Made by a program: the position numbers and the translations under genes
DNA from: Escherichia phage moha
Length of the DNA stretch: 64,000 nt
Sequence record: MN850590.1
Strand: one strand, 5' to 3'
Notes under the pieces: generated by a model
Databases searched by the model: none
What the model was told of the DNA's origin: nothing
The model's input: the letters and a program-made list of their open reading frames with translations, nothing else
Shown: positions 1-64,000 of the stretch, piece after piece
Numbering within the stretch: the first letter of the stretch is position 1
Layout of the letters: each line of letters opens with the position of its first letter

Positions 1-1755
1 AATGCTAATAAAGATTCTCGTGTTTTTCCAACTCAACGGGACCTTATGGCTGGTATTGTGTCTAAACACATTGCCAAAAATATGGTCCCGTCTTTTATTA
101 TGAAAGCGCATGAAAGCGGAATTATCCATTTCCACGATATTGATTATTCCCCTGCTCTTCCGTTTACTAATTGCTGTTTAGTCGATTTAAAGGGGATGCT
201 TGAGAACGGATTTAAATTAGGCAATGCTCAAATTGAAACGCCTAAATCGATTGGTGTTGCTACTGCAATTATGGCACAAATTACTGCACAAGTTGCTTCC
301 CATCAATACGGCGGAACGACTTTTGCTAATGTAGATAAAGTACTTTCTCCTTATGTTAAACGCACCTATGCAAAACATATTGAGGATGCAGAAAAATGGC
401 AAATCGCTGATGCGTTGAATTATGCTCAATCTAAAACAGAAAAAGATGTATACGATGCATTCCAAGCTTATGAATATGAAGTAAATACTCTTTTTAGTTC
501 AAACGGGCAAACGCCTTTTGTAACAATTACATTTGGTACGGGAACTGACTGGACTGAACGAATGATTCAGAAAGCAATTCTGAAAAATCGTATTAAAGGT
601 CTTGGTCGTGATGGGATAACTCCTATTTTTCCTAAACTTGTTATGTTTGTTGAAGAAGGTGTTAATCTTTATAAAGATGATCCAAACTATGATATTAAAC
701 AACTTGCGTTAGAATGTGCAAGCAAAAGAATGTATCCTGACATTATTTCGGTTAAGAATAATAAAGCTATTACCGGCTCATCTATTCCTGTTTCTCCAAT
801 GGGTTGTCGTAGTTTCTTGAGCGTATGGAAAGATTCGACTGGTAATGAAATTCTTGATGGACGTAATAATCTTGGTGTTGTAACACTGAATCTTCCTCGT
901 ATCGCATTAGATTCTTATATTGGAACCCAGTTCAATGAACAGAAATTTGTTGAATTATTCAATGAACGAATGGATTTATGTTTTGAAGCATTGATGTGCA
1001 GAATTAGTTCCTTAAAAGGAGTTAAAGCGACTGTTGCTCCTATTCTTTACCAAGAAGGTGCATTCGGGGTTCGTCTTAAACCTGATGACGACATAATTGA
1101 GTTATTTAAAAACGGTAGAAGTTCAGTGTCTTTAGGGTACATTGGTATTCACGAATTGAATATTCTTGTCGGTCGTGATATTGGGCAAGAAATTTTAACT
1201 AAAATGAATGCTCATCTTAAGCAGTGGACCGAAAGAACTGGATTTGCTTTTAGTTTATATTCTACTCCTGCTGAAAACCTTTGTTATCGCTTCTGTAAAC
1301 TCGATACAGAAAAATATGGAAGCGTAAAAGATGTTACTGATAAAGGCTGGTACACTAATAGTTTCCATGTTTCAGTAGAAGAAAATATTACTCCGTTTGA
1401 AAAGATTTCTCGTGAAGCGCCATATCATTTCATTGCGACAGGTGGTCACATTTCTTACGTTGAACTTCCTGATATGAAAAATAACCTAAAAGGTCTTGAG
1501 GCCGTGTGGGATTATGCTGCACAACATTTAGATTATTTTGGTGTTAATATGCCAGTAGATAAATGTTTTACATGCGGAAGTACCCATGAAATGACTCCTA
1601 CTGAAAACGGATTTGTTTGTTCTATTTGTGGAGAAACTGATCCTAAAAAGATGAACACAATAAGAAGAACATGCGGATATCTTGGAACTCCTAGCGTTGT
1701 TCCATGGAATTTAGGTAAAATGAAAGAAATGGTAAAACGAGTAAAACATGCATAG
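1..1755 (+). CDS. nrdD: Anaerobic ribonucleoside-triphosphate reductase NrdD (5' end outside window)
   Basis: Frame open to window edge; C-terminal glycyl-radical motif RRTCGYLG and Cys cluster CFTCGS...CSICGE; followed by nrdG as in T4. Confidence 0.9.
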   Translation, partial: NANKDSRVFPTQRDLMAGIVSKHIAKNMVPSFIMKAHESGIIHFHDIDYSPALPFTNCCLVDLKGMLENGFKLGNAQIETPKSIGVATAIMAQITAQVASHQYGGTTFANVDKVLSPYVKRTYAKHIEDAEKWQIADALNYAQSKTEKDVYDAFQAYEYEVNTLFSSNGQTPFVTITFGTGTDWTERMIQKAILKNRIKGLGRDGITPIFPKLVMFVEEGVNLYKDDPNYDIKQLALECASKRMYPDIISVKNNKAITGSSIPVSPMGCRSFLSVWKDSTGNEILDGRNNLGVVTLNLPRIALDSYIGTQFNEQKFVELFNERMDLCFEALMCRISSLKGVKATVAPILYQEGAFGVRLKPDDDIIELFKNGRSSVSLGYIGIHELNILVGRDIGQEILTKMNAHLKQWTERTGFAFSLYSTPAENLCYRFCKLDTEKYGSVKDVTDKGWYTNSFHVSVEENITPFEKISREAPYHFIATGGHISYVELPDMKNNLKGLEAVWDYAAQHLDYFGVNMPVDKCFTCGSTHEMTPTENGFVCSICGETDPKKMNTIRRTCGYLGTPSVVPWNLGKMKEMVKRVKHA

Positions 1756-2578
1756 GTATTATATAATTTATAAAATAACAAATATAATTAATTCAAAGGA
1801 ATATATCGGTGCGCATAGCACCGATAACATAAATGACGGTTATATGGGGTCAGGAACATTGATTCGTGCCGCTTTATTAAAATATGGTAGAAAAAATTTT
1901 AATAAAGAAATTTTACATGTTTTTGATAATGAAAAACAAATGTATGATAAAGAAGCTGAACTTGTAACCGAAGAGTATTGTCTAAAAGAAAATACATATA
2001 ATATTAAACCTGGTGGAAAAGGTGGAACTGCCTATGAACAGACACTTGAACATCGCCGTAAAAATAGTTTAGCAAATAAAGGTAAAAAGAGAACAGAAGA
2101 AACTAAAATAGCTATTTCACGTGCTTTAAAGAAATATAAACGTACGCCAGAGCATCAAGCAAATTTAAATAAAGCCGTAAGCATAGCTATGAAGCGAAAA
2201 GATGTTAGAAGTAAATTAGCTGGAGAGCGGTCTGAGAAAGATAAATTATCTATATCAAACGGTGTTAAAAAATATTACAATTCTTTGAGTGAAGAAGAAC
2301 GCGAACTTCATCGCAAGCGAATTATTGAAGGTAAAAAGAATTCTCCCATGTCATTGGAATCTAGACAAAAGCTTTCAAAAGCTTTAAAAGGGCTTCAAGT
2401 TGGTTCAAAAAATCCAATGTATGGAAAAATTTCTCCAACTAGCAAAACCGTTTCAGTTGACGGTATTAAATATGATTCAATTAAAAAGTGCTCAAATGCC
2501 ATAAAAGTTTCTAGACATCTTATACTAAAACGCTGTAATTCTACTGATGAAGCTTGGAAAAATTGGATATTATTATGA
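1748..2578 (+). CDS. Free-standing GIY-YIG family homing endonuclease
   Basis: N-terminal YIIYKITN...KEYIGAHS motif block, lysine-rich C-terminal half; overlaps nrdD stop (8 nt) and nrdG start (ATGA). Confidence 0.7.
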   Translation: MHRYYIIYKITNIINSKEYIGAHSTDNINDGYMGSGTLIRAALLKYGRKNFNKEILHVFDNEKQMYDKEAELVTEEYCLKENTYNIKPGGKGGTAYEQTLEHRRKNSLANKGKKRTEETKIAISRALKKYKRTPEHQANLNKAVSIAMKRKDVRSKLAGERSEKDKLSISNGVKKYYNSLSEEERELHRKRIIEGKKNSPMSLESRQKLSKALKGLQVGSKNPMYGKISPTSKTVSVDGIKYDSIKKCSNAIKVSRHLILKRCNSTDEAWKNWILL

Positions 2579-3045
2579 ATTATGATAGATTTTATCCTTG
2601 CGATTTTGTGAATGGCCCTGGTTGCAGGGTCGTTCTTTTCGTTACAGGTTGTTTGCATAAATGCGAAGGGTGTTATAATAAATCAACATGGAATGCTAGA
2701 AATGGTATTCCATTCACCGGAGAGACACTAGAACAATTAATTGAATGTTTGAATAATGATTATATAGAAGGATTGACTATAACCGGAGGTGACCCTCTCT
2801 ATCCTGATAACAGAGATGTGATTCACTCTGTGGTTCAAACTATTAAAAATCTTTATCCCAATAAAAGCATTTGGCTGTGGACAGGATATAAGTTTGAAGA
2901 TATTAAACAGCTAGAAATGCTTAAATATGTTGATGTTATTATTGATGGGAAGTATGAGAAAAATCTTCCGACTAAAAAGCTGTGGCGAGGATCAGATAAT
3001 CAGCGACTTTGGTCAAATACCGATGGGGTGTGGAAACATGATTAA
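2575..3045 (+). CDS. nrdG: Anaerobic RNR activating protein NrdG
   Basis: YPCDFVNGPG and CLHKCEGCYN (CxxxCxxC) motifs; ATG at 2575 preferred over TTG at 2554. Confidence 0.9.
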   Translation: MNYDRFYPCDFVNGPGCRVVLFVTGCLHKCEGCYNKSTWNARNGIPFTGETLEQLIECLNNDYIEGLTITGGDPLYPDNRDVIHSVVQTIKNLYPNKSIWLWTGYKFEDIKQLEMLKYVDVIIDGKYEKNLPTKKLWRGSDNQRLWSNTDGVWKHD

Positions 3046-3155
3046 ATTGAATTACATTATGGATACTATAAATGATATGATTTTTCGTTTTGGTCCAGAA
3101 TTTTATTCGCAATATAGTTTAATGATTATCAATGCTTAGTTAATTAAGGGTAAAT

Positions 3156-3371
3156 ATGTACAAATTTCGTAAAGGTTTAGCTGATTTTCTTACAACTGTA
3201 ACGTTCTTTTTGTTTATGGCAGTTGGAGCTATTTTTCTTATTCCTTTTACTGGTGTATTTTTCGTGATTAGTTTAATTTCTCCAGAAAAGGGTTTATCCT
3301 CCAGCGAATTCAATGAACGTTTGGACAAAATTACTAATAAACTGAATTCTGTTCTTGATAAAAAGGCTTAA
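3156..3371 (+). CDS. Hypothetical small membrane protein
   Basis: 71-aa ORF with one hydrophobic helix, AAGGG RBS. Confidence 0.45.
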   Translation: MYKFRKGLADFLTTVTFFLFMAVGAIFLIPFTGVFFVISLISPEKGLSSSEFNERLDKITNKLNSVLDKKA

Positions 3372-3373
3372 TT

Positions 3374-3691
3374 ATGATTAGTTTTGAGCGGTATGTAGTA
3401 GAGAGTTGGAATGGTTTTGATATGTTCGGTAATGACTATTATTTCTATGAATGTAGTCTGAACCCAAGCTTCTGGGCTGGACGTGAACAAGACCTCGAAG
3501 AAATCAACGCCCGTGCCGATTTGTTAGGTGAACTGCCTACGGTTTATTTTACCTTTGATGAATCCGGCTTCGTTATCCAGGTTTATTTTCCTGAAGAAAA
3601 CTCTGGTGAGGATTCTGTTAATCCTCCTTATTGGGCTTACCAAGGAATTATTTCTCGTGGAACAAAACTCGAACTTAAAGAACAAGATTGA
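3374..3691 (+). CDS. Hypothetical acidic protein
   Basis: 105-aa ORF, start overlaps upstream stop. Confidence 0.5.
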   Translation: MISFERYVVESWNGFDMFGNDYYFYECSLNPSFWAGREQDLEEINARADLLGELPTVYFTFDESGFVIQVYFPEENSGEDSVNPPYWAYQGIISRGTKLELKEQD

Positions 3692-3980
3692 AATTTATGG
3701 CATCCCTGAAGAAGTTGGACGTTGTCCAGGATGTTATACTGTTACAAAACTTTTAAAGGAGCTCAATGCTCCTTATACATTTTATAAAGTCCTCACTAAT
3801 AATGGTAAGATTGAATATGACCGTCCTTTAATCGTATCTCTTGCTAAACGTGCAGGATTCACTTCACTTAATATTCGTTATCCTGTCATATTTTTAAATG
3901 ATAAGAAACAAAAGAATATTGCAGAGTTTAAAAAGTCCTTGATTTCATTAGGATATGACTCTGATATCATAGAAGATTGA
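3657..3980 (+). CDS. nrdH: Glutaredoxin/NrdH-like redoxin
   Basis: CPGCY active-site motif after predicted beta-strand IEIYG; no in-frame ATG, probable GTG start at 3657 preceded by AAGGA; terminator follows. Confidence 0.55.
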   Translation: MEQNSNLKNKIEIYGIPEEVGRCPGCYTVTKLLKELNAPYTFYKVLTNNGKIEYDRPLIVSLAKRAGFTSLNIRYPVIFLNDKKQKNIAEFKKSLISLGYDSDIIED

Positions 3981-4003
3981 CCAGGTGCCGCCTGGTCTTC
4001 TTT
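3979..4003 (+). terminator. Intrinsic terminator after nrdH-like gene
   Basis: GACCAGG-tgccg-CCTGGTC stem followed by TTCTTTA. Confidence 0.5.
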
Positions 4004-4148
4004 ATCTCATTTCTAATATAATCCATTGGAATCTTCACTTCACTATCTCCTTGTGCCCCTCTCAAATCAAAAAAATATTTTCATAAAACAGTTTACATCC
4101 TCGATAGATATGTTAAGATTAACACCATCTACCGCAGAGGAAAATAAA

Positions 4149-4331
4149 ATGACAATTGAAGATAAAGAAATTAAGGTTGACCAGTACTATTCTGTCAATG
4201 GTAATGCCATACAGATAACCAGAGTTTCAAGCCTGGATGTTTGGTACCGTTCAATCAAATATCCAGAAATTGGTGAAATGCTTTGTGACCGTGGTATCTT
4301 CTGTTCAATTGCGAAGGAAATTAAGTCATGA
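4149..4331 (+). CDS. Hypothetical protein
   Basis: Internal ATG with AGAGGA RBS in ORF 4026-4331. Confidence 0.35.
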   Translation: MTIEDKEIKVDQYYSVNGNAIQITRVSSLDVWYRSIKYPEIGEMLCDRGIFCSIAKEIKS

Positions 4332-4576
4332 TTAGTTTAGATTCAAAGAAAGTTGTTCTAACCCTTAAAGTTAATGACGAGCGTCCGATATTCATTACCA
4401 TTTCCGATTTGAACGTTGAAATTGCTAATGGCGTTCGTACTTATCAAGCAAATAAAACTCATTGGGATTATATCCCGATGTTGACGCTTACTCAGCGTTT
4501 AGAATCAATCGGTCTTAAAGACCTTTCAGTAAGTGAAGTGAATTTTATCAAACGCGTTGTATCAATCAACCTCTGA
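4328..4576 (+). CDS. Hypothetical protein
   Basis: 82-aa ORF, ATGA overlap with upstream gene. Confidence 0.5.
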   Translation: MISLDSKKVVLTLKVNDERPIFITISDLNVEIANGVRTYQANKTHWDYIPMLTLTQRLESIGLKDLSVSEVNFIKRVVSINL

Positions 4577-4583
4577 GGTACTT

Positions 4584-4877
4584 ATGGGTAAAACATATCG
4601 TCGTAAAGATTTGAAAGTTCGCGATTACGACTATTTTGGTAAGCGTAAAGCTCCTGACGGTGTTAGCCACAAAGACATGGTTGAAAACATCTTCCGCTCA
4701 GATAAATGGAAACGTATGAAAGGCGTTGATTCTGAAGTCAAGAATGAAATGAATCGACAACTCCGCAAAGAAGTTCGTAAGTTGAAAAAAGATGTTTACA
4801 GTAAAGAAGAGTATGATTATAATACTTCTCATACTGAAGCCAAACGTAAAGCTAACGAATGTTATCGTTACAGTTGA
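4584..4877 (+). CDS. Hypothetical basic protein
   Basis: ATG at 4584 after GAGG RBS; Lys/Arg-rich. Confidence 0.5.
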   Translation: MGKTYRRKDLKVRDYDYFGKRKAPDGVSHKDMVENIFRSDKWKRMKGVDSEVKNEMNRQLRKEVRKLKKDVYSKEEYDYNTSHTEAKRKANECYRYS

Positions 4878-4884
4878 GGAAATT

Positions 4885-5019
4885 ATGAATATCAAACGAA
4901 TGCTTTTTAAGCAGGGATTATATACTTTAAATGTTAATCCAAAGGGTGATACAACTAAATGGTCTGTAAATGACTGGATTAAGTTCATCGATGAAAATGG
5001 GGCCTGGAACACAAAATGA
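4885..5019 (+). CDS. Hypothetical small protein
   Basis: ATG after GAGGAAA RBS; short, weak. Confidence 0.25.
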   Translation: MNIKRMLFKQGLYTLNVNPKGDTTKWSVNDWIKFIDENGAWNTK

Positions 5020-5216
5020 ATCCTGAATCTATGTTATCGCAAAAGCTTCGTGAAGAACGTGCCGAATTCTTTGCCAATATGAAACTCAACGGTGTTGAGG
5101 ACGAAGACTTCTTACGCTGGTTCTGGATTTACAAATACAAAGAATGCCAGCACGCTGTACTACTGACTTGTGCAGTTATGTACGAAGGCTGGAAAGGCGC
5201 TAAAAAGTTCGGTTAA
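5016..5216 (+). CDS. Hypothetical protein
   Basis: 66-aa ORF. Confidence 0.45.
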   Translation: MNPESMLSQKLREERAEFFANMKLNGVEDEDFLRWFWIYKYKECQHAVLLTCAVMYEGWKGAKKFG

Positions 5217-5225
5217 TAATGTACA

Positions 5226-5259
5226 ACGATAGGAAGACATGTTATTATCTTCCTATCGT
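5226..5259 (+). promoter_or_regulatory. Perfect 12-bp inverted repeat hairpin
   Basis: ACGATAGGAAGA-10 nt-TCTTCCTATCGT; loop contains TTATTA; no clear U-tract. Confidence 0.4.
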
Positions 5260-5279
5260 CTTAAAATGAGGAAAATATC

Positions 5280-5519
5280 ATGGCCCAAGAATTAGATTTT
5301 ATCAAATTCAAAAAACACCTCGACGTTAAAATTGGGGATTCAATTGTTAGGATTGAGTATGACATTTTAACAGATGCTATTACTGTTAGTTGTGATGGAA
5401 ATAGTTTCAGCTTCGATACAACCGAAAACAAATACCCAATCTATAAAGGCATCTTTGATATGGGTGTTGATATTACTCCACGTGATACAAATTACTTACT
5501 TTTCATGCTTAAAAAATAG
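5280..5519 (+). CDS. Hypothetical protein
   Basis: 79-aa ORF, GAGGAAAA RBS. Confidence 0.55.
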   Translation: MAQELDFIKFKKHLDVKIGDSIVRIEYDILTDAITVSCDGNSFSFDTTENKYPIYKGIFDMGVDITPRDTNYLLFMLKK

Positions 5520-5555
5520 TATACAAACTCTTGAGAGATGAGTATAATTCTCTCG
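5518..5555 (+). promoter_or_regulatory. Early-type promoter with IR around the -10 (copy 1 of a duplicated 30-mer)
   Basis: GTATACAAACTCTTGAGAGATGAGTATAAT; -10 TATAAT at 5543-5548 between GAGAGA/TCTCTC arms. Confidence 0.45.
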
Positions 5556-5585
5556 TTGGATAATAAAATAACCGAGGAAAATAAT

Positions 5586-5918
5586 ATGTCTACTAAAATC
5601 AAAAACGTAGTTAATTCTTTCGCTTTCGATAAAGTTGTTGCTCTTCTGGAATCTGGCAATATTGTTACTCCTCAAGTTCTTGATGCGTGGGAATTCCGTC
5701 TTTATGAAATCATGCAAAAACACGACCAGAAAATTGGACGTAATTCTATTCGTGAAATTCTAGTACAATATATTCTTTCTGAATTTGACGTTGCTGCATT
5801 TGGTGTTGAATCTAAAGCTTATCAGAAACATGAAATCTCTGAAAAGACTATCCGTCGTATGAAAAATCAACGTAAGAAAAAATTCGTTGACCTTAAAATT
5901 GTTAAGGCGGTAAAATGA
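5586..5918 (+). CDS. Hypothetical protein
   Basis: ATG at 5586 with GAGGAAAA RBS downstream of promoter-like element. Confidence 0.5.
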   Translation: MSTKIKNVVNSFAFDKVVALLESGNIVTPQVLDAWEFRLYEIMQKHDQKIGRNSIREILVQYILSEFDVAAFGVESKAYQKHEISEKTIRRMKNQRKKKFVDLKIVKAVK

Positions 5919-6142
5919 GCGTATTAACAGAAACTTTGATTAATGACCTGCATCTAGCTGGTTACGAAGTTGGTACAAATAGTCTAGGTCTTCCTCAGAT
6001 TGAAGGTCCTGGATTTATTCTAGAATACGAATTCAAACAATGGTGGTTATATGCTACGGTTGACGATGCGTTGAATATTGATTTCGTTGACCAATTTGAT
6101 TCGCTGGATGCTGCTCTTGAAGCAGCAAAGGAACTAGAATGA
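5915..6142 (+). CDS. Hypothetical acidic protein
   Basis: 75-aa ORF, overlapping stop/start. Confidence 0.5.
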   Translation: MSVLTETLINDLHLAGYEVGTNSLGLPQIEGPGFILEYEFKQWWLYATVDDALNIDFVDQFDSLDAALEAAKELE

Positions 6143-6408
6143 AATTAACTCGAATCAGTATAACTGAAGAAAAGCTGGGCGAATTTTATGTTGACGAATA
6201 CATGAAAGTCACGTATTTTCCATTCGTTAAAGGTGTTGGTTTTTGGGAAACTCATGTATCTCAATTAAACGAAGGCGACTATAACGAAACACATGAGAAC
6301 TTTTTAGATTTTCTTTATAATGCCGGTCTTACTGAGCTTTATATCGATATCCATGAGTTCAAACGTTTAATGGAAAAAGTGTTTCAGGCTTATTGTTTGC
6401 TCCGATAG
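6139..6408 (+). CDS. Hypothetical protein
   Basis: 89-aa ORF, overlapping stop/start. Confidence 0.5.
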   Translation: MKLTRISITEEKLGEFYVDEYMKVTYFPFVKGVGFWETHVSQLNEGDYNETHENFLDFLYNAGLTELYIDIHEFKRLMEKVFQAYCLLR

Positions 6409-6415
6409 TATCTCG

Positions 6416-6459
6416 TGCTTTAAGATAGGTCTCTAAATATTATGATATAATAGACCTAT
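6416..6459 (+). promoter_or_regulatory. Promoter-like element upstream of gene 55
   Basis: TGCTTTA at 6416-6422, TATAAT at 6446-6451 inside 8-bp IR ATAGGTCT/AGACCTAT. Confidence 0.35.
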
Positions 6460-6480
6460 GAATTGAGCCAAGAGGTACTT

Positions 6481-7038
6481 ATGACTGAACAAAAACCTAA
6501 AAATAACTATGTGAATAATAAAGAGCTTCTCGCCGCTATAATCGAGTGGAAAAAGGAGCTCTTAAATAATAAAGACCCAAACAAAATTATTCGTCAGAAT
6601 GATACCATCGGTTTAGCAATTATGCTTATCGCCGAAGGCCTGTCCAAACGTTTCAACTTTTCAGGATATACCCAGTCTTGGAAGCAGGAGATGATTGCAG
6701 ATGGGATTGAAGCCTCTATTAAGGGACTTCATAATTTCGACGAAACTAAGTACAATAACCCACATGCATACATAACTCGAGCTTGTTTTAATGCTTTTGT
6801 CCAACGTATCAAAAAAGAACGTAAGGAAGTTGCAAAGAAATATAGTTACTTCGTTCATAATGTCTACGACAGTCATGACGATGATATGGTAGCGTTGGTA
6901 GATGAAACGTTTATTCAAGACATCTACGATAAAATGACGCATTATGAAGAATCCGCTTATAAAGCTCCTGGGGCTGAAAAGAAGGAAGTTGTTAGCGATT
7001 CGCCTAGTTTGGATTTTTTATATGAGGATGACAATTGA
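6481..7038 (+). CDS. 55: Late-transcription sigma factor gp55
   Basis: Near-identity to T4 gp55 as I recall it ([58 protein letters not shown]); ATG 6481 with AGAGG RBS. Confidence 0.9.
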
Positions 7039-7237
7039 CATCTCTAACTACTTAGAAGAACCTTTTGACGAAGCAATCCCTTATTTGGTAAAACTGTTGG
7101 GTCGTGAATTTAAAATTAATTTTGACATCGACCCTTTGAACCCACATGACGTGTCATTTTCGATAAACGGGACTCCAGTTGAATATGAGTTCTGTATTGA
7201 AGAGGATGGACGTTTTTATTTTAATTTAATGAGATAA
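7022..7237 (+). CDS. Hypothetical protein
   Basis: Internal ATG overlapping gene 55 stop. Confidence 0.35.
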
Positions 7238-7238
7238 T

Positions 7239-7562
7239 ATGACTACCGAGATTATTGAAAATAAAGAAGCAGAAGATGCAGTAGCTAAAATGCTAAAAGA
7301 AATCCAAAAGAAAAATGAAGCTGAAGCACGTAAAAAATCCGAAAAGATTCTTAAAAAGAATCGTTTTGAACTAAACCGTCTTTATGCTCATGCTCAAGAA
7401 GCAGCAATTCAAAACAACTTCGAAGCTTACGAATATGCTATTAAGAAATCTCGGGATATTCTACGACAACCATACAATGACAAGTTAATTAAAATCCAGT
7501 GGGTTACTACTCGTCAGGCTATTGAGGACATCATTAATGGCGCTAGTTCAAACAAAGTTTAA
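7239..7562 (+). CDS. Hypothetical Lys/Glu-rich protein
   Basis: 107-aa ORF. Confidence 0.5.
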   Translation: MTTEIIENKEAEDAVAKMLKEIQKKNEAEARKKSEKILKKNRFELNRLYAHAQEAAIQNNFEAYEYAIKKSRDILRQPYNDKLIKIQWVTTRQAIEDIINGASSNKV

Positions 7563-7743
7563 ACGTCTGAAGCTGAACGCAGGGTTCACCCTTAAATTGG
7601 GAGGTCCTCTTTGTGTTAAAATTTCTGAAAAGGAATATCACGACGGTTCTATTACAGAAATTTGTCCGCCTATTGTAAAGGCAGACCCAAAACAACTCGT
7701 ATGGGTTGATTCATTTCAAGTTAAGAAATGGTGGAAACGATGA
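7537..7743 (+). CDS. Hypothetical protein
   Basis: Internal ATG in ORF 7522-7743. Confidence 0.3.
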   Translation: MALVQTKFKRLKLNAGFTLKLGGPLCVKISEKEYHDGSITEICPPIVKADPKQLVWVDSFQVKKWWKR

Positions 7744-7782
7744 GAGAAATCGATTTAGGTATTTTCTGAGAGGTGCTTATGC

Positions 7783-7956
7783 ATGACGAACATCCCGACT
7801 TCTGAAAATTTCGATAAAATCCGTAAAGGCAAAGCAGAAAGAATGAGACGTTTTAAAGAGTCTTATGATAAAGCTAAAGCCGAAGGAACTATTACGTACA
7901 AGCCCATTCGATTTAAAAGTTCAAATGAGCCTCTGTACGGTGTACTATGTGGATAG
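7783..7956 (+). CDS. Hypothetical small protein (57 aa, below ORF-track cutoff)
   Basis: ATG 7783 after GAGAGGTG; stop directly followed by strong terminator. Confidence 0.3.
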   Translation: MTNIPTSENFDKIRKGKAERMRRFKESYDKAKAEGTITYKPIRFKSSNEPLYGVLCG

Positions 7957-7981
7957 GAACTCTTCGGAGTTCCTTTTTTGC
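7957..7981 (+). terminator. Intrinsic terminator
   Basis: GGAACTC-TTCG-GAGTTCC followed by TTTTTT. Confidence 0.8.
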
Positions 7982-8025
7982 TTTATAAACGGATGATAGA
8001 ATGAATTAACTAATGAGGAAATAAT

Positions 8026-9045
8026 ATGAAAATTTTGCACTTAGGCGACTTCCATATCGGAGTCAAACAAGACGACCCATGGGTTCAAGATATTCAACGT
8101 GATGGTATTCGACAAGCAATTGAATACTCTAAGAAACACGGGATTAAAACTTGGATTCAGTACGGTGATTGGTTTGACGTCCGTAAAGCAATAACACATC
8201 GTACAATGGAATTCAATCGTGAAATCGTTGATATGATTTCTAAAGCAGGCATTCACGTTCATGTCACGATAGGAAATCATGACATGGCGTTTAAGAATAC
8301 AATAACACCTAACACTGTTTCTGAATTGTTAACTCAATTTGAAAACTTTACTATTTACGAGCATCCAACTACTGTAGATTTTGACGGATGTCTGATTGAT
8401 ATCGTTCCATGGATGTGTGAAGAAAATACAGGTGAAATCTTAGAGCACATCAAGACTTCTTCCGCAGCGTATTGTGTTGGGCACTGGGAACTGAATGGCT
8501 TTTATTTCTATAAAGGAATGAAGTCTCATGGGCTTGAACCTGATTTCTTAAAGACCTATAAACAAGTCTGGTCCGGCCACTTCCACACAATCTCTGAAGC
8601 TGCTAACGTCAAATATATTGGGACACCATGGACACTTACTGCAGGTGATGAGAACGACCCGCGCGGATTCTGGGTATTTGACACTGATGTTGAACGTATG
8701 GAATTTATTCCTAATGAAACAACATGGCATCGACGAATCACTTATCCGTTTAAAGGCAAAATCAATTATTCTGATTATACTAATCTAGCCTTACGTGTTA
8801 TAGTATCAGAAATTGATTCAGAGTTGACTAAGTTTGAATCTGAACTTGAAAAAGTAGTTCACTCTCTTCGCATGGTTTCTAAAGTTGATAACAGTGTTGA
8901 ATCTGATGACGACCAGGAAATCGAGATTAAATCACTTCAAGATATCATTAAAGAATATATTGACGCGATTCCAGATATCTCAGACGAAGACAGAGAAGCG
9001 CTGGTCAAATATTCCAACGAACTTTATATTGAGGCAACACAATGA
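8026..9045 (+). CDS. 47: Recombination nuclease subunit gp47 (Mre11-like)
   Basis: Calcineurin-like phosphoesterase motifs LHLGDFH, GDWFD, GNHD; followed by gp46. Confidence 0.9.
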   Translation: MKILHLGDFHIGVKQDDPWVQDIQRDGIRQAIEYSKKHGIKTWIQYGDWFDVRKAITHRTMEFNREIVDMISKAGIHVHVTIGNHDMAFKNTITPNTVSELLTQFENFTIYEHPTTVDFDGCLIDIVPWMCEENTGEILEHIKTSSAAYCVGHWELNGFYFYKGMKSHGLEPDFLKTYKQVWSGHFHTISEAANVKYIGTPWTLTAGDENDPRGFWVFDTDVERMEFIPNETTWHRRITYPFKGKINYSDYTNLALRVIVSEIDSELTKFESELEKVVHSLRMVSKVDNSVESDDDQEIEIKSLQDIIKEYIDAIPDISDEDREALVKYSNELYIEATQ

Positions 9046-9299
9046 CTTTAGATGAATTTAACAATGCTGGGCTCGGGCTTGAAGTTGAAATAGACGTTAA
9101 AGATGATGATGGATTCGAGAACACCATCAAGTATTGGATTGAGCCAATACGCGTTGAAGGCGATGAAGTTAAAGCAGTTCATGTCTGCACCGACTGGGCT
9201 ATTGAATTTAGCTTTAATATAATGGACAACGATACTCCCGGCTCTATTCTTAAAATGGCTGAAGCATGTATTGAGGATGCGTATAATGACGAAGACTGA
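9042..9299 (+). CDS. Hypothetical acidic protein
   Basis: 85-aa ORF. Confidence 0.5.
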   Translation: MTLDEFNNAGLGLEVEIDVKDDDGFENTIKYWIEPIRVEGDEVKAVHVCTDWAIEFSFNIMDNDTPGSILKMAEACIEDAYNDED

Positions 9300-9525
9300 T
9301 TATGAAATCCATCGTCATGAATTTAGTATTGGTGACGGTTATATTGGTATCGTTGAATGGACTGAGAATTACGAGGAATCAACTCCTCGTTTCTTTGGAA
9401 CAATGTATGTTACTTGCGAGTATGCACCAGGTGTTGTTATGTATGCAGAACTAGATGAATATTTTGCTGATAGAGATGACATGTTAAAATATGTAGAGGA
9501 CTTCATTCGAAGAGAATACATATGA
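9286..9525 (+). CDS. Hypothetical protein
   Basis: ATG 9286 in ORF 9271-9525. Confidence 0.45.
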   Translation: MTKTDYEIHRHEFSIGDGYIGIVEWTENYEESTPRFFGTMYVTCEYAPGVVMYAELDEYFADRDDMLKYVEDFIRREYI

Positions 9526-11210
9526 AATCATTTAAATTAAATCGTGTTCGTTATCAAAACATCATGTCGGTAGGTGGGAATCCTATCGATATCCAATTAG
9601 ATAAAGTCCAAAAGACCTTAATCACCGGTAAAAATGGCGGTGGTAAATCTACGATGTTAGAAGCCATTACTTTCGGACTTTTCGGTAAACCATTTCGTGA
9701 TGTTAAGAAAGGACAAATCATTAATAGCACGAACAAGAAAGAGCTCTTAGTTGAGCTTTGGATGGAATTCGATGATAAAAAATACTTCATTAGACGCGGC
9801 CAAAAGCCCAATATTTTCGAAATCTCCGTTGACGGTGTTCGTCTCGATGAATCTGCCAGCAGTCGTGACTTCCAAGAAGAATTTGAACGTAGCATCGGAA
9901 TGTCATACGCGTCTTTTAAACAAATCGTTGTGCTTGGGACGGCAGGGTATACCCCTTTCATGGCTCTTAGCACCCCTGCTCGTAGAAAACTTGTCGAAGA
10001 CCTTTTAGAAGTCGGCACACTCGCTGAAATGGATAAAATCAATAAGTCTCAAGTTCGAGAACTTAATTCCCAGGGACAAGTTCTCGATGCTAAGAAAGAT
10101 GGTGTTATCCAACAAATTAAGATTTATAACGAGAATATCGAACGTCAAAAGAAATTATCTGGTGATAATGTAGCGCGTCTACAGAATATGTATGACGACC
10201 TAGCCAAAGAAGCTCGTTCATTAAAAGCAGAAATCGAAGAAGCTAATGAGCGACTACTTAATATCGTTCTTGATGAAGACCCTACTGAGGCATTCAACAA
10301 GATAGGACAAGAAGCATTCTTGATTAAATCTAAAATCGACTCATATAACAAAGTTATTAAGATGTATCATGACGGTGGCACATGTCCTACTTGTGCATCA
10401 CAGTTGCACCAGGGTGATCCTATTGTCTCTAAGATTACCGATAAGCTTCACGAATGTAATCACTCATTCGAACAACTTACATGTCACAGAGATAATCTGA
10501 GTGTCCTAGTGGACGAATACAGAGCCAATGTTAAGACTAAACAGGACCTTGCATCTGATATTCGTACCAAGAAACAAGCAATGATTGCCACTATTGATAA
10601 AGCTAAGAAAGTTAAAGCTGCAATAGAGCAAGCCTCAGCAGAATTTATCGACCATGCCGATGAGATAGCTTTGCTTCAAAAAGAACTTGATAAAATCATT
10701 AAAACAAAATCAGATATCGTTCTTGAAAAATACCATCGTGGTATTATCACAGATATGTTAAAAGATTCTGGTATTAAAGGTGCTATCATTAAAAAATATG
10801 TGCCTCTGTTCAACAAGCAGATTAACCATTATCTTAAAATCATGGAAGCTGATTACGTGTTTTCTATTGATGAAGAATTCAATGAATCTATAAAATCACG
10901 TGGTCGTGAAGATTTTAGTTATGCTTCATTTAGTCAAGGTGAAAAAGCACGCATTGATATCGCGTTGTTGTTTACATGGCGAGATATTGCTGAAAAGGTC
11001 TCTGGTGTTAAAATCAACACTCTGATTCTTGATGAGGTTTTTGATGGGGCAGTTGATTCTGAAGCTGTTAAGGCTATAGATACCATTCTTGGAAGTTTAC
11101 AAAATACTAACGTGTTCATTATTTCTCATAGGGACCATGACCCTCAACGTTATGGACAACATTTGCAAATGAGCAAAGTTGGACGATTTACTGTAATGAC
11201 TGTTTCATAA
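9522..11210 (+). CDS. 46: Recombination ATPase subunit gp46 (Rad50/SbcC-like)
   Basis: Walker A GKNGGGKST, coiled-coil middle with CPTC zinc hook, signature/Walker B region LILDEVFD. Confidence 0.9.
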   Translation: MKSFKLNRVRYQNIMSVGGNPIDIQLDKVQKTLITGKNGGGKSTMLEAITFGLFGKPFRDVKKGQIINSTNKKELLVELWMEFDDKKYFIRRGQKPNIFEISVDGVRLDESASSRDFQEEFERSIGMSYASFKQIVVLGTAGYTPFMALSTPARRKLVEDLLEVGTLAEMDKINKSQVRELNSQGQVLDAKKDGVIQQIKIYNENIERQKKLSGDNVARLQNMYDDLAKEARSLKAEIEEANERLLNIVLDEDPTEAFNKIGQEAFLIKSKIDSYNKVIKMYHDGGTCPTCASQLHQGDPIVSKITDKLHECNHSFEQLTCHRDNLSVLVDEYRANVKTKQDLASDIRTKKQAMIATIDKAKKVKAAIEQASAEFIDHADEIALLQKELDKIIKTKSDIVLEKYHRGIITDMLKDSGIKGAIIKKYVPLFNKQINHYLKIMEADYVFSIDEEFNESIKSRGREDFSYASFSQGEKARIDIALLFTWRDIAEKVSGVKINTLILDEVFDGAVDSEAVKAIDTILGSLQNTNVFIISHRDHDPQRYGQHLQMSKVGRFTVMTVS

Positions 11211-11252
11211 ACGCTTTAACACGATGTGGTTATAATGACCACATCAAATTAA

Positions 11253-11453
11253 ATGGAGAACAACATGGAGTATTCAACTGGACAACATCTTCTCGTTGTC
11301 CCTGAAATTAAAAAATATGTTTTGACCAATACGTTTTCAGGTGAAGAACATATTGTCACTGAACAAATGCTCAAATCTGCTTTTAAAGATGAGTATAATA
11401 AAATAATGTCTAATCGCAATTCCGCATGGACAGTTACCGACTTCTACGAATAA
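11253..11453 (+). CDS. Hypothetical protein
   Basis: 66-aa ORF. Confidence 0.4.
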   Translation: MENNMEYSTGQHLLVVPEIKKYVLTNTFSGEEHIVTEQMLKSAFKDEYNKIMSNRNSAWTVTDFYE

Positions 11454-11465
11454 GAGAGAAATAAT

Positions 11466-11882
11466 ATGTTTACTACTGCTAAAGGTTTTACCGCTGCTGA
11501 TCTGAAAGTTACTTCTATCCGTACTGACGCTAACCCACATAACCATAATCGTGTTCGTAAAGCATGGGTCCTGCATTGTGATGACGCAAGTGCTAAAAAA
11601 CTCCAATCTTTGCCACAAGAAACTCGTTTTATGATTTATGGTTTTATTGATAACGATGTATCTGATATGTGGATTCATCTGATGCGTAAGCACTATAAAG
11701 ATTCTATTGAAGCTGGCGGAAAAATCGTTCTTGATAAAGACGGTTCTGAGCGTCTGGAAGATTTCTACTGTGTTGATGCCGACGAACAACTAATTGCCGC
11801 TGGTGAAATTGTTGCTTCTAAAATTCCAGAATATATTGAATCACTGCCTGAAGCTATTAAAAAGCAGATGGTTGCTGCATAA
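11466..11882 (+). CDS. Hypothetical protein (position of T4 rpbA/45.x)
   Basis: 138-aa ORF; identity not recognised. Confidence 0.5.
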   Translation: MFTTAKGFTAADLKVTSIRTDANPHNHNRVRKAWVLHCDDASAKKLQSLPQETRFMIYGFIDNDVSDMWIHLMRKHYKDSIEAGGKIVLDKDGSERLEDFYCVDADEQLIAAGEIVASKIPEYIESLPEAIKKQMVAA

Positions 11883-11924
11883 TAAATTTGTTATAAACTT
11901 TGAATTGTCTTGAAAGGAAATAAA

Positions 11925-12611
11925 ATGAAACTGTCTAAAGATACTATCGCTATTCTGAAAAACTTTGCCTCTATTAACTCCGGCATTCTGCTGAGTCAAG
12001 GTAAATTTATTATGACTCGTGCAGTTAATGGCACCACTTATGCGGAAGCAAATATCTCTGATGAAATTGATTTTGACGTAGCACTTTATGATTTGAATAG
12101 CTTCTTAAGCATTTTGAGTCTAGTGTCCGATGATGCTGAAATTTCAATGCACACCGATGGCAATATTAAAATTGCAGATACACGTTCCACAGTTTATTGG
12201 CCTGCCGCTGACAAGAGCACCATTGTTTTTCCTAATAAGCCAATTCAATTCCCAGTGGCTTCTGTGATTACTGAAATTAAAGCTGAAGACCTTCAACAAT
12301 TGCTTCGAGTTTCACGTGGTCTTCAGATTGATACAATTGCTATTACAAATAAAGATGGTAAAATTGTTATCAATGGCTATAATAAAGTTGAAGATTCTGG
12401 GCTAACTCGTCCTAAGTATTCTTTGACTCTTACCGATTATGATGGTTCTAACAATTTTAACTTCGTAATCAATATGGCTAATATGAAAATCCAGCCAGGT
12501 AACTATAAAGTAATGTTGTGGGGAGCTGGTGATAAAGTTGCAGCCAAGTTTGAAAGCTCTCAAGTAAGTTATGTTATTGCGATGGAAGCCGATTCTACTC
12601 ACGACTTCTAA
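11925..12611 (+). CDS. 45: Sliding clamp gp45
   Basis: 228 aa, same length as T4 gp45 and T4-like sequence as recalled; ATG 11925 preferred over TTG 11910. Confidence 0.85.
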   Translation: MKLSKDTIAILKNFASINSGILLSQGKFIMTRAVNGTTYAEANISDEIDFDVALYDLNSFLSILSLVSDDAEISMHTDGNIKIADTRSTVYWPAADKSTIVFPNKPIQFPVASVITEIKAEDLQQLLRVSRGLQIDTIAITNKDGKIVINGYNKVEDSGLTRPKYSLTLTDYDGSNNFNFVINMANMKIQPGNYKVMLWGAGDKVAAKFESSQVSYVIAMEADSTHDF

Positions 12612-12643
12612 GTCAAAGCTTTACGTTTATTGTGATACGATTA

Positions 12644-12661
12644 TGGAGGAGAAATCCTCCA
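12644..12661 (+). promoter_or_regulatory. Hairpin upstream of gene 44 RBS
   Basis: TGGAGGA-GAAA-TCCTCCA stem-loop 25 nt before ATG. Confidence 0.35.
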
Positions 12662-12686
12662 GTTTAATGATAATGAGGAAAATTAC

Positions 12687-13649
12687 ATGATTACTATCAA
12701 TTCCAAAGAACACATTCTAGAACAGAAATATCGTCCTTCTTCCATTGACGAATGTATTCTGCCTGCGTATGACCATGAAACATTCAAGTCTTTAGTATCT
12801 AAAGGAAAACTTCCTCATATTATTTTGCACTCTCCTTCTCCTGGTACCGGTAAAACAACCGTAGCAAAAGCATTATGTAATGATATCAATGCCGAAATGA
12901 TGTTCGTCAACGGTTCTGATTGTAAGATTGATTTTGTGCGGGGTCCGTTAACCGCATTCGCTCGTTCAGTCTCAATGGAAGGCAAGCCTAAAGTTATTGT
13001 TATTGATGAATTTGACCGTAGTGGCCTCGCCGAATCACAACGTCACCTTCGTACGTTTATGGAAGAATTCTCTAGTAACTGCTCTATTGTTATTACTGCT
13101 AACAACATCGATGGAATTATTGAACCATTACGTAGTCGTTGTCGAGTTATCGAATTCGGACGTCCAACCGAAGAAGATAAAATCTCGATGATGAAGAAAA
13201 TGATTCATCGTATGGTTGAAATCTGTAAGAATGAAAATATCGAAATCGCTGATATGAAAGTTGTTGCAGCTCTGGTTAAAAAGAACTTCCCAGACTTTCG
13301 TCGCACAATTGGTCAATTAGACCAGTACTCGTCTAAAGGTGTTCTTGATGCGGGTATTTTGTCTATCGTAACTAATGACCGTGGCACAGTCTCTGATGTT
13401 ATCGAAGCAATGAAGAACAAAGATATCAAACAGCTTCGTGCATTAGCTCCAAAATATGCTGCAGATTATTCATGGTTCATCGATAAATTAGTTTCAGAAT
13501 GTTATGACCAAGTTGCACCTGGTAAAAGTATTATTTCGCTTTACGAAATTGCAGGCGAAAATAATAAGTTTCATGGACTAGCAAGTAATATTGAATTACA
13601 TGTTATGTATATGCTTCTTCAACTGACCTGCGAACTGACTTGGAAATAA
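12687..13649 (+). CDS. 44: Clamp loader large subunit gp44 (AAA+)
   Basis: Walker [11 protein letters not shown], Walker [12 protein letters not shown]-like motif. Confidence 0.9.
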
Positions 13650-13650
13650 T

Positions 13651-14214
13651 ATGAACTTATTCGATGATGACGTCCAGCTTAACGAGCACCAAATTGCATG
13701 GAAGTCTAATGACGCTGATGCGATTCAAAAATGTGCTGATATGTTTAAAGAAAAACCTGAGAATGAATTCTTTAAAATCATTAATGCTATTAATGAAAAG
13801 AAATCTATGTCAATTGCTCAGGTCGACTACTCAAAATTTATGGTTGAGAACTCGTTATCCCAGTTCCCAGAATGTATGCCAGCTGTTTACATGATGAACT
13901 TAGTCGGTTCTGAATTAAGCGATGAAGCGCACTTCAACTATATGATGGCGGCAATTCCGCGTGGTCGTCGATTCTCTAAATGGGCTAAACTAGTCGAAGA
14001 CACTTCAGAGTTACTAGTTATCAAACTGTTGATGAAACATTACACAATCAACATGAATGATGCTACTGAGTATAAGCGGCTCCTTGAAAAAAATAACAAG
14101 TTGCCAATAGTCCTTAAAGAACTGAAGGCCATGGTCACTGATGAGTTTCTCAAAGAAGTTACAAAAAATGTGAAAGAACAAAAACAATTTAAAAAATTAG
14201 CATTGGAATGGTAA
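13651..14214 (+). CDS. 62: Clamp loader small subunit gp62
   Basis: Size (187 aa) and position between 44 and regA. Confidence 0.7.
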
Positions 14215-14216
14215 AA

Positions 14217-14585
14217 ATGATTGAAATTAAATTGAAGAACCCTGAAGATTTTCTGAAAGTCAAAGAGACTTTGACCCGTATGGGCATCGCTAATAACAAG
14301 GATAAAGTTCTTTATCAGTCCTGTCATATCCTCCAAAAGCAAGGTAAGTACTATATTGTCCACTTTAAAGAAATGTTGCGTATGGATGGACGTCAGGTTG
14401 ATATTGATGGTGAAGACTATCAGCGTCGTGATTCGATTGCTCAGTTGCTTGAAGACTGGGGCTTGATTGTTATTGAAGACTCTGCTCGTGAAGATCTGTT
14501 TAGCCTGACTAATAACTTCCGTGTTATCTCTTTTAAACAGAAAGATGACTGGACTTTGAAAGCAAAATATACAATTGGTAATTAA
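14217..14585 (+). CDS. regA: Translational repressor RegA
   Basis: 122 aa, T4 RegA-like sequence as recalled (LKVKETLTRMGIANNKDKVLYQSCHIL); position before gene 43. Confidence 0.85.
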   Translation: MIEIKLKNPEDFLKVKETLTRMGIANNKDKVLYQSCHILQKQGKYYIVHFKEMLRMDGRQVDIDGEDYQRRDSIAQLLEDWGLIVIEDSAREDLFSLTNNFRVISFKQKDDWTLKAKYTIGN

Positions 14586-14589
14586 AGCA

Positions 14590-14611
14590 ATGGGACTTCG
14601 GTCCCATTTGG
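14590..14611 (+). terminator. Hairpin after regA (weak terminator or gene 43 leader structure)
   Basis: ATGGGAC-TTCG-GTCCCAT followed by TTGG. Confidence 0.4.
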
Positions 14612-14666
14612 AGTATAATAAGTTCATCAACAAACAAAAGACAATAACTCGTCTAAAGGAAATTAA

Positions 14667-17378
14667 ATGAAAGAATTTTACTTAACGGTTGAACAGATTG
14701 GTGATTCAATTTTTGAACGTTACATCGATTCTAATGGCCGTGAACGTACTCGTGAAGTAGAATATAAACCATCACTGTTTGCTCATTGTCCAGAAAGTCA
14801 GGCTACGAAATATTTCGATATCTACGGTAAGCCGTGTACTCGTAAGTTGTTCGCCAATATGCGTGATGCCTCCCAATGGATTAAACGCATGGAAGATATC
14901 GGTCTTGAAGCATTAGGTATGGACGATTTCAAATTGGCGTATTTGTCTGACACTTATAACTATGAAATCAAATACGACCATACAAAAATTCGTGTGGCTA
15001 ACTTCGACATCGAAGTAACATCTCCAGATGGGTTCCCTGAGCCGTCACAAGCAAAACATCCGATTGATGCTATCACCCATTATGACTCAATTGACGACAG
15101 GTTCTACGTATTTGATCTATTGAATTCTCCATATGGTAATGTAGAAGAATGGTCTATTGAAATCGCTGCTAAGCTTCAAGAACAAGGCGGTGATGAAGTT
15201 CCATCCGAAATTATCGATAAAATCATTTATATGCCGTTCGATAACGAAAAAGAATTGTTGATGGAATATCTCAACTTCTGGCAACAGAAAACTCCTGTCA
15301 TTTTGACTGGATGGAACGTTGAGTCATTTGATATTCCATATGTGTATAACCGAATCAAGAATATTTTTGGCGAATCTACTGCGAAACGTTTATCACCACA
15401 TCGTAAAACTCGTGTTAAAGTTATCGAAAACATGTATGGTTCTCGTGAAATCATTACATTGTTCGGTATCTCTGTTCTTGATTACATTGACCTTTACAAA
15501 AAATTCTCTTTTACCAATCAACCGTCGTATTCTCTGGATTACATTTCAGAATTTGAATTGAACGTTGGTAAACTGAAATATGACGGCCCTATTTCTAAGC
15601 TTCGTGAAAGCAATCACCAACGATATATTTCTTATAACATTATCGACGTGTATCGTGTATTGCAAATTGATGCTAAGCGTCAGTTCATCAACTTGAGTTT
15701 GGACATGGGTTATTATGCTAAGATACAGATTCAATCTGTGTTTAGCCCAATTAAAACATGGGATGCTATTATTTTTAATAGCCTTAAAGAGCAGAACAAG
15801 GTGATTCCACAAGGTCGTTCTCACCCTGTTCAACCTTATCCTGGCGCTTTTGTTAAGGAACCTATTCCAAATCGATACAAATATGTAATGAGTTTCGACC
15901 TTACATCTCTGTATCCAAGTATTATTCGCCAAGTGAATATTAGCCCAGAAACAATAGCAGGAACGTTTAAAGTAGCTCCATTGCATGATTATATTAACGC
16001 AATCGCTGAACGTCCTTCTGATGTGTACAGTTGTTCTCCTAACGGCATGATGTATTATAAAGACCGTGACGGTGTTGTTCCAACTGAAATCACTAAGGTC
16101 TTTAATCAACGTAAAGAACATAAAGGTTATATGCTTGCGGCTCAACGTAATGGTGAAATAATTAAAGAGGCACTGCATAATCCTAATCTTTCTGTTGACG
16201 AACCATTAGATGTTGATTATCGTTTCGACTTCAGTGATGAGATTAAAGAAAAGATTAAAAAGTTGTCTGCTAAATCTCTTAATGAAATGTTGTTTAGAGC
16301 TCAACGTACTGAAGTTGCAGGTATGACTGCACAGATTAACCGTAAATTGCTTATCAACTCACTTTATGGTGCACTTGGCAACGTTTGGTTCCGTTATTAT
16401 GATTTGCGTAATGCTACTGCAATCACAACATTCGGTCAAATGGCTTTACAGTGGATTGAACGTAAAGTTAATGAATATCTGAATGAAGTTTGTGGTACAG
16501 AAGGTGAAGCTTTCGTTCTTTATGGTGATACAGACTCTATTTACGTATCTGCTGATAAAATTATCGATAAGGTTGGTGAATCTAAATTCCGTGATACCAA
16601 CCATTGGGTAGACTTCTTAGATAAGTTCGCACGTGAACGTATGGAACCGGCTATTGATAGAGGTTTCCGTGAAATGTGTGAATACATGAACAATAAACAA
16701 CACTTAATGTTCATGGACCGAGAAGCTATCGCTGGTCCTCCGCTCGGTTCTAAAGGTATTGGTGGATTCTGGACTGGTAAGAAACGTTATGCATTAAACG
16801 TTTGGGATATGGAAGGTACTCGTTACGCTGAGCCTAAACTCAAAATCATGGGTCTAGAGACTCAGAAATCTTCGACTCCTAAAGCAGTACAGAAAGCTCT
16901 TAAAGAATGTATTCGTCGTATGCTTCAAGAAGGTGAAGAATCATTACAAGAATATTTTAAAGAGTTTGAAAAAGAATTCCGTCAATTGAATTATATTAGC
17001 ATCGCGTCGGTATCTTCTGCGAATAACATTGCTAAATATGACGTTGGTGGATTCCCTGGTCCTAAATGTCCGTTCCATATTCGTGGAATTCTGACGTATA
17101 ACCGGGCTATCAAAGGTAATATTGATGCTCCACAAGTTGTAGAAGGTGAAAAAGTATATGTTCTGCCTTTACGTGAAGGAAACCCATTCGGTGATAAATG
17201 TATCGCATGGCCTTCTGGTACTGAAATCACAGATTTAATTAAAGACGACGTACTTCATTGGATGGACTACACTGTTCTCCTTGAGAAGACATTTATTAAA
17301 CCACTTGAAGGATTCACATCAGCAGCGAAACTCGATTACGAGAAGAAAGCATCTCTGTTCGATATGTTCGATTTTTGA
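14667..17378 (+). CDS. 43: DNA polymerase gp43 (family B), RB69-type
   Basis: 903 aa; sequence matches RB69 gp43 as recalled from structural literature; exo motif FDIE, pol motifs DxxSLYPS and YGDTDS. Confidence 0.97.
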   Translation: MKEFYLTVEQIGDSIFERYIDSNGRERTREVEYKPSLFAHCPESQATKYFDIYGKPCTRKLFANMRDASQWIKRMEDIGLEALGMDDFKLAYLSDTYNYEIKYDHTKIRVANFDIEVTSPDGFPEPSQAKHPIDAITHYDSIDDRFYVFDLLNSPYGNVEEWSIEIAAKLQEQGGDEVPSEIIDKIIYMPFDNEKELLMEYLNFWQQKTPVILTGWNVESFDIPYVYNRIKNIFGESTAKRLSPHRKTRVKVIENMYGSREIITLFGISVLDYIDLYKKFSFTNQPSYSLDYISEFELNVGKLKYDGPISKLRESNHQRYISYNIIDVYRVLQIDAKRQFINLSLDMGYYAKIQIQSVFSPIKTWDAIIFNSLKEQNKVIPQGRSHPVQPYPGAFVKEPIPNRYKYVMSFDLTSLYPSIIRQVNISPETIAGTFKVAPLHDYINAIAERPSDVYSCSPNGMMYYKDRDGVVPTEITKVFNQRKEHKGYMLAAQRNGEIIKEALHNPNLSVDEPLDVDYRFDFSDEIKEKIKKLSAKSLNEMLFRAQRTEVAGMTAQINRKLLINSLYGALGNVWFRYYDLRNATAITTFGQMALQWIERKVNEYLNEVCGTEGEAFVLYGDTDSIYVSADKIIDKVGESKFRDTNHWVDFLDKFARERMEPAIDRGFREMCEYMNNKQHLMFMDREAIAGPPLGSKGIGGFWTGKKRYALNVWDMEGTRYAEPKLKIMGLETQKSSTPKAVQKALKECIRRMLQEGEESLQEYFKEFEKEFRQLNYISIASVSSANNIAKYDVGGFPGPKCPFHIRGILTYNRAIKGNIDAPQVVEGEKVYVLPLREGNPFGDKCIAWPSGTEITDLIKDDVLHWMDYTVLLEKTFIKPLEGFTSAAKLDYEKKASLFDMFDF

Positions 17379-17418
17379 TATAATACCATGGACGGTAAAC
17401 TAATTAAATGAGAGAAAT

Positions 17419-18054
17419 ATGAAAACTACTCCTATTACTATCGCTATTGACGCAATCGTAAAACAAGCTTCTTCTTTGGCTACTATGGCCAAAGTAATTA
17501 GTCAAAACCCTGCTCGTTATAATGCTATTCTAGAAACTCTTCGACGCCCAGGACTTAGCAATTATGAAAGCCGAGTAATTATTACAGGTGTTGGTAAGAA
17601 TGCTAATATTGCAACTAAAGCTTCTGAGACATTTGCTTCACTCGGTATCCCAAGTATGTACTTGAACACCGGGCATTATTCTCACGGTGATGCAGGATTC
17701 ATTGCGCCTAATGATGTGTTGATTCATATTAGTCGTTCTGGTAAGACCGAAGAAATGATAGGTGTTGCTAAACATCTTCGTATGATTCGTCCGAACGTCA
17801 AACAGATTCTGTTGCATTGTAACCCAGACATTCCACAAGAAAATGAAGCCCTTTTTGATTACTCTTTCTGTACAGGCATCGCAGTAGAGGTTGACGAGAA
17901 CTCTTTAGCTCCGACTATGTCTACTACATTGTTGTTAGCGCTTATCGATACGTTTGCTATCAACCTTTCGTCTGAGCGTGGATTTACCTCTAATGACTTC
18001 CTTAAGTTCCACCCTGGTGGTGCACTAGGTGCCATGTTACGAGGCGAACAATGA
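17419..18054 (+). CDS. SIS-domain sugar-phosphate isomerase (KdsD/GutQ-like arabinose-5-phosphate isomerase, no CBS domains)
   Basis: ITGVGKNANIA, HISRSGKTEE, LAPTMSTT, HPGGALG blocks co-linear with KdsD SIS domain. Confidence 0.8.
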   Translation: MKTTPITIAIDAIVKQASSLATMAKVISQNPARYNAILETLRRPGLSNYESRVIITGVGKNANIATKASETFASLGIPSMYLNTGHYSHGDAGFIAPNDVLIHISRSGKTEEMIGVAKHLRMIRPNVKQILLHCNPDIPQENEALFDYSFCTGIAVEVDENSLAPTMSTTLLLALIDTFAINLSSERGFTSNDFLKFHPGGALGAMLRGEQ

Positions 18055-18194
18055 AAGCAATAACAATAGGACTTTTACTATTGATGCTTGTCATGACTAT
18101 CTACTGGAGCTTAACAGCTCCAGTAATGATTCCAACACTTGTAATTGGATGGATTATGATTGGACTACAAGCAAAGTATGAATGCTTTAACTAG
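18051..18194 (+). CDS. Hypothetical 47-aa hydrophobic peptide
   Basis: ATGA overlap with SIS gene stop; hydrophobic throughout; below ORF-track cutoff. Confidence 0.25.
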   Translation: MKAITIGLLLLMLVMTIYWSLTAPVMIPTLVIGWIMIGLQAKYECFN

Positions 18195-18207
18195 AATAGT
18201 GTACAAT
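18183..18207 (+). promoter_or_regulatory. MotA-dependent middle promoter upstream of nucleotidyltransferase-kinase gene
   Basis: MotA box TGCTTTA (18183-18189), 12-nt spacer, -10 TACAAT (18202-18207). Confidence 0.55.
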
Positions 18208-18235
18208 ACTCCTACTTACCAATGAGGACTTCAAC

Positions 18236-19921
18236 ATGAAAAAAGCTGTTATTCTTGGTGCTGGATTGGCAACTCGTTTATATCCAATAACGCATCATAT
18301 TCCTAAGGTGCTTGTTAACTATAAACAAGACACTATTCTGAGCAATTTGTATACAATTTATTCTGACCTTGGCGCAGATGAAATTATTGTAGTAGTTCAT
18401 TCAAAATTTGCTGAAACTGTTCGAGCTTATTGTGAGCAAGAAGGGTTCAATGTGACTATTCGTACAGTTGATGAAGCGTATGGATCTGCTTATGCTCTTG
18501 CTAAATTACACAAAGATTTAGACGGCCATAATGTAATTGTTAACTGGTGTGATATTATTCCTGATTTTGGTTCATGGTCTTGGAATGTTAACGCAATCTA
18601 TGTTAAAGGTGACGAATGTCGATATAATTTCGACGGTGAAAATATCACTAACGTAGGTTCAACAGGTGGTAATGTTGTAGGAATTTATCAGTTCAAAGAC
18701 TGGGAATTCTATATGGGTTCTACTGATGAAGAAATTCATGAATACTGCAAAGGACGTGATTTCGTAGAATTCCTTTACGCCAGCGCATTCAATAAATCAG
18801 AGCTTATGAATCTAATTGATTTAGGTGATATGCCTAAACTTGAAAAGGCTCATGAAGTTCGTGAACTTAATCGTAGTTTTAATGCAGTTGAAATTGGTGA
18901 AGAAACTGTAACTAAATTCGCATTGACCGAACAGGGTCGAGCTCTTCAGAAAGATGAGATTTCATGGTATCTTAAAGTGAAATCGGATTCAGTTCCTCAG
19001 TTAGTTTCTGTTAATGAAAATAACTTTGAAATGGAACGCATTAAAGGTAAGCCGGCATTTGAATATATTAAATCCAAATCAAGTCTTGCTCGTCCACAAA
19101 TTGTTGATGCAATTTTAGATGCACTGAAATTCAGCACAGACACTTATTTTGTAAGTCCTGAAACTGTTCGTCGTGATTTCACTAAAGAATTCTATACGAA
19201 AGTTATTGATCGTTGTGAAAGCATTCAACCATTGATTGATTCATTTGGTAAAATCACGCATGTGAACTACACTAAGATTGGACGTCTGAAGCCAATGCTG
19301 AAACAAGCTTTAGAACACCTTATTCGTTATCATAACCGTTCTCAGGGGCAGTACTCTGTTATTCACGGTGACCCGAACTTCAGTAATACTATGATTACTG
19401 ATAACGGCGAAGTCAAGTTTATCGACCCTCGTGGATATTTTGGCGAAACCAAGATTTACGGGCCAAAATTGTATGATGAAGCTAAAGTGCTTTATGCTGT
19501 TTCAGGTTATGATGAATTCAATGCTAATCCGACCTGGGGACAGTTTACTATTGATGAAACAACTTGTAATGTGACTATTAACATCAATCCATTAGTTTAC
19601 AAATATGGAAAGATGAGTTCGTTTAACGAGTATCATCATTTGGCAGTGGCAATTATCTGGATTGCATTAGGTGGTTATTTCAAGAATAATCCACTTAAAG
19701 CGGTAGCCGCATATTATAAAGGTATGGAACTTCTGACTAAGCAATTACGTAACATGGGCCGTGTACTTCAGGACGGCTCTATTAGTTATGACGTAGCAGA
19801 ACCTGTAACGGCTACTCTGATTACAAAAAATCCTGGTAAATGGGTACTAACTGATAAAGAAACTGGTGTTTCCTATCGTCCAATCGGTGGCGATATCACT
19901 CATCAATGGGAACGAATCTAA
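18236..19921 (+). CDS. Bifunctional sugar-1-phosphate nucleotidyltransferase / APH-fold sugar kinase
   Basis: N-terminal AVILGAGLATRL nucleotidyltransferase motif; C-terminal HGDPNFSN (HxDxxxxN) and IDPRG kinase motifs. Confidence 0.7.
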   Translation: MKKAVILGAGLATRLYPITHHIPKVLVNYKQDTILSNLYTIYSDLGADEIIVVVHSKFAETVRAYCEQEGFNVTIRTVDEAYGSAYALAKLHKDLDGHNVIVNWCDIIPDFGSWSWNVNAIYVKGDECRYNFDGENITNVGSTGGNVVGIYQFKDWEFYMGSTDEEIHEYCKGRDFVEFLYASAFNKSELMNLIDLGDMPKLEKAHEVRELNRSFNAVEIGEETVTKFALTEQGRALQKDEISWYLKVKSDSVPQLVSVNENNFEMERIKGKPAFEYIKSKSSLARPQIVDAILDALKFSTDTYFVSPETVRRDFTKEFYTKVIDRCESIQPLIDSFGKITHVNYTKIGRLKPMLKQALEHLIRYHNRSQGQYSVIHGDPNFSNTMITDNGEVKFIDPRGYFGETKIYGPKLYDEAKVLYAVSGYDEFNANPTWGQFTIDETTCNVTININPLVYKYGKMSSFNEYHHLAVAIIWIALGGYFKNNPLKAVAAYYKGMELLTKQLRNMGRVLQDGSISYDVAEPVTATLITKNPGKWVLTDKETGVSYRPIGGDITHQWERI

Positions 19922-20307
19922 TGCCCCGTGTAGAAAACATGCTTAATCTTTGTTTTGATGTCGATGATTGCATCACGGAATGGAATAACAATCGTGATTA
20001 CGTGAACTTCAAACCAGACGTCGAAATGGTGTCTGCCATTAATGCCCTGTATGATGCAGGGCATACCATAACGCTTTACACTGCTCGTGGTATGAAGTCA
20101 GTAGGTCCTGGTCGTATAGCAATTGACATTCTCCCAAGTCTGATTCAGAACTTGGAAAACATTGGTTTGAAGTACCATAATTTGCTAACACATAAACCAG
20201 TATATGATTGGATTATCGACGACAAAGCTATGCGTCCTGATGAATTCAAAGCTCTTATGAATAAAGGCGAATTCGAAACATTTAAATCATATAAACCAAA
20301 TCTATAA
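19921..20307 (+). CDS. HAD-superfamily phosphatase (small, KdsC/GmhB-like)
   Basis: Motif I FDVDDCIT, motif IV IIDDK; ATG 19921 overlaps upstream stop (alternative ATG 19906). Confidence 0.6.
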   Translation: MPRVENMLNLCFDVDDCITEWNNNRDYVNFKPDVEMVSAINALYDAGHTITLYTARGMKSVGPGRIAIDILPSLIQNLENIGLKYHNLLTHKPVYDWIIDDKAMRPDEFKALMNKGEFETFKSYKPNL

Positions 20308-20364
20308 TAATTTAAGTAAGACCTGCAAAAACCATCGCATCAATTAACGTGAGATGCAAAAAAA

Positions 20365-21525
20365 ATGAATACTTTTAAAATCGGAACGAATTTTGATTTA
20401 GCTCTTCTTGATAAAATCGTAGAGCTCAATAAAACCTATCCTAATAGCTTGATAAACGAAGTATATGGCTCTACAAGAGAAATGGCTTTTGTAGCAGCCA
20501 GACCTGATTTTAGGCTTCCTGACGTTGACAAAAAGATGTTAGAAGACTACGTTAAACGTTGTAACGAATTAGGTATTTGCTTTAACTATACACTCAACAC
20601 GATAAATCCTGGTTCAAAAAGAGAACTAGTTGAGTGGAAGAAGAAAGCTATTCAGGATTATGTTCAGTATCTTTGGTCAATAGGCGTATGGCGTATTACT
20701 ATCGCTAACCCTGTTGTTATGGAAATTGTTCGTGAAGTCAATAAAGATATTGAGATTGAAGTTTCAACAATTCTACATGTCGATGCTGTAACTCAAATAA
20801 AATACTTGCATGACCAATATAACATCAAAAAGGTCTGTTGCGGAATTCATAAGAACCGTTCAGTTTCTTTCCTGAAGCGTGCAGCAGAGTTTTGCAATAA
20901 GAACAATATAATATTTGAAGTTCTTGTAAATGAGTTCTGTTCTAATGCTGGTAAAGGGTATACAACACATTGTAGCTATCGTGACTCTTGCTATATTTTC
21001 CATAGTACTGATGTTACCGCTGATGATGCTAAATCCTTAAATGGATATCCAATGCAACACTGCATTAAAGCTCGTGATACAGACCCATTTAACTGGCTGA
21101 GAACTCGTTTTGTTCGTCCTCAAGATTTGAAACTTTATAATGATATTGGTATCACTCAATTCAAAGTTTCAGGACGTACAGGTAGCACAGACTACATTTT
21201 GAAAGTTCTTGAAGCATACGCTTCTGAAAAGTTTGAAGGTAATTTGTTAGAACTGTGGAAGCCTTTAGAGACTATTTTCACTCTTGAAAACGAAACTGAG
21301 TTTTCACATACAGTAAATATTGAAACCTCTTTGTTAGATGGCTTTTTAGAAAAAAGGTGGTTCAGACATCCAGATTTCGATTGTGCTAATGAAATCTGCG
21401 GGACGACGTGTACATATTGTGAAAGATATTATAAACGTCAATTATCTAAAAACGGGTTAGCAGAAAACTCTATATCTATTATTGATATAACTAACTCTGA
21501 TGACGCTTTGAGGTACCCGGAATGA
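20365..21525 (+). CDS. Cys-rich putative Fe-S enzyme (family unassigned; U32-like or radical-SAM-like)
   Basis: 386 aa; CX3CX2C (CGTTCTYC) near C-terminus plus internal Cys cluster EFCSNAGKGYTTHCSYRDSC. Confidence 0.55.
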   Translation: MNTFKIGTNFDLALLDKIVELNKTYPNSLINEVYGSTREMAFVAARPDFRLPDVDKKMLEDYVKRCNELGICFNYTLNTINPGSKRELVEWKKKAIQDYVQYLWSIGVWRITIANPVVMEIVREVNKDIEIEVSTILHVDAVTQIKYLHDQYNIKKVCCGIHKNRSVSFLKRAAEFCNKNNIIFEVLVNEFCSNAGKGYTTHCSYRDSCYIFHSTDVTADDAKSLNGYPMQHCIKARDTDPFNWLRTRFVRPQDLKLYNDIGITQFKVSGRTGSTDYILKVLEAYASEKFEGNLLELWKPLETIFTLENETEFSHTVNIETSLLDGFLEKRWFRHPDFDCANEICGTTCTYCERYYKRQLSKNGLAENSISIIDITNSDDALRYPE

Positions 21526-21761
21526 TTTCTAGAAAAACTTTTAACCACCAACTTAATGAAGAGATTTTGACTATGAAACTGAACACTAATGAACAAATTC
21601 TTAAAAAGGCCCTGATGGGCCTTTTTGAAACTAAAGCGGCTAAAGTGATTAAAGAACCTGTTCAATTAGAATACTACGCTGATGCATTTCTTCATAGTGT
21701 TCTTGGAAGTATCGATGCCGAAGCTTTACGTTATATCAATATTGCCAAGAAATTCAAATAA
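21522..21761 (+). CDS. Hypothetical protein
   Basis: 79-aa ORF overlapping upstream stop. Confidence 0.4.
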   Translation: MISRKTFNHQLNEEILTMKLNTNEQILKKALMGLFETKAAKVIKEPVQLEYYADAFLHSVLGSIDAEALRYINIAKKFK

Positions 21762-21802
21762 GCTTTACGAATTGAGTATATAATAATTGTATTGAGGTAA
21801 AC

Positions 21803-22519
21803 ATGGGAAAACATAACACAATGAAATATATCAAAGCCGCAGATTTTCAAACCGCATTTAAAGCAGTCAATCGTGAAATTTTAGAAAACCCGGAATTCGT
21901 AACTGATTCTCGTATTGGACGTTGTAATGAAATTGGGTCTATGACAGTAGTTGTTGACACTCCATCATCATTCAAAATGACCGACCCACGTATTAACCGC
22001 ATCTCTTATGAATATGCCGAAGACTTCTGGAAGTTTATGATTTCTGGTGGTACCAACGCAGAAGAAGCGTTTAAGGCATATCCTAATGTCGCTAAATTTA
22101 TTTCTAAACCAAAATCAGATGTTTTGCCGGCGAACTTCAACACTTTCTATGGTCCTCGCATTGCGGCTCAATTACCAGCTCTTCTAAAAGAACTTAAAGA
22201 GAAGCCTAACTCTCGAAGAGTTGTGTTCCAAATTCTAGAAAGTTCTGATCAGGCTTTGCTTGATTCGGACGAAACGCTTGAATATCCATGTACTGACTCA
22301 GTGACTTATTATATTCGTGATGGTAAGCTTTATACCCACTGTCATATGCGTTCTCAGAACTGTGCTGTTGTTATGCAGTTGGATTTTTATCTCCAAGGAA
22401 AATTACTTCATTATATCGCTAACGAATGTGGTGTAGAAGTTGGTGATTATACTCATACCATGGTAAGTGCCCATGTGTTTGAACGTGATTTTGATTATGT
22501 TAAAGGATTCCTTGACTAA
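21803..22519 (+). CDS. 42: ThyA-fold pyrimidine hydroxymethylase (dCMP hydroxymethylase-like)
   Basis: Candidate nucleophile Cys in EYPCTDSV and HMRSQN block typical of thymidylate synthase/dCMP hydroxymethylase family; position of T4 gene 42. Confidence 0.7.
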   Translation: MGKHNTMKYIKAADFQTAFKAVNREILENPEFVTDSRIGRCNEIGSMTVVVDTPSSFKMTDPRINRISYEYAEDFWKFMISGGTNAEEAFKAYPNVAKFISKPKSDVLPANFNTFYGPRIAAQLPALLKELKEKPNSRRVVFQILESSDQALLDSDETLEYPCTDSVTYYIRDGKLYTHCHMRSQNCAVVMQLDFYLQGKLLHYIANECGVEVGDYTHTMVSAHVFERDFDYVKGFLD

Positions 22520-23418
22520 TGGCTATTTTCCGCGTACCTATCTTGAGTATGCGGTCTTATGAAACTGGACAGTATGCTATCCTTAAGGATGGCAACTTCC
22601 AACTTCATTTGCACCGTGCTAATCCAGGTGATGTGATTACATATCCACGTAATGCATCTGATATTAAAGAATGTGAACGTCTTTTCCCAGAATTTAAGTT
22701 TGTTCCATTATGGTATAAAGATAACGCGTATAACACTCGTAAATATTTCTGGTCTGAAAATGAATTTGTGGTTGATTCATTAATTGCTTATTATGATTGT
22801 GATTTTCTAATCACAGATATCACTGGATATGATGGTGCTTTTGATGTAGAATTCAATTTCAATATCACTGCAGACCCTAATAAACCACGTTTTTATATTG
22901 ACGAATTCTTAAAAACTGATATGTTGTCGGTTAATCGTTCACTTCAAACTACTGTGTTGAATGAACGTCAAAAAGAAGTGCTGGTTAACGCAGGTGCAAA
23001 TGGTAATAAGATTATCGTAACGCAGAAAGTTATACGTCCTTCCATCATGCAGCGTCTTGTAGGTGATTTGGCTCCTATTCATCTAGATGGTATTTTTCAT
23101 CCATTTCGAATTAGTGACCCATGCTATCGTTTTGAACAAGTGGTTGAATGTGCAATTCAATTAGGTCAACCGCTTTATATAACCGATCCAAATAATAGCT
23201 TCGACAGAAATAAGTATCCTGAAGAAGCGTTGATTCGAATTTTTAAACCAACTAAAACTGAGTACTATCAAATTCTTAAAGGACGTCCGAAGATTCAATA
23301 TTTCGAAAATCCTGAAGAAGTATTCCATCCAGGTCTTGGTGAGTTCATCTACTTTAATGCTTTAATTTCTTCGCCGTATAATATACCTAAATACGAAGAT
23401 GTCGTAATCGAGGAATAA
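22519..23418 (+). CDS. Hypothetical protein in the beta-gt slot (candidate DNA-modification enzyme)
   Basis: 299-aa ORF, no recognised motifs; lies where T4 has beta-glucosyltransferase. Confidence 0.55.
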   Translation: MAIFRVPILSMRSYETGQYAILKDGNFQLHLHRANPGDVITYPRNASDIKECERLFPEFKFVPLWYKDNAYNTRKYFWSENEFVVDSLIAYYDCDFLITDITGYDGAFDVEFNFNITADPNKPRFYIDEFLKTDMLSVNRSLQTTVLNERQKEVLVNAGANGNKIIVTQKVIRPSIMQRLVGDLAPIHLDGIFHPFRISDPCYRFEQVVECAIQLGQPLYITDPNNSFDRNKYPEEALIRIFKPTKTEYYQILKGRPKIQYFENPEEVFHPGLGEFIYFNALISSPYNIPKYEDVVIEE

Positions 23419-23419
23419 A

Positions 23420-23968
23420 ATGGCTAAAATTATTTTAGTAGACGGCCCAGATAATGCTGGTAAAACAACTTTCATTAATGACATAATGGAAATTAGTGAA
23501 AGATATGTAAAGATTGATTTCCCTAAACGAACAGTTGATGGACGTTTCGATGTTAAGTCTCGAAATGAAGTTGGCTGTTTCGAAACGATGTTGAATTATT
23601 TAGACCCTACTAAGATTTATCTGTTAGACCGTGGATATATTAGTAACTGGGTTTATGGACGTATTCGACAAGATGCGGACTCGGTTCTTGATGTTTATGA
23701 ACAGGATTATGTTCGTCTTTGCCAAAACCATGATGTGTTCACAATTATTTTAACACGTAACGAAATGACTGAAAGTTTTGAAGACGACCTTATTACTTTG
23801 TCTTCATTCGGTTTTAATACAGTCATTTCACATTTTGAAGAGTTTGCAATTCATAACAAAATCCAAACGTATCAATTACTTAATCATGATGGTGCTAACA
23901 AAGTTATAGGATTTAATGCAAGCGAACGTAATGATTTGATTACAGAAATCATCAAATGGGCTCGTTAA
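23420..23968 (+). CDS. P-loop nucleoside-monophosphate kinase-like protein (Tmk-like)
   Basis: Walker A DGPDNAGKTT; LDRGY...YG resembles thymidylate kinase DRY/lid region. Confidence 0.6.
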   Translation: MAKIILVDGPDNAGKTTFINDIMEISERYVKIDFPKRTVDGRFDVKSRNEVGCFETMLNYLDPTKIYLLDRGYISNWVYGRIRQDADSVLDVYEQDYVRLCQNHDVFTIILTRNEMTESFEDDLITLSSFGFNTVISHFEEFAIHNKIQTYQLLNHDGANKVIGFNASERNDLITEIIKWAR

Positions 23969-24066
23969 GAGCCATTTAAAGTTTTAAATGCTGTATAACC
24001 CTTAGTATATAATCATTTTATCTTTTAAACATGAGTAAAATATAATGATGCCTATGGAAAAATACA

Positions 24067-25239
24067 ATGTCTGATTTAAAATCTCGTCTGATTAAAGCTT
24101 CTACTTCTAAAATGACTGCAGACTTGACTAAGTCTAAGCTGTTTAATAATCGCGATGAAGTCCCTACTCGTATTCCGATGTTGAATATTGCATTAGGTGG
24201 TGCACTGAATGCAGGGTTGCAATCAGGCTTAACTATTTTTGCTGCACCTTCTAAACATTTTAAAACATTGTTTGGACTAACTATGGTTGCAGCGTATATG
24301 AAGAAATATAAAGATGCAATCTGTTTGTTTTATGACTCAGAATTCGGTGCTTCAGAATCTTATTTTCGTTCAATGGGTGTTGATTTAGACCGTGTAGTTC
24401 ATACTCCGATTCAATCTGTCGAACAACTTAAAGTTGATATGACTAATCAGCTTGACGCTATTGAACGCGGTGATAAAGTTATTATCTTTATTGACTCGAT
24501 TGGTAATACTGCATCTAAGAAAGAAACCGAAGATGCATTGAACGAGAAAGTTGTAGGTGATATGTCTCGTGCTAAGGCACTTAAATCTCTGTTCCGCATT
24601 GTGACCCCGTATCTGACTATTAAAGATATTCCGTGTGTTGCAATTAACCATACAGCAATGGAAATCGGCGGATTGTATCCTAAAGAGATTATGGGTGGTG
24701 GTACAGGTATTCTTTATTCTGCCAACACAGTGTTTTTTATCTCTAAACGTCAGGTTAAAGAAGGTACAGAATTGACCGGTTATGACTTCACGTTGAAAGC
24801 AGAAAAATCTCGCACAGTTAAAGAGAAATCTACTTTCCCGATCACGGTTAATTTTGATGGCGGTATTGACCCATTCAGTGGCTTGTTAGAAATGGCAACT
24901 GAAATTGGTTTTGTGGTTAAGCCTAAAGCCGGTTGGTATGCTCGCGAATTCCTTGACGAAGAAACAGGTGAAATGATTCGTGAAGAAAAATCATGGCGTG
25001 CTAAAGCTACTGATTGTGTAGAATTCTGGGGACCTTTGTTTAAACACAAACCTTTCCGAGATGCAATTGAAACTAAATATAAACTAGGTGCTATCTCTTC
25101 TATTAAAGAAGTTGATGACGCTGTTAATGACCTTATTAATTGCAAAGCAACAACTAAAGTTCCGGTTAAAACTTCTGATGCTCCGTCTGCAGCAGATATA
25201 GAAAACGACCTTGACGAAATGGAAGATTTCGATGAATAA
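24067..25239 (+). CDS. uvsX: Recombinase UvsX (RecA-like)
   Basis: T4 UvsX-like N-terminus MSDLKSRLIKASTSK as recalled; Walker A GPSKHFKT. Confidence 0.95.
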   Translation: MSDLKSRLIKASTSKMTADLTKSKLFNNRDEVPTRIPMLNIALGGALNAGLQSGLTIFAAPSKHFKTLFGLTMVAAYMKKYKDAICLFYDSEFGASESYFRSMGVDLDRVVHTPIQSVEQLKVDMTNQLDAIERGDKVIIFIDSIGNTASKKETEDALNEKVVGDMSRAKALKSLFRIVTPYLTIKDIPCVAINHTAMEIGGLYPKEIMGGGTGILYSANTVFFISKRQVKEGTELTGYDFTLKAEKSRTVKEKSTFPITVNFDGGIDPFSGLLEMATEIGFVVKPKAGWYAREFLDEETGEMIREEKSWRAKATDCVEFWGPLFKHKPFRDAIETKYKLGAISSIKEVDDAVNDLINCKATTKVPVKTSDAPSAADIENDLDEMEDFDE

Positions 25240-25573
25240 TCTCGATGATTTAAATCTAGAAATCGTTGATGAATCCCCTTCTTCGGAAGGGGAGGACATT
25301 CGCAAAGAACGAGTGTTTAATGAATCTCTTAAAATTATCCGTTCAGCAATGGAAAATGTCATTCAAGAGATTCTGATTACACTTGAAGACGGTTCCCATC
25401 ATATAGTCTATATTACAAAACTAGATTGGGTTGATGGTAAAATCGTAATGGACTTTGCAGTTCTTGACCAGGACAGAAAAGCAGAACTTGCACCACATGT
25501 TGAAAAATGTGTTACAATGCAAGTACAACAAGCTTTTAATGAACGAACCAAGAAAAAATTTAAATTCTTTTAA
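25232..25573 (+). CDS. 40: Hypothetical protein at gene 40 position
   Basis: 113 aa, ATGA-type overlap with uvsX stop; identity by position only. Confidence 0.45.
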   Translation: MNNLDDLNLEIVDESPSSEGEDIRKERVFNESLKIIRSAMENVIQEILITLEDGSHHIVYITKLDWVDGKIVMDFAVLDQDRKAELAPHVEKCVTMQVQQAFNERTKKKFKFF

Positions 25574-25582
25574 GGAGTTATC

Positions 25583-27025
25583 GTGGTAGAAATTATTTTG
25601 TCTCATCTAGTATACGACCAGGCTTATTTTTCTAAGGTCTGGCCTTATATGGATTCTGAGTATTTTGAGCGTGGACCGGCAAAAAACGTCTTTAAAATTA
25701 TAAAGAGCCACGTTAACGAATATAATGCAATGCCATCTATCAATGCATTAAAGGTGGCTTTAGATAACAGTTCTTTAACTGAAGCCGAATATAAAGGAAC
25801 TTCAGACCTAATTGAAAAATTGGCTGATACTCCTGAAGACCACGAATGGTTGGTTAAAGAAACTGAGAAATATGTCCAGCAAAAAGCGATGTATAATGCT
25901 ACATCCAAAATCATTGAGATTCAGTCTAATGCTGAACTACCTCCAGAACAACGTAACAAGAAAATGCCTGATGTAGGAGCTATTCCTGATATTATGCGTC
26001 AAGCACTTTCAATTTCGTTTGATAGTTATGTTGGACATGACTGGATGGAAGACTACGAAGCACGCTGGCTTTCTTATCTAAATAAAGCACGTAAGGTCCC
26101 GTTCAAATTAAACATTCTGAATAAAATCACTAAAGGTGGTGCTGAAACCGGTACACTGAATGTTTTAATGGCCGGTGTTAACGTTGGTAAATCTTTAGGC
26201 CTTTGTTCACTTGCTGCAGATTATCTTCAAACAGGTCATAATGTTCTTTATATTTCTATGGAAATGGCTGAAGAAGTTTGTGCTAAGCGTATAGATGCAA
26301 ACATGCTTGACGTATCACTCGATGATATCGATGATGGTAACGTATCTTATGCTGAATATAAAGCCAAGATGGAAAAATGGCGTTCAAAATCCACATTAGG
26401 ACGTTTAGTAGTTAAACAGTATCCTACTGGTGGAGCTAACGCTAATACATTTCGTGCATTGCTTAATGAGTTAAAACTTAAGAAGAACTTTGTGCCATCT
26501 GTAATCATGGTTGATTACTTAGGTATTTGTGGGTCTTGTCGTATCAGAGTTTACACTGAAAATAGCTACACATTAGTTAAAGCTATTGCAGAAGAACTTC
26601 GTGCATTAGCAGTAGAATCTGAAACAGTTCTATGGACTGCAGCTCAAGTAGGACGTGCAGCATGGGATGCTTCAGACATGAACATGAGTGATATCGCAGA
26701 ATCAGCAGGTTTACCAGCAACGGCAGATTTCATGTTGGCCGTAATTGAAACCGAAGAACTTGCACAAGCTGAACAACAACTTATCAAACAAATAAAATCA
26801 CGATATGGTGATAAGAATAAGTGGAATAAATTCCTGATGGGTGTACGTAAAGGCAATCAGAAATGGGTTGAGATTGAGCAAGAAGGCATGAACACACCTA
26901 ACACAGTAAATGAAAACGCAGGTGCTCAGATGCGTCAGGCAGAGGTGAATCGTACGGAACGCGTAGGTAAAGCCAAAGCAACACGTGCTGACCTAGATAG
27001 CTTAGCCAACGAGTTAAAATTTTAA
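25583..27025 (+). CDS. 41: Replicative DNA helicase gp41 (DnaB-like)
   Basis: Walker A GVNVGKSLG, RecA-fold C-terminal domain; GTG start after TAAGGAG. Confidence 0.9.
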   Translation: MVEIILSHLVYDQAYFSKVWPYMDSEYFERGPAKNVFKIIKSHVNEYNAMPSINALKVALDNSSLTEAEYKGTSDLIEKLADTPEDHEWLVKETEKYVQQKAMYNATSKIIEIQSNAELPPEQRNKKMPDVGAIPDIMRQALSISFDSYVGHDWMEDYEARWLSYLNKARKVPFKLNILNKITKGGAETGTLNVLMAGVNVGKSLGLCSLAADYLQTGHNVLYISMEMAEEVCAKRIDANMLDVSLDDIDDGNVSYAEYKAKMEKWRSKSTLGRLVVKQYPTGGANANTFRALLNELKLKKNFVPSVIMVDYLGICGSCRIRVYTENSYTLVKAIAEELRALAVESETVLWTAAQVGRAAWDASDMNMSDIAESAGLPATADFMLAVIETEELAQAEQQLIKQIKSRYGDKNKWNKFLMGVRKGNQKWVEIEQEGMNTPNTVNENAGAQMRQAEVNRTERVGKAKATRADLDSLANELKF

Positions 27026-27030
27026 TAAAA

Positions 27031-27052
27031 AGGAGACTTCGGTCTCCTTTCG
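27031..27052 (+). terminator. Intrinsic terminator after gene 41
   Basis: GGAGAC-TTCG-GTCTCC followed by TTTCGTGGTTT. Confidence 0.65.
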
Positions 27053-27054
27053 TG

Positions 27055-27084
27055 GTTTACATCTTCCTCTAGGCATGATATGAT
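27055..27084 (+). promoter_or_regulatory. Early-type promoter
   Basis: -35 GTTTAC (27055-27060), -10 TATGAT. Confidence 0.45.
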
Positions 27085-27113
27085 GTACTTACACAAACCA
27101 AGAGGAAAACATT

Positions 27114-27488
27114 ATGAATATGTCTCAAGCAATTTTTACTGCAATCACCGAAAACACAACTGTTGAAGTAGTTTCTCCACTGGCAACCTACGTTATTCTT
27201 GCTCCTAAAACTATTGTATCTCGTATGGAAAACACAGGCAAACGTATCGTACAAATAGTTGGAGCTGGAAATCAAAAACTTGATTATCTACGAACCATCA
27301 AAGCTTACGAACATTTCCAACTCGAAAAAGGTTCTCCTATCCAGGTAGAACTCGTAAATGGTGATATCGTTCGAGCAATGTTCCATCATTTCTATGCATT
27401 GAATGACCCATCTAAAGCGGTTCGTTTAATTGCATACGACGCAAACCAAAACGAAATCAACGCAGATGTATCTAAATTACGTTTTTAA
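27114..27488 (+). CDS. Hypothetical protein
   Basis: 124-aa ORF. Confidence 0.5.
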   Translation: MNMSQAIFTAITENTTVEVVSPLATYVILAPKTIVSRMENTGKRIVQIVGAGNQKLDYLRTIKAYEHFQLEKGSPIQVELVNGDIVRAMFHHFYALNDPSKAVRLIAYDANQNEINADVSKLRF

Positions 27489-27536
27489 GTTTACTTCTCC
27501 AGTAGTTGTGTTATTATAGATCTATCAACTACTGGA
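27488..27536 (+). promoter_or_regulatory. Early-type promoter embedded in 12-bp inverted repeat that includes the downstream SD
   Basis: -35 GTTTAC 27488-27493, -10 TATTAT 27511-27516; arms CTCCAGTAGTTG (27496-27507) and CAACTACTGGAG (27525-27536). Confidence 0.55.
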
Positions 27537-27543
27537 GAACAAA

Positions 27544-27861
27544 ATGAAAACCATCGATTGTAAAGCAGAATTTAAGATTTTTTATCAAGGTTCAAGTAGT
27601 TCAGCTAACATCGAAAACATGCTTTGTCCTCCTGAAGAAACAGGAGTTCTGTCTGAAACTGGACGTAAGAAAAACTTGGATCGTGTATTCTTTACTGAAG
27701 ATATCGGTTTAGCAAAGATTTATGCAGGACGAGCAGCACGCTCTTATGGAGGTGAACCACGTCTCTATCGAGTAATTTCTCCGGTAGATGTAGTTCAAAT
27801 GAATGATACTAAAGGCGCTACAGTTTATCACGCTGAATGGGCCTTTTGCGAGGAAATATGA
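27544..27861 (+). CDS. Hypothetical protein
   Basis: 105-aa ORF with GGAG RBS. Confidence 0.5.
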   Translation: MKTIDCKAEFKIFYQGSSSSANIENMLCPPEETGVLSETGRKKNLDRVFFTEDIGLAKIYAGRAARSYGGEPRLYRVISPVDVVQMNDTKGATVYHAEWAFCEEI

Positions 27862-28049
27862 GCAAATTAACTAAAGTTACTTTTATCGGTTGGTTTAAAA
27901 GCGGTGAGATGTTCACTAAAGATATGATGTTATCAGGTGATCGCGAAGAAATCGAGTGGGTTACGGTACAACTTGCTGAAGTAAACAAAACATTAGTTAA
28001 AGCATTTATTAATGACGAGAAAGTTTTTGAAGCTGATTTCAGAGGATAA
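27858..28049 (+). CDS. Hypothetical protein
   Basis: ATG 27858 after GAGG, overlapping upstream stop. Confidence 0.4.
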   Translation: MSKLTKVTFIGWFKSGEMFTKDMMLSGDREEIEWVTVQLAEVNKTLVKAFINDEKVFEADFRG

Positions 28050-28050
28050 T

Positions 28051-28263
28051 ATGTATTCAACTGTGTTTAAACCATCAACATATGAATTTGCATCAACTAC
28101 ACAATGGAAAGCTCTTATTCTGGAAGGATGGGAACTAATGATGGACTGTGAAGCATCTGAAAAGTTTCCACACGGCAAAGTGGACTTCGTTAAATTTGCT
28201 GTACGTCCGACTAAACGACAGATTCGTCAAGAAAAACGCAAATTTCGAAAAAGTTTAAAATAG
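28051..28263 (+). CDS. Hypothetical protein
   Basis: ATG 28051 after AGAGGA. Confidence 0.4.
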   Translation: MYSTVFKPSTYEFASTTQWKALILEGWELMMDCEASEKFPHGKVDFVKFAVRPTKRQIRQEKRKFRKSLK

Positions 28264-28265
28264 CC

Positions 28266-28295
28266 GTTTACAAGCACCACATACTGTGTTACTAT
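28266..28295 (+). promoter_or_regulatory. Early-type promoter
   Basis: -35 GTTTAC, -10 TACTAT. Confidence 0.45.
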
Positions 28296-28323
28296 CTTTC
28301 TATCAACTACAGAGGAAATTGAA

Positions 28324-28692
28324 ATGAAAAAATTAATCGCTTTAGCAATGGTATTTGGATTAACCGGATGTGGTGCCCATGGCTTTATCCCTAATAATGT
28401 CGGCCAATTGATTTACAATCCTAATGTTAAACAATATGAACAACCTAAAGTTGAAGTGGAAGACCCGGTTACTGTAGGTAATCGAATGATTCAAGCTGAT
28501 GCCCATGCTCAACGTTATCGTGACTCTGATACTGTAGCATTGTCAAAAGAACAACGCGTTAAAGAACATTGCTTACAGGCTACTGAAATCGCATTCATTC
28601 GCTATGTTGAAACAACTGGCAAAGAGCCTACCCAGAAACAAATCGCGAATAACTACGTCCAGTGTATTGAACGTTTAAACAAATTTAATTAA
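28324..28692 (+). CDS. Predicted lipoprotein
   Basis: Signal peptide with lipobox LTGC. Confidence 0.55.
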   Translation: MKKLIALAMVFGLTGCGAHGFIPNNVGQLIYNPNVKQYEQPKVEVEDPVTVGNRMIQADAHAQRYRDSDTVALSKEQRVKEHCLQATEIAFIRYVETTGKEPTQKQIANNYVQCIERLNKFN

Positions 28693-28695
28693 TTG

Positions 28696-28725
28696 GTTTA
28701 CACCAAAGTTAAAACAAGATACTAT
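28696..28725 (+). promoter_or_regulatory. Early-type promoter
   Basis: -35 GTTTAC, -10 TACTAT. Confidence 0.45.
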
Positions 28726-28753
28726 AAACATAACAAATCAAGAGGAAATTAAC

Positions 28754-29002
28754 ATGGAATTATTCGTAGCTAGTTCAGTAGCAGTTTTAATCGCAGGTAT
28801 TGGTTCAATCATCATTTACATGTTGCCTTGGGTAATCGCACTTATTCGTGGCACAAAAAGCACAACAGCAATCTTCTTTGTATCTTTACTCTTTAACTGG
28901 ACGATGATTGGTTGGATTGGAACTTTAATTTGGTCTATCGTTGCCGAAAAGAAATCTGCTCAGCAGCCTCAACAAGTAATTATTATTCGCGAAAAAGAAT
29001 AA
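28754..29002 (+). CDS. Small two-helix membrane protein (superinfection-immunity Imm-like candidate)
   Basis: 82 aa, two hydrophobic helices (LPWVIALIRG...NWTMIGWIGTLIW). Confidence 0.4.
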   Translation: MELFVASSVAVLIAGIGSIIIYMLPWVIALIRGTKSTTAIFFVSLLFNWTMIGWIGTLIWSIVAEKKSAQQPQQVIIIREKE

Positions 29003-29006
29003 ACTT

Positions 29007-29041
29007 GTTTACATTATAGATGGACTATAGTATAGTAGTCC
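29007..29041 (+). promoter_or_regulatory. Early-type promoter with short IR
   Basis: -35 GTTTAC 29007-29012, -10 TATAGT; GGACTA/TAGTCC arms. Confidence 0.45.
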
Positions 29042-29065
29042 TATCAAATCAACTAAGGAGTTAAA

Positions 29066-29359
29066 ATGAAAAAGTTATCATTGGCAGCAATCTTACTTGC
29101 AGTATCATGTGCACCGGCTCCAGTTACGGCAGGTTATGATAAAGACCTCTGTGAGTGGTCAATGACTGCAAATCAAGAAGATGTTGAACAACAAATCTTC
29201 TCTGATATCATGAACATCACTAAACGAGACCGTCCTAATATGGTTAATAAAGTTGTTGAACAACTTAAGTCTGGCGGTGTCATGCAGTACAACTATGTTT
29301 TGTATTGTGACCCTAATTTCGATAACAAAGATATCGTAACCGAAATCACAGGTGAATAA
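29066..29359 (+). CDS. sp: Periplasmic Spackle-like protein
   Basis: 97 aa with signal peptide; GYDKDLCEWSMTA and GGVMQYNYVLYCD blocks match T4 Spackle as recalled; located between 41 and 61. Confidence 0.6.
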   Translation: MKKLSLAAILLAVSCAPAPVTAGYDKDLCEWSMTANQEDVEQQIFSDIMNITKRDRPNMVNKVVEQLKSGGVMQYNYVLYCDPNFDNKDIVTEITGE

Positions 29360-29360
29360 T

Positions 29361-30011
29361 ATGATTTATTATATGCACAAAAATGCGCCATTTAAATATG
29401 GTAAATTTCCTAATGCACAATGTTATAATATAACGCCGAATGAAAATAATAACGGATACCATCTCGGTGTAATTTTTGTAATTGTTAAAGATAACGAAAT
29501 CGTTGCCTGGGCAGATTTTAAAGGTACAACATATGATGTTAATCCTGTGCCTTTCACATATTACAATATAATGGATTTGGCATATGATTATAATTGGTTT
29601 AATCATGACACGTTGGCTCATATTGAAGGTGTAGGATTTGACATCTCTTATTCTAGCTATTCATTATGTCCTATGAGCCGAGCTCACGGTAAAGATGTAT
29701 CATATCTTTCAATTCGGAAACGTGTAAACTTCAAACGTAGTACAGAGTATGTTGGTGGACTCTTTGTTAAAGATAATAAAATAACCCGTATTAGTTATCC
29801 TCTAAGTGTAGGCCAAAAAGATGTTGATGTTGATTTGGACTTAACTGAAAATAACATTAATCGTATTGCTTCTGTATATTTTGATATCGATGAAAAAATT
29901 GTAGTGTGTGGATATGAATTACCACCTGAAGAAAAGGCTGAAGCAATTGAAGTCGAATTAGAAATTTCTGTTGATGACCAAATATTTAATGCATTTATGA
30001 ATCGAGGTTAA
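29361..30011 (+). CDS. Hypothetical protein
   Basis: ATG 29361 after upstream stop. Confidence 0.5.
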   Translation: MIYYMHKNAPFKYGKFPNAQCYNITPNENNNGYHLGVIFVIVKDNEIVAWADFKGTTYDVNPVPFTYYNIMDLAYDYNWFNHDTLAHIEGVGFDISYSSYSLCPMSRAHGKDVSYLSIRKRVNFKRSTEYVGGLFVKDNKITRISYPLSVGQKDVDVDLDLTENNINRIASVYFDIDEKIVVCGYELPPEEKAEAIEVELEISVDDQIFNAFMNRG

Positions 30012-30012
30012 A

Positions 30013-30210
30013 ATGACTACTGCAATTTGCACTGGTTCTAAAATTAGTGTTTTTACAAGTTTTGAAGATTATGAAGTTGTTTCAAAACACCAATGCCATA
30101 TTAGCGTAAAAGCTAATGACGGTGTAATTTGGAATATTCCACAGTATGAAGGCACTACATATGAAGTCACAGATATAAATGGTGACAAAGCAATCTTTGT
30201 AATTGATTAA
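30013..30210 (+). CDS. Hypothetical protein
   Basis: 65-aa ORF. Confidence 0.45.
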   Translation: MTTAICTGSKISVFTSFEDYEVVSKHQCHISVKANDGVIWNIPQYEGTTYEVTDINGDKAIFVID

Positions 30211-30229
30211 ATATACTCAGGAGGTACCT

Positions 30230-30697
30230 ATGGGTATTATTAACACTGCGATAGATTCTGTTTACGCATATAAGTTTATTCGACTAATGCAAAAACCTTT
30301 TACCGAATGGAAAGCATACGAAGCCAAAATCATCGATGAACGTGGAAGTGTTCTTAAACGTCCTTCCACTCCTGAAGAGAAAGCGGCTTATACACCTTTT
30401 CATGCTTCAGTTCGTTCAATGAAGCGAATGATGAACACTGTTCCAGGTCTTAATGGAATGGCATCAATGATGTCTGCTTGGAGTGCTGTAGCTTCACGCT
30501 ATAACATTACGGAAGAACAACAGAAAGAAATATTTAAAGAGCTCCCTTTATTTGAGGATATGGTTGCTGGTGATTCAGGCGACAGTCCTCAAGCTATTGC
30601 ATCAGGAACAACTACAGGTGCAGTCGTAAATAAAGGTCCAGAACAAATTCCTTCCAAGAAAAGAAAGCGAATTAAAGTAAATATTAATAAGTTGTGA
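30230..30697 (+). CDS. Hypothetical protein
   Basis: ATG 30230 after AGGAGG. Confidence 0.5.
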   Translation: MGIINTAIDSVYAYKFIRLMQKPFTEWKAYEAKIIDERGSVLKRPSTPEEKAAYTPFHASVRSMKRMMNTVPGLNGMASMMSAWSAVASRYNITEEQQKEIFKELPLFEDMVAGDSGDSPQAIASGTTTGAVVNKGPEQIPSKKRKRIKVNINKL

Positions 30698-30736
30698 TAT
30701 GATGGCCTTATTAATTTAAGGCCTCTGGAGAATACT

Positions 30737-31759
30737 ATGGCTGAATGGATAGATAATGAATTTGCTTATCGTGCGTTTTCTCACCTACCTCGTTTTAGAC
30801 AAATTAATAATTCAAGCACATTTAAATTAACATTTCGTTGTCCAGTTTGTGGCGACTCTCAGACAGATGCAATGAAAGCTCGCGGATGGTATTACGGTGG
30901 TACTCCTGGTAATGTACATTGCTATAACTGTCAATACCACAATACAATTTCCGGATACTTAAAAGAGTATGATGAAGAGCTTTATCGCGAATATCTAATG
31001 GAAGTTCGTAAAGAAAAAGCTAGAATGGAACCAAAGATTGAAAAGGTTCCTGAACATAAACCAGAACCGGAGAAAAAGACTATAAATTCTTTGCCGTCTT
31101 GTTCTCGTCTGGACAAGTTGCCTGAAGAGCATCCTATTGTGAAATATGTTAAGTCTCGGTGTATTCCTAAAGAATCATGGAACAGATTATGGTTCACATT
31201 AGAATGGCCCAAATTGGTCAACAAGATTCAACCTGGTACGTATAAGAAAGAGATTCCCGAACCACGTTTAGTTATTCCTATTTTTAATAAAGATGGGAAG
31301 GCCGAGTCATTCCAAGGACGTGCACTTCGTAAAGATGCTCCTCAGAAATATATCACTATTAAAGCGTTTGAGTCTGCAACAAAAATTTATGGTGTTGAAC
31401 GTGTTAAGGAAGGGGACGTCTGGGTAATGGAAGGCCCTATTGATAGTTTATTCATACCCAATGCAATCGCTATTACAGGCGGCTCAATAGATTTAGATGT
31501 GGTACCATTTAAAGAACGTCGGGTATGGGTAATGGATAATGAACCTAGGCATCCAGATACTATAGCTCGCATGAAGCGATTAGTTGATGCAGGCGAACGT
31601 GTCATGTTCTGGGACCGAGCTCCATGGAGATCAAAGGATGTGAATGATATGGTAATGAAAGAAAATGCAACACCACAAGAAATTTTAGAATATATGAAAC
31701 AGAATATTTCAAGTGGGTTGCATGCTAAAATGAGATTATCTCGTTATTCGAAGATTTAA
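30737..31759 (+). CDS. 61: DNA primase gp61
   Basis: N-terminal zinc ribbon CPVCGDS...CYNC; Toprim-like C-terminal part; 340 aa. Confidence 0.85.
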   Translation: MAEWIDNEFAYRAFSHLPRFRQINNSSTFKLTFRCPVCGDSQTDAMKARGWYYGGTPGNVHCYNCQYHNTISGYLKEYDEELYREYLMEVRKEKARMEPKIEKVPEHKPEPEKKTINSLPSCSRLDKLPEEHPIVKYVKSRCIPKESWNRLWFTLEWPKLVNKIQPGTYKKEIPEPRLVIPIFNKDGKAESFQGRALRKDAPQKYITIKAFESATKIYGVERVKEGDVWVMEGPIDSLFIPNAIAITGGSIDLDVVPFKERRVWVMDNEPRHPDTIARMKRLVDAGERVMFWDRAPWRSKDVNDMVMKENATPQEILEYMKQNISSGLHAKMRLSRYSKI

Positions 31760-31953
31760 ACAAGTCCTATAATAGCAAAGGCCAAATCAACTACAGTATC
31801 CAATGGAACAGAAGGAACTATAATACCATGGGCAACTAACAATGGTGCAATCCCGAAGTTCCATGAAATAATGCCACCTACAACTATTGCAGCGATAGCA
31901 GTTTTCTTTTTATTGCCTTTAATAGCGTTGATTAACGATGGAAGTTTAAACAT
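31756..31953 (-). CDS. Hypothetical small membrane protein (antisense orientation to surrounding early genes)
   Basis: 65 aa, two hydrophobic segments; GGAG RBS 7 nt upstream on - strand. Confidence 0.4.
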   Translation of the reverse strand: MFKLPSLINAIKGNKKKTAIAAIVVGGIISWNFGIAPLLVAHGIIVPSVPLDTVVDLAFAIIGLV

Positions 31954-32041
31954 AATATCTCCTTAGTTACCTATTATTTATTACGCTTTATAAAATTAAT
32001 GTTAGAATTAACTCTCTTATACTGAATTGAAAGGAAAAATA

Positions 32042-32563
32042 ATGGCACACTTTAACGAATGTTCACAACTTATTTCTGGTGTTGATAAAGCAGAAGAAGC
32101 TTATTTTAATGCTCTGATTCACGAAGATAAAGACCCACTGCAGGTAATGCTTGATATGCAGAAATCTTTACAGGTTCGTCTGGCAAATGACAAGCCTGAA
32201 CATAACAAACATCCTGATGAATTGGTCACTGCTGGCGATGTTGTTGATTGGCTGCGTAATCAGAAAGATTATATTGATGATGAATTCCGTGAACTGCTGA
32301 CTTCACTTGGTGGTATGAGCAATGGTGAAAAAGCCGCTAGCTCTGTATGGAAGCCATGGAAAGCACAACATGCTGAATATCGAAATCGTCGTATCGATGA
32401 ACTGTCTCCTGAAGACCAGCTTGAAATTAAATTTGAAATGATTGATATTCTGCACTTCGTTCTGAACATGTTCCAAGGTCTGGGTCTTTCTGCTGAAGAA
32501 ATCTTTAAACTGTATTATCTGAAGAATGCTGAAAACTTTGCTCGTCAAGACCGAGGTTATTAA
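32042..32563 (+). CDS. 56: dCTP pyrophosphatase gp56 (MazG-like)
   Basis: All-alpha MazG-like sequence with acidic block EDQLEIKFEMIDILHF; position after gene 61. Confidence 0.7.
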   Translation: MAHFNECSQLISGVDKAEEAYFNALIHEDKDPLQVMLDMQKSLQVRLANDKPEHNKHPDELVTAGDVVDWLRNQKDYIDDEFRELLTSLGGMSNGEKAASSVWKPWKAQHAEYRNRRIDELSPEDQLEIKFEMIDILHFVLNMFQGLGLSAEEIFKLYYLKNAENFARQDRGY

Positions 32564-32736
32564 TGGCTCGTTTAAATAAACGTCAGCTTAAGAAAGCTCA
32601 TAAGAAACGTATTGACCAACTATTTAAAAATGATAACAGTGAGCTTATTTGTAAGCTCCTGTCTAATCAGCTTCAGCATGTTAGTCAATTATCAGACCAT
32701 CTACATATGGTTGATTGGGTTGCAAATGAAACTTGA
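32563..32736 (+). CDS. Hypothetical small basic protein (57 aa)
   Basis: taATG overlap with gp56 stop; below ORF-track cutoff. Confidence 0.3.
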   Translation: MARLNKRQLKKAHKKRIDQLFKNDNSELICKLLSNQLQHVSQLSDHLHMVDWVANET

Positions 32737-32950
32737 TTTTTATGCATGGCAAAAAGCCGGGAGACCGGCTAATAAAGCATTCGGCTCTGATGGATATAAT
32801 ACTAGACTCCACTGGAAATTTAATACTCCAGATGATTATTCTCCGGTAATAATTAACGGTGATGTTGTTATATTAGCTAAATTCGGATATTTTATTGTCC
32901 CGAAGAAATTCATTATAAATACACCTGTAATTAAACAACAAAGGAGTTAA
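32726..32950 (+). CDS. Hypothetical protein
   Basis: Internal ATG in ORF 32612-32950. Confidence 0.35.
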   Translation: MKLDFYAWQKAGRPANKAFGSDGYNTRLHWKFNTPDDYSPVIINGDVVILAKFGYFIVPKKFIINTPVIKQQRS

Positions 32951-32952
32951 TT

Positions 32953-33189
32953 ATGGGTGGTTATGTAAACATCAAAACCTTTACGCATCCTGCTGGTGAA
33001 GGTAAAGAAGTTAAAGGTATGGAAGTTTCTGTGCCGTTTGAGATTTATTCAAACGAACATCGGATTGCAGATTCTCATTATCAGACCTTTCCTTCTGAAA
33101 AGGCGGCATATTCTACTGTAGTTTCTGATGCAGCTGACTGGAAAACTAAGAATGCTGCAATGTTTACCCCTACACCAGTAAGTGGTTAA
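32953..33189 (+). CDS. Hypothetical protein
   Basis: 78-aa ORF with AGGAG RBS; terminator follows. Confidence 0.5.
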   Translation: MGGYVNIKTFTHPAGEGKEVKGMEVSVPFEIYSNEHRIADSHYQTFPSEKAAYSTVVSDAADWKTKNAAMFTPTPVSG

Positions 33190-33198
33190 ATAATTTAA

Positions 33199-33224
33199 GG
33201 AATCCTTCGGGATTCCTTTTTTTT
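33199..33224 (+). terminator. Intrinsic terminator
   Basis: GGAATCC-TTCG-GGATTCC followed by TTTTTTTT. Confidence 0.8.
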
Positions 33225-33233
33225 GTTTCTACA

Positions 33234-33263
33234 GTTTACAACCGCTAAAAACTGTGTTAAGAT
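33234..33263 (+). promoter_or_regulatory. Early-type promoter
   Basis: -35 GTTTAC, -10 TAAGAT. Confidence 0.4.
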
Positions 33264-33291
33264 ATTCTTACTTACTCAAGAGGAGAACAAT

Positions 33292-33519
33292 ATGTTAAAT
33301 CGTTGGATTAAACCTAATAACACATTAGGTGCTTTGATTGCTCAAGAAGTTTCGTTGAAATACGGTCTTGGATATTACGATGATGTAGTCGTACACTCAT
33401 TCATGATGGATGGCGAAGACGTCAAATTTAATGCCGAAATCCGTTGGGATGATGGTGGTGTTCGTTTTGTTCGAGGAACAATTAATGCTTACGATACTGA
33501 AGAAGTTGTTTGCTGTTAA
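33292..33519 (+). CDS. Hypothetical protein
   Basis: ATG 33292 after AGAGGAG. Confidence 0.45.
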   Translation: MLNRWIKPNNTLGALIAQEVSLKYGLGYYDDVVVHSFMMDGEDVKFNAEIRWDDGGVRFVRGTINAYDTEEVVCC

Positions 33520-33532
33520 GCCAGGCGAAGGT

Positions 33533-33733
33533 ATGATGCCTATTCCTGATACACACGAAAAAAGTTGGGAATATATCGGTGACGGAATGATGGAAGAAGT
33601 TGTTCGTCCAAAAACAAAACAGGTTAATGCTTCAAGCTCTTCCGATTATAATCATTCATACGTATCGTCTTGGCCTGGTGATTCCGGGTCAAGTTATTCT
33701 GATTGTGGTTCAAGCTCAGGGAGCTGCGAATGA
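33533..33733 (+). CDS. Hypothetical Ser-rich protein
   Basis: Internal ATG in ORF 33410-33733. Confidence 0.35.
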   Translation: MMPIPDTHEKSWEYIGDGMMEEVVRPKTKQVNASSSSDYNHSYVSSWPGDSGSSYSDCGSSSGSCE

Positions 33734-33909
33734 ACAAGATAGTTAAATGGTTTAAAAGCTGGGACGATGGTGTCGGTCCAGAAGATTGGCTGGATGTTCT
33801 TGAAGAGAATATGGCTAAAGAATTCCAGAAACATGAAGAAAAGCTCGTCGAAGATGAAGGCGAACGTATTGTAAAACTTTATATGGGTGAACCATCGAGG
33901 AAATTATAA
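33730..33909 (+). CDS. Hypothetical protein
   Basis: ATGA overlap. Confidence 0.35.
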   Translation: MNKIVKWFKSWDDGVGPEDWLDVLEENMAKEFQKHEEKLVEDEGERIVKLYMGEPSRKL

Positions 33910-34373
33910 TGGATGCTATGTTATTTAAAATGTATTTGCTTGAAGCCAAGTCGTTTAAACATATACCAGTAGAAGATAAGACTCCACTAGAAATAGCTAT
34001 TCTCATTAACAAAAGTCTAAATAATCCGCAATATATCGTAGAAGAATTCTGCAAATTGCAGATTCCTAAAGGTTACAAAATTCGTGTAGAGCGAGTTGGA
34101 GCTATTACTCGTTCTAAAAATTCTCCGTTTAGTCTTGAAGAAGGCATAAAGGACTTAGGTTATGAATCTACGGAAAATGCCGTTTATGCGAATCCTGAAA
34201 AGCGTTTAGACTTGTTTGAAAAGCGAGACCACAAGTATTTTGCCAAAAAATACTTTATTACATCATTAGCAGATTTAATCCATTTGCAACGAGCTATTTG
34301 GAAATTTTTTAAGACAAAAGGTGTAGCACTAGAAACATTCTCTGAACCTGCTAGTTTTTATTTAGGTGAATAA
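33909..34373 (+). CDS. Hypothetical protein
   Basis: 154-aa ORF. Confidence 0.5.
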   Translation: MDAMLFKMYLLEAKSFKHIPVEDKTPLEIAILINKSLNNPQYIVEEFCKLQIPKGYKIRVERVGAITRSKNSPFSLEEGIKDLGYESTENAVYANPEKRLDLFEKRDHKYFAKKYFITSLADLIHLQRAIWKFFKTKGVALETFSEPASFYLGE

Positions 34374-34374
34374 T

Positions 34375-34554
34375 ATGGACCTTATGAGTATGTTTGACGA
34401 GCCTGAAGTTGAGGCTCCTAAAGTGCATCGTAGTGAACTTGTTGATGAACTAGATAGTATTATACAGCGTCATGGATTTAGTTTACCATTAGATGTCCTG
34501 AAAGACCTCGCCTCTTATTATGATGACCCTCCACCATGGAGTCCTTGGAAATGA
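34375..34554 (+). CDS. Hypothetical acidic protein
   Basis: ATG 34375. Confidence 0.4.
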   Translation: MDLMSMFDEPEVEAPKVHRSELVDELDSIIQRHGFSLPLDVLKDLASYYDDPPPWSPWK

Positions 34555-34715
34555 AAGAGAAATTGAAAGAGAAATTCTTACTAGAAATCAAGGAAAAAGA
34601 CTTTGAGACATGGTATCGAATGGTGAAAGGGTTGACATTGCTTTTTAAAGCATCCTTATTCATGTTAGAACAACCTGGTCCTGATGGTCCTTTAGTAGGA
34701 AAGCTTAAAAAGTAG
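34551..34715 (+). CDS. Hypothetical small protein (54 aa)
   Basis: ATGA overlap; below ORF-track cutoff. Confidence 0.25.
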   Translation: MKEKLKEKFLLEIKEKDFETWYRMVKGLTLLFKASLFMLEQPGPDGPLVGKLKK

Positions 34716-34743
34716 TTTACATTCCCTCCTCTCGTGTTATGAT
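34715..34743 (+). promoter_or_regulatory. Early-type promoter upstream of ModB-like gene
   Basis: -35 GTTTAC 34715-34720, 17-bp spacer, -10 TATGAT. Confidence 0.45.
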
Positions 34744-34770
34744 AGGCTTATCTTTAAATGGAGGTCTATC

Positions 34771-35352
34771 ATGACATGTCAATCTGAACTTCAAGAACGT
34801 GAATACCTAACAAATCTGATTGATAGCAAATTCACCCGCCAAGAACAAAACATTCTCTGGGCTTGCACCGATTCTAAGGAAGACCCGGATTTCCACTATG
34901 AATTAGACCATCTTGTTCGTAAGCATATGACTTCTACAGTACCAGTAGAACTCTACCGTGGTGTAACTCCAGAAGAAGTAGAACGTCTTTCACTTCTTTC
35001 TGTTGGATGCCATTGGTCTCCTGGACGAGTAACATCGTTCACAACTGATTTCAGTACAGCTCGTCAATTCTCTGGGAGATGGGAATATCAGACGTACACT
35101 ATTCTTAGTCTCAGGAATGCTCCATTCATTTTTGATTACTACCAAAACATGATTAACATTGTACTCGCCGGAAAGAACCCTAAGCATGTTATGGAAGAAA
35201 AGCGTGTTGACGTCTTAGATATGATTGAATCCGAACAAGAGTACATGGTCTCAGGTATCTCTAGATTTGAGATTGTGGAAATTGAAGACTTAGAATATGA
35301 CCCTTTATCTCGATTATACAAAATCATTCATTTGAAAATGTTGAATTTTTAG
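34771..35352 (+). CDS. ADP-ribosyltransferase-like protein (ModB-like, paralog 1)
   Basis: R-S-E pattern: LYRG, S/T-rich block FTTDFSTA, acidic EQEYMV; paralogous to next gene. Confidence 0.55.
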   Translation: MTCQSELQEREYLTNLIDSKFTRQEQNILWACTDSKEDPDFHYELDHLVRKHMTSTVPVELYRGVTPEEVERLSLLSVGCHWSPGRVTSFTTDFSTARQFSGRWEYQTYTILSLRNAPFIFDYYQNMINIVLAGKNPKHVMEEKRVDVLDMIESEQEYMVSGISRFEIVEIEDLEYDPLSRLYKIIHLKMLNF

Positions 35353-35410
35353 TGTACAAACTCTTCCAATGATGATACTATTACCTTTATCAACCACAGG
35401 AGAAACCTAA

Positions 35411-36019
35411 ATGTTTATGCCGTATAACGAGTGTGAAATTGAAGAAATGGTTCGTCGTGCTCAAAACCCCGAATATCAAGATGTATTGCAGTACGAAATT
35501 GATAGTCAATTCAGCGACATTGAACAAAGTGTACTGTGGCAGTGTATGGAAAACAAGCCAGACTGTATTCAACAGGAGTTAAGTTCAATCGTTCGTAGAA
35601 ATTGGACGTCTTCTGTTCCTGAGACAATGTATCGTGGAATCTCTAAGAAAACTATGGCCACACTTGATGATAAAGGCATTGGTAGTATTATTAAATTTGA
35701 CAGAGTAATGAGCTTCAGCCCAGTGTTCGGTGTAGCACGTAACTTTGCTTCGTATAATTTTTACGGAACATTTAATATGTTCTGCATCAAAGATGCACCA
35801 TTTGCTTTCAACTTCCGTGAACATATGCTTAACATGATTCTGGCTGCGCCATCTTGTGAGTTCAATGGAGCTTTCCCTGAAGCGACAAGACGGTCTAATG
35901 CTAGACTTATATCCGACGAATGTGAATTTATGCTCCCTATAGGGACTACACTGCGTGTAGATTCTATTATTCAGGATGGACGTTATACAATCTGGAATCT
36001 GTCTATTGTCAGTTACTGA
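35411..36019 (+). CDS. ADP-ribosyltransferase-like protein (ModA-like, paralog 2)
   Basis: MYRG, MSFSPVF, DECEFML pattern; paralogous to previous gene. Confidence 0.55.
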   Translation: MFMPYNECEIEEMVRRAQNPEYQDVLQYEIDSQFSDIEQSVLWQCMENKPDCIQQELSSIVRRNWTSSVPETMYRGISKKTMATLDDKGIGSIIKFDRVMSFSPVFGVARNFASYNFYGTFNMFCIKDAPFAFNFREHMLNMILAAPSCEFNGAFPEATRRSNARLISDECEFMLPIGTTLRVDSIIQDGRYTIWNLSIVSY

Positions 36020-36172
36020 CTGAATTGGAATAACCGAATGGAACTCAGAACCATTATAACACATAAAAAATTAAAGCATTTTACGAAAAAAGAGTGTACA
36101 CTACCTGAGGGCATGATATTATAAGCTTATCAGCTAAATGACCTTAACGTCCGTAAGACAGAGGAAAATATT

Positions 36173-36919
36173 ATGTTATCAAATAATAAAATTAACAAAA
36201 TCAATCGTCGTCTTGACCACACCAGAGCTTCTGCGAAGAGACGCTCTAAGGATTTTAACTTAGACTTTAATTACCTTAAAAACATTCTTGATCAAAAGGT
36301 CTGCGCTTACTCAGGTGAATCTTTTAATAACTCTGTTGAAGGTGAGAAATTATCCTTAGAACGTTTTAATAATGATATAGGCTACATTAAAGGTAATGTT
36401 ATCCCAGTTAAGAAAAAATATAACACGGCTCGTTCTGATTTAACACTAGAAGAACTTATTGAGAAACGTGACGCTGTTGCAAGACGTATTGCTAATCCTT
36501 CTGCCCGTAAAGTAGAGAAACTTAATCTCGACGAGAAGAAATGGGCCCAAATTAAAAAGGTTTACGGTACTATTTTAAAAATCCGAGCAAAACGTGAAAA
36601 TCGTGTTAAGCATATGGCGAACATGATGAAAAATCAACCTTTATCTAACGAATCTAAACTTAGAATTGTTGCTTTGAAAGCACGCATTAATGGCTCACAT
36701 CAAGCAGAAGGCCATGAACTTACTAAACTCAACGTTCTTCTTAAAGGCTCTGACTGGAAAACTAAAACTAAATTAACTGACGCTGAATCGCTTTTCGATA
36801 CATATGATAAAGTTATCCAAGGTCTGCAACGTTTTGAAAAGATTGGTTTCATTGGTAAATTAAAATTGAAACGTGGCTTACCACTTAGCGCATCATTATT
36901 CCAACTGATTAAAGGTTAA
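36173..36919 (+). CDS. Hypothetical basic protein (position of T4 srd)
   Basis: 248-aa ORF; identity by position only. Confidence 0.5.
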   Translation: MLSNNKINKINRRLDHTRASAKRRSKDFNLDFNYLKNILDQKVCAYSGESFNNSVEGEKLSLERFNNDIGYIKGNVIPVKKKYNTARSDLTLEELIEKRDAVARRIANPSARKVEKLNLDEKKWAQIKKVYGTILKIRAKRENRVKHMANMMKNQPLSNESKLRIVALKARINGSHQAEGHELTKLNVLLKGSDWKTKTKLTDAESLFDTYDKVIQGLQRFEKIGFIGKLKLKRGLPLSASLFQLIKG

Positions 36920-36921
36920 TT

Positions 36922-37233
36922 ATGGTTTATGTATATGCAATAGTTTATCGAGATATGGAAGGATTTACTGTCCCGGTTCCACTTGATGAGCATCGTCCTG
37001 CAGTATTTTTTAGAAAGGATATTGCAGATAAAGTTTTCGATACTTTGAAAACACAGTATAAAACAGATTTAAAAATGGGAGTTCTAAGAATGGTCGAAAC
37101 TCCGCGTAAGTTCTGGTTTAATAAGCTTGAAATGAAACACGTTAAACTAGATGCGGAGACGCAAAGATTGTATCAACGAATCCTAGACACAGGCCGTATT
37201 GTTAGTATTCCAATTGCAGGGACTTTACGATGA
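36922..37233 (+). CDS. Hypothetical protein (dda.1 position)
   Basis: 103-aa ORF. Confidence 0.5.
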   Translation: MVYVYAIVYRDMEGFTVPVPLDEHRPAVFFRKDIADKVFDTLKTQYKTDLKMGVLRMVETPRKFWFNKLEMKHVKLDAETQRLYQRILDTGRIVSIPIAGTLR

Positions 37234-38543
37234 CATTTGATGATTTGACTGAAGGCCAGAAAAACGCCTTCAACGTTGTTATGGAAGCTATTAAAGAAAA
37301 GAAACATCATGTAACTATTAATGGACCGGCTGGTACAGGTAAAACAACACTTACTAGATTTATTGTTGAAGCTCTTATTTCTTCAGGAGAATCAGGTATT
37401 ATTTTAGCAGCCCCTACACATGCTGCTAAAAAGGTTCTAAGCAAACTTGCTGGTCAAGAAGCATCGACTATTCATAGCATTCTTAAAATCAACCCAACTA
37501 CATACGAAGAAAACGTATTGTTTGAACAGAAAAAGGTTCCCGACTTAGCCTTGTGTCGTGTACTGTTATTTGATGAAGCGTCAATGTGCGACCGTTCTCT
37601 GTTTAAAATAATGTTAGCTAGTATCCCTAAATGGTGTACAGTAATTGGAATCGGCGACAGATGCCAGATTCGTCCGGTAGACCCAGGCGAATCAACTGCG
37701 TATCTAAGTCCTTTCTTCACTCACAAAGACTTCGTGCAATGCAACCTTACAGAAGTTAAACGTAGCAATGCACCAATTATTGATGTTGCGACTGATATTC
37801 GTAATGGCAAATGGATTTATGATAAAGTAGTTGATGGGCACGGTGTTCATGGATATACAGACCTTAAATCGTATATGATGAACTATTTTAACGTCGTTAA
37901 AACTCCTGAAGACCTTTTCGAAAATCGAATGATGGCATTCACAAATAAGTCGGTGGATAAGTTAAATTCAATTATTCGCCGAAAACTTCTTGAAACAGAA
38001 AAACCATTTATTAAAGACGAAGTCATTGTTCTACAAGAGCCGTTTACTAAGACGTACAAGCTAGATGGTAAAAATATGACCGAAATGCTTTTCAATAACG
38101 GGCAATTCGTTCGTATTCGAGATGCTGTAGAAACGTCTACATTCGTTAAAGCACGTGGTGTTTCAGGCGAATATATGATACGATACTGGAATCTTACAGT
38201 AGAAACATATGGTGATGATGAAGAATACATCCGCGAGGATATAAAGGTTATTTCTTCTGAAGAAGAGCTTTATAAATTCAATTTGTTTTTGGCTAAGACC
38301 GCAGAAACATACAAATTCTGGAATAAAGGTGGTAAAGCCCCATGGAGCGAATTCTGGGATGCTAAACGCATGTTCACTAAGGTGAAGGCACTACCTGTAT
38401 CAACCTTCCATAAGGCCCAGGGTATATCTGTTGACACGGCCTTTGTTTATACACCGTGTATCCATTATGCCGATTCAGAATTAGCCAAACAATTACTATA
38501 TGTCGGCACTACTCGTGGTCGTTTTGACGTCCATTTTATTTGA
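37230..38543 (+). CDS. dda: SF1 DNA helicase Dda
   Basis: Walker A INGPAGTGKTT, Walker B LLFDEASM; 437 aa. Confidence 0.85.
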   Translation: MTFDDLTEGQKNAFNVVMEAIKEKKHHVTINGPAGTGKTTLTRFIVEALISSGESGIILAAPTHAAKKVLSKLAGQEASTIHSILKINPTTYEENVLFEQKKVPDLALCRVLLFDEASMCDRSLFKIMLASIPKWCTVIGIGDRCQIRPVDPGESTAYLSPFFTHKDFVQCNLTEVKRSNAPIIDVATDIRNGKWIYDKVVDGHGVHGYTDLKSYMMNYFNVVKTPEDLFENRMMAFTNKSVDKLNSIIRRKLLETEKPFIKDEVIVLQEPFTKTYKLDGKNMTEMLFNNGQFVRIRDAVETSTFVKARGVSGEYMIRYWNLTVETYGDDEEYIREDIKVISSEEELYKFNLFLAKTAETYKFWNKGGKAPWSEFWDAKRMFTKVKALPVSTFHKAQGISVDTAFVYTPCIHYADSELAKQLLYVGTTRGRFDVHFI

Positions 38544-38552
38544 GAGAAAATT

Positions 38553-39230
38553 ATGAGCACTGATGTTATTATAGATTTTGAAACATTCGGCAATACATCA
38601 AAAGCGGCTGTTATTGACCTTGCGGTTATTGCATATAATTCGGACCCTGAAGTTGTTGAAACATTTGAAGAACTTGTTCAACGAGGTAAGCGAATTAAAT
38701 TTAATTTAGCTTCTCAAAAAGGGAAGCGAGTTTTCGCTAAATCAACTATGAAATGGTGGAAAGAACAATCGGCTGAAGCGCGTAAAAACTTGGCCCCGTC
38801 TGAAGACGATGTCACTACGCTTGAAGGCATTAAAATCTTTTTAGATTATTGTCGAGCTAATAAAGTTGACCAATGGAAATCACAGATGTGGTGCCGTGGT
38901 ATGAGCTTTGACTTCCCGATCTTGGTCGATTTGATTCGTGACCTCTATCGTGATGAAGGTGTTCTTGAACCAGATATTGATACTGATAAATTAGAACCTG
39001 TTAAATTCTGGGCTCAACGTGATATTCGTACGGCAATCGAAGCTTACTCGTTGACACGAGGATTAAGTATGTGTCCATTACCGATGGGTACGCTAAAAGG
39101 ATTCGTTGCTCATGATAGTATTCATGATTGTGCTAAAGATATTTTGATGTTAAAATATGCTCAGCGTTATGCGCTTGGCCTTGAAGATGTCCCTGAGAAT
39201 CCTGACCCGTTAAGTGTAAAACAGCGATAA
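38553..39230 (+). CDS. dexA: Exonuclease A (DEDD-type)
   Basis: N-terminal IIDFETFG exo motif; 225 aa; position after dda. Confidence 0.7.
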   Translation: MSTDVIIDFETFGNTSKAAVIDLAVIAYNSDPEVVETFEELVQRGKRIKFNLASQKGKRVFAKSTMKWWKEQSAEARKNLAPSEDDVTTLEGIKIFLDYCRANKVDQWKSQMWCRGMSFDFPILVDLIRDLYRDEGVLEPDIDTDKLEPVKFWAQRDIRTAIEAYSLTRGLSMCPLPMGTLKGFVAHDSIHDCAKDILMLKYAQRYALGLEDVPENPDPLSVKQR

Positions 39231-39235
39231 AATCA

Positions 39236-39265
39236 GTTTACAACCAAGGATGGTTGGAGTATAAT
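39236..39265 (+). promoter_or_regulatory. Early-type promoter (copy 1 of duplicated unit)
   Basis: -35 GTTTAC, -10 TATAAT; CCAAGGATGGTTGGAGTATAATG. Confidence 0.5.
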
Positions 39266-39296
39266 GAATCTATCTTAACCAAACAGGAAAAACATT

Positions 39297-39791
39297 ATGA
39301 ATATCAATACTACGGCTACTTACATCCTGAAAGACGAAAAACAAATCAACTGGTACGGTGCTTCAGTGCGAGCTTATGAAAAGTTTTGTGAAATTTTAGG
39401 TGCCACTCAAGGTAATAGTTTCACTATTGTTAACTTCATCAAACAAGCTGAAGGCCCTTGGTTATTCTTAGAAATTAAAAATTCACACGGTACAATTTCT
39501 ACTACCGCCATTCCAAGCACCGACTTTGAACTGTTGATTGAAGAAGTAGAACCTGTTAAAGACATCTGTATTGATACGGATATCGCTTGTATGTACGGTA
39601 CTCTGATTAAGCCTATTGAGCCTACTGATTTGCTGTGTAAATATGTTTCAATTCGACGCCCATTCGCTGGTCCAGTAAATGGATGGGTAACTGATCAGTG
39701 GATTGAAGACGGTGTTGAACTTCTGAACGTTGTTCATGCAGGTGATTTTAGTGTAGTTCCACGTAGTGCTGTGGTTAATATTCTAAATTAA
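39297..39791 (+). CDS. Hypothetical protein, tandem paralog family member A
   Basis: C-terminal block WVTDQWIEDGVELLNVVHAGDFSVVP shared with next two genes. Confidence 0.5.
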   Translation: MNINTTATYILKDEKQINWYGASVRAYEKFCEILGATQGNSFTIVNFIKQAEGPWLFLEIKNSHGTISTTAIPSTDFELLIEEVEPVKDICIDTDIACMYGTLIKPIEPTDLLCKYVSIRRPFAGPVNGWVTDQWIEDGVELLNVVHAGDFSVVPRSAVVNILN

Positions 39792-39793
39792 TG

Positions 39794-39823
39794 TTGTACA
39801 TCCAAGGATGGATGGAGTATAGT
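39794..39823 (+). promoter_or_regulatory. Early-type promoter (copy 2 of duplicated unit)
   Basis: CCAAGGATGGATGGAGTATAGTG nearly identical to 39242-39264. Confidence 0.45.
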
Positions 39824-39851
39824 GAATTCAATTTAAACAAAGAGAGAAATT

Positions 39852-40316
39852 ATGATTACTATTGGTGAAATTAAGCGTGTATCGACAGCGTCTCGTTCTA
39901 AAGCTGCAGGAAAGCTGGTTGAAGTAGTAGGACTTCGTACTAATGGCATGGGCCGTATTAAAGAAGTTAAAGTTCGAATCATTCCTAGTTCTGGAAAAAC
40001 TGAAACTCAGTTCGCCTATGTAAGTCCTAAATTCTTGGAAACTCGTGTAAGTGCCCACTTTGCTTCAAGCGATATCGTTGAGCCTACTACACAGTTCAAA
40101 TGGGCCTTATGTAAAGGTGTTGAATTCCAGACTGATAAAGAATTTGACTTCATCGATGAATACGGTTATCCAAGCAAAACTGATACTATGTGTGGCTTCA
40201 TTAGCGACCAATGGGTTGAAGATGGTAAAAAGCTATACAATATTGTATTCTTAGGTGACTTCCGAGTTGTTGAAGAATCTGAAATCACTCGCTATGTGTC
40301 TCCTCGTAAAGCTTAA
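39852..40316 (+). CDS. Hypothetical protein, tandem paralog family member B
   Basis: ASRSKAAGKLVEV and FISDQWVEDGKKLYNIVFLGDFRVV blocks. Confidence 0.5.
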   Translation: MITIGEIKRVSTASRSKAAGKLVEVVGLRTNGMGRIKEVKVRIIPSSGKTETQFAYVSPKFLETRVSAHFASSDIVEPTTQFKWALCKGVEFQTDKEFDFIDEYGYPSKTDTMCGFISDQWVEDGKKLYNIVFLGDFRVVEESEITRYVSPRKA

Positions 40317-40325
40317 GGAATTATT

Positions 40326-40745
40326 ATGAATATTGTAAATCTCTCTACAGGTGATTACGTACACGTATCGGATGCTTCTCGCTCTAAAGTTGCCGGGAAG
40401 TTGGTTGAAGTTCTTTCTGTGAGTGATCCGGTTTTTGGACGTAACGAAGTTAAAGTTCGTGACGCCGATGGTAACATTGGTTACGTCTCAAGCCAGTTCA
40501 TTGAACCAGAAGAAAAAGCGTTCAAATGGAAACTGTGCAGGTCAGTTTTAGTTGTAAAAGATCATGAATTTACTATTGCTGCCGCAACTGATGGGTCTCC
40601 ATGGACAACGAATCAAGTCGCTGGTTTTATTTCAGACCAATGGGTTGAAGATGGTGTTAAGCTTTATAACATCGTTTTCGCCGGACAGTTCATGGTAGTT
40701 CCTGAATTCCAAATCAAAGGATATAGCCAAGCATCTTTTGCATAA
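40326..40745 (+). CDS. Hypothetical protein, tandem paralog family member C
   Basis: ASRSKVAGKLVEV and FISDQWVEDGVKLYNIVFAGQFMVVP blocks. Confidence 0.5.
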   Translation: MNIVNLSTGDYVHVSDASRSKVAGKLVEVLSVSDPVFGRNEVKVRDADGNIGYVSSQFIEPEEKAFKWKLCRSVLVVKDHEFTIAAATDGSPWTTNQVAGFISDQWVEDGVKLYNIVFAGQFMVVPEFQIKGYSQASFA

Positions 40746-40749
40746 AGTA

Positions 40750-40798
40750 GTTTACTTCTCCTCTGGTTTTGATATTATAACCATATCAACCAGAGGAG
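40750..40798 (+). promoter_or_regulatory. Early-type promoter embedded in 11-bp inverted repeat that includes the downstream SD
   Basis: -35 GTTTAC 40750-40755, -10 TATTAT 40773-40778; arms CTCCTCTGGTT (40758-40768) and AACCAGAGGAG (40788-40798). Confidence 0.55.
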
Positions 40799-40804
40799 AA
40801 TAAT

Positions 40805-41329
40805 ATGTTAGTTTACCGCGTAGAACGTAGTTTTTGTACTCAACGTGAATCATTACCCGGAATTGCTATCGAAGACGGTAAAGCCGTCAGAATTTGGGAA
40901 ACCTCTTGGAATAAAGAACCTCGCTCGCCGTACGGTTGGTCGGGTACCGACAACTCTGAAGAAACATGGGAGTTCCTTGATAAACACGGAATACTCTCAG
41001 GTAACTTCTACCATCACGGCGACAACTATAATGTCCCTAATCGTCCTACAGTAAATGAAGACAAACTCCTTGAACAAAATATCTTAAGATACTATAGAAT
41101 TGAGCACACATTTGAATTGAGTGAAGATTGGGCTCAAGGGTTCTATTTTGGATTTGAAAGTGTTGACGCGGTTTATACATGGTTTGATGACCAGGTGGAT
41201 GTTGAACTCTTGAAAGCTAAAGGATACTACATCGCGGTCTATGAAGCACCTGATTTCATACTCGGAAGTTGTCAATTAATGTTCAGACGTTCATTAGCAG
41301 AACAAGTTGATTTTATTTTGCTAAAATGA
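40805..41329 (+). CDS. Hypothetical protein
   Basis: 174-aa ORF with GAGGAG RBS. Confidence 0.5.
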   Translation: MLVYRVERSFCTQRESLPGIAIEDGKAVRIWETSWNKEPRSPYGWSGTDNSEETWEFLDKHGILSGNFYHHGDNYNVPNRPTVNEDKLLEQNILRYYRIEHTFELSEDWAQGFYFGFESVDAVYTWFDDQVDVELLKAKGYYIAVYEAPDFILGSCQLMFRRSLAEQVDFILLK

Positions 41330-41386
41330 TGTACAACAACTATGGTCTATGATACTATAGACCTATCAAAACAAGAGGAGAATATT

Positions 41387-41614
41387 ATGAAACGTCAAAT
41401 CATTAAAAACGTAACTACTGATTCAAACATCGATGAGTTTGAAGATGTTCTGTTTAATCCTGATTTAGTTGTTGTACAGAAAAACTGGACTGAATTTTTA
41501 TGCTACACTGAAGTGGTTTACGTTTACGAAAAACTCGGCGATGAAATGCCTATCTATGGTATCTTCCGTGAAATCACTGAAAATGGTACAACTTATTGGA
41601 AGGAAACTTACTAA
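41387..41614 (+). CDS. Hypothetical protein
   Basis: ATG 41387 after AGAGGAG. Confidence 0.45.
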
Positions 41615-42027
41615 TGGCTAATAAATTCCGCGTTAACTCACGGTACCAATTTAAAGATAAACGTGCCCAAGAAGAGTTTATTAAAGACCACACTGATAAT
41701 GGGATTTATGCACGACGTCTTGGCATGGAACCATTTAAAGTATTAGATGTTGACCATCTTGGTCGTCCTACTAAAATTGTGACATCTACCGGCATGGTTG
41801 GATACGCAACAGGCGGTGATATCCTTGATGAAAACTTTATCTGGCTCTCCACGAATGAAGCAGAATTCTTTGACGAAGTTGGAAATCCATATCAAGCGTC
41901 CGAAGAGCAAGATTCTGGTGAACTTGATGAATTGTCTGAATTTCCGGTGATGACGATTACTATCGAAAATAACGACCAGGCATGGTCTTTGTATCAAATG
42001 TTGAAAGCTCACTTTAAGGAACAATAA
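41614..42027 (+). CDS. Hypothetical acidic protein
   Basis: taATG overlap. Confidence 0.45.
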
Positions 42028-42206
42028 TGCCGTTATACGACTATAAATGTCAATCTGAAGATTGTGGTCATGAATATGAAAAAATTAAAAGAATTTCTGA
42101 ACGAGAAAACGATGTTTGCCCTGAATGTCATCGTCTGTCTACTCGTCGGGTTTCTGCTCCTAAACATGTGAACGGTGGTTTTTACGACTTACTTAAGAAG
42201 GGTTAA
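42027..42206 (+). CDS. Small zinc-ribbon protein (FmdB-like, 59 aa)
   Basis: CQSEDCGH...CPECH four-Cys ribbon; below ORF-track cutoff. Confidence 0.4.
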   Translation: MPLYDYKCQSEDCGHEYEKIKRISERENDVCPECHRLSTRRVSAPKHVNGGFYDLLKKG

Positions 42207-42208
42207 TT

Positions 42209-42631
42209 ATGGCTTTTAAAGGTTTTGAAGTTGGTAAGAAATATCGTATTATTAAAGGACAGGAAGATAATTTCTTGAGAATTCTTAATACGACTGGTAA
42301 ACGTCTTAACACTACTCTGCATACAGTTTTATTATCAAGAGATTTTATTGTAGAAGAGATGATTGGTTATGGTGTTTCAATGATTGCCGCTGAAACCGAT
42401 GGACCTGGACGTACAATCATTAGTATGCAAGGTGATATTCTAATTTACGGTGCAGAATTTAAATTCTTTGAAGAAGTTCCTGAATCAGATACAGCCGTAG
42501 ATTTCAAAAAAGGCTCTATAGAATTTGTTGATGGTTCGGTGATCGTATCAGGTGATGTGGTCATTACAGTTAAAAGTGAACAAGGGCGTTTGGCTGCAAT
42601 TGATGCACTTCAGAAAATTAAATTTAAATAA
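42209..42631 (+). CDS. Hypothetical protein
   Basis: 140-aa ORF; terminator follows. Confidence 0.5.
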   Translation: MAFKGFEVGKKYRIIKGQEDNFLRILNTTGKRLNTTLHTVLLSRDFIVEEMIGYGVSMIAAETDGPGRTIISMQGDILIYGAEFKFFEEVPESDTAVDFKKGSIEFVDGSVIVSGDVVITVKSEQGRLAAIDALQKIKFK

Positions 42632-42648
42632 GGGCTTCGGCCCTTTTT
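42632..42648 (+). terminator. Intrinsic terminator
   Basis: GGGC-TTCG-GCCC followed by TTTTT. Confidence 0.7.
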
Positions 42649-42672
42649 GCTTTAGATTTCGGATGATAGAAT
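42648..42672 (+). promoter_or_regulatory. MotA-dependent middle promoter upstream of gene 39
   Basis: TGCTTTA (42648-42654), 12-nt spacer, -10 TAGAAT (42667-42672). Confidence 0.5.
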
Positions 42673-42694
42673 ACCTTCATAACGAGGAGACAAC

Positions 42695-44512
42695 ATGATT
42701 AAAAATGAAATTAAGGTATTGTCAGATGTAGAACATATTAAGAAACGTAGTGGTATGTATATTGGTTCTTCTGCTAAAGAAGCACATGAGCGTTTTTTGT
42801 TTGGTAAATATCAACAAGTTGAATATGTTCCTGGTCTGGTTAAATTAATCGATGAGATTATTGACAACTCGGTTGATGAATCTATTCGTACATCATTTAA
42901 GTTTGCAAATAAAATTGATGTGCAAATTAAAAATAATCAAGTTTCGGTGGAAGATAACGGACGTGGTATTCCTCAAGGTTTAGTTACCGACCAAACAGGT
43001 GAACAAATTCCTGGGCCTGTAGCAGCCTGGACTATTCCAAAGGCTGGTGGTAACTTTGGTGATGATTCTGAACGCAAGACTGGTGGTATGAACGGCGTCG
43101 GGAGTAGTTTAACTAATATCTTCTCTACGTTGTTTACAGGCATCACGTCAGATGGCGAAAATGAAATCACTGTTAATTGTTCAAACGGAATGGAAAACAA
43201 ATCATGGTCTTCTAAGAAATCTAAATGTAAAGGCACTAAAGTAATCTTCACTCCTGATTTCTCTTCATTTGAAGAGCATAATTTATCTCAAATTTATTTA
43301 GATATTACTTTAGACAGACTTCAAACATTGGCAGTCGTTTATCCTGATATCAAGTTCACATTTAATGGTAAAAAGGTTGATGGTAATTTTAAACGATTTG
43401 CTAAACAATTTGGTGAAGATAACATCATTCAAGAAAATGATAAAGTCTCTATAGCATTCACAACATCACCAGATGGCTTCCGTCATTTAACTTATGTGAA
43501 TAACATCCATACTAAAAATGGTGGTCATCATGTTGAATGTGTAATGGATGATATCTGCGAACATCTTTTGCCCGGTATTAAAAAGAAATATAAGGGTATT
43601 GAAGTCACTAAAGCTCGTGTTAAAGAATGTCTCACAATGTTGATGTTTATTAGAGACATGAGCAACATGCGTTTTGATTCTCAGACTAAAGAACGTTTAA
43701 CGTCAACGTATGGTGATATTCGTAATCATATCCAATTAGATGCTAAGAAAATTGCTCAGGCACTTCTTAAAAACGAAGCCTTGATTATGCCTATTGTTGA
43801 AGCAGCATTAGCTCGTAAATTGGCAGCAGAAAAGGCTGCAGAAACTAAAGCAGCTAAAAAGGCAACTAAAGCTAAGGTTCATAAGCATATTAAAGCTAAC
43901 CAATGTGGTAAAGATGCAGATACGACATTGTTTTTAACAGAAGGTGATTCGGCAATTGGTTATCTCATTGATGTTCGTGACCGTGAACTACACGGCGGAT
44001 TCCCATTACGTGGTAAGGTGATGAATAGCTGGGGTATGTCATATGCTGATATGATGAAGAACAAAGAGCTCTTTGATATCTGTGCTATCACGGGTCTTAT
44101 TCTTGGTGAAAAGGCAGAGAATACGAACTATCGTAATATTGCAATTATGACCGATGCCGATCATGACGGTCTTGGAAGTATCTATCCGGCTTTGCTTGCT
44201 TTCTTTAGTAATTGGCCTGAATTGTTTGAACAAGGACGTATTCGCTTTGTTAAAACACCTGTAATTATTGCACAAATTGGCAAAGCTCAAAAATGGTTTT
44301 ATACTGTAGCTGAGTATGAAGAAGTTAAAGATACACTGCCTAAGCATAGTATTCGATACATCAAGGGATTAGGCTCCCTTGAAAAGTCAGAATATCGTGA
44401 AATGATTCAGAACCCTGTGTACGACGTAGTTAAACTTCCTGAAAATTGGAAAGAACTCTTTGAAATGTTGATGGGTGATGATTCAGAACTTCGTAAAGAA
44501 TGGATGTCCTAA
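42695..44512 (+). CDS. 39: DNA topoisomerase II large (ATPase, GyrB-like) subunit gp39, unsplit form
   Basis: GHKL ATPase motifs (IDNSVDE, EDNGRGIP), Toprim block; 605 aa single ORF. Confidence 0.9.
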   Translation: MIKNEIKVLSDVEHIKKRSGMYIGSSAKEAHERFLFGKYQQVEYVPGLVKLIDEIIDNSVDESIRTSFKFANKIDVQIKNNQVSVEDNGRGIPQGLVTDQTGEQIPGPVAAWTIPKAGGNFGDDSERKTGGMNGVGSSLTNIFSTLFTGITSDGENEITVNCSNGMENKSWSSKKSKCKGTKVIFTPDFSSFEEHNLSQIYLDITLDRLQTLAVVYPDIKFTFNGKKVDGNFKRFAKQFGEDNIIQENDKVSIAFTTSPDGFRHLTYVNNIHTKNGGHHVECVMDDICEHLLPGIKKKYKGIEVTKARVKECLTMLMFIRDMSNMRFDSQTKERLTSTYGDIRNHIQLDAKKIAQALLKNEALIMPIVEAALARKLAAEKAAETKAAKKATKAKVHKHIKANQCGKDADTTLFLTEGDSAIGYLIDVRDRELHGGFPLRGKVMNSWGMSYADMMKNKELFDICAITGLILGEKAENTNYRNIAIMTDADHDGLGSIYPALLAFFSNWPELFEQGRIRFVKTPVIIAQIGKAQKWFYTVAEYEEVKDTLPKHSIRYIKGLGSLEKSEYREMIQNPVYDVVKLPENWKELFEMLMGDDSELRKEWMS

Positions 44513-44536
44513 GCTCCTTCGGGAGCTTCATTTTAA
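44511..44536 (+). terminator. Intrinsic terminator after gene 39
   Basis: AAGCTCC-TTCG-GGAGCTT followed by CATTTTAATTTT. Confidence 0.65.
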
Positions 44537-44554
44537 TTTTAATAAGGCTTAATT

Positions 44555-45655
44555 ATGAAAGTTATGTTTATCCCATCTCGTGCAGTCCCATTTAACCCAG
44601 AACGTGTACAAGGTGGTCTTGAAGCAGTACATTTAAATGTGTTGAAATATCTTGTGTCCATCGGTGCCGATATTGATTATATTGGTTTTGATAATGACAC
44701 ATTTGGTGATTGGAAGGTTAATCATCATCCTGTTGGTCATCTGACTAAATTCAGTCTAGGTATGAGTTATACTATGGCTCGTAAGATTGTTGAACTAGCC
44801 GGCATCCATGAATACGATTTTGTTGTTACTATGGAACCGACTAAACTAACCGTTCAGGCAATTAAAGACGCAGGTCTCTCTAAAGTTCATAAGAATTTTA
44901 TGGCAACACCATTTGAACCGGTATCTCGTGGCATTGTTCAAATTTGGGACCAGACTATTCAAATTCATAAGAATGGTGGTAAGAGTTATGCTCCTACTAA
45001 AGCCTTCCGTGAATTTGAACGTAAATATTGTTATATGACTTCAGGTCTGACTGACAAAATTGATTATGATTATTGGCGAGCAAATCCTTTGTTTGAAGCC
45101 GAAGATTATCCGGTTATTTGTTTGACTGAAAAGCCAGAAGTTCTTCCGGCGACGGATCTGATTATTAGTGCACAACGTTATGACACTAAAATGCGTCGTA
45201 CTGATGTTGCTCTTGAAGCGATTAAAGCACTAGGCGAAAATGGTGCAGGATACTGTCCAAGCAAATGGGCGCCACCGGCTAAATATCCTGTTATTATTGA
45301 TGCTCCACACAGTGAAATTATGGAACGTCTTAAAACAGCTAAAGCACTTATTAATACGTGTCCTGACACAGGTACGGTAGAGAATAGTTCTATTGAAGCC
45401 ATCTCTAAAGGTGTCCCTGTAATCCAGTTAGTTTTTAAGGATTATCCTCATGCGACATTTGAATACGACCCAGATACTGTGCGTGTAGAAATTGATTCCT
45501 CTACTCCTAAGAAAGAAGTAGTTGCGCTTTACACAAAAGCTGTATTAGAATTCACTGACACATACGAAGCTCGAGTTAAACGTGCTGAAGCAGTATGGAA
45601 GAAGTATAACCGAGATGCAGTTGTTGCGATGTGGGATAAAATCTTCACAGCGTAA
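44555..45655 (+). CDS. GT-B fold glycosyltransferase (candidate DNA sugar transferase)
   Basis: N-terminal MKVMFIPS...GG.E.V and C-terminal ENSSIEAISKGVPVIQ resembling GT-B donor-binding E-x7-E region. Confidence 0.6.
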   Translation: MKVMFIPSRAVPFNPERVQGGLEAVHLNVLKYLVSIGADIDYIGFDNDTFGDWKVNHHPVGHLTKFSLGMSYTMARKIVELAGIHEYDFVVTMEPTKLTVQAIKDAGLSKVHKNFMATPFEPVSRGIVQIWDQTIQIHKNGGKSYAPTKAFREFERKYCYMTSGLTDKIDYDYWRANPLFEAEDYPVICLTEKPEVLPATDLIISAQRYDTKMRRTDVALEAIKALGENGAGYCPSKWAPPAKYPVIIDAPHSEIMERLKTAKALINTCPDTGTVENSSIEAISKGVPVIQLVFKDYPHATFEYDPDTVRVEIDSSTPKKEVVALYTKAVLEFTDTYEARVKRAEAVWKKYNRDAVVAMWDKIFTA

Positions 45656-45747
45656 ATCCTGAATAGCCTGAGGCACTATTACACATAAGATGATAGATTA
45701 TACGGTCTTTAGTAATAGTGCCCTAGGAATCTACTGAAGAGAATATT

Positions 45748-45948
45748 ATGAGAACATATAACGTGGACTTGGAACTTTTTGATAAAGCAGTGCTCCGGGA
45801 ATTCCGGCTTATCCAAAGATTTTTTGATATCGAATCAGCAGAGTCCTTTAAAGAACGCTTTAAAGAAATTCGATATAAAATACAAACCGATACAGCTACT
45901 AAAGAAGAACTTCTTGAAGTAGCAGAAATTTTTAAACGTAACTTGTGA
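45748..45948 (+). CDS. Hypothetical protein (rIIA.1 position)
   Basis: 66-aa ORF. Confidence 0.45.
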   Translation: MRTYNVDLELFDKAVLREFRLIQRFFDIESAESFKERFKEIRYKIQTDTATKEELLEVAEIFKRNL

Positions 45949-45960
45949 TGAGAGAAAAAT

Positions 45961-48174
45961 ATGATTATTGAAACGGCTAAAGAAACGATTATTGGTTCAG
46001 GCGGTAAGAGCACAGCATTCACTATTCAAGGCAATAGCAAAGTTTATAAGATTTTGTCTAATGACCTTTATACAAACAAAGAATTGGCTTGTGTACGTGA
46101 ATTAATCACAAACTGTATCGATGGACAAATTCTTAATGGTTGCACTGATAAGTTTATTGTTCAGGCTCCAGGTCGTTTAGACCCACGTTTTGTAGTTCGA
46201 GACTTTGGTCCTGGTATGAGTGATTTCACCATTCGAGGTAATGACGAAGAGCCAGGAATCTATAACTCATATTTTGCTTCAACTAAAACATCGAGTAACG
46301 ATTTCATTGGTGGATTCGGACTCGGCTCTAAAGCTCCATTAGCATATACCGATACGTTTAACCTTACGTCTTATCACAACGGTGAAGTTCGTGGTTACGT
46401 AATCTACCAAGATGACACTGGTCCACAGATTAAGCCAACCTTCGTAGATAAGATGGGTCCTGATGACCGGACCGGCGTTGAAGTAGTTGTACCGGTTAAC
46501 CCAGAAGATTTTGAAAAGTTCGCATCCGAAATTGCATATGTTATGCGTCCTCTAGGTGATATTGCAGAAGTTCGCGGTGTTAAAGATATCAAATACTTTC
46601 CTGAATTCGATGATGTTTATTTAGCCAAGGAAGCTCCATGGGGTGAACGTGGTAATATCATGGCTGTTTATGGTGGTATTGTATATCCAATCGGAAGTGT
46701 TATTAAAGAACAAACATGGATGATGACGCGATGCACTACAGCTTATATTAAATTCCCTATGGGTGAACTAGATGTAGCCCCGTCTCGTGAAGCATTGTCA
46801 TTTGATAAACGTACAGTAGCAAATATCCATAAACGCGTTGCAGAAATCGATGCTAAATTGTTCGCTGAAGATTCTAAGAAATGGATTGATTGTAAATACC
46901 CACGTCATGTGTTCCGTGAAATTGATTCTCTTGGCTATACCGCTCGTAAATACATGGAAAAGGCTGGGTCTAATATTGAATCACTGAAATACTCTAAAGA
47001 ACAACTAACTTATTCCGAGTTGTACAAACGTTTTAAAATGGGACCCGAATGGTGCAACCTTGGCGTTGTATATGATATCGTTTCAGACCCACGACTTCGT
47101 CGTATTCGTGAAAGCGGAAGCTCGTCTGCAACTATTTCAATTAATAGCCTGCTAGGTATTAGTCGTAAGCATATTGATATCGTTATTGACGATGTGAAAG
47201 GCCGCGTACCAATGATGCGTGCTCTGAACGATGCTTTGACTTCCACCGATGCATCAACACTCGTTGATAAGGTTCCTTCCGGATGGGGTAGTAGCGTATT
47301 ATTCATTAACCCGGAAGATGAAGTTGCAATGAAACTTCTGGAACGATTAAAGGTTATTTTCGCTGGTGATAGCCTTAAATTTTATAAGACCTCTGAAATT
47401 CTTGCATTAGTTAAACCATGGATTGAAGTTAAAGAACGTTCATCGCAGCCTCGTCCTAAATCCCCAAGTGCTCATCGGTTCTTTAAGAATGAAAACGATG
47501 TTTGGGTATCGGAAGATCTCTTTATTCCAGCGAGTGAAGCTGGTGAAATCCAAGGTTATGCTATAGTTCGTAATCGTTCTAATGCTGAATGTCTTGACGC
47601 AGATAAAGGTTGGTTGAACTATGACTCTAATTTCTTGACCCGTATTGCTGATTTGTCAGATATTAAAGAGTTCACTGTAGTCCGTCCACAGATTGCTAAG
47701 AAAGTTCGTAAACTTGGTGAAGTAGAATGCTTGTTCGAAAAATCAATTAATGACTATATTACGCTAATCGATAAAGTAGATTATGATGAGTATGTATCAC
47801 CAAGTCGTAGAGCACAGCCCTATCTAAACCATATTACTCGTAATGAAGAGCTTAACTTCCTTAGTAAGTATTTTAGCTCTAAGAACAAAGAAATCAGTAA
47901 AGATTTTGCAAAACTCTCCACAGTAAATAATCGCTGGGGATGGAATCGATTCGCAGGTGCTACTAATACAGACCTGAATAAGAAGTTAGAATTGTGTGCT
48001 AAAATTTTCGATAAGCTTAAAGATAATGCTTACGATAATGATGATAAAATGATTATTGAATTCGAAACCAATTATCATATTGTGTCAGAATACATGGGAC
48101 GACGTGGTACTCTTTCAAAAGAACAGGTCGCTCAAATCGTTAAATTCATGAAGGCCGTGGAAGCGGCCAAATAA
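45961..48174 (+). CDS. rIIA: rIIA protein
   Basis: 737 aa, N-terminal HATPase-like region; followed by rIIB; T4 synteny. Confidence 0.85.
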   Translation: MIIETAKETIIGSGGKSTAFTIQGNSKVYKILSNDLYTNKELACVRELITNCIDGQILNGCTDKFIVQAPGRLDPRFVVRDFGPGMSDFTIRGNDEEPGIYNSYFASTKTSSNDFIGGFGLGSKAPLAYTDTFNLTSYHNGEVRGYVIYQDDTGPQIKPTFVDKMGPDDRTGVEVVVPVNPEDFEKFASEIAYVMRPLGDIAEVRGVKDIKYFPEFDDVYLAKEAPWGERGNIMAVYGGIVYPIGSVIKEQTWMMTRCTTAYIKFPMGELDVAPSREALSFDKRTVANIHKRVAEIDAKLFAEDSKKWIDCKYPRHVFREIDSLGYTARKYMEKAGSNIESLKYSKEQLTYSELYKRFKMGPEWCNLGVVYDIVSDPRLRRIRESGSSSATISINSLLGISRKHIDIVIDDVKGRVPMMRALNDALTSTDASTLVDKVPSGWGSSVLFINPEDEVAMKLLERLKVIFAGDSLKFYKTSEILALVKPWIEVKERSSQPRPKSPSAHRFFKNENDVWVSEDLFIPASEAGEIQGYAIVRNRSNAECLDADKGWLNYDSNFLTRIADLSDIKEFTVVRPQIAKKVRKLGEVECLFEKSINDYITLIDKVDYDEYVSPSRRAQPYLNHITRNEELNFLSKYFSSKNKEISKDFAKLSTVNNRWGWNRFAGATNTDLNKKLELCAKIFDKLKDNAYDNDDKMIIEFETNYHIVSEYMGRRGTLSKEQVAQIVKFMKAVEAAK

Positions 48175-48183
48175 GGAAACATT

Positions 48184-49131
48184 ATGTACAATATCAAATG
48201 CTTGTCCCAAGAAGAACAGTTAGAAGCTTACGGCCTGGTTGAATCAGGCAAATGGACTCGTAAAGAAATTGCCGATTACTTCGACATTTCAACAGATACT
48301 CTTCGTAAGATTGTTAAGAATTTTAAAGCAGAAGGCGTTGTCCCTGAAGCAAACGATGCCTCTTATGTAATCGAAGAAGTTCCAGAAAATGATGAACCTA
48401 TTATCGGCGGCCATCGTCCTGAAATCGTATGGAACGCGTCATCTAAATTTATTTCAATTATTGAAGGACGCGTAGCATACAATGCGACTCCATCAAGTCA
48501 TGCAAATTTTGAAGAAATTAAAGCTAATCTGGTCGCAGGAAACCTTAGTAAAGCTGTCGAACTTATTAACATCAAGAAAGCTATTAGTAAGTTTGTTGAC
48601 GGTAATGTTGTTATTGAAGGTGGTAGTTTATTTTATCAAGGTATAGAAATTCGTTCAGGACTGGTTAATCGTATTATTGATTCCATGGAAAAAGGCGAAG
48701 ACTTTAAATTCTATCTGCCGTTCCTTGAAAACCTGTTAGAAAACCCAAGCGAAAAAGCTGTACAACGTTTATTCGACTTCTTGGTTGCAAACGATATTGA
48801 AATCACTGAAGATGGTCATTTCTATGCGTGGAAAGTAGTTCGTAAGGACTATTTAGACTGCTATAGTGGTACATTTGATAACTCCCCAGGTAAAGTTGTT
48901 TCAATGCCTCGTACTCGAGTTAACGACGATGATACTCAAACCTGTTCTCGCGGTCTCCACGTTTGTGCTAAATCTTATATTCGCCACTTTGGTTCAAGCT
49001 CAGATAAAGTTGTGAAAGTTAAAGTTCATCCACGTGATGTTGTATCCATCCCGGTTGACTATGGTGATGCTAAGATGCGTACATGTCGTTATGAAGTAAT
49101 TTCAGACGTTACTGAATTATTTGCAGAATAA
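48184..49131 (+). CDS. rIIB: rIIB protein
   Basis: 315 aa, N-terminus MYNIKCL as in T4 rIIB as recalled; strong terminator follows. Confidence 0.8.
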   Translation: MYNIKCLSQEEQLEAYGLVESGKWTRKEIADYFDISTDTLRKIVKNFKAEGVVPEANDASYVIEEVPENDEPIIGGHRPEIVWNASSKFISIIEGRVAYNATPSSHANFEEIKANLVAGNLSKAVELINIKKAISKFVDGNVVIEGGSLFYQGIEIRSGLVNRIIDSMEKGEDFKFYLPFLENLLENPSEKAVQRLFDFLVANDIEITEDGHFYAWKVVRKDYLDCYSGTFDNSPGKVVSMPRTRVNDDDTQTCSRGLHVCAKSYIRHFGSSSDKVVKVKVHPRDVVSIPVDYGDAKMRTCRYEVISDVTELFAE

Positions 49132-49136
49132 TAATT

Positions 49137-49159
49137 GGGGACTTCGGTCCCCTTTTTTC
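49137..49159 (+). terminator. Intrinsic terminator after rIIB
   Basis: GGGGAC-TTCG-GTCCCC followed by TTTTTTC. Confidence 0.8.
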
Positions 49160-49172
49160 TTTAGGGGTAATT

Positions 49173-49460
49173 ATGATTCATCCATTTGACGTATCAGAAT
49201 CCAAAATCGCTAATCTTCGTGGCCATCATAAATGTAAATCAGTGTATTGCGCTAAATTGGTAAAACACCCAGGTGATGCACACTATGGCTGGTTAGAATG
49301 TGACGAAGTTGTTATTGAAATCCCACCGGTAGATGCAGAATATCTTGAAGAAGGTGACCGCATTTATTTTGGCGAACTACACATTAGAGGTATCTATGGT
49401 AAAGACGAACTTGGGACTGTTGAGGCTGAAGAGTCTTCCGACATTTATCCTGTCGAATGA
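49173..49460 (+). CDS. Hypothetical protein
   Basis: 95-aa ORF. Confidence 0.5.
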   Translation: MIHPFDVSESKIANLRGHHKCKSVYCAKLVKHPGDAHYGWLECDEVVIEIPPVDAEYLEEGDRIYFGELHIRGIYGKDELGTVEAEESSDIYPVE

Positions 49461-49476
49461 GTTTTTGACTAGCGAA

Positions 49477-49953
49477 ATGAAGGTTAAGATCGCTGATACT
49501 GCTCGGTACTCGTTGAAACAAGATCCAGGTCAAATAAAAGAAGACGTTGTTCGACGTTGTAAGGTTGCAGTCTTTGCAGAGTATGTAGTAGCAAATTGGC
49601 TAGACGGATATGTTAATAAAGGTAATGAAGACGTAGAAGACCCGTACACGTATGCATGGGACGTTTTAGCTCATCCTAAGTACTGTGGTCTACGCGTAGA
49701 AGTAAAGACCCATCAGATGGATTCGAAATGGATTTCGGTTACCACAGGATACGGTGGTGATTATCCGGGTGGCAACGGAATAAACATAGGGCCCTTCCTT
49801 AATCATCGAGTCGCTGACTGTATTATTATATTGAATGTCAAAGAAACCTCACCTGACGTCTTCTCTTATTCTATAAAGTTTGTGGGAGACCATGAAGACC
49901 TAAAGAAAATCGTCCGCAAGAGCAACTACAACGGGTGGTATCTTCATCTTTAA
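49477..49953 (+). CDS. Hypothetical protein
   Basis: Internal ATG in ORF 49333-49953. Confidence 0.45.
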   Translation: MKVKIADTARYSLKQDPGQIKEDVVRRCKVAVFAEYVVANWLDGYVNKGNEDVEDPYTYAWDVLAHPKYCGLRVEVKTHQMDSKWISVTTGYGGDYPGGNGINIGPFLNHRVADCIIILNVKETSPDVFSYSIKFVGDHEDLKKIVRKSNYNGWYLHL

Positions 49954-49965
49954 TTTCATAAAAGT

Positions 49966-50001
49966 GTTTACAACTAAGTAGGACTATGATATATTAGTCC
50001 T
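49966..50001 (+). promoter_or_regulatory. Early-type promoter with IR
   Basis: -35 GTTTAC 49966-49971; AGGACTA/TAGTCCT arms flank the -10 region. Confidence 0.45.
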
Positions 50002-50021
50002 ATCTAAAAGAGGATAACATC

Positions 50022-50285
50022 ATGAAATTTAAATTTTTCTACGCAAAACATAAAGTAACAGGCGAATTTGTTTCAATGTACAACACTGCAGATGACGAAG
50101 GGATGATTTATACCCATTTGGGTCTATCTCATTGGGACTCAGACGTGCCTTATATGTCATCTGAAGCCGAAATAACTCGTTTAGTTAACGGACATATGAA
50201 CGACCATTTTAGTGTTATTCTTTCTAAAGACCTTAAAGAGGTTATCAACAAAGGATATATGGAACTTGCGGAAGTTGAGATATGA
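50022..50285 (+). CDS. Hypothetical protein
   Basis: 87-aa ORF with AGAGGA RBS. Confidence 0.5.
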   Translation: MKFKFFYAKHKVTGEFVSMYNTADDEGMIYTHLGLSHWDSDVPYMSSEAEITRLVNGHMNDHFSVILSKDLKEVINKGYMELAEVEI

Positions 50286-50474
50286 GCTCTAAAATGTGGA
50301 TCGGAATATGGTTGCTTAGTATCCCTATGATTTGTATAATATTTTCAATTGCATTGAGGTACTTATGAAAAATGCACTTATTGTATTAAGAACAATTTGT
50401 GATACGGGTTTTTACATTGCATGTTCGTTCACTGGAACATGGATGGCTTTAACATATTTTAATGTAATTTAATT

Positions 50475-50512
50475 GTTTACATCACGGTAGGATTATGGTA
50501 TAGTAGTCCTAC
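50475..50512 (+). promoter_or_regulatory. Early-type promoter with IR
   Basis: -35 GTTTAC 50475-50480, -10 TATAGT; GTAGGA/TCCTAC arms. Confidence 0.45.
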
Positions 50513-50532
50513 TGAAACATGAGGAACACAAA

Positions 50533-50733
50533 ATGGCTAAGCTTTTTAAAGATGTTGAAATTGGTGAAAAATTTGTTCTGAATAATGGTCAGCAGCTTAT
50601 TCGTGTAGCTTCTATCGCCGGACAAACTCATAACTGTATCGCCCCAACGTGTTGGACTCGATTCTTTATTGAAGATGACACTGAATGTTTAACTGTTGAA
50701 GAGCTTTTTGAACGTTCTGATATGACCGAATAA
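50533..50733 (+). CDS. Hypothetical protein
   Basis: 66-aa ORF with GAGGAA RBS. Confidence 0.45.
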   Translation: MAKLFKDVEIGEKFVLNNGQQLIRVASIAGQTHNCIAPTCWTRFFIEDDTECLTVEELFERSDMTE

Positions 50734-50737
50734 AATT

Positions 50738-50771
50738 GTACAAACTCTTGAGAGCAGAGTATAATGCTCTC
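50738..50771 (+). promoter_or_regulatory. Early-type promoter with IR (copy 2 of duplicated 30-mer)
   Basis: TGTACAAACTCTTGAGAGCAGAGTATAAT; -10 TATAAT 50760-50765 between GAGAGCA/TGCTCTC arms. Confidence 0.45.
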
Positions 50772-50809
50772 ATGGATTACAAAAACATTAATCAATTGAG
50801 GAAATTAGC

Positions 50810-51256
50810 ATGTCCAAATATTTAACTCGTAAAGACCTTCTGGCAGTTGGCGGTGAAGTTGTTGCAGTAGTTCGTAATGGCGAATACGGTTCTGAAGTTT
50901 CTAAAGAGTTTCGTTCTCGTGAAGGTTTTTACTTCTTCGTTAAAGGTTCATCTGATTGGCGACAAGTAGCAGCACGATTCTTTGTAGGACGTCAACGTTC
51001 TAAACAAGGGTTGGATGCAATTCTTTCTCACATTCGTCAAGGCCGTTCGCAACTAGCCCGTACCATGGGCACTAACAATATTGAATATGATGTAATCTTT
51101 GTTGCAGCTAAGAACATGAAACCACTGACCACTGGTTATGGTAAAGGTCAATTGGCTCTGGCATTCACTCGCAATCATACATCAGAATATCAAACACTCA
51201 CCGAAATGAACCGTCTTCTGGCCGATAATTTCAAATTCATTCTGCAGAGTTACTAA
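50810..51256 (+). CDS. Hypothetical protein, possibly Ndd-like
   Basis: 148 aa; position between rIIB and 52; Ndd assignment from weak recollection only. Confidence 0.4.
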
Positions 51257-51308
51257 TTTATACGGACCTATTAAGTTGGGCCTTTAATTTATTTTTGAGG
51301 TAATTAAA

Positions 51309-51455
51309 ATGGTAGCATGGATTATTGCATTGCTGTGTTGGTCGTTTTTATTCGTTAACACTTTAGTTACGGGCGAAACAACAGTATTTCAACAGGCCGT
51401 ATCACAAGGTACCTTAGCGGTCTTAGCTCTTATTAACGTGTTAAAAGGCGAGTAA
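51309..51455 (+). CDS. Hypothetical 48-aa hydrophobic peptide
   Basis: Single TM-like segment; below ORF-track cutoff. Confidence 0.3.
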   Translation: MVAWIIALLCWSFLFVNTLVTGETTVFQQAVSQGTLAVLALINVLKGE

Positions 51456-51595
51456 TGATTAAGAAAATCTTAGCAGGAGCCTTCGGGCTCTTGTTGTTGC
51501 TTACGGTTCTGTACTACGGTGTGATGTTTGGACTAATCCAAGTAGTGCTTTTCATTTCAGATGTTATAATGGTTATTCGTTCATTAATATGGTGA
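51455..51595 (+). CDS. Hypothetical 46-aa hydrophobic peptide
   Basis: taATG overlap with previous; hydrophobic. Confidence 0.3.
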   Translation: MIKKILAGAFGLLLLLTVLYYGVMFGLIQVVLFISDVIMVIRSLIW

Positions 51596-51599
51596 AAAT

Positions 51600-52925
51600 A
51601 TGCAATTGAATTCTCGTAATCTAAAAAGTATTATTGATAACGAAGCCTTAGCATATGCGATGTACACCGTTGAAAACCGTGCAATCCCAAACATGATTGA
51701 TGGATTTAAGCCGGTTCAACGTTTTGTGGTCCATCGTGCGTTAGATTTGGCTCGTGGTAATAAAGAAAAATTTCATAAACTTGCGTCAATTGCAGGCGGT
51801 GTTGCAGATTTAGGTTATCACCATGGTGAATCTTCTGCACAAGATGCAGGTGCATTGATGGCTAACACATGGAACAACAACTATCCACTGTTAGATGGCC
51901 AAGGCAACTTTGGTTCTAGAACAGTCCAAAAAGCTGCAGCATCTCGTTATATTTTTGCTCGTGTAAGTAAAAATTTCTATAACGTATATAAAGATACTGA
52001 ATATGCTCCAGCTCATGAAGATAAAGAACACATTCCACCAAAATTTTATCTTCCTATTATTCCGACAGTTCTTTTGAATGGCGTCTCTGGTATTGCAACC
52101 GGTTACGCAACAAATATTCTGCCTCATAGTTTTAAATCAGTCAAAAAGGCTGTATTACAAGCTCTTCAAGGTAAAAATGTCACTAAGCCAAAAGTTGAAT
52201 TCCCGGAATTCCATGGCGAAGTACATGAAGTTGATGGGCGTTATGAGATTCACGGAACATATAAGTTCACATCTCGCACTCAAATGCAGATAACTGAAAT
52301 CCCATATAAATTCGACCGTGAAACGTATGTGAGTAAGGTTCTTGACCCATTAGAAGATAAAGGTCTAATCTCATGGGAAGATGATTGTGGTGAACACGGC
52401 TTTGGGTTTAAGGTGAAGTTCCGTAAAGAGTACTCGCTTCCAGATGACGAAGAGCTACGTCATGAAAAAATCATGAAAGATTTTAGTCTCATCGAACGTC
52501 GTTCACAAAACATCACAGTGATTAATGAAAAGGGTAAATTAGCGGTCTACGATAATGTAGTAGACTTAATCAAAGATTTTGTTGAAGTCCGTAAGACTTA
52601 CGTTCAGAAACGTATTGACAACAAAATCCTTGAATCTGAAAAAGCATTTAAACTGGCTTTTGCTAAGGCGCACTTCATCAAAAAAGTTATCAACGGTGAA
52701 ATTGTGATTCAGGGCAAGACTCGTAAAGCTTTGACTGAAGAGCTAGCACAAATCGAAATGTATAAAGAACATGTCGATAAACTGGTAGGTCTTAACATCT
52801 TCCATATCACTTCCGACGAAGCACGTAAACTAGCAGAAGAAGCTAAAGCTAAGAAAGAAGAAAATGAGTATTGGAAGTCTACTGATGTTGTGACAGAGTA
52901 CACTAAAGACTTGGAGGCACTTTGA
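51600..52925 (+). CDS. 52: DNA topoisomerase II medium (GyrA-like) subunit gp52
   Basis: 441 aa; GyrA-like N-terminal block RAIPNMIDGFKPVQR; T4 synteny. Confidence 0.9.
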   Translation: MQLNSRNLKSIIDNEALAYAMYTVENRAIPNMIDGFKPVQRFVVHRALDLARGNKEKFHKLASIAGGVADLGYHHGESSAQDAGALMANTWNNNYPLLDGQGNFGSRTVQKAAASRYIFARVSKNFYNVYKDTEYAPAHEDKEHIPPKFYLPIIPTVLLNGVSGIATGYATNILPHSFKSVKKAVLQALQGKNVTKPKVEFPEFHGEVHEVDGRYEIHGTYKFTSRTQMQITEIPYKFDRETYVSKVLDPLEDKGLISWEDDCGEHGFGFKVKFRKEYSLPDDEELRHEKIMKDFSLIERRSQNITVINEKGKLAVYDNVVDLIKDFVEVRKTYVQKRIDNKILESEKAFKLAFAKAHFIKKVINGEIVIQGKTRKALTEELAQIEMYKEHVDKLVGLNIFHITSDEARKLAEEAKAKKEENEYWKSTDVVTEYTKDLEAL

Positions 52926-53002
52926 GTGCCCTAGCCTTAGGATTTCTCGGTGCAATAGCTGTACTAGTGATTTGGCTGTATTGGTTGGACAAACATGATT
53001 AG

Positions 53003-53022
53003 GGAGCTTCGGCTCCTTTTTT
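53003..53022 (+). terminator. Intrinsic terminator after gene 52
   Basis: GGAGC-TTCG-GCTCC followed by TTTTTT. Confidence 0.75.
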
Positions 53023-53043
53023 GTGCATTTTTCTCACAAAACA

Positions 53044-53072
53044 GTTTACATGTGCTTCAAACATGATATTAT
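53044..53072 (+). promoter_or_regulatory. Early-type promoter upstream of motA
   Basis: -35 GTTTAC 53044-53049, 17-bp spacer, -10 TATTAT. Confidence 0.5.
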
Positions 53073-53111
53073 AGACCTATCAAAACAAAACAACCAAATT
53101 GGAGAAATAAA

Positions 53112-53744
53112 ATGTCTAAAGTTACTTACATCATCAAAGCTTCTGAAAACGCTCTGAATGAAAAAACTGCTGCAATAATGGTTTATATCATTAAGAACAA
53201 CTTCACCACTGCTGCCAATGTCCGTGAAGCTCTGGAAGCGGAATACAATGCATCAGTTGTTAACTCTAACATTGGTGTATTGATTAAGAAAGGTTTAGTC
53301 GAAAAATCCGGTGATGGACTTATAGCAACAGGCGAAGCAATGGATATTATCCAAAAAGCTGCAGACCTATTTGCTCAAGAAAATGCTCCAGAACTTCTTC
53401 AGAAACGTAACACCAGAAAAGCACGTGGAGTTACTCCTGAAATGCATGAACTAGCAAACTTTGTTTTTGAAAATATTAAAGATAAAGTTGAAGTTAAAGA
53501 AATTGGTGAAAACCGTAGTAACTTAGAAGTTCGATTTGCAAAACGAGTTCTAGGTATTCGTCAGATCGAAATTCGTCGAGATGGCGCTCTTAGAATCTTT
53601 GCATACAACATGTCAGAAACTGAATCAAAACTGTTTACTTCTCTTGAAAATGATGTTAAGATTAAGATCGGTGGTAAATATACTTACATTGACTTCCCTA
53701 ATGTGTCCAAAGAAATCATTACCCTTGTAACTAACGTACTGTGA
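53112..53744 (+). CDS. motA: Middle-transcription activator MotA
   Basis: 210 aa; N-terminus MSKVTYIIKAS and NIGVLIKKGLVEKSGDGLI block as in T4 MotA as recalled. Confidence 0.8.
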   Translation: MSKVTYIIKASENALNEKTAAIMVYIIKNNFTTAANVREALEAEYNASVVNSNIGVLIKKGLVEKSGDGLIATGEAMDIIQKAADLFAQENAPELLQKRNTRKARGVTPEMHELANFVFENIKDKVEVKEIGENRSNLEVRFAKRVLGIRQIEIRRDGALRIFAYNMSETESKLFTSLENDVKIKIGGKYTYIDFPNVSKEIITLVTNVL

Positions 53745-53754
53745 GGAATACATA

Positions 53755-54084
53755 ATGAATAAGCTGAATATTATTAACGAACTTCGTAAATGTGCAGAAC
53801 CTACTCAGGAAGGATGGGATATTTGGTACCACGGGGCTTATTTAGGGACAATTGTAAAGATTAAAGCAGGCCAATATACGGTTATTCGTGAAAATAATGA
53901 CGCGCCATTTGGCCTTCGTAAAAACTACATGGCCGCGATCAGTTCATTTGTTGATGCAGCTTATGAAATCTATAAAGAAGATTATAAAGAATATCAGCAG
54001 TCACAACCGGTTATTCGTTCAATTGGTGTTAACAAAGCTCAGCAGAAAACTTTGTGGCAACGTATTAAAGGATGGTTTAAATGA
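53755..54084 (+). CDS. Hypothetical protein
   Basis: 109-aa ORF. Confidence 0.5.
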
Positions 54085-54542
54085 AAACTTTTAAAGAACG
54101 TTTAGCTCTGTTAGATAAAGCTTTGTCGCGTGAGACTCCGGAAAGTCTGGCTGCTAAATTAGCTTCTTACGGTGGTGAATATACAGAACAAAATGTTTTA
54201 GATGAAGTTCCTGAAATCTGTTGGCAGACTCTGTATTGGGATGAAAACCAAAAGTATCAACGACGAATTGTCTGCGCAGCCAACCGTTTTAAATTAAAAG
54301 ATGGACGAACTCTTATTATTCCAGGTGCTCGTCATTATTCTAAAGATATGGCAGAAGTTTTAGATGTAGTTAAACCTCAATTAGTTACTCAACAAGTTTG
54401 TGATGATGACCAAGGGTTTATTGACCAGTATAGTAATTATTGGACACGTGAAGAAGCAATGATTATTGCAACTTACGCTGGACAAGTACGTATTGAACGT
54501 GGTGGTAATGAAAAAGAACTTTACTCTGAGGACCTTTACTAA
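54081..54542 (+). CDS. Hypothetical protein
   Basis: 153-aa ORF. Confidence 0.5.
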
Positions 54543-54823
54543 TGAATCTTAAACAACTCCAGATTGATGCTATTGAAGCCCACATTAATCATATCAAACG
54601 CCTGAATGCTATGATGGAAGAAAATTATGGTATGTATGCTAATCAGCCTGGTTGGGATGCTTTAGACCATCCTTATTTGGTTAATTTATGTAAAGGTGAT
54701 ACGTTAGCAATTATTCGTGATGGGTTAAAACCTTTCTTGCGCGACATGTATATTAAAATGAACGAAGAAATTATTAGCTCGTTTCAATATCAATTAAGGA
54801 AATTAGACGATGAGAATAATTGA
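54542..54823 (+). CDS. Hypothetical protein
   Basis: 93-aa ORF. Confidence 0.5.
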   Translation: MNLKQLQIDAIEAHINHIKRLNAMMEENYGMYANQPGWDALDHPYLVNLCKGDTLAIIRDGLKPFLRDMYIKMNEEIISSFQYQLRKLDDENN

Positions 54824-55034
54824 TTCTAAAGCAGATTATTTTAATTCTGTTAATGATAAGAATAAAGCTTTAATTCGTCACTTTATTACTGAGATGGGAT
54901 ATACTGACTCTAAAGATTTGAAAGAGCACATTATCGAATGTTCTGTGGCTAAAAAGTTTTCTTTCACAGACAAATGTTTAAATGAGGTTATAAATCATTA
55001 TGAACAATCTTGTAGCAAAACACGATTTCAATAA
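54810..55034 (+). CDS. Hypothetical protein
   Basis: 74-aa ORF. Confidence 0.4.
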   Translation: MRIIDSKADYFNSVNDKNKALIRHFITEMGYTDSKDLKEHIIECSVAKKFSFTDKCLNEVINHYEQSCSKTRFQ

Positions 55035-55108
55035 GGCTTCTGTCCATAAGGACAAAAAGAAATCAGAACTTCAATCTAAACGTAAACAAAAACATAAGGG
55101 TAAAGACT

Positions 55109-55408
55109 ATGCTTACTAAAATCAAAGAAAATCCTGCCACTGAACTTGTTATTCGATGTGAAGAACTTGCAGAGCTTTATCAGGTTAACCGAGAAGTGTG
55201 TCGTAGTGTTATCGTAGATATGGAAGATGAAGTCTGTTCTCGTATTCCTTTTAGTGTCGATTTCAATCACATGAAGCCCGGTGAAATCACTATCGTCTTT
55301 GGTTCTGACTATACTGAAGAACGGGCTCTTAACGTCCTAGAATATGAAATGTCGTTTTTCGACATACAGGACTATATTGATAGTTATAAGGAACGATATG
55401 AGTCATAA
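55109..55408 (+). CDS. Hypothetical acidic protein
   Basis: 99-aa ORF. Confidence 0.45.
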   Translation: MLTKIKENPATELVIRCEELAELYQVNREVCRSVIVDMEDEVCSRIPFSVDFNHMKPGEITIVFGSDYTEERALNVLEYEMSFFDIQDYIDSYKERYES

Positions 55409-55559
55409 TCTTCAGAACGTAGTAGAGGCCGAACGTGAGCGTGAGGCTTTAGTCTATAATGAACTATTAGTTCAATTCTTGGTCTTACACTCGTATGAAC
55501 AGGAAGACTATACCAATTACGTTAAAAGCGTAGAAAAAGCCGTTTACAATCAACACTGA
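55398..55559 (+). CDS. Hypothetical small protein
   Basis: Internal ATG in ORF 55344-55559. Confidence 0.3.
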   Translation: MSHNLQNVVEAEREREALVYNELLVQFLVLHSYEQEDYTNYVKSVEKAVYNQH

Positions 55560-55605
55560 TAATGGTACTATATCCATATCAACTAAGTGGAATGAATAAA
55601 ACGTT

Positions 55606-55878
55606 ATGAATAAAGATATTGAAATCGTACGTGAAATTATTACTATTGCTTCTATTTTGATTAAATTCTCTAGGGAAGATATTGTTGAAGACCGAGCAAG
55701 TTTCATCGGATTCTTGAATGAGATTGGAATTAAAAAAGATGGTCGGCAGCTAAATCAGAATTCGTTCAGAAAACTAATTACAAATTTAACTGCCGAAGAA
55801 AAGAAAACACTGATTAGTGAATTCAATGAAGGTTTTGAAAATATTTATCGTCATTTAGCGATGTATTCTAACAACTAA
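55606..55878 (+). CDS. asiA: Anti-sigma-70 factor AsiA
   Basis: 90 aa; near-identity to T4 AsiA as recalled (VREIITIASILIKFSREDIVE...FNEGFE). Confidence 0.9.
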   Translation: MNKDIEIVREIITIASILIKFSREDIVEDRASFIGFLNEIGIKKDGRQLNQNSFRKLITNLTAEEKKTLISEFNEGFENIYRHLAMYSNN

Positions 55879-56538
55879 TTATTTAGCCCTTCCTAGTATT
55901 CGGACCGCTTGGTTGCATATAGCCGCTAAGCGATCTTCCTCAAGTATATTATTCCCCTTATACCAATACATCGTCACAGTTCCAGCATAGATGTTATCCA
56001 AATTAAAGTATGGACAACTATACATATAAGAAAGTTCGGCAGTCTTAGATTTTGTAGGCAAAAATGCAAATTCTGATTTAGATGAGAAATGACGGCCACT
56101 TAAATGAATTATATATTCATTGGCCGTTTTATCCACCGGGAATCCGCCAAGGGACTTTTCAGAAATTGTGCTAGGTAGTTTGCCTTCATAAGCTATAAGG
56201 TCGACAAAATAATTTAAGTTTTTAGGTCTGAAAGAATACACAGCACTAAAATCTGCACCAGATGAGATATGAACTATTTGCAGTTGTTCTAGAGCCGCAG
56301 ATTCAAAACGTAAAGCTCGTTCTTTTTGGATTATTTCAGTATAAGTATCATACTTAGCTCTTACATAATAATCCAGCAAAATACTTCCTTTGTACCATAT
56401 TAGTGCCATTAGGAACAAAAGAATAATTACCGCTACTCGGGACATTAAAACCTTTCCAGTAGCGTTATCTTTGAAAATACGATCTAGCAACCCAAATAGA
56501 ATATCACTAGGCGAAAATGACACTTTTGGTGTTGCCAT
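55879..56538 (-). CDS. t: Holin T
   Basis: 219 aa; T4 holin-like (SFSPSDILFG..LDRIFKDNATGKV; single TM; YMYSCPYFNLDNIYAG). Confidence 0.9.
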   Translation of the reverse strand: MATPKVSFSPSDILFGLLDRIFKDNATGKVLMSRVAVIILLFLMALIWYKGSILLDYYVRAKYDTYTEIIQKERALRFESAALEQLQIVHISSGADFSAVYSFRPKNLNYFVDLIAYEGKLPSTISEKSLGGFPVDKTANEYIIHLSGRHFSSKSEFAFLPTKSKTAELSYMYSCPYFNLDNIYAGTVTMYWYKGNNILEEDRLAAICNQAVRILGRAK

Positions 56539-56547
56539 AATACCTCC

Positions 56548-57099
56548 TTACTTAAAGATATTTATAATCGCTTTGATAATAGATTTGTTTTCAAGGTCAG
56601 GGAATTTAGGGAATTCACCGCCAAGATGTTCATGTTTTTCTAAAAGGGCAAAGAATTTTTTGAGCTCTTTAAATTTTCGTTTTTCTTCTCTATTAGCAAC
56701 CTCTGCGTCAATAAGAGAACTTAAAACACTGAATAATTTATAGAGTTCATGAATTTTCTTATCACGTTGAACTACGCGTTTATATGCTTCATCTTCCTTC
56801 CACCCGTCACCGGTCCAAATGTCAAATTCACCAGGTTCTTCTGTAGTAACATTTTGAAGAGCACCTGGAGTGTCAATAACAATTTTTTGCTTATCATAAG
56901 TCCATACTGTTTTTCCACGATGGTCTTCAACATACACCCATTCTTGTTCGCGTTCATCAAATAAAACAGCATAGCCTTCTTTAGGGTCTAAAGGTTTTTT
57001 AGATGTCGAGTGAGCTGGAAGACCCATACCTTTAATCGGTTTGTAATTTTCTTCTTTGTAAAATTCTTTAGTGTCAAAATAATAATGATATATTTTCAT
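56548..57099 (-). CDS. 38: Tail-fibre assembly protein gp38 (T4-type, 183 aa)
   Basis: N-terminus MKIYHYYFDTKEFYKEENYKP as in T4 gp38 as recalled. Confidence 0.85.
   Translation of the reverse strand: MKIYHYYFDTKEFYKEENYKPIKGMGLPAHSTSKKPLDPKEGYAVLFDEREQEWVYVEDHRGKTVWTYDKQKIVIDTPGALQNVTTEEPGEFDIWTGDGWKEDEAYKRVVQRDKKIHELYKLFSVLSSLIDAEVANREEKRKFKELKKFFALLEKHEHLGGEFPKFPDLENKSIIKAIINIFK
56559..56566 (-). promoter_or_regulatory. T4-type late promoter for gene t
   Basis: TATAAATA on - strand inside the 3' end of gene 38, followed by AAGGAGG RBS and ATG of t. Confidence 0.6.
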
Positions 57100-57126
57100 A
57101 TTTAGAAGGGGCCGAAGCCCCTCTCC
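57100..57126 (-). promoter_or_regulatory. Split Shine-Dalgarno hairpin in gene 38 translation initiation region
   Basis: On - strand RNA: GGAGAG, then GGGGC-UUCG-GCCCC hairpin, then UUCUAAAUAUG; hairpin would bring SD near AUG. Confidence 0.5.
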
Positions 57127-60100
57127 TTATGCTAAACGAACGATATAGTTAAAAGCAACGTTTTTAACTGTGTTTTCTGTATTTCCTGTGGCATTTACAG
57201 TTATTGTATGTCCATGGGAACCAATCGCTACCGAATGAGAGTGGGCACCAATACCTACAGTATGTGTATGGGCACCGATACCCACAGTATGAGCATGGTT
57301 ACCTGTGGTACTTGTAGTTCCTGACCAACTATGGGTGTGGGCACCATCTGAAGAAGTTTTGGCCATATTCGACGATGCAGTAGCACCGCTCACGGTTGCA
57401 GTGAATTTAGCGTTGCCGTTTGGACCCGCACTATTGTATCCATCATAGAATATGCTAGTGGGTATGCCGCCTTGTACCTGAGGACCTGAACGCGCGTGTT
57501 GGTGCGCACCAGCGGAACTAGTATTACCACTCACTGTATGGCTATGGTTGCCAGTGGTATTACTGGTCTTAGTACCATAATCAAAGCTTGAAGTCGTTTT
57601 GCTACCGTAATCAAAACTAGAAGTGGTCTTAGTACCCAAATCTGTGCTTGATGCACTTGCACTATGGCTATGTGACTTAACACCGTCTGCTTCTGTACTC
57701 AATACATCACGCCCAGATGGTTTACCCTTAATAGTTTGCCCACGCATATCAGGAATAGTACCTGTTGGATACGCTGCCGCTAGTTTAGGATATGCAGACT
57801 TATCAAAGGTTTGACCTTCCATTAAAGCGAACCCGGCTGGAACTGAATCACTTGGCCATGGAATCGGAGCACCGACTGGATAAGGTATTTGAGCATCAGA
57901 ATACATCATATACACTTGACCAACGAGATGACCAGCGGGTAATTCTGTTACTGGTGTTTGATATCCACCATTAAGTCCAATTACCGAAATATAACGGGTA
58001 TTTTCTGTGGCGTCATATTCAACTATAAGTTTGTCTGCATAAGTCCCAGCATACAGATAAACGTCATAATCATCACCGGAGGTATTAATTGTTGCTATAT
58101 TAGTAAATCCATTACCCGTGCGCCCCCATAAAGTGGCGTTAATACCTTTAGGATTGTTATTACTGGTACGAAGAACTACTTCAGTAATTGTAGCCTGTTC
58201 TGGTGAATTGGCATTATATCCATTACCACCTATAATCTTAAATTGGACGGTAGAAACTGATTGTGGCATAGTTACAGTAGCAAATTTATACCATCCTGCA
58301 GTTGAACTACCGGACCAAGTTCCGACCTTAACTCTACGTTCTAAAGTTGTGTTCAGGTTAGCAAAATTACCAGAACCACCTGTGATGTTACCATCGGTTC
58401 CAATCTGGGTTGAACCTATTCTAAGAGGTTTAGCTATATCAACCGTATCAGAGTTTAATGCAATACCATGGGAGTAGGTGTAACTATGCATACGAACGAC
58501 GTTTCCGCCATCGCCAATACCCAAATACCATTTTGTGACATCTGCTTTACGTCCTTGGATGAAGTTAGAAGACTCTTGTGTTGGAGCATTTATTCTAATA
58601 GCATCTGATGCTGTATTTATTGTTATACGCTGACCTGCTGTAGTACCGGATGCTTCTACTTTAAATCTACCGCCACCGATATCTACATCATGATCCATGG
58701 AAACTTTACCATTACTTAATGCAATATAGAACGGACGTAAATTAGAAATACCACCTGTTTCACCAGCGTTCTGCGGAGTTGGAATAATATAAAGCTTATC
58801 TTCAGAACGACGGAAAATAGCACCATATTCGGCATTCCAAATTCTTAATGCATCTGCTGTTCCACCAAATTTAGCTTGTCCGTTTACAGATAATCCATTA
58901 TTTGCAACTAAACTTGATTCACTAACAATAGAACCGGCCGATATAATACCACCACCCACACGTAAAGCGCCGGAAATTCTAAATTGGAGAGAACCGACAG
59001 TTTCAGAACCTGTTGGAGCTAAACGTTGAGAATAAAAATGATAGCCCTGGCCGTCATACAATTCAAATACGGTTTCACGATTACCGGCAGTGGAGTCGAA
59101 TGCATTACCCCAAGCTTTCATAGTTAAATAACTTTTATTTTGTCCTGCACGGGACCCGGCATTCCACTGGATAGTTCTCGAGCCATCAACTTTGCTAGGG
59201 GCGCCAAATTTAAGTCCTGCAGTATTATTAGAACTATTTAAAAATAATTCGTTGTCCAATTTAACAGGTTGGATAGAAGAAATAGTGCCATCAGCATAAA
59301 ACTGTACATTATTAGAGCCAGTTACCAATTTCAAAATACCCGGGTTAATTTCCATACCTTCCTGTGTATTAATGTTGGTTTGGCCTTTACCACGGAAATA
59401 ATGGGAAAATTTACCGCCAGAATTATATCCAATGTGGGTTTGACCATCACCTGCATTGTTTGTATCAGCCTGGGTTTGAACCGATAAAAGCGCGGCGTTG
59501 ATTCCAGGCATGGTCCAGGTTCCGCCTTGGTCTTCTGAGCGTCCAAATAACGCTTTACGAGTACTACGGAAACTGTCAGGTGTAATAGAAGCAACAGAAT
59601 TCCAATTACCTACTAAATCATAAACGCCTTGCTTAATATATTTTAAACCAGTTGCAGCATCGCCCAAAGCAATATATCTTTCTCCCATTGGAGTAGGAGA
59701 GCCGTAGTTGTTAGTATTTTCGTCAGCAGTAATTGTGCCAATAGCAAGTGAACGACGTAATACCATTGCTCCATCATTACGAAGACCCATTAATTTAGTA
59801 GTAAGTGTATTTCCGGTCCACCAAGAAATTTCATCATTCTTACCAGTTTGAGCTGAAGCGATTTCATGGTAAATGGTTCCACCTGATTTAGCTCGAACTT
59901 TACGAAGATAGTTTATACCATTTTCTTCACCTGTTCCAGGATAAACATATTGAACTAATGACTGCGAATCGTATTGTCCAAATGCTTTTGTGTCTAAAAC
60001 AATGGTTTTCGTATTAACTTGTGGAGCAGAAACTATACCATTAGCGGAGTTAATATTGCCTGACGCAGAAATATTACCTTTGCTGACAAATAAATCACCA

Positions 60101-60618
60101 GTGTCAACTTGGAAATTACCATTACGATTAAAAGTCCAATATTTCGAATCCCCAGTTTCATCAATATAATGGAACTTAAAACTGCCTTCAGCAACCAATG
60201 TACCCGCTGAAAACGTACCATCTTTATAACGTTGCTTAATGAGTGGATGATATTCTGAAATAGAAGTAGTTGAACTTAAATCTGTAAAGATAGGAGCTTT
60301 ATTTAGGTGTTGATTTGCCCACGCGCCATTACCAGCTGTTTTAGGTAAAAATTCAATATATTTTCCTGCATAAACAAACTGATTTCCATTGAGATTATAT
60401 GTGCCGTTTTGTAAATAATCACCATTTTGAGTTACATTACCGTTAATATCCCCGCCCTTAGCAAAGCCTAGGCTAATAATATTACCGAGGTCATCTTTAG
60501 TAAAAAGAGTTCGATCTTTTAAGTTTATCGCTAATTCGCCTTCGGCTAATTGTGCTGCAGTAGGATTAACTCCTGCCACTTTGCTTCTTTTAAATTGTAT
60601 CTGTTTTAATGTAGCCAT
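57127..60618 (-). CDS. 37: Long tail fibre distal subunit gp37
   Basis: 1163 aa; C-terminal His-x-His repeat region ([24 protein letters not shown]); T4 synteny. Confidence 0.9.
57180..57330 (-). repeat. His-x-His repeat-encoding segment of gene 37
   Basis: Repeated GGCACC(A/G)ATACC...ATG(G/A)GTATG units encoding GxHxHxV repeats. Confidence 0.6.
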
Positions 60619-60626
60619 AAGTCCTC

Positions 60627-61289
60627 TTAATAATAGCCGAAATCTTGAACAGAATCTTTAATTACAATCTGGTCGAAACGAGGAACATGATTAGCCTCAG
60701 ACGCCGGATTCTGTGAGAAAAAGTTTGGTGCTGTTAAAGTACCAGTCATGGTATCGCCTTTACGCAATACACGAGAATTTGCGTTATCCGTAACAATATT
60801 TATTCGTCCATCAACATAATCTTTTCTTGTGAGATCATTTGCTGCAACCGGAGCAGTAGCGTTAGAACGGACAGGACCAATTGCATAAAAACCGCCCTTA
60901 GTGCTGATATCACCGGTACGAGCGTTAATTACAACAGTTCGGTCTGCTGAACCTTGTGATGACTTAAAACCAATACCATTCCACGAAACGATGTCAATAT
61001 TTGCCATATCAAAAGTAGCTGCATCACCGTTACCTGGATAAACACCACACTGTTGACTACTACCTACAGTAGGAACATGTACTCCTCCATTAAATCGAAC
61101 AGTTGCAGCGTAAGTACCACCATTAGCTTTAGAAACGAAATCGTTATCAGCCGCTTGTGGTTTATTATATTCTGAATAGAGTTTAAACGTTTTATACAGG
61201 ACGTCATCACCTGCTGGCATTAAAGGGAAATTACCTTGATGCCATATGACAGCACCGCCAGTTGTACTACCAGCTTTTAAATCGGCCAT
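60627..61289 (-). CDS. 36: Long tail fibre hinge protein gp36
   Basis: 220 aa, position between 35 and 37; TATAAATA late promoter upstream. Confidence 0.8.
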
Positions 61290-61313
61290 AGTTGTCTCCT
61301 TATATGTATACCA

Positions 61314-61321
61314 TATTTATA
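61314..61321 (-). promoter_or_regulatory. T4-type late promoter for gene 36
   Basis: TATAAATA on - strand about 25 nt upstream of gene 36 ATG with AAGGAGA RBS. Confidence 0.6.
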
Positions 61322-61346
61322 CAAAAATGGGAGACCGAAGTCTCCC
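61319..61346 (-). terminator. Intrinsic terminator after gene 35
   Basis: GGGAGAC-UUCG-GUCUCCC followed by AUUUUUGU on - strand RNA. Confidence 0.6.
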
Positions 61347-61351
61347 TAAAT

Positions 61352-62479
61352 TTATTCTGATGCTTCTTTAAATTCTTGTCCAAATACCTTACCAGTATCA
61401 GTTGAAGATTGAGTAGGTAGTGTCATTATGTCTGGGGCACTTAAAGATTCTGAAACATAATTTACACGAATACCATTTATACCAAACTCCGCAGGTTTTG
61501 AAACGCTTCCATTGCATGATACTTCAGTTAATATAACGTTTCTTAATCCACCTTGCCCGACTGGAGCTGTACGATAACAATAAATCGTGAACCCGTCAGC
61601 ACCAGCAGGAATTTCTATGTAGTCTTCATATATCTTCCATTCACCTGCGGCCCCATCAAAGTTTGTATCCTTAAATGAAATAGGTGAAGTAGAAGGAGAT
61701 TTAAAGAAACGAATAGAAAGTCGTGTCGTCCCTTGTGCTAACAAATCGGCATCTGCCATTAGTTGGAATTTCATATAAAGGAAATCTCCAGGCTTCAATT
61801 TATACCCAGCGAGAGGTGTAATAATGGACGGTGTAGGCATCCTTTTAATTTCATTATTAGTACCTCCAACGGCAGATAAAAATGTGTCTGACGATTCATA
61901 CGTACGACTAGGGAAGCCGGTAGCACCAATATCATCTATAGTGTCGTACACAACATCAAGTGGTGTACTATAGTCGGTTGAAGTTTTCTTATTACTATAC
62001 TTAATATGTTCTAGTGCTATAGCATTCTTACCAGAAATATAAAATGCAGAATAAGAAATGTCCACTATATTTAAAACTTGTTGAGCTAATGGAATAACAG
62101 AACTCCCAGCTTTAGTAAACCATGTGAGAACTTCTGGTGGAAAGTTTGTTTTAGAGTTAGTAACAAGAGCAAATATAAAATTTGAAGCATATGTGTCCAT
62201 GTAAGTAACAAATGCACTTGACGTGGCGTCGTTTTCAGTAGAGAAATTATATGTCTTAGATTCAACTACTGCACCCGTTGTAGGATTTATTACACGAACG
62301 TTTAATCCAACGGAAAAAACCTGGGACCCAAGTGGATTATCCTGGAACTTAATATAAGCAGGAGATGTTGATAGCGGACAAGAGCCCGCTATGCTTAATT
62401 TAAATCGTACTGAATTGCTTTCCGATAAAAATGGCGTTTGGACGTATCCTTGTCCAAACTTAGCCATAAATTTTTCCAT
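61352..62479 (-). CDS. 35: Long tail fibre hinge protein gp35
   Basis: 375 aa, position between 34 and 36. Confidence 0.8.
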   Translation of the reverse strand: MEKFMAKFGQGYVQTPFLSESNSVRFKLSIAGSCPLSTSPAYIKFQDNPLGSQVFSVGLNVRVINPTTGAVVESKTYNFSTENDATSSAFVTYMDTYASNFIFALVTNSKTNFPPEVLTWFTKAGSSVIPLAQQVLNIVDISYSAFYISGKNAIALEHIKYSNKKTSTDYSTPLDVVYDTIDDIGATGFPSRTYESSDTFLSAVGGTNNEIKRMPTPSIITPLAGYKLKPGDFLYMKFQLMADADLLAQGTTRLSIRFFKSPSTSPISFKDTNFDGAAGEWKIYEDYIEIPAGADGFTIYCYRTAPVGQGGLRNVILTEVSCNGSVSKPAEFGINGIRVNYVSESLSAPDIMTLPTQSSTDTGKVFGQEFKEASE

Positions 62480-62487
62480 AATACCTC

Positions 62488-64000
62488 TTATTCAATCCAC
62501 TCGAATTTAACAGATTTATTCACAGGGTCCGGAATAATGCGGACGTTACCAATCCTTAAGAAATCCCTTATTGTCAAGTTTCCGATTGTTGCATTATCAG
62601 AAGGTAAAGCACCAATATCAGATGGCTGAGGAGGGTTACCCCCATCAAATACTTGAACAAAACTTGACCAAGAATTTTTAGTTTTCTGCCATGTACGAGT
62701 CCAACGGGTTGTACGTGCTTCTGGGGTTGTTGGATAAGTAATCCAATCTTGGTAAAGTGAATCAAGTGTGTTACCAAACTGAGTCAGTGTACCAGGAGAT
62801 TTAACTTCTTCGCCACGTTCTAAGTATGGAAGCCCAGTCACTTCATTAGTTTTTTCAACCATTTTAAAATAACCTGGGAACTGGTTATAAGTGGCTGAAT
62901 CGTTAATATCAATTGACCAGAATCCTACATTATCAGATGTTGGCGCACGGGTATATAAATCGGATGTTTTAGTACCCTGAGAACGAATTCTTGAGTTAAC
63001 AGTCAAACCGCCAGAATTTATAGTAGCACCTTTGGCAATGATTAAGCTTTCACCAATCGTAACTTGACCGGATTGATTATTAATTGATAATGGACGTAAT
63101 CCATTAAATCCACCGGTCTGATCACCAGATGCAGTAAGCATAAAATATGTGCTGCCGCCATCATTGCGAATAAAGAATCCGTAATCACCACTAATTGCTC
63201 TGAAAGCATTTGCAGACTTGCTAATGAATTCGCCATTGGCTGTAACTGAACGTCCAAATGTTGCAATGCCATTCGCATTTAACGTGCCTGAAGCGTTAAC
63301 ATTTATTGGCATCAAAGTACCATTAATGCTAAACGTTATATTCCCAGCTTTATTACGTTGAGAATAAAAGTGATTAGATGTTTCATCACCAACTTCAAAT
63401 ACAGTAGAACGTGTTGTATCTGAACCACCACCACCAAATTCATTTCCCCAAACTCTGATAGTCATCGTCTGTGCTGGGTTAGTTCCAGTTTGAGGTCCTT
63501 TCTCAAAAATCAGACGAGTTGCCGTTCCAGTATTAGAAATAGTTAATGTACTATTTGCCGAAACTGAACCACCAAACGTAGCAGTACTAGTTGATACAAG
63601 AGGGGCACTCAGATTCGTTTGTTGGGTTAAGGTTAGTGAACCATTAACCGTCTGTGCAATGTCCCTACGAATGAACTGAGATGAATCTAGGCCATCTAAT
63701 AAATTACTATCTACGGCTTTAGCTTTCAATGGCAAATAGTTAGCAAGTACACGGTTTAATTCATATGGTGATACTGCATAGCTATTTTTCTCATATGATT
63801 CTAAAGGTTGTGTTGAACCAACTGTATCATTACCAACAAATGTAATAGAACCGGATGAAGTTTTAACGAATCCACGAATCGCCGTAGTAGCAGCCCATGT
63901 TGGTTCAGACTGGACAATCCATTTTAAATTCTTAGGAGATACAGCAGTATTAGCAGAAGTTCCTGTTACAGTTTCAGCCTGAGTAGCAACCTTAATTACG
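62488..64000 (-). CDS. 34: Long tail fibre proximal subunit gp34 (C-terminal part; N-terminus outside window)
   Basis: Frame open to window edge with no stop; Gly/Ser/Thr/Asn-rich fibre composition; T4 synteny. Confidence 0.8.
   Translation of the reverse strand, partial: VIKVATQAETVTGTSANTAVSPKNLKWIVQSEPTWAATTAIRGFVKTSSGSITFVGNDTVGSTQPLESYEKNSYAVSPYELNRVLANYLPLKAKAVDSNLLDGLDSSQFIRRDIAQTVNGSLTLTQQTNLSAPLVSTSTATFGGSVSANSTLTISNTGTATRLIFEKGPQTGTNPAQTMTIRVWGNEFGGGGSDTTRSTVFEVGDETSNHFYSQRNKAGNITFSINGTLMPINVNASGTLNANGIATFGRSVTANGEFISKSANAFRAISGDYGFFIRNDGGSTYFMLTASGDQTGGFNGLRPLSINNQSGQVTIGESLIIAKGATINSGGLTVNSRIRSQGTKTSDLYTRAPTSDNVGFWSIDINDSATYNQFPGYFKMVEKTNEVTGLPYLERGEEVKSPGTLTQFGNTLDSLYQDWITYPTTPEARTTRWTRTWQKTKNSWSSFVQVFDGGNPPQPSDIGALPSDNATIGNLTIRDFLRIGNVRIIPDPVNKSVKFEWIE

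Follow-up and report, generated by a model that had tools for sequence, protein, structure and literature searches.

Gene 39.2 of an RB69-like phage encodes an FmdB-family zinc-ribbon protein with a highly constrained tail, orthologous to T4 NwgI

Here we describe a small gene in Escherichia phage moha (MN850590.1) and the proteins to which its product is related. The stretch of DNA that was analysed, hereafter the window, is 64,000 nucleotides long, and all window coordinates given below are on its plus strand. The gene, 39.2, occupies positions 42027–42206, with an ATG at 42027–42029 and a TAA at 42204–42206, and comprises 59 codons and the stop. Its product begins MPLYDYKC8, an N terminus of the MPxYxYxC form in which the domain begins at the initiator methionine, and has cysteines at positions 8, 13, 31 and 34 (Cx4C-N17-CxxC). 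The coordinates, the length and the four cysteines given in the original prediction, which had been made from the sequence letters, are thus all exact, and its description of the open reading frame (ORF) as tightly packed is borne out by both neighbours. On the 5′ side, the stop codon of goF (TAA, 42025–42027) and the ATG of 39.2 overlap by one base, forming a TAATG stop/start overlap at 42025–42029. The annotated-type start of goF (41614–42027), which belongs to the same unit, is the ATG at 41614, although the mechanically delimited ORF begins at a TTG at 41596. A Shine–Dalgarno-like AAGGA (42016–42020) lies 6 nucleotides 5′ of the 39.2 ATG, within the 3′ end of goF, and TTTAAGGAATAAT is kept 5′ of 39.2 in every Tevenvirinae ortholog examined. 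On the 3′ side, a 140-amino-acid ORF (RB69ORF005c, 42209–42631; match to phrog_622 with E = 4.5e-19) occupies the slot of T4 39.1 and starts after a gap of two bases. Both goF and RB69ORF005c match phrog_622, but a pairwise BLASTP comparison gave E = 0.41 and we claim no paralogy between them.

At 42630–42645, a G+C-rich hairpin closed by a UUCG loop and a T-run behind it resemble a terminator; relatives carry a 'terminator' annotation here, and the unit that contains 39.2 probably ends at this point. A match to the MotA-box middle-promoter pattern (42648–42672) then stands before gene 39, at the start of the next unit; in the window as a whole this pattern was matched 14 times, against 3.5 expected. 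Because the hairpin and the MotA-box match lie just before gene 39, we assign 39.2 to the upstream polycistronic unit. We infer that gp39.2 would be made early, from a motB.2-cef-goF-39.2-ORF005c mRNA, and that its translation would be coupled to that of goF, as the TAATG overlap suggests. A σ70 promoter scan around 39.2 gave 8 candidates where 6.7 were expected, not above chance, and no Rfam RNA family overlaps the ORF. Elsewhere in the window, three consecutive ORFs (motB.1, motB and motB-like; 39297–40745) have a common C-terminal module, DQW[VI]EDG..L.N[IV]V..G.F.VV, which suggests tandem duplication of a motB-type domain.

The 1.1-kb stretch around 39.2 has a DNA identity of 99.6% with Escherichia phage vB_EcoM_MM02 and of 97.5% with RB69, a phage classified in Mosigvirus (Straboviridae); the window is that of an RB69-like Mosigvirus. 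Window gp39.2 and RB69 gp39.2 are 100% identical proteins, and identity to T4 gp39.2 (NwgI, 58 amino acids; MT984581) is approximately 83%. Compared with re-sequenced T4, the window protein has 10 substitutions, all of them in the ribbon, and one extra C-terminal lysine. The original RB69 annotation names the ORF gene 39.2, 'similar to T4 AAD42464' (AAP75908.1), and there it sits between goF and RB69ORF005c, upstream of the fused topoisomerase gene 60plus39. T4 gp39.2 is encoded in the same place between goF and gene 39 and agrees with the window protein in zinc-ligand spacing and in the SAPKHVNGGFYDLL tail, whereas the downstream neighbour differs (39.1 in T4, the 140-amino-acid ORF in the window). 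RB69ORF005c is unrelated to T4 39.1, yet it lies in the same slot. Synteny upstream of gene 39, in the early block running from dda-dexA to gene 39, is kept in Moonvirus, Krischvirus, Pseudotevenvirus and Muldoonvirus. The window ORF is gene 39.2 of an RB69-like, T4-type phage and an ortholog of T4 NwgI. Gene 39.2 is already known: its annotation dates back to publication of the RB69 genome, and a function has been published for the T4 ortholog. The earlier remark that it had been missed by a 60-amino-acid cutoff is true of the threshold used in making that prediction only, as public records do annotate the gene (RB69 AAP75908.1).

Spurious antisense ORFs of 76–102 amino acids are present close to 39.2 in this A+T-rich DNA, so ORF length alone is no proof of a gene, and the case for 39.2 rests on conservation. 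A protein homologue search yielded only 8 close relatives and a profile search reached further. With tblastn, 955 phage records match the 39.2 protein, and in 912 of these a single reading frame spans 80% or more of the query. All orthologs whose DNA was read (31/31) are intact and 57–67 amino acids long. Among 20 distinct Tevenvirinae sequences, values of dN/dS (Nei–Gojobori) reach 0.17 at most, around a median of 0.04, synonymous sites are almost saturated, and variable sites fall at codon positions 1, 2 and 3 in the numbers 11, 7 and 39. Gene 39.2 is under strong purifying selection. The check that had been proposed for the original prediction, conservation and codon substitution in related phages, thus identifies a real gene. 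Constraint within the protein is strongest in the C-terminal tail: in the same set, 11 of the 14 codons from 43 to 56 vary in DNA and none changes its amino acid, whereas amino-acid changes occur at 13 of the 42 ribbon codons.

The original prediction had pointed to frameshifts in close relatives as evidence against the gene, and T4 superficially provides one, as RefSeq NC_000866 annotates 39.2 as 45 amino acids only. In an alignment, this record has one extra T (GCT TCC TAA, against GCT CCT AAG elsewhere) and several point differences. The extra T and the point differences are confined to X06220, M89919, AF158101 and NC_000866, whereas the re-sequenced T4 records (HM137666, KJ477684-6, MT984581, OL964735, the OZ records and others) have one different common sequence. 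Two re-sequenced records were translated and encode an intact gp39.2 of 58 amino acids, which undoes the objection; this size agrees with the published one (PMC5153855). Because the truncation is limited to legacy records and absent from re-sequenced T4, the 45-amino-acid form is best explained as a sequencing error of the 1980s–90s lineage, with no sign of decay. Both of the small genes that precede gene 39 are modelled wrongly in the legacy T4 reference (NC_000866, L002 3399-3840; MT984581, L083 461-900): 39.1 is 65 amino acids in NC_000866 and 86 amino acids in re-sequenced T4, where it has a lipoprotein-like signal peptide (MKYINRSIAALVLAVSLIGC). Besides T4, frameshifted entries include the singletons P0005, P0007, P0008, P0064 and P0070, whereas intact gp39.2 protein clusters have 84–101 members. 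In P0007 and P0008 (Shigella phage vB_SsoM_113 and Salmonella phage Manna), the protein runs in the +2 frame from codon 32 (...NVIVCLLVG...; window equivalent 42064–42171). This switch implies a 1-nucleotide indel, with loss of Cys34 and the tail, and may be a sequencing error or a real mutant.

The ribbon was recognized by curated profiles. Residues 1–42 of gp39.2 match PF09723 (Zn_ribbon_8; cut-off 34.4 bits) with a score of 49.3 bits and E = 5e-13; the protein also scores 48.0 bits, against a cut-off of 31.3, with the NCBIfam model TIGR02605 (FmdB family zinc ribbon protein), and matches phrog_1076. The four-cysteine ribbon of the FmdB type that had been read from the letters is thus confirmed above both curated cut-offs. 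The first zinc knuckle, Cys8 to Cys13 (42048–42065), is a Cx4C with a two-residue insertion relative to the family CxxC, an insertion specific to Tevenvirinae. The second, Cys31-x2-Cys34 (42117–42128), follows 17 residues past Cys13, and this gap is the family spacing, as described for the Mycobacterium tuberculosis protein Ruc. Cys8, Cys31 and Cys34 are invariant in an alignment of 94 sequences. In the Krischvirus ECD7 (L087 2501-2674) and Muldoon (L088 2501-2674) orthologs, a histidine occupies the second ligand position (CxxH...CxxC), and the metal site would therefore appear to be kept with a different ligand set.

An AlphaFold2 model based on the same alignment has four β-strands, with a pLDDT of about 85 over residues 1–42 and of 61–68 in the tail (residues 43–59, SAPKHVNGGFYDLLKKG; 42153–42203), which thus combines low pLDDT with strong constraint. 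As modelled, gp39.2 is most likely composed of one zinc ribbon (residues 1–42), with Cys8, Cys13, Cys31 and Cys34 as its putative ligands, and a 17-residue flexible tail with an invariant GGFYDLL. Foldseek comparison of the model with the PDB gave no match at E ≤ 0.001 (best E = 0.27), the top neighbours being assorted small zinc ribbons, all non-significant. Among them, the likeness to YdjO and RbpA (E = 0.27–2) was not used as evidence. By sequence, the solved structures offered just an insignificant likeness to ribosomal protein bL31 (E = 0.3). The GGFYD tail aligns with a K-G-S-G-F/W-Y motif that lies C-terminal to the ribbon in bacterial FmdB proteins, and so is no phage invention.

Other tails occur among the homologs. 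A second phage clade (P0017, P0020, P0027 and others, several named as Klebsiella or Yersinia phages and many nameless) ends in SAPAVHYDGLKSGDY; this ending resembles SAPAVHYKGSGW, the FmdB motif of actinobacteria, more than it does the GGFYD tail of T-even phages. A temperate Serratia prophage (CP074147; L093-L095, about 5550–8060) encodes a 55-amino-acid homolog with a phage-type GGYYD tail; its gene immediately precedes the head genes, flanked on one side by a gene for endonuclease VII and on the other by lambda-type genes for the large terminase, portal and capsid. The neighbourhood of the actinobacterial homolog P0102 contains no chaperone genes.

Folding of the T4 major capsid protein requires GroEL and the phage co-chaperonin gp31, and the phage thus has an obvious reason to tune GroEL. 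The selection of Ang and Georgopoulos (2012, in Genetics) reportedly first recovered 39.2 from RB69, the phage whose gp39.2 is identical to that of the window; the T4, RB43 and RB49 homologs are said to behave alike, and overproduction of 39.2 is said to be lethal. [quoted passage not shown] The reality of the gene, its orthology, its family membership and the constraint on its tail come from the present analysis, and the GroEL effect of window gp39.2 is taken by analogy from what the literature reports for the T4 ortholog. We consider it likely, with good confidence, that window gp39.2 is an early zinc-ribbon protein with a constrained tail that interacts with the chaperonin system and tips GroEL towards a state that accepts co-chaperonin. 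In this mechanism, gp39.2 would act on host GroEL and move it to an open state able to accept GroES or the phage co-chaperonin, and would thereby, on hosts with a sub-optimal chaperonin, aid the folding of proteins that depend on GroEL, the major capsid protein among them. Since Ruc needs its tail for activity, the tail of gp39.2 would, by analogy, be the part that touches chaperone or clients. The genes adjoining 39.2 in the phage are goF, ORF005c and the topoisomerase gene, with no chaperone gene adjacent. The link of 39.2 to GroEL is genetic, not positional, and the sequence alone gives no hint of GroEL.

Becker et al. (2020, PMC7448276) describe Ruc (Rv0991c) of M. tuberculosis as a chaperone under redox control, and a separate paper notes that Rv0991c carries the annotation 'FmdB family'. 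Ruc has a Cys4 ribbon of about 50 residues (C8, C11, C29 and C32; CxxC-N17-CxxC), followed by a disordered tail that spans 7–61 residues across the family and is needed for the activity of Ruc (PMC7448276). The zinc-bound form is inactive, and oxidation or Cys-to-Ser substitution activates the protein, which co-purifies with DnaK (PMC7448276). In several phyla, genes of the ruc type lie next to those of chaperones, groES/groEL among them (PMC7448276), and ruc lies within the HrcA (Hsp60) regulon alongside groES, groEL1 and groEL2 (PMC13091356). We rebuilt residues 1–49 of Ruc from published primers, with five residues left as X; an exact-match search of genome contigs with the primer-derived DNA found no ruc locus. 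The rebuilt segment scores 49.4 bits against PF09723 and 58.4 bits against TIGR02605, and hhalign aligned it with a phage-only profile over 49 columns (probability 97.3%, E = 2.4e-11). On these profile comparisons, Ruc and phage gp39.2 are homologous and belong to one curated family. No paper in the literature searched mentions both NwgI/39.2 and Ruc/Rv0991c, so the link may have gone unrecognized so far; the Ruc paper itself makes no mention of phage, NwgI, FmdB or Pfam (PMC7448276).

Two FmdB-family members with experimental work were found, gp39.2 (GroEL) and Ruc (Hsp60 regulon, DnaK), and both belong to the chaperone network. Tentatively, and with more doubt than conviction, we suggest that gp39.2 is a minimal Ruc-family protein carried by phages, and that the very widespread FmdB family consists as a whole of zinc-switch co-factors of Hsp60/Hsp70, not of regulators. 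If so, the invariant GGFYD tail may be an element that contacts chaperone or client and is gated by the Cys4 site, an analogy drawn from Ruc. According to the Ruc authors, the family is only rarely found in Gammaproteobacteria (PMC7448276), and a search of 5,426 E. coli genomes found no DNA copy of gene 39.2. In the same Ruc-family reading, T4-like phages may bring a factor of this kind into enterobacteria.

A chance ORF or a decaying pseudogene could be argued from the 45-amino-acid annotation in T4 NC_000866 and from the frameshifted singletons (P0005, P0007, P0008, P0064 and P0070). The extra T, however, is limited to the four legacy records, two re-sequenced T4 records encode 58 amino acids, and the frameshifted forms stand alone against intact clusters of 84–101 members. 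The intact orthologs, the dN/dS of 0.04, the synonymous-only variation of the tail and the re-sequenced T4 genomes refute this explanation, and its probability is negligible. The original prediction had favoured another, namely that small zinc ribbons in early regions are often regulators. This stands as far as 39.2 belongs to an early-gene block and its product may loosely be called a modulator; it does not stand in the transcriptional sense, as no DNA-binding domain was detected and the T4 ortholog is reported to act on GroEL. A small regulator of transcription or gene expression, for instance one that binds RNA polymerase or a σ factor, would fit the database label 'FmdB-like transcriptional regulator', the location of 39.2 in a block of early genes that also holds motB, goF and cef, and the presence of the σ-binding zinc ribbons YdjO and RbpA among the non-significant Foldseek neighbours (E = 0.27–2). 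The only domain detected, however, is the zinc ribbon (Ogr_Delta reached 15.9 bits, against a cut-off of 26.3), no fold match reached E ≤ 0.001, and both family members that have been studied experimentally act in protein folding. To our knowledge, the 'regulatory' label of FmdB comes from gene context near the formamidase operon only, and we know of no demonstrated DNA binding. 'FmdB-like transcriptional regulator' is a legacy label, and a regulator of this kind is very improbable.

A reading closer to our own takes gp39.2 as an autonomous holdase like Ruc, with a zinc switch and a tail that binds unfolded clients upon oxidation or zinc loss. The genetic effects on groEL and groES alleles would then be indirect, through a lower client load or client hand-over and not through GroEL allostery. 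Membership of gp39.2 in the curated family of Ruc and the absolute constraint on the phage tail at the protein level agree with such a role, as do the inactivity of zinc-bound Ruc, the constitutive activity of its Cys-to-Ser variants and the requirement for its tail (PMC7448276). However, the discoverers' account reports a conformational shift of GroEL with biochemical and genetic support (PMC5153855), Ruc co-purifies with DnaK and not with GroEL, and the phage tail is 17 residues long with a fixed aromatic motif, against a Ser-rich tail of 61 residues in Ruc. We consider an autonomous holdase unlikely, and retain the reading in which gp39.2 biases GroEL towards a co-chaperonin-accepting state.

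For the window itself the finding matters little. Both the label 'FmdB-like transcriptional regulator', which RefSeq propagates, and the 45-amino-acid model of the T4 reference mislead, and we advise the 58/59-amino-acid form together with a chaperone-related description. The placement of gp39.2 and Ruc in one family provides a testable hypothesis for a very large and otherwise little-studied family, and a hypothesis on how a 59-residue protein might influence an 800-kDa chaperonin.

Among known systems other than T4 and RB69 gp39.2, Ruc is a close comparison. gp39.2 and Ruc both begin with MPxYxYxC, have the N17 spacing and a tail beyond the ribbon, and are functionally connected with the Hsp60/Hsp70 network. 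They differ in the first knuckle, which is CxxC in Ruc and Cx4C in gp39.2, and in the tail, which in Ruc is about 61 residues long, Ser-rich, hydrophilic and disordered, whereas that of gp39.2 has 17 residues with a fixed aromatic/hydrophobic GGFYDLL. The phage tail, with its pLDDT of 61–68, is inside the 7–61-residue range of the family, yet it carries a fixed aromatic motif and is not variable. Ruc is a holdase switched by oxidation or zinc loss that co-purifies with DnaK, whereas gp39.2 is reported to act on GroEL, and the association of ruc-type genes with chaperone genes is absent at the phage 39.2 locus. FmdB of Methylophilus methylotrophus, the namesake of the family, belongs to the same Pfam and NCBIfam family as gp39.2. 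Hsp33, a chaperone with a Cys4-zinc redox switch that the Ruc authors name as a functional analogue (PMC7448276), is unrelated to gp39.2 in sequence and fold, and would be relevant only if a Ruc-like switch applies to gp39.2. Host GroES, gp31 of T4 and CocO of RB49 also act at GroEL. These are heptameric lids of about 12 kDa with a mobile loop and bear no sequence or fold relation to a 59-amino-acid zinc ribbon; gp31 and CocO are nevertheless phage-encoded, like gp39.2, and adapt GroEL for phage folding, as gp39.2 would do.

Follow-up and report, generated by a model that had tools for sequence, protein, structure and literature searches.

This locus raises the question of what a glycosyltransferase does between the topoisomerase gene 39 and rIIA of a Mosigvirus, and on which acceptor it acts. 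The window is the whole stretch of 64,000 nucleotides of Escherichia phage moha (MN850590.1) that was analysed, and the positions of the relevant features are collected in Table 1. The 366-residue open reading frame with GT-B hallmarks described in the earlier note is present at this place, and both quoted motifs were found in its product, MKVMFIPS...GGLEAV in residues 1-25 and VENSSIEAISKGVPVIQ in residues 275-291. The observation that T4 has no glycosyltransferase here also holds, as the T4 interval contains only mobA, 60.1, 60 and rIIA.1, and the equivalent interval of Dhakavirus JS98 shows no annotated gene. The distance of ~21 kb to the sugar-nucleotide genes was likewise right, with the cluster lying at about 17.4-24.0 kb. 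The frame is kept in 211 phage records, and its dN/dS of 0.04-0.11 among Mosigviruses indicates a gene that is maintained under strong purifying selection. Together with a crystallised protein of 98% identity, this conservation shows that the frame is a genuine gene and no chance reading frame. Over the open reading frame, the DNA is 99.9% identical to that of Escherichia phage APCEc01 (Mosigvirus), in which the gene is annotated 'hypothetical protein'; APCEc01 / species mar005p1 is the nearest isolate for the gene. Horizontal transfer was considered and rejected, since the GC content of 0.38-0.40 is that of the neighbours.

Table 1. Positions in the window of the glycosyltransferase gene, its neighbours, nearby expression signals and the arabinosylation cluster
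Feature	Coordinates	Strand	Basis or remark
SIS-domain arabinose-5-phosphate isomerase, RB69 gp55 ortholog	17419..18054	+	Pfam SIS; role from PMC13326640
Bifunctional sugar kinase / NDP-sugar pyrophosphorylase, RB69 gp52:53, HY126 AfhE analog	18236..19921	+	
133-aa protein, position of RB69 gp51 / HY126 AfhF	19906..20307	+	Cluster position, no Pfam match
U32-like protein	20365..21525		In arabinosylation cluster
Thymidylate-synthase homolog, RB69 gp48 ortholog, 5-hydroxy-dCMP synthase type	21803..22519	+	Pfam Thymidylat_synt
GT1, 299-aa second GT-B glycosyltransferase, RB69 gp46:47 and DLP3 gp79 ortholog	22519..23418	+	
182-aa nucleotide kinase-like protein, RB69 gp45 position	23420..23968	+	Position; 'thymidylate kinase' in homologous clusters
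MotA-box-type middle-promoter-like site, GCTTTA-N12-TAGAAT	42649..42672	+	Upstream of gene 39, pattern scan
Gene 39 topoisomerase subunit, 605 aa	42695..44512		5' neighbour of the glycosyltransferase gene
C(UUCG)G tetraloop hairpin, 7-bp stem, then T-rich tail	44511..44528	+	Terminator scan
AAGG Shine-Dalgarno-like element	44544..44547	+	7 nt upstream of the glycosyltransferase ATG, read from sequence
Glycosyltransferase gene	44555..45655	+	ATG start, 366 aa, stop included in coordinates
rIIA.1	45748..45948		3' neighbour
rIIA	45961..48174		3' neighbour

The gene is already known, as RB69 gp3 and as the phage HY126 glycosyltransferase. RB69 ORF003c/gp3 (RB69p003, NP_861693.1), also of 366 residues, is the ortholog in a different Mosigvirus isolate. 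It is 99.2% identical, lies in the same position between gene 39 and rIIA.1, and carries three substitutions (E16D, T191N, T327I) that make no difference of substance. The HY126 glycosyltransferase is 98% identical, and its structures, apo (PDB 9IQZ) and with UDP (9IR0), differ from the moha protein by few substitutions and an N-terminal tag. Both entries were released on 2025-07-16 under the simple name 'phage HY126 glycosyltransferase', and He et al. reportedly crystallised this ortholog for a 2026 paper in Nat Chem Biol. The functional idea was published in 2018 and refined in 2025-2026. Thomas et al. 2018 detected arabinose in the DNA of RB69, proposed ORF003c as the responsible arabinosyltransferase on the basis of HMM/HHpred, and listed APCEc01 among the phages with the associated cluster (PMC6024577). 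Taken as a discovery, the moha gene brings nothing that is not already in the 2018-2026 literature and PDB 9IQZ/9IR0. A search of the accessible literature found no direct assay of the moha protein or of RB69 gp3.

The 366-residue protein is a soluble, GT4-like glycosyltransferase of the GT-B type. The AF2 model (pLDDT 92) is all globular, and neither the model nor the sequence showed any noticeable sign of membrane association or secretion. Its two-domain fold matches the solved HY126 structure, and the two Rossmann-like domains resemble GT4 members; the structural neighbours include PimA, WaaG, WaaB and BshA, all of which are retaining GT4 enzymes. The canonical C-terminal motif of GT4 enzymes is E-x7-E, which was not found in the protein. 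The corresponding acidic motif is instead E276-NSSI-E281, an E-x4-E arrangement kept across the family. An alignment of 13 sequences showed that E281 and H299 are invariant and that G20, G21, R208 and E276 are at least 90% conserved, with all six residues present in the moha protein. The conserved G20-G21, R208, E276 and E281 overlap the residues highlighted by Thomas et al. 2018 (PMC6024577). Sequence searches placed the protein in PHROG 8302 (E = 3e-222 over residues 1-366), a family of unknown function. The Pfam scan returned no family even at E ≤ 10 and no NCBIfam model matched; the family carries no functional name in Pfam, PHROGs v4 or NCBIfam. The family is very small, with 5 clusters (at 90% identity) in a set of 5.8 billion proteins and, at E ≤ 1e-10, about 10 representatives in a set of 1.8 billion. 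Of the aligned relatives, only the most distant (P0017) passes Pfam Glycos_transf_1, with 34.6 bits against a cut-off of 26.4, and two further distant homologs (P0009 and P0010) have no arabinosylation genes within their short contigs. The pI of the protein is 6.3, and its charge is uninformative as a clue to DNA binding.

Comparisons with characterised enzymes place the protein apart from both the bacterial GT4 enzymes and the T-even DNA glucosyltransferases. In contrast to the bacterial retaining enzymes (BshA, PimA, MshA, WaaG, sucrose-phosphate synthase), it fails the Pfam GT models and its predicted acceptor is DNA-borne. A concept like the one developed below is realised in the beta-alpha-glucosyltransferase of T2 and T6, which makes gentiobiosyl-hmC, so that a second phage transferase extends an already glycosylated DNA cytosine. 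That enzyme differs in its sugar (glucose vs. arabinofuranose) and in its base (hmC vs. 5-hydroxycytosine, 5hoC), and has no detectable sequence relationship to the moha protein. The T4 alpha-glucosyltransferase (PDB 1Y6F/1XV5) ranked only 35th in the structure search, behind about 30 bacterial GT4 enzymes, and the T4 beta-glucosyltransferase was not among the top 60 structural neighbours. No sequence search returned a match to either T4 enzyme, and custom HMMs were needed by Thomas et al. 2018 to see ~10% identity with the T-even glucosyltransferases (PMC6024577).

The nature of the sugar and of the acceptor base is indicated by the arabinosylation cluster, the whole of which lies downstream of the DNA polymerase gene. 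The 5-hydroxy-dCMP (5hodCMP) synthase, the UDP-arabinofuranose (UDP-Araf) genes and GT1 are all found within the window at 17.4-24.0 kb, in the same genome as the PHROG 8302 member. The bifunctional cluster protein shows a Pfam NTP_transferase domain, weak kinase-family matches and uridylyltransferase-like NCBIfam matches, and would make UDP-arabinofuranose in the role described for its counterpart (PMC13326640). By the same analogy, the 133-residue product may be a HAD-like phosphatase acting on Araf-1,5-bisphosphate (PMC13326640). The thymidylate-synthase homolog matches PDB 9IQC/9IR2 with E = 8e-161 and is near-identical to 9IQC. An ungapped alignment with E. coli ThyA showed the replacements D169->N186 and N177->D194, with R166 and S167 conserved. 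Lee et al. 2026 defined the D169N signature and showed that the base is 5-hydroxycytosine and not hmC, made by a thymidylate-synthase homolog with this signature (PMC13326640), and the DNA of RB69 and other Mosigviruses contains arabinosyl-5-hydroxycytosine (PMC13326640, PMC13390438). Thus, the D169N replacement and the 9IQC match indicate that the phage makes 5hoC and not hmC. The acceptor proposed in the earlier note, hmC, has to be given up, and the transfer assay on hmC-containing DNA that it suggested would probably fail simply because the acceptor is wrong. The 366-residue enzyme most likely transfers to a hydroxyl of the sugar in Ara-5hoC, whereas the T4 alpha- and beta-glucosyltransferases use the hydroxymethyl group of hmC.

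The window thus contains two GT-B enzymes, which are unrelated at the sequence level. The earlier note had taken the 366-residue enzyme as the most plausible transferase for the sugar made by the cluster. The pathway is indeed the same, and in Acinetobacter phages the homologs lie inside the cluster, but the enzyme cannot be called 'the' transferase, as the cluster encodes a GT-B enzyme of its own, GT1, which is universal in arabinosylating phages. That reading of the raw sequence missed the in-cluster GT1, and had recognised both the fold and the pathway link.

The distributions of the two enzymes differ. GT1 homologs were found in 348 phage records, forming at least 137 protein clusters, from phages of Escherichia (Mosigvirus, Dhakavirus), Klebsiella, Enterobacter, Serratia, Yersinia, Proteus, Edwardsiella, Shewanella, Acinetobacter and others. 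GT1 is common to all arabinosylating T4-like phages, most of which have no PHROG 8302 member. The 211 records of the latter comprise Mosigviruses at identities of at least 95%, 55 Acinetobacter phages at about 42% and one Tegunavirus. Mosigviruses carry one copy, each of the 55 Acinetobacter phages carries two, and Dhakavirus JS98 and Thanatos have GT1 and none. In the Lazarusviruses DLP2 and DLP3, both homologs are part of the cluster, where they come immediately behind the genes for the ThyA-like protein, GT1 and the kinase. The Acinetobacter phage DLP3 paralogs gp76 and gp77, which are 58% identical to each other, are 41% and 43% identical, respectively, to the moha protein over the full length, belong to the same PHROG and share its conserved motifs. 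The moha gene, in contrast, is single and lies 21 kb from the cluster.

Published analyses of the modified DNA allow these copy numbers to be compared with the sugars present. RB69 DNA contains the base with one or with two arabinoses, and NMR identified the latter as beta-D-Araf-(1->3)-alpha-D-Araf-5hodC (Lee et al. 2026, PMC13326640). DLP3 DNA carries a beta-(1->5)-beta-(1->3)-alpha tri-arabinose, so that, next to a single alpha Araf, the NMR structures have one beta unit in RB69 and two in DLP3 (PMC13326640). The DNA of Thanatos, which has GT1 only, bears a single pentose on a hydroxylated cytosine (PMC13326640). Mosigvirus NP of the Durham collection has mono- and di-arabinosyl-dC in a ratio of 1:4, and the paper describing it treats the gene considered here as the second putative arabinosyltransferase (PMC13390438). 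The DNA of the Mosigviruses Bas46 and Bas47 is doubly arabinosylated (PMC12923530). Mahler et al. 2025 reportedly deleted an arabinosyltransferase (Aat) gene in Bas46, which, according to a paper that cites the work, sensitised the phage to a defence system. Comparison with the gene content showed that the copy number of the family (0, 1 or 2) goes in parallel with how many beta-Araf units follow the base-proximal alpha-Araf. This agreement supports, as a correlation, the published proposal in which RB69 gp46:47 is the first (alpha) transferase and RB69 gp3 is 'beta-arabinosyltransferase 2', a role marked there as proposed and not confirmed (PMC13326640). The DLP3 paralogs are also informative on the donor, as gp76 and gp77, acting jointly in vitro with UDP-Araf as the donor, provide RB69 DNA with a third Araf (PMC13326640). 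They thereby give the tri-arabinosyl product that is absent from Mosigvirus DNA. The use of UDP-Araf by the moha enzyme is supported indirectly, by these homologs and by the UDP complex of the 98% identical protein in 9IR0.

Taken together, the 366-residue enzyme is probably a UDP-Araf-dependent DNA transferase that adds the second, beta-1,3-linked arabinose after GT1 has acted. The second-step role, which follows the published proposal, and the beta-1,3 linkage, which is added here, are what we infer from the distribution and copy number of the family set against the NMR structures, and the order in which GT1 and this enzyme act is taken from the phylogenetic distribution, which is a correlation. 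In the proposed mechanism, the phage would supply the UDP-D-arabinofuranose donor itself, through the cluster genes at about 17.4-20.3 kb, and GT1 would attach alpha-arabinofuranose to 5-hydroxycytosine. Addition of the second sugar would then give beta-D-Araf-(1->3)-alpha-D-Araf-5-hydroxy-deoxycytidine, which is the main modified base that Mosigvirus DNA contains. With a thicker sugar coat, the genome would be protected more broadly from DNA-targeting host defences.

The assignment of the first arabinose to GT1 has to be weighed against the converse arrangement, in which the 366-residue enzyme would be the primary DNA arabinosyltransferase placing the first arabinose on the hydroxylated cytosine and GT1 would do something else. 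This was the proposal of Thomas et al. 2018 for ORF003c (PMC6024577) and also the view of the earlier note. The enzyme is the sole glycosyltransferase of the arabinosylation pathway with a deposited structure, that of He et al., and no PDB entry matches GT1, so that He et al. may treat it as the main transferase and may assign it a different step. In addition, the GT1 homolog of Thanatos, TH1_063, was reported in the study of that phage with a sugar-nucleotide-forming and not a transferase activity. However, most arabinosylating phages lack the family and keep GT1, and Thanatos without it still has pentosylated hydroxycytosine. The copy number of the family follows the extra beta-Araf units rather than the presence of the modification, and GT1 itself has a GT-B fold and is encoded by a gene that adjoins and overlaps the 5hodCMP synthase gene. 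Placing the first sugar is thus an unlikely role for the 366-residue enzyme.

The in vitro behaviour of the DLP3 proteins bears on another arrangement, in which the 366-residue enzyme would depend on, or be accessory to, another glycosyltransferase, for example by joining GT1 in a complex that determines processivity or the length of the chain. Gp76 and gp77 are each inactive alone and active only together, and no single glycosyltransferase was active on 5hoC DNA (PMC13326640), from which it follows that a partner may be necessary for a family member that occurs singly. However, the nucleotide-binding and catalytic-type residues (G20, G21, R208, E276, E281) are fully conserved, the HY126 ortholog binds UDP by itself, and Mosigviruses have one family member only and so no paralog partner, which makes a purely accessory function rather improbable. 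An acceptor other than DNA (for instance the envelope or LPS of the host, or a protein of either phage or host) would separate the enzyme from DNA modification altogether. The enzymes closest to it in structure have lipids, LPS cores and small molecules as substrates, a 38% identical homolog lies among the structural genes of an unrelated phage contig, and the protein is not basic. These features are outweighed by the co-occurrence of the family with the 5hoC/arabinose cluster, in which it is embedded in Acinetobacter phages, by the action of the Acinetobacter paralogs on DNA in vitro, and by the soluble character of the protein described above. A non-DNA acceptor is therefore very improbable, and the addition of the second arabinose to DNA remains the preferred reading.

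The stereochemistry of the second step deserves a separate consideration. The GT4 enzymes retain the configuration of the donor sugar, whereas the predicted product of the 366-residue enzyme is beta-linked. This difference speaks against the second-arabinose reading, and consistency between a beta-linked product and retaining structural neighbours depends on the anomeric form of the donor. Both GT1 and the 366-residue enzyme are GT4-like and presumably share the same UDP-D-Araf donor, yet they would form an alpha and a beta linkage, respectively, which implies that one of them works with the opposite stereochemistry. It is possible, though doubtful, that the 366-residue enzyme is the one whose outcome is opposite to that of its structural relatives, through an inverting mechanism on a GT4-like scaffold with a shortened E-x4-E motif, with a sugar already attached to duplex DNA as the acceptor.

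The identity of the second-sugar gene matters for several reasons. Mosigvirus genomes owe to their multi-arabinosylated 5-hydroxycytosine a protection from restriction enzymes, CRISPR-Cas and DNA glycosylases, and which defences remain effective depends on the number of sugars (PMC13326640, PMC13216743, PMC12923530). Knowledge of the gene would be useful for engineering therapeutic-candidate phages and for preparing defined modified DNA substrates. It also matters for annotation, since 'hypothetical protein' and the erroneous 'DNA alpha-glucosyltransferase' are still the names given to nearly all of the 200+ copies in GenBank.

The expression signals around the gene suggest how it is transcribed. 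The tetraloop hairpin overlaps the stop codon of gene 39 and lies 27 nt 5' of the glycosyltransferase ATG. Its RNA fold centroid energy is -10.5 kcal/mol, which is unexceptional, with a z-score of only -0.66 relative to shuffles. The hairpin is terminator-like, and may be either a candidate terminator or an intercistronic hairpin that stabilises the mRNA. A scan of the window for the MotA-box-type pattern GCTTYA-N11-13-TANNNT found 24 sites vs. 5.4 expected. Such sites precede three cluster genes (18184, 21762, 23359), rIIA (45857) and gene 39 (42649), and the pattern scan found none between the end of gene 39 and the glycosyltransferase ATG (44513 to 44555). A promoter of its own was considered for the gene and rejected, as sigma-70-like matches numbered 4 vs. 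5.3 by shuffle and the stretch from the hairpin to the ATG contains no MotA-type site. The latter also suggests that transcription from the gene 39 promoter probably continues into the gene; the site upstream of gene 39 is the nearest candidate promoter for such a transcript of gene 39 and the glycosyltransferase. Judged from these sequence patterns, the glycosyltransferase gene is probably co-transcribed with gene 39 and belongs to the same middle temporal class as the arabinosylation cluster.

In the thymidylate-synthase homolog of the arabinosylation cluster, two residues differ from the E. coli enzyme at its positions 169 and 177 (D169N, N177D), and the protein has a match to PDB 9IQC/9IR2 with an E value of 8e-161. 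On these grounds it is a flavin-type 5-hydroxy-dCMP synthase and not a dCMP hydroxymethylase. The GenBank label of the homolog is thymidylate synthase or dCMP hydroxymethylase in many records. GT1, the GT-B glycosyltransferase encoded within the cluster (window 22519..23418), has a homolog with 47.5% identity in Shewanella phage Thanatos, TH1_063. A UDP-xylose-forming activity and no transferase activity have been reported for TH1_063, which has a GT-B fold (PMC12838424). This reported activity conflicts with the role of first arabinosyltransferase proposed for GT1. The cluster also encodes a peptidase-U32-family protein, for which a role as 'sugar or heterocycle reductase' has been guessed (PMC13326640); the protein is missing from the clusters of Lazarusvirus (Acinetobacter phages DLP2/DLP3) and JS98, a Dhakavirus.

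GenBank labels for the orthologs of the glycosyltransferase gene between gene 39 and rIIA.1 range from hypothetical protein and ATP-binding protein to DNA alpha-glucosyltransferase and GDP-mannose-dependent phosphatidylinositol mannosyltransferase. For this family, the curated family databases lag behind the literature. A family member with 38% identity lies on a 21-kb Logan contig among structural genes (gp13-like, DUF4815, terminase) of what seems to be another type of phage, far from any arabinosylation genes visible on that contig. In JS98, an unannotated gap of ~590 bp occupies exactly the glycosyltransferase site of Mosigvirus, and tblastn detected no remnant of the glycosyltransferase gene in the gap. 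Shigella phage JK45 has an extra CDS in which the first five codons of rIIA.1 (MRTYN) are joined to glycosyltransferase residues ~237 to 366. This fusion arose either by tandem duplication of part of the region or as an artefact of assembly. JK45 carries the Mosigvirus glycosyltransferase gene, yet it is classed under Tequatrovirus.

Middle-promoter-like sites of the MotA-box type (GCTTYA-N11-13-TANNNT) are strongly enriched in the window, with 24 sites compared with 5.4 expected, a count reached in none of 100 shuffles. Many of the checked plus-strand sites lie just 5' of genes, including gene 39, genes of the arabinosylation cluster and rIIA. C(UUCG)G tetraloop hairpins are located before and after gene 39, and a MotA-box-like GCTTTA abuts the 3' side of the former.

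Coordinates of the features in the window and in the compared loci
Feature	Location	Strand	Remark
Peptidase-U32-family protein, 386 aa	window 20365..21525	+	within arabinosylation cluster
Thymidylate-synthase homolog	window 21803..22519	+	D169N, N177D; PDB 9IQC/9IR2 match
MotA-box-type sites, examples	window 42649, 18184, 21762, 23359, 45857	+	pattern match
C(UUCG)G hairpin before gene 39	window 42630..42648	+	directly 3' of a gene end
C(UUCG)G hairpin after gene 39	window 44511..44528	+	directly 3' of a gene end
Glycosyltransferase family member	Logan SRR34261890 contig 10001..11140		
Unannotated gap	JS98 (NC_010105.1) 2437..3024		between rIIA.1 and gene 39
Extra CDS, 136 aa	JK45 (NC_054940.1) 2694..3104		3' of intact glycosyltransferase gene

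Follow-up and report, generated by a model that had tools for sequence, protein, structure and literature searches.

The window, by which we mean the whole 64,000-nucleotide stretch of Escherichia phage moha DNA analysed here, carries two short open reading frames, ORF1 and ORF2, between ndd and gene 52. The 901 bases surrounding them showed 98-99% DNA identity to more than 150 genomes of Mosigvirus, the RB69-like T4-type phages, and Mosigvirus JK42 and NicPhage are 99% identical relatives of the window, which itself belongs to Mosigvirus. The annotated order in Shigella phage JK42 is rIIB, DenB, several small hypothetical genes, nucleoid disruption protein, acridine resistance protein (Ac), a hypothetical protein, topoisomerase II medium subunit and MotA. 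The gene order of T4 is ndd-stp-ac-52.1-52, and that of the window is ndd, ORF1, ORF2 and gene 52, all on the same strand, with the following features:

50810-51256, plus strand: ndd, nucleoid disruption protein, 148 aa (Pfam Phage_T4_Ndd, 296.7 bits; phrog_1102; annotated ndd in JK42).
51257-51308, plus strand: ndd-ac spacer, 52 nt, at the site occupied by stp in T4 and lacking stp here; it carries the ORF1 Shine-Dalgarno element GAGG at 51297-51300.
51309-51455, plus strand: ORF1, ac homologue of "type B", 48 aa (phrog_2501; annotation in JK42, APCEc01 and mar005P1).
51445-51457, plus strand: ac/52.1 coupling junction, read from the sequence, with AAGG inside the 3' end of ac, the TAATG overlap and the 52.1 start.
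51455-51595, plus strand: ORF2, gp52.1 homologue (DUF7396), 46 aa (PF24129, phrog_3595).
51600-52925, plus strand: gene 52, DNA topoisomerase II medium subunit, 441 aa (phrog_551, E 4e-217; Pfam DNA_topoisoIV).

ORF1 runs from the ATG at 51309 to the TAA at 51453-51455 and encodes a 48-aa protein, MVAWIIALLCWSFLFVNTLVTGETTVFQQAVSQGTLAVLALINVLKGE. ORF2 runs from the ATG at 51455 to the TGA at 51593-51595 and encodes a 46-aa protein, MIKKILAGAFGLLLLLTVLYYGVMFGLIQVVLFISDVIMVIRSLIW. The last A of the ORF1 stop codon is the first A of the ORF2 start codon (TAATG, a 1-nt overlap, GAGTAATGATT), and a gap of 4 nt separates the ORF2 stop from the gene 52 start at 51600. Together the two frames occupy 287 of the 343 nt from the ndd stop to the gene 52 start. 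Both proteins are hydrophobic, with GRAVY values of 1.22 for ORF1 and 1.86 for ORF2. The first-pass annotation had described two overlapping hydrophobic mini-ORFs of 48 and 46 aa upstream of gene 52, and its coordinates, lengths and taATG overlap proved exact.

Inspection of the sequence placed Shine-Dalgarno-like elements 8 nt ahead of ORF1 (GAGG, 51297-51300) and 6 nt ahead of ORF2 (AAGG, 51445-51448). A third such element, GGTGA at 51591-51595, lies 4 nt ahead of gene 52 and overlaps the end and stop codon of ORF2. The genes ac, 52.1 and 52 are a tightly packed string, each with its own Shine-Dalgarno element, in a non-essential early region. The junction between ac and 52.1 is an 8-nt overlap in T4, Klebsiella phage Roth19 and TH57, as against 1 nt in the window. 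The 52-nt spacer replaces stp, which in T4 lies between ndd and ac and encodes a 26-aa activator of host PrrC; no stp-like sequence and no second Ac copy was found anywhere in the 64-kb window. The spacer (51257-51308) gave no match to a sigma-70-type promoter or to a terminator. The nearest sigma-70-type promoter candidates are upstream of ndd, and the window ac and 52.1 are probably transcribed from promoters located there. MotA-type middle promoters were assessed by eye only.

We examined how readily frames of this kind arise by chance. In 20,000 shuffles of the 343-nt interval, one ATG-initiated ORF of at least 46 aa was present in 11.5%, and two in tandem were present in just 0.04%. The first figure shows that a lone ORF of this size is common in AT-rich sequence and would suit a reading of both ORFs as chance open frames within a non-coding spacer upstream of gene 52, as would the deposited Mosigvirus records in which ORF2 is not annotated and a predicted terminator is placed inside it. 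The second figure stands against that reading, as does conservation across the 38 sampled loci encoding gp52 relatives, each taken with up to 2 kb of upstream sequence. This sample also took in T4, JK42, a Klebsiella phage, Yersinia phage PST and a Gaprivervirus, and all plus-strand ORFs from ndd to gene 52 were listed for every locus. Both frames were retained in Tequatrovirus, Mosigvirus, Gaprivervirus, Klebsiella-phage and other gene-52-related loci, so that the frame conservation among relatives which the first-pass annotation had named as its check is found across T4-like genera. The frames persist between genera, where synonymous sites are saturated and pN is low, both ORFs match curated families, and ac was defined genetically in T4. 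There was no Rfam match, and the ndd-ac spacer had no significant RNA fold. We give the chance-frame reading virtually no credence, and because of the conservation tests we consider it already refuted.

An RNA element in place of coding sequence was also considered and rejected, with no Rfam match and with a spacer hairpin no better than those of shuffled sequences (z -0.51). The record of one relative carries ARNOLD "terminators", including one within ORF2, and our own terminator scan gave them no support. In the record of phage KAW3E185 (L044, MK373782.1) the 52.1 ORF is omitted and an ARNOLD-predicted terminator is annotated within it at 978-991. Deposited Mosigvirus annotation is inconsistent at this locus, with ORF2 often absent and ORF1 often "hypothetical". 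ORFs that fall below the ORF-track cutoff in the window can be real genes.

ORF1 matched phrog_2501 over its full length (residues 1-48, E 2.4e-22). T4 Ac matched the same family (E 2.2e-25), and the CRISPRi-ART table also files T4 ac there. Direct BLASTP comparison of ORF1 with T4 Ac gave an E value of 1e-7 at 34% identity, and no model in the Pfam copy used was matched by either protein. The counterpart of ORF1 is named "acridine resistance protein" in JK42, APCEc01 and mar005P1, a misleading name because the wild-type gene confers sensitivity. ORF1 showed the build of an Ac protein, namely a length of about 47-52 aa, an N-terminal hydrophobic helix, a polar loop, a second helix and a glycine equivalent to T4 G38. 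T4 Ac (51 aa, P18924) resembles ORF1 in its PHROG, its position between ndd and 52.1/52, its size class, the Trp of helix 1, the polar loop and the second helix, and in both cases the stop overlaps the 52.1 start. The glycine whose change to arginine (G38R) inactivates T4 Ac is present in ORF1, with T4 Ac G38 aligned to ORF1 G34; the G38R change gives T4 acridine resistance (2025 preprint). The two differ at the C-terminus, where ORF1 ends in KGE with a 1-nt overlap and T4 Ac ends in SND with an 8-nt overlap, and ORF1 has no stp upstream.

The Ac relatives fall into two subtypes, A with the T4-type loop IDASSVFSQALAQG and B with the window-type loop TGETTVFQQAVSQG. T4 has A only and the window has B only, while Yersinia phage PST (L042, NC_027404.1) carries tandem Ac paralogues at 883-1038 and 1049-1204, upstream of 52.1. 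The PST record annotates the B copy as "ac" and leaves the A copy and 52.1 unannotated. Ac showed weaker constraint and faster evolution, with pN of about 0.45 against pS of about 0.6-0.8, and a recognisable core was kept in the helix 1 Trp and the loop SV(F/I)xQAxxQG. To judge from these alignments, Mosigvirus Ac is a divergent and distinct subtype, and the functional data come from T4/T2-type (A) alleles only. A literature search for acriflavine or acridine sensitivity of RB69 or other Mosigvirus phages returned nothing.

ORF2 scored 79.9 bits with the Pfam family DUF7396 (PF24129), whose cut-off is 27, over model positions 1-46 of 46. It matched phrog_3595 with an E value of 9.7e-23, the PHROG to which the CRISPRi-ART table assigns T4 52.1, and is about 72% identical to T4 gp52.1. 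The protein begins with MIKK, followed by about 41 consecutive hydrophobic residues. The motifs of gp52.1 (YYG, LFISD(V/A)I and a C-terminal SLxW) are all found in ORF2, and the frame lies directly upstream of gene 52. Y20, Y21 and G22, the run L32, F33, I34, S35 and D36, and the C-terminal W46 are invariant in the closer gp52.1 relatives. T4 gp52.1 (46 aa, P18922) is like ORF2 in its full-length family match, its length, its position 4 nt upstream of gene 52 and these invariant residues. It differs in the N-terminal hydrophobic segment, which has diverged (ILAGAFGLLLLLTVL in ORF2, ILGYSLALAALLVAL in T4), and at residue 42, which is R in ORF2 instead of H.

Comparison of the window with T4 gave pS of 0.73 and pN of 0.18 for the whole of gp52.1, and pS of 0.60-0.65 with pN of 0.05-0.06 for residues 20-46. 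Low pN together with high pS means that it is the protein, not the DNA, that selection acts on, and conservation through an overlapping nucleotide element is thereby excluded. By this measure purifying selection on the C-terminal half of gp52.1 is strong.

Except in the most distant loci, gene 52 was directly preceded by a 52.1-type ORF of 44-46 aa. The distant loci (L025-L029, L033, L034, L036 and L039) lack 52.1 and carry other small hydrophobic ORFs or none, and in L035 the 52.1 frame is disrupted. Wherever 52.1 is present, in every locus examined, gene 52 is the next gene and begins after a gap of 4-72 nt. Ten loci (L008, L010, L018, L020-L024, L038 and L041) have 52.1 without Ac, and because of these loci we conclude that gp52.1 acts independently of Ac. 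An exhaustive profile search of 1.84 billion representative proteins returned only nine gp52.1 members, all of them phage-type proteins of 45-46 aa or longer mis-called ORFs, and a word-index search returned close relatives only (12 for ORF2 and 4 for ORF1). Within the reach of these searches the gp52.1 family is confined to T4-like phages. No paper specifically on gp52.1 or DUF7396 was found.

These matches, with the gene order, show that the window carries, as ORF1 and ORF2, the Mosigvirus forms of the catalogued T4 genes ac and 52.1. Both genes are already known, having been in the T4 catalogue for decades, in UniProt (P18924 for Ac and P18922 for gp52.1) and in many annotated relatives; the first-pass annotation had not identified them as named genes. 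We infer translation of both from selection, and for ac from genetics as well.

The AF2 model of ORF1, computed from a shallow alignment (pLDDT 77), showed a hydrophobic helix at residues 2-21 and a less hydrophobic helix at residues 24-45, with a break at G22-E23 and the polar loop TGETTVFQQAVSQG between them. It agrees with the ESMFold model of T4 Ac in the 2025 preprint, which also has two helices. The AF2 model of ORF2 showed one continuous helix of 44 residues from 2 to 45 (pLDDT 97). Both AF2 models are of monomers without membrane context, and the modelled ORF2 helix could cross the membrane once, with an extension embedded in it, or fold back as a tight hairpin at YYG. The first-pass annotation had predicted one transmembrane helix in each peptide. 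The hydrophobicity behind that prediction was borne out. The single helix was not, with two AF2 helices in ORF1, and in ORF2 about 41 hydrophobic residues in one 44-residue helix that may be a span or a hairpin. A search of all PDB chains with the ORF2 profile gave no match.

Other hydrophobic mini-ORFs are present in the window. The first-pass annotation had pointed to a similar 47-aa hydrophobic ORF at 18051-18194 after the SIS gene. Such an ORF exists on the plus strand and is hydrophobic (MKAITIGLLLLMLVMTIYWSL...), and it is conserved as phrog_3610 (E 6.8e-27). Its similarity to ORF1 and ORF2 does not extend to sequence: homology among the three was sought by BLASTP and tblastn and none was found, and a shared composition alone is common. 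The 18051-18194 ORF overlaps the stop of the SIS-domain gene by ATGA, relatives annotate the SIS gene as arabinose-5-phosphate isomerase, and an NTP-transferase/kinase-like gene lies 3' of the ORF. This ORF and the genes next to it may form part of the Mosigvirus arabinosyl-hydroxymethylcytosine pathway.

Upstream of ndd, a 28-aa hydrophobic ORF at 50282-50368 (plus strand) overlaps the stop of the preceding gene, matches phrog_8851 "outer membrane protein" (E 1.9e-10) and is unannotated in JK42. A 36-aa ORF at 50362-50472 (plus strand), also upstream of ndd, matches phrog_18561 (E 2.6e-26) and is hypothetical in JK42. Downstream, at 52922-53002 on the plus strand, a hydrophobic ORF that starts with TTG encodes 26 aa (MSALALGFLGAIAVLVIWLYWLDKHD). 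It shares TTGA with the stop of gene 52, and a strong terminator-like hairpin at 53001-53018 marks its end. The ORF is kept only in close Mosigvirus loci, with a few amino-acid changes, has no PHROG match and is unannotated in JK42; T4 has motA.1 at this place.

For expression and dispensability we relied on the T4 orthologues. T4 ac and 52.1 are early transcripts, and neither Ac nor gp52.1 was detected by mass spectrometry (Class_P = NA). CRISPRi-ART in T4 scored ac and 52.1 as "Not Fit", meaning no laboratory fitness effect, and gene 52 as "Fit". Knock-down at the 52.1 start produced no gene 52 defect in T4, which makes strict translational coupling into gene 52 doubtful. The T4 deletion sa-delta-9 removes 52.1, ac, stp, ndd, ndd.1-ndd.6 and denB and yields about 50% of wild-type phage production. 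The same deletion abolishes the post-infection stimulation of phospholipid synthesis, phosphatidylglycerol included. By analogy with T4, we infer early transcription of ac and 52.1 in the window and an inner-membrane location of their products.

The T4 data bear on the roles that the first-pass annotation had put forward, those of holin modulator, exclusion factor or toxin-like protein. Small, hydrophobic, phage-encoded peptides would fit a part in lysis timing (as holin or antiholin partners), in superinfection exclusion or as membrane toxins, and early expression suits exclusion. The evidence gathered here points elsewhere. Searches of Pfam, PHROGs, NCBIfam and PADLOC placed neither ORF in a family of holins, antiholins, exclusion factors, toxins or defence-related proteins. 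Their neighbours are early nucleoid and replication genes (ndd, denB, gene 52 and motA) and not a lysis cassette, and the T4 orthologues are transcribed early, not late. T4 Ac alone is not toxic, with CFU in the absence of dye essentially unchanged, knocking down either ac or 52.1 in T4 leaves fitness unchanged, and the known T4 ac phenotype is dye sensitivity and accumulation, not lysis control. We therefore regard these roles as very improbable. For gp52.1, an exclusion-type, host-interference or anti-defence role is nevertheless conceivable.

A 2025 preprint describes the dye phenotype of ac. T4 Ac causes acriflavine to build up in the cell, and the dye inhibits wild-type T4. On acriflavine, delta-ac and point, insertion and deletion ac mutants of T4 gained about 10^4-fold in plating over the wild type. 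Induction of T4 Ac in E. coli cost ~3 logs of CFU on acriflavine compared with less than 1 log in controls, whereas without dye the induced strain reached 1.5e9 CFU/ml and the empty strain 2.3e9 CFU/ml. Induced T4 Ac also sensitised E. coli to ampicillin, which the preprint authors read as an efflux defect. They proposed that Ac in the inner membrane would obstruct AcrAB-TolC, and a PNAS 2026 paper repeats the AcrAB-TolC idea as an assumption.

In the mechanism that we propose, the N-terminal helix of the ORF1 Ac would insert into the host inner membrane soon after infection. Ac would then lower the barrier of the cell to planar cationic dyes, acridines would accumulate and phage development would be blocked, and loss of ac would give an acridine-resistant phage. 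Sensitivity to the dye probably arises as a by-product of a function in host-membrane takeover. Carried over from T4, action of Ac by interference with the efflux pump is a serious candidate, to which we give a little less than an even chance.

The classical Silver model differs in that Ac raises the inward permeability of the envelope to dyes and efflux is not blocked. Early work, as relayed by the 2025 preprint, describes greater acridine uptake by infected cells and lesser uptake by cells infected with resistant mutants, and a membrane change that is early and energy-dependent; the preprint itself gives no direct evidence for an Ac-AcrB interaction. These points favour inward permeability. 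Against it are the sensitisation to ampicillin by T4 Ac, read by its authors as an efflux defect, and the lack of toxicity of T4 Ac alone, which argues against a general leak. A two-helix peptide of 48-51 aa is also an unlikely pore unless oligomeric. Taken together, we find the permeability model possible but doubtful, and the remaining weight falls on other or indirect effects.

Pump interference by a peptide of this size can be compared with E. coli AcrZ, a 49-aa single-helix partner of the AcrB efflux pump that supports the pump and is present in PDB complexes. AcrZ and Ac are comparable in size and in helical membrane character, and both would act on AcrAB-TolC if the proposed obstruction is right. 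They differ in that AcrZ supports the pump and Ac would impair it, AcrZ has one helix and Ac has two, and the sequences have no detectable similarity. A phmmer search of all PDB chains with ORF1, at E values up to 10, returned three unrelated weak matches only and nothing AcrZ-like.

For gp52.1, the pattern of conservation suggests a small helical membrane protein that would bind a conserved host or phage membrane partner through its invariant C-terminal half (YYG...LFISDVI...SLxW). Binding of a conserved membrane partner through this half is the most likely reading of its function. A different reading is that gp52.1 serves gene 52, either as a membrane tether or assembly partner of topoisomerase II or as an upstream cistron that sets gene 52 expression. 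Where present, 52.1 always adjoins gene 52 on its upstream side and is the most constant member of a variable cassette, and the gene 52 Shine-Dalgarno element overlaps the 52.1 stop. T4 gp39 and gp52 were reportedly found to be membrane-associated in the 1970s, which would suit a tether. However, adjacency is weak evidence where synteny is generally strong, as in T4-like cores, and the more distant gene 52 loci do without 52.1. In T4, knock-down of 52.1 is "Not Fit" where that of gene 52 is "Fit", and deletions that remove 52.1 are viable. Selection on amino acids and not on nucleotides counts against a purely regulatory leader. A role in the service of gene 52 is, in our assessment, quite unlikely.

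The overall explanation that we favour is that ORF1 and ORF2 are ac and 52.1, that both encode early, small inner-membrane proteins, that Ac would account for the dye effect and that gp52.1 acts independently of it. We hold this explanation with high confidence.

Across the sampled loci (L001-L043), the content of the interval from ndd to gene 52 varies. It is a cassette of at most four tiny hydrophobic ORFs, often with stop/start overlaps, and 52.1 is its constant member. Its members include stp, phrog_5941 (57 aa), phrog_9347 (53 aa), Ac of subtypes A and B and 52.1, with others in distant phages. The products of stp, phrog_5941 and phrog_9347 are like ORF1 and ORF2 in their interval, in their size range (26-60 aa) and in being mostly hydrophobic, but the sequences are unrelated, and which of them occur differs from genus to genus, in contrast to the nearly constant 52.1. 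Stp is also unlike ORF1 and ORF2 in that it is soluble and acts on host PrrC, according to the T4 record annotation.

The cassette may be a set of fast-evolving, tiny inner-membrane proteins, each of which would disable or re-tune a different host membrane machine. The Ac subtypes would inhibit RND efflux (AcrAB-TolC), and gp52.1 would hit a conserved partner, a candidate being the basis of the phosphatidylglycerol stimulation that is lost in sa-delta-9. This wider picture is speculative and, taken as a whole, unlikely. Few 46-residue proteins of T4-like phages are as strongly constrained as gp52.1, and if Ac does inhibit a multidrug efflux pump, such small phage peptides would be of interest as efflux-inhibitor leads.

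Follow-up and report, generated by a model that had tools for sequence, protein, structure and literature searches.

A hairpin within the ribosome-binding site of gene 38 in Escherichia phage moha: a probable orthologue of the split initiation site of T4

The junction between genes 37 and 38 of Escherichia phage moha, which occupies positions 57100-57126 on the - strand of the window (the entire 64,000-nucleotide stretch of record MN850590.1 that was analysed), is probably the orthologue of the split, or noncontiguous, ribosome-binding site of T4 gene 38. The element is already known, and the preliminary description of this DNA, which had recognized in it the T4 gene 38 site and taken it as a sign that this control is conserved, coincides with the published interpretation. 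That reading is supported by a difference of only one nucleotide from the T4 reference (NC_000866), by the identification of genes 37, 38 and t around the junction and by the retention of GGAG and of the stem in 25 T4-type junctions. This is a textbook case of RNA structure aiding translation initiation and nothing about it is new in principle; a modest new angle is provided by the position of the same hairpin, which in T4-type phages separates the Shine-Dalgarno sequence (SD) from the AUG and in T2-type phages precedes the SD.

In T4, genes 38 and 25 both display an extended spacing between SD and AUG, which is brought to a functional distance by intervening RNA structure, from 22 to 5 nt in the case of gene 38 (PMC3014915). 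The stable hairpins found between SD and start codon in gene 38 (Gold 1988) and gene 25 (Nivinskas 1999) are 'suggested' to help initiation, and these sites are termed noncontiguous or split, in a further article (PMC7297116). For gene 38 these sources word the mechanism as 'suggested', whereas for gene 25 they describe evidence from mutants and from probing (PMC3014915, PMC7297116), the reported support for gene 25 consisting of reporter, mutational and DMS-probing data (Nivinskas et al. 1999; Malys and Nivinskas 2009, both via PMC3014915). The T4 gene 26-25 junction resembles the one studied here in that the gene 25 SD lies 27 nt from the AUG and a stem reduces this distance to 11 nt, and that arrangement is shared by close T-even phages but not by distant ones (PMC3014915). 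The two junctions nevertheless differ in gene, sequence and stem, and gene 25 lies outside the window.

Gene 37, which encodes the long tail fibre distal subunit (1163 aa, 57127..60618, - strand; ORF list and Pfam), was identified by Pfam Collar and Phage_fiber domains (C-terminal part) of its product, and its final 24 nt are identical to those of T4 gene 37. It is followed on the same strand by gene 38 (56548..57099, 183 aa; ORF list), which encodes a T4-type tail-fibre assembly chaperone (Pfam PF02413, Caudo_TAP), and next by gene t, encoding the T holin (56538-55879, - strand). The gene order 36-37-38-t on the - strand is the same as in T4. The closest database match at the junction is Shigella phage JK36, with 100% identity over 57250-56900 and 97.7% over 853 nt. 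The DNA is accordingly that of a T4-like phage.

Genes 37 and 38 are separated by exactly the 27 nt at 57100-57126. The sequence of the - strand is gca-UAA-GGAGA-GGGGC-UUCG-GCCCC-UUCUAAAU-AUG, with GUU CGU UUA GCA UAA before GGAGA and AUG AAA AUA UAU opening gene 38. GGAG follows the gene 37 stop codon UAA (57129-57127) without a gap, so that the stop codon provides the first three nucleotides of an SD, UAAGGAG (57123..57129), whose GGAG core is at 57126-57123. The hexamer GGAGAG (57126-57121) had been placed 27 nt ahead of the AUG, which is correct when counted from its first G to the A of AUG. The core hairpin GGGGC-UUCG-GCCCC (57108..57121) consists of a 5' arm at 57121-57117, a loop at 57116-57113 and a 3' arm at 57112-57108, with A57122-U57107 as a possible closing pair. 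It does exist as first described, but it does not cleanly separate GGAGAG from the AUG, as had been stated, since G57121 is common to the hexamer and the stem. Eight nucleotides, UUCUAAAU (57100..57107), pyrimidine-rich and then A-rich, lead from the hairpin to the gene 38 start codon (57099-57097; ORF list and sequence). No SD-like sequence is present in these 8 nt, which do contain a UUCU complementary to AGA/GGA of the SD. The start of gene 38 at 57099 is confirmed despite the missing proximal SD.

When set beside T4, where the corresponding sequence is UAA GGAGAG GGGC UUCG GCCC UUCUAAAU AUG (NC_000866), the junction is found at the orthologous locus and shares UAA-GGAGAG, the GGGC-UUCG-GCCC core, the entire UUCUAAAU-AUG segment and the first codons of gene 38. 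It differs by one additional C in the 3' arm, which creates a perfect 5-bp G/C stem and makes the distance between GGAG and AUG 23 nt instead of 22, and its gp38 is 68% identical to that of T4 over 179 aa. The 5-bp allele is the commoner one among relatives, the T4 reference being the outlier.

The sequence UAAGGAG is predicted to form a 7-bp duplex with the 3' end of 16S rRNA, ACCUCCUUA, at -9.0 kcal/mol. At 23 nt from the start codon it lies beyond the 15 nt above which a ribosome-binding site is considered split, and the stem-loop is wholly inside the spacer: folded alone, the spacer forms A-GGGGC-UUCG-GCCCC-U, with a predicted energy of -11.3 kcal/mol, a 16-nt hairpin that leaves 7 nt before the AUG and an effective spacing within 5-11 nt. 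The corresponding distances are 6 nt after GGAG for gene 36 (UAAGGAG-ACAACU-AUG, AUG at 61289) and 5 nt for gene t (UAAGGAGGU-AUU-AUG, AUG at 56538, in which the UAA is the gene 38 stop), as compared with 7 nt for gene 38 in its predicted looped-out form, UAAGGAG-[hairpin]-UCUAAAU-AUG. The proposal that folding would bring the SD to a normal spacing is supported by the predicted fold. Inserting a 16-nt hairpin into the 38/t junction would give something like the 37/38 junction.

Transcription of the region was considered through the late-promoter consensus TATAAATA. The nearest copy 5' of gene 38 on the - strand is at 61321-61314, before gene 36, where it follows a CUUCGG hairpin with a T-run (61346-61329), the two together spanning 61314..61346; another copy, within the 3' end of gene 38 (56559..56566, - strand), serves gene t. 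No TATAAATA was found on the - strand between 61314 and 57099, and gene 38 has no late-promoter consensus of its own. Lacking such a motif between itself and gene 36, gene 38 must be translated from the polycistronic 36-37-38 RNA, and the hairpin is therefore internal to that mRNA. A gp37-gp38 read-through fusion was also considered, as the 27-nt gap keeps the two genes in frame, and was discarded because the gaps in relatives are 26, 29 or 30 nt and the frame is not conserved.

A mechanism can be outlined in which gene 38 would be translated off the 36-37-38 late mRNA, its sole SD being the UAAGGAG that includes the gene 37 stop codon, 23 nt 5' of the AUG. Of these 23 nt, 16 would be taken up by a very stable tetraloop hairpin, A-GGGGC-UUCG-GCCCC-U, and pairing of the 30S subunit with the SD would leave this hairpin looped out and the SD about 7 nt from the AUG, as in genes 36 and t (5-6 nt). 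Such looping out is suggested by analogy with what has been published on T4 genes 38 and 25.

A chance origin of the hairpin was rejected. The 64-kb window contains three perfect hairpins whose 5-bp stem is G/C-only and whose loop is of 4 nt, as against a mean of 0.05 expected per window and a maximum of 1 in 100 dinucleotide shuffles of this sequence (the genome is 37% G+C). In a scan of the window that took in all ATG ORFs of 60 aa or more and sought a distant GGAG/GAGG and a spacer folding at -7 kcal/mol or better, gene 38 was the sole start that displayed both. The 56-nt context has a minimum free energy (MFE) of -15.6 kcal/mol (z = -2.16). An outer helix between CAUA in the gene 37 stop region and UAUG at the gene 38 AUG is part of the MFE fold, but it was rejected, being made of only four weak pairs, displaying no covariation and being broken in SP18 (GCUUAA). 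Among Rfam covariance models, the best match was IS128, which at 18.8 bits (gathering score 80, E = 0.2) is sub-threshold noise; Rfam thus has no family for this hairpin.

Conservation was assessed in 25 independent junctions with a T4-type gene 38, assembled record by record from a phage collection and coming from Tequatrovirus, Mosigvirus, Gaprivervirus, Dhakavirus and metagenomic contigs. All 25 have the same layout, UAA, an immediate GGAG, the hairpin, 8-10 nt and AUG, and no SD or purine-rich motif is present between hairpin and AUG in any variant. As GGAG is invariant and there is no proximal SD, the ribosome-binding site really does span the hairpin. The stem exists as GGGGC/GCCCC, GGGC/GCCC or GGGAC/GUCCC and the loop as UUCG, UUAG, UUCA or UUCU; as judged from the alignment, substitutions appear to fall in the loop or downstream spacer, or to be compensated in the stem. 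In an alignment of 18 T4-type sequences (13 distinct), 63/63 cells (100%) are paired, slid controls reaching at most 75%, and one stem pair covaries, being G-C in eight sequences and A-U in four, with a covariation score that was reached by 1/500 shuffles. This covariation appears real but thin, since it concerns a single position and possibly one or two evolutionary events. Metagenomes contributed little to this set: IMG/VR queries with the gp38 protein and with the gene 37-end pattern returned very few T4-like loci, a degenerate gene 38 N-terminal DNA pattern in IMG/VR returned 23 loci with one true gp38 locus by tblastn, a scan of a single metagenome gave four loci and a scan of genome contigs none. 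Aeromonas phage 25 and Acinetobacter phage PhT2 have another gene order at this locus and are uninformative.

The predicted folds suggest that the hairpin does more than shorten the spacer. In the window, MFE pairing reaches into GGAG, out to 57124 or 57126, with partners out to 57104, and in free-RNA folds of every variant the stem extends into the SD, a UUCU or UUUUU tract pairing with GA/AGA of GGAGA. The SD would accordingly be partly sequestered in the free RNA, because these folds take the stem into GGAG, and for the same reason the hairpin would not be purely a spacer-shortener. The probability of being unpaired is 0.33-0.36 for the GGAG bases of the window allele, does not exceed 0.5 for at least part of GGAG in any variant and is near zero for part of it in T4 and NBG1, while the full 7-nt SD is free in at most 1% of the predicted ensemble. 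The predicted cost of freeing the SD is 3.2 kcal/mol in the window, 6.1 in T4 and 4.3 in NBG1, to be compared with -9.0 kcal/mol for the SD:anti-SD duplex. According to these predictions, a 30S subunit can melt the outer pairs, which are weak, while the G/C core stays intact, and the structure would not be purely helpful.

Partial sequestration suggests that translation of gene 38 may be coupled to termination at gene 37. A ribosome terminating at the gene 37 stop must, given its footprint, unwind the 5' arm of the hairpin, and this, together with the contact between that stop codon and the SD, makes coupling of gp38 to gp37 translation plausible. Within the mechanism outlined above, the pyrimidine tract 3' of the hairpin would pair back on GGAG in the free RNA and partly mask the SD; the 30S subunit would unmask it on binding, and ribosomes that terminate at the gene 37 stop, having to melt the hairpin, would do so more efficiently, and gp38 synthesis would in this way be coupled to gp37 synthesis. 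In the strongest form of this idea, the hairpin mainly sequesters the SD, its shortening of the spacing being secondary, and gene 38 is translated almost only by termination-reinitiation, a ribosome at UAA 57129-57127 unwinding the 5' arm and freeing GGAG, after which the 30S subunit re-engages and starts at AUG 57099. We regard this strong form as doubtful. It is favoured by the gene 37 stop adjoining the SD, by the stem covering part of GGAG in every variant with so little of the full SD free, and by Mosigvirus-type variants in which an extra A in the 5' flank is accompanied by extra U's in the 3' flank, so that the extended pairing is kept. However, the pairs of the outer stem, A-U and G-U, are weak, a tract rich in U downstream of a GC hairpin can be explained in other ways, and once the hairpin is melted the SD is 23 nt from the AUG, so that refolding of the core would still be required. 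In Salmonella phage Lv5cm, a 78-bp duplication has produced a full-length gene 38 copy that has the hairpin, has no GGAG and is preceded by an 18-codon mini-ORF whose stop adjoins the hairpin, a layout which would be in accord with reinitiation, although it is possibly an assembly artefact. Coupling overlaps the split-site explanation and does not exclude it. Conversely, an SD that is free in such a small part of the ensemble argues for repression and against the split site, unless the structure is opened by ribosomes or through coupling. It is likely that an independent role of the hairpin and coupling to gene 37 termination are superimposed on the split site and do not compete with it to its exclusion.

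An independent role is suggested by the company that the hairpin keeps. Post-cistronic C(UUCG)G hairpins and intrinsic terminators are said to have been described in T-even phages by Tuerk and colleagues (Tuerk et al., in 1988), and the hairpin studied here is similar to these in having a G/C stem, a UUCG loop and a position 4 nt after a stop codon. The window has 12 CUUCGG hairpins, seven of which lie no more than 8 nt past an ORF stop and most of which have T-runs, and CTTCGG occurs 28 times, as against 16.2 +/- 3.9 in shuffles; both of the other G/C-only hairpins are terminator-like. These observations favour the idea that the hairpin is primarily a transcriptional attenuator, reducing the message for gene 38 in comparison with gene 37, or that it stabilises the 3' end of the 36-37 mRNA, its place in a ribosome-binding site being tolerated. 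Also in favour of it are the 'terminator' label on this very hairpin in the NBG1 and G2469 records, its occurrence in the Yersinia phage vB_Yen_X1 with a terminator score and no gene 38, and its retention by T2-type phages in which the SD is downstream. Nevertheless, as a primary function this appears unlikely. The hairpin has the G/C-rich stem-loop of a terminator (5-bp G/C stem, UUCG loop), but its tail is UUCUAAAU instead of a U-tract occupying at least 5/8 positions directly after the stem, and for this reason it fails a terminator scan that does report the hairpin at 61346-61329; the Mosigvirus form fails as well. Unlike all other CUUCGG hairpins in the window, for which the next start is at least 21 nt away, it has a start 7 nt away, and it lacks a T-run. 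Nor does it lie at the end of a transcription unit, as gene 38 starts 8 nt downstream and no TATAAATA is found over 61314-57099. Gene 38 is required for fibre assembly in T4, and any termination at the hairpin must be incomplete, since no late-promoter consensus follows it. T4-type junctions, with their invariant upstream GGAG and no proximal SD, also speak against attenuation as the main role, in that the ribosome-binding site spans the hairpin. In view of the failed scans and of the missing downstream consensus, the 'terminator' features in NBG1 and G2469 are not the whole story, and such labels give at best an incomplete account in some related GenBank records. The hairpin may cause partial termination or protect a 3' end; a search of the literature for T4 Term-seq or 3'-end data yielded nothing usable.

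A hairpin of this kind is indeed present outside T4-type junctions. In T2-type phages, the coding sequence on both sides of the junction is unrelated to that of T4-type phages and gp38 is an unrelated, adhesin-type protein, yet a homologous G/C tetraloop hairpin is encountered 1-6 nt past the gene 37 stop and precedes the SD. The T2 junction reads UAA A AGAGGGC UUCG GCCCUCU AAGGA UUUUUA AUG, that of T6 AGGGGC UUU GCCCCU UU GGAG AAAAUU AUG, that of Serratia phage X20 GGGGC UCCG GCCCC UU AAGGA UUUAUU AUG and that of Klebsiella phage KaAlpha GGGCC UUCG GGCCC U AGAGGA UUUUUAA AUG, and three IMG/VR contigs have the same hairpin-then-SD pattern. Unlike the T4-type site, these are contiguous sites in which the SD (UAAGGA, GGAG or AGAGGA) follows the hairpin and is 6-7 nt before the AUG. 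The Phi1 (Krischvirus) junction has no such hairpin. In unrelated, 50-kb vB_Yen_X1, a homologous fibre-gene 3' end is followed by GGGGC-UUCG-GCCCC and TTTATTTTTTT, which score as a terminator, and gene 38 is absent downstream; this homologue does have the U-tract that the site in the window lacks. In a hairpin-centred alignment of both junction types (12 distinct sequences), a small and hand-picked sample, 95% of cells are paired and 4/7 pairs show double changes, a covariation that 0/500 shuffles reach; one stem position is occupied by G-C, A-U and C-G. The stem is thus kept by compensatory change both among T4-type junctions and in the wider set.

The persistence of a homologous hairpin between unrelated coding sequences in T2-type and T4-type phages, and in an unrelated Yersinia phage, could also be viewed at the level of DNA, the GGGG..CCCC palindrome being a linker or recombination hotspot through which adhesin and chaperone cassettes are swapped at 37/38, and any effects on RNA being by-products. 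Conserved GGGG...CCCC stem-loops have been proposed to mediate modular shuffling in T4-type genomes (PMC2839356), a report which counts in favour of such a role. As the main explanation this is nonetheless improbable, as a 14-bp patch is short for homologous recombination and as the stem has changed in sequence while remaining paired (one position is G-C, A-U or C-G), which points to structure as the object of selection, whereas in a homology patch it is identity of sequence that would be maintained.

Protection of the SD from nucleolytic attack was also considered. The T4 endoribonuclease RegB, with S1, targets an 11-nt single-stranded sequence consisting of GGAG and A-rich sequence, late intergenic GGAG motifs are uncut or poorly cut, and in 16 RegB-resistant RNAs GGAG was found in stable structures, often with UUCG loops (PMC1702504). 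Here GGAG directly precedes the hairpin, which could shield it by removing the single-stranded A-rich context 3' of GGA. It is highly improbable that this accounts for the hairpin, given that RegB acts on early transcripts (PMC1702504) and that T2-type phages retain the hairpin where it does not cover the SD. The late neighbours 36 and t manage with unstructured UAAGGAG and no such protection, so that shielding from RegB would be no more than an incidental gain.

Why the hairpin is kept is a question that the split site itself raises, for if spacing were its sole purpose, deletion of the hairpin would serve equally well. That T2-type phages keep it with the SD downstream suggests that it probably exists for another reason too. 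Taken together, these comparisons place it in the post-cistronic CUUCGG class, kept at the end of gene 37 for reasons of its own, among which 3' stabilisation, attenuation and a linker for cassette exchange are possible. It is probably an older conserved element of the gene 37 end, and the T4-type layout would accommodate it by having the SD upstream; its stem has been kept by compensatory change in at least six genera of Tevenvirinae, regardless of the gene downstream. These notions can be joined in a broader reading, in which the hairpin, far from having evolved for gene 38 translation, is an ancient companion of the 3' end of the receptor-binding fibre gene and moves with it, delimits the site of exchange of adhesin and chaperone cassettes and acts as an attenuator or 3' stabiliser setting the gp37:gp38 ratio. 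A Tfa-type gene 38 would then have been joined directly behind it, with an SD recreated upstream, and the split site would be secondary. This broader reading is entertained tentatively, at somewhat less than even chances. The reason for which the hairpin has been retained is made testable by the two layouts, T2-type and T4-type. A fibre C-terminus followed by a Tfa-type chaperone is also found at the lambda stf/tfa junction, which has homologous proteins on both sides; unlike the junction described here, that of lambda has no hairpin, and stop and start codons overlap there as TAATG.

In T2-type phages, whose gp38 is of the adhesin type, a homologous G/C tetraloop hairpin is retained directly 3' of gene 37, while the Shine-Dalgarno sequence (SD) lies downstream of it, 6-7 nt before the AUG. 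Such junction hairpins are found (in coordinates internal to each comparison locus) between genes 37 and 38 of T2 (L050 448-483), T6 (L051 452-487), Serratia X20 (L052 239-273) and Klebsiella KaAlpha (L053 625-661), with further T2-type examples in L057-L059 (about 360-403), and their stems covary (AGAGGGC/GCCCUCU, GGGGC/GCCCC, GGGCC/GGCCC). In the T6 RefSeq record (NC_054907; L051 473-487), the annotated start of gene 38 is a TTG within the hairpin tail. The sequence GGAG-AAAAUU-AUG-GCA-GUA-GUU-GGU, whose reading MAVVG... resembles MAIVG... of T2, points to the ATG 12 nt downstream of the annotated TTG as the true start.

In the window, genes 37 and 38 share a reading frame (57129-57097, - strand), with a UAA and nine sense codons between them. 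This shared frame is not conserved, because the corresponding gap in relatives is 26, 29 or 30 nt, and it is probably meaningless. As for the window's gp38 (56548-57099), comparison with L001 and L002 revealed about 95% identity to Mosigvirus gp38, e.g. that of NBG1, versus only 68% to T4 gp38. The intergenic hairpin allele, however, is of the T4/Dhakavirus type, not the GGGAC/GUCCC of Mosigvirus, and this combination suggests recombination near the 37/38 junction.

The following junction, between genes 38 and t, has the same stop-in-SD design as the 37/38 junction but lacks a hairpin. The late promoter and SD of gene t lie within 56566-56536 (- strand), with the promoter, TATAAATA, located within the 3' end of gene 38 and the SD being a perfect 9-nt UAAGGAGGU, the first 3 nt of which are the gene 38 stop UAA (56550-56548).

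CTTCGG is enriched in the whole window, with 28 occurrences versus 16.2 +/- 3.9 in shuffled sequences, and 12 of these fold into hairpins whose stems measure 6-11 bp. Seven of the 12 lie no more than 8 nt 3' of a same-strand ORF stop, and most carry T-runs, which are absent at 14589, 25274 (a hairpin within an ORF), 27029, 44511 and 51471. Between genes 35 and 36, the region at 61346-61314 (- strand) is a cassette of terminator plus late promoter. Its CUUCGG hairpin and T-run (GGGAGAC-UUCG-GUCUCCC-AUUUUUG) immediately precede the late-promoter consensus; this consensus, TATAAATA, lies 24 nt upstream of the gene 36 AUG (61289).

A GGGGC-UUCG-GCCCC hairpin identical to that of the window is also present in the 50-kb non-T4 Yersinia phage vB_Yen_X1 (MN617773; L027 1531-1590), 3' of a tail-protein gene whose final ~54 nt are ~84% identical to the end of gene 37. 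There the hairpin runs into a long T-run, is not followed by gene 38 and scores as a terminator; the next gene, 116 nt downstream, has a sigma-70-like promoter of its own. In Salmonella phage Lv5cm (MZ150757; L032 520-640), a 78-bp tandem duplication encompasses the hairpin and gene 38 codons 1-18. Either the duplication is an assembly artefact or it offers a natural test of coupling in the absence of the SD. Copy 1 retains GGAGAG, and its 18-codon mini-ORF terminates at a UAG; copy 2, the full-length gene 38, is preceded by AAUUAGGGCUUCGGCCCC, in which the hairpin is present without GGAG.
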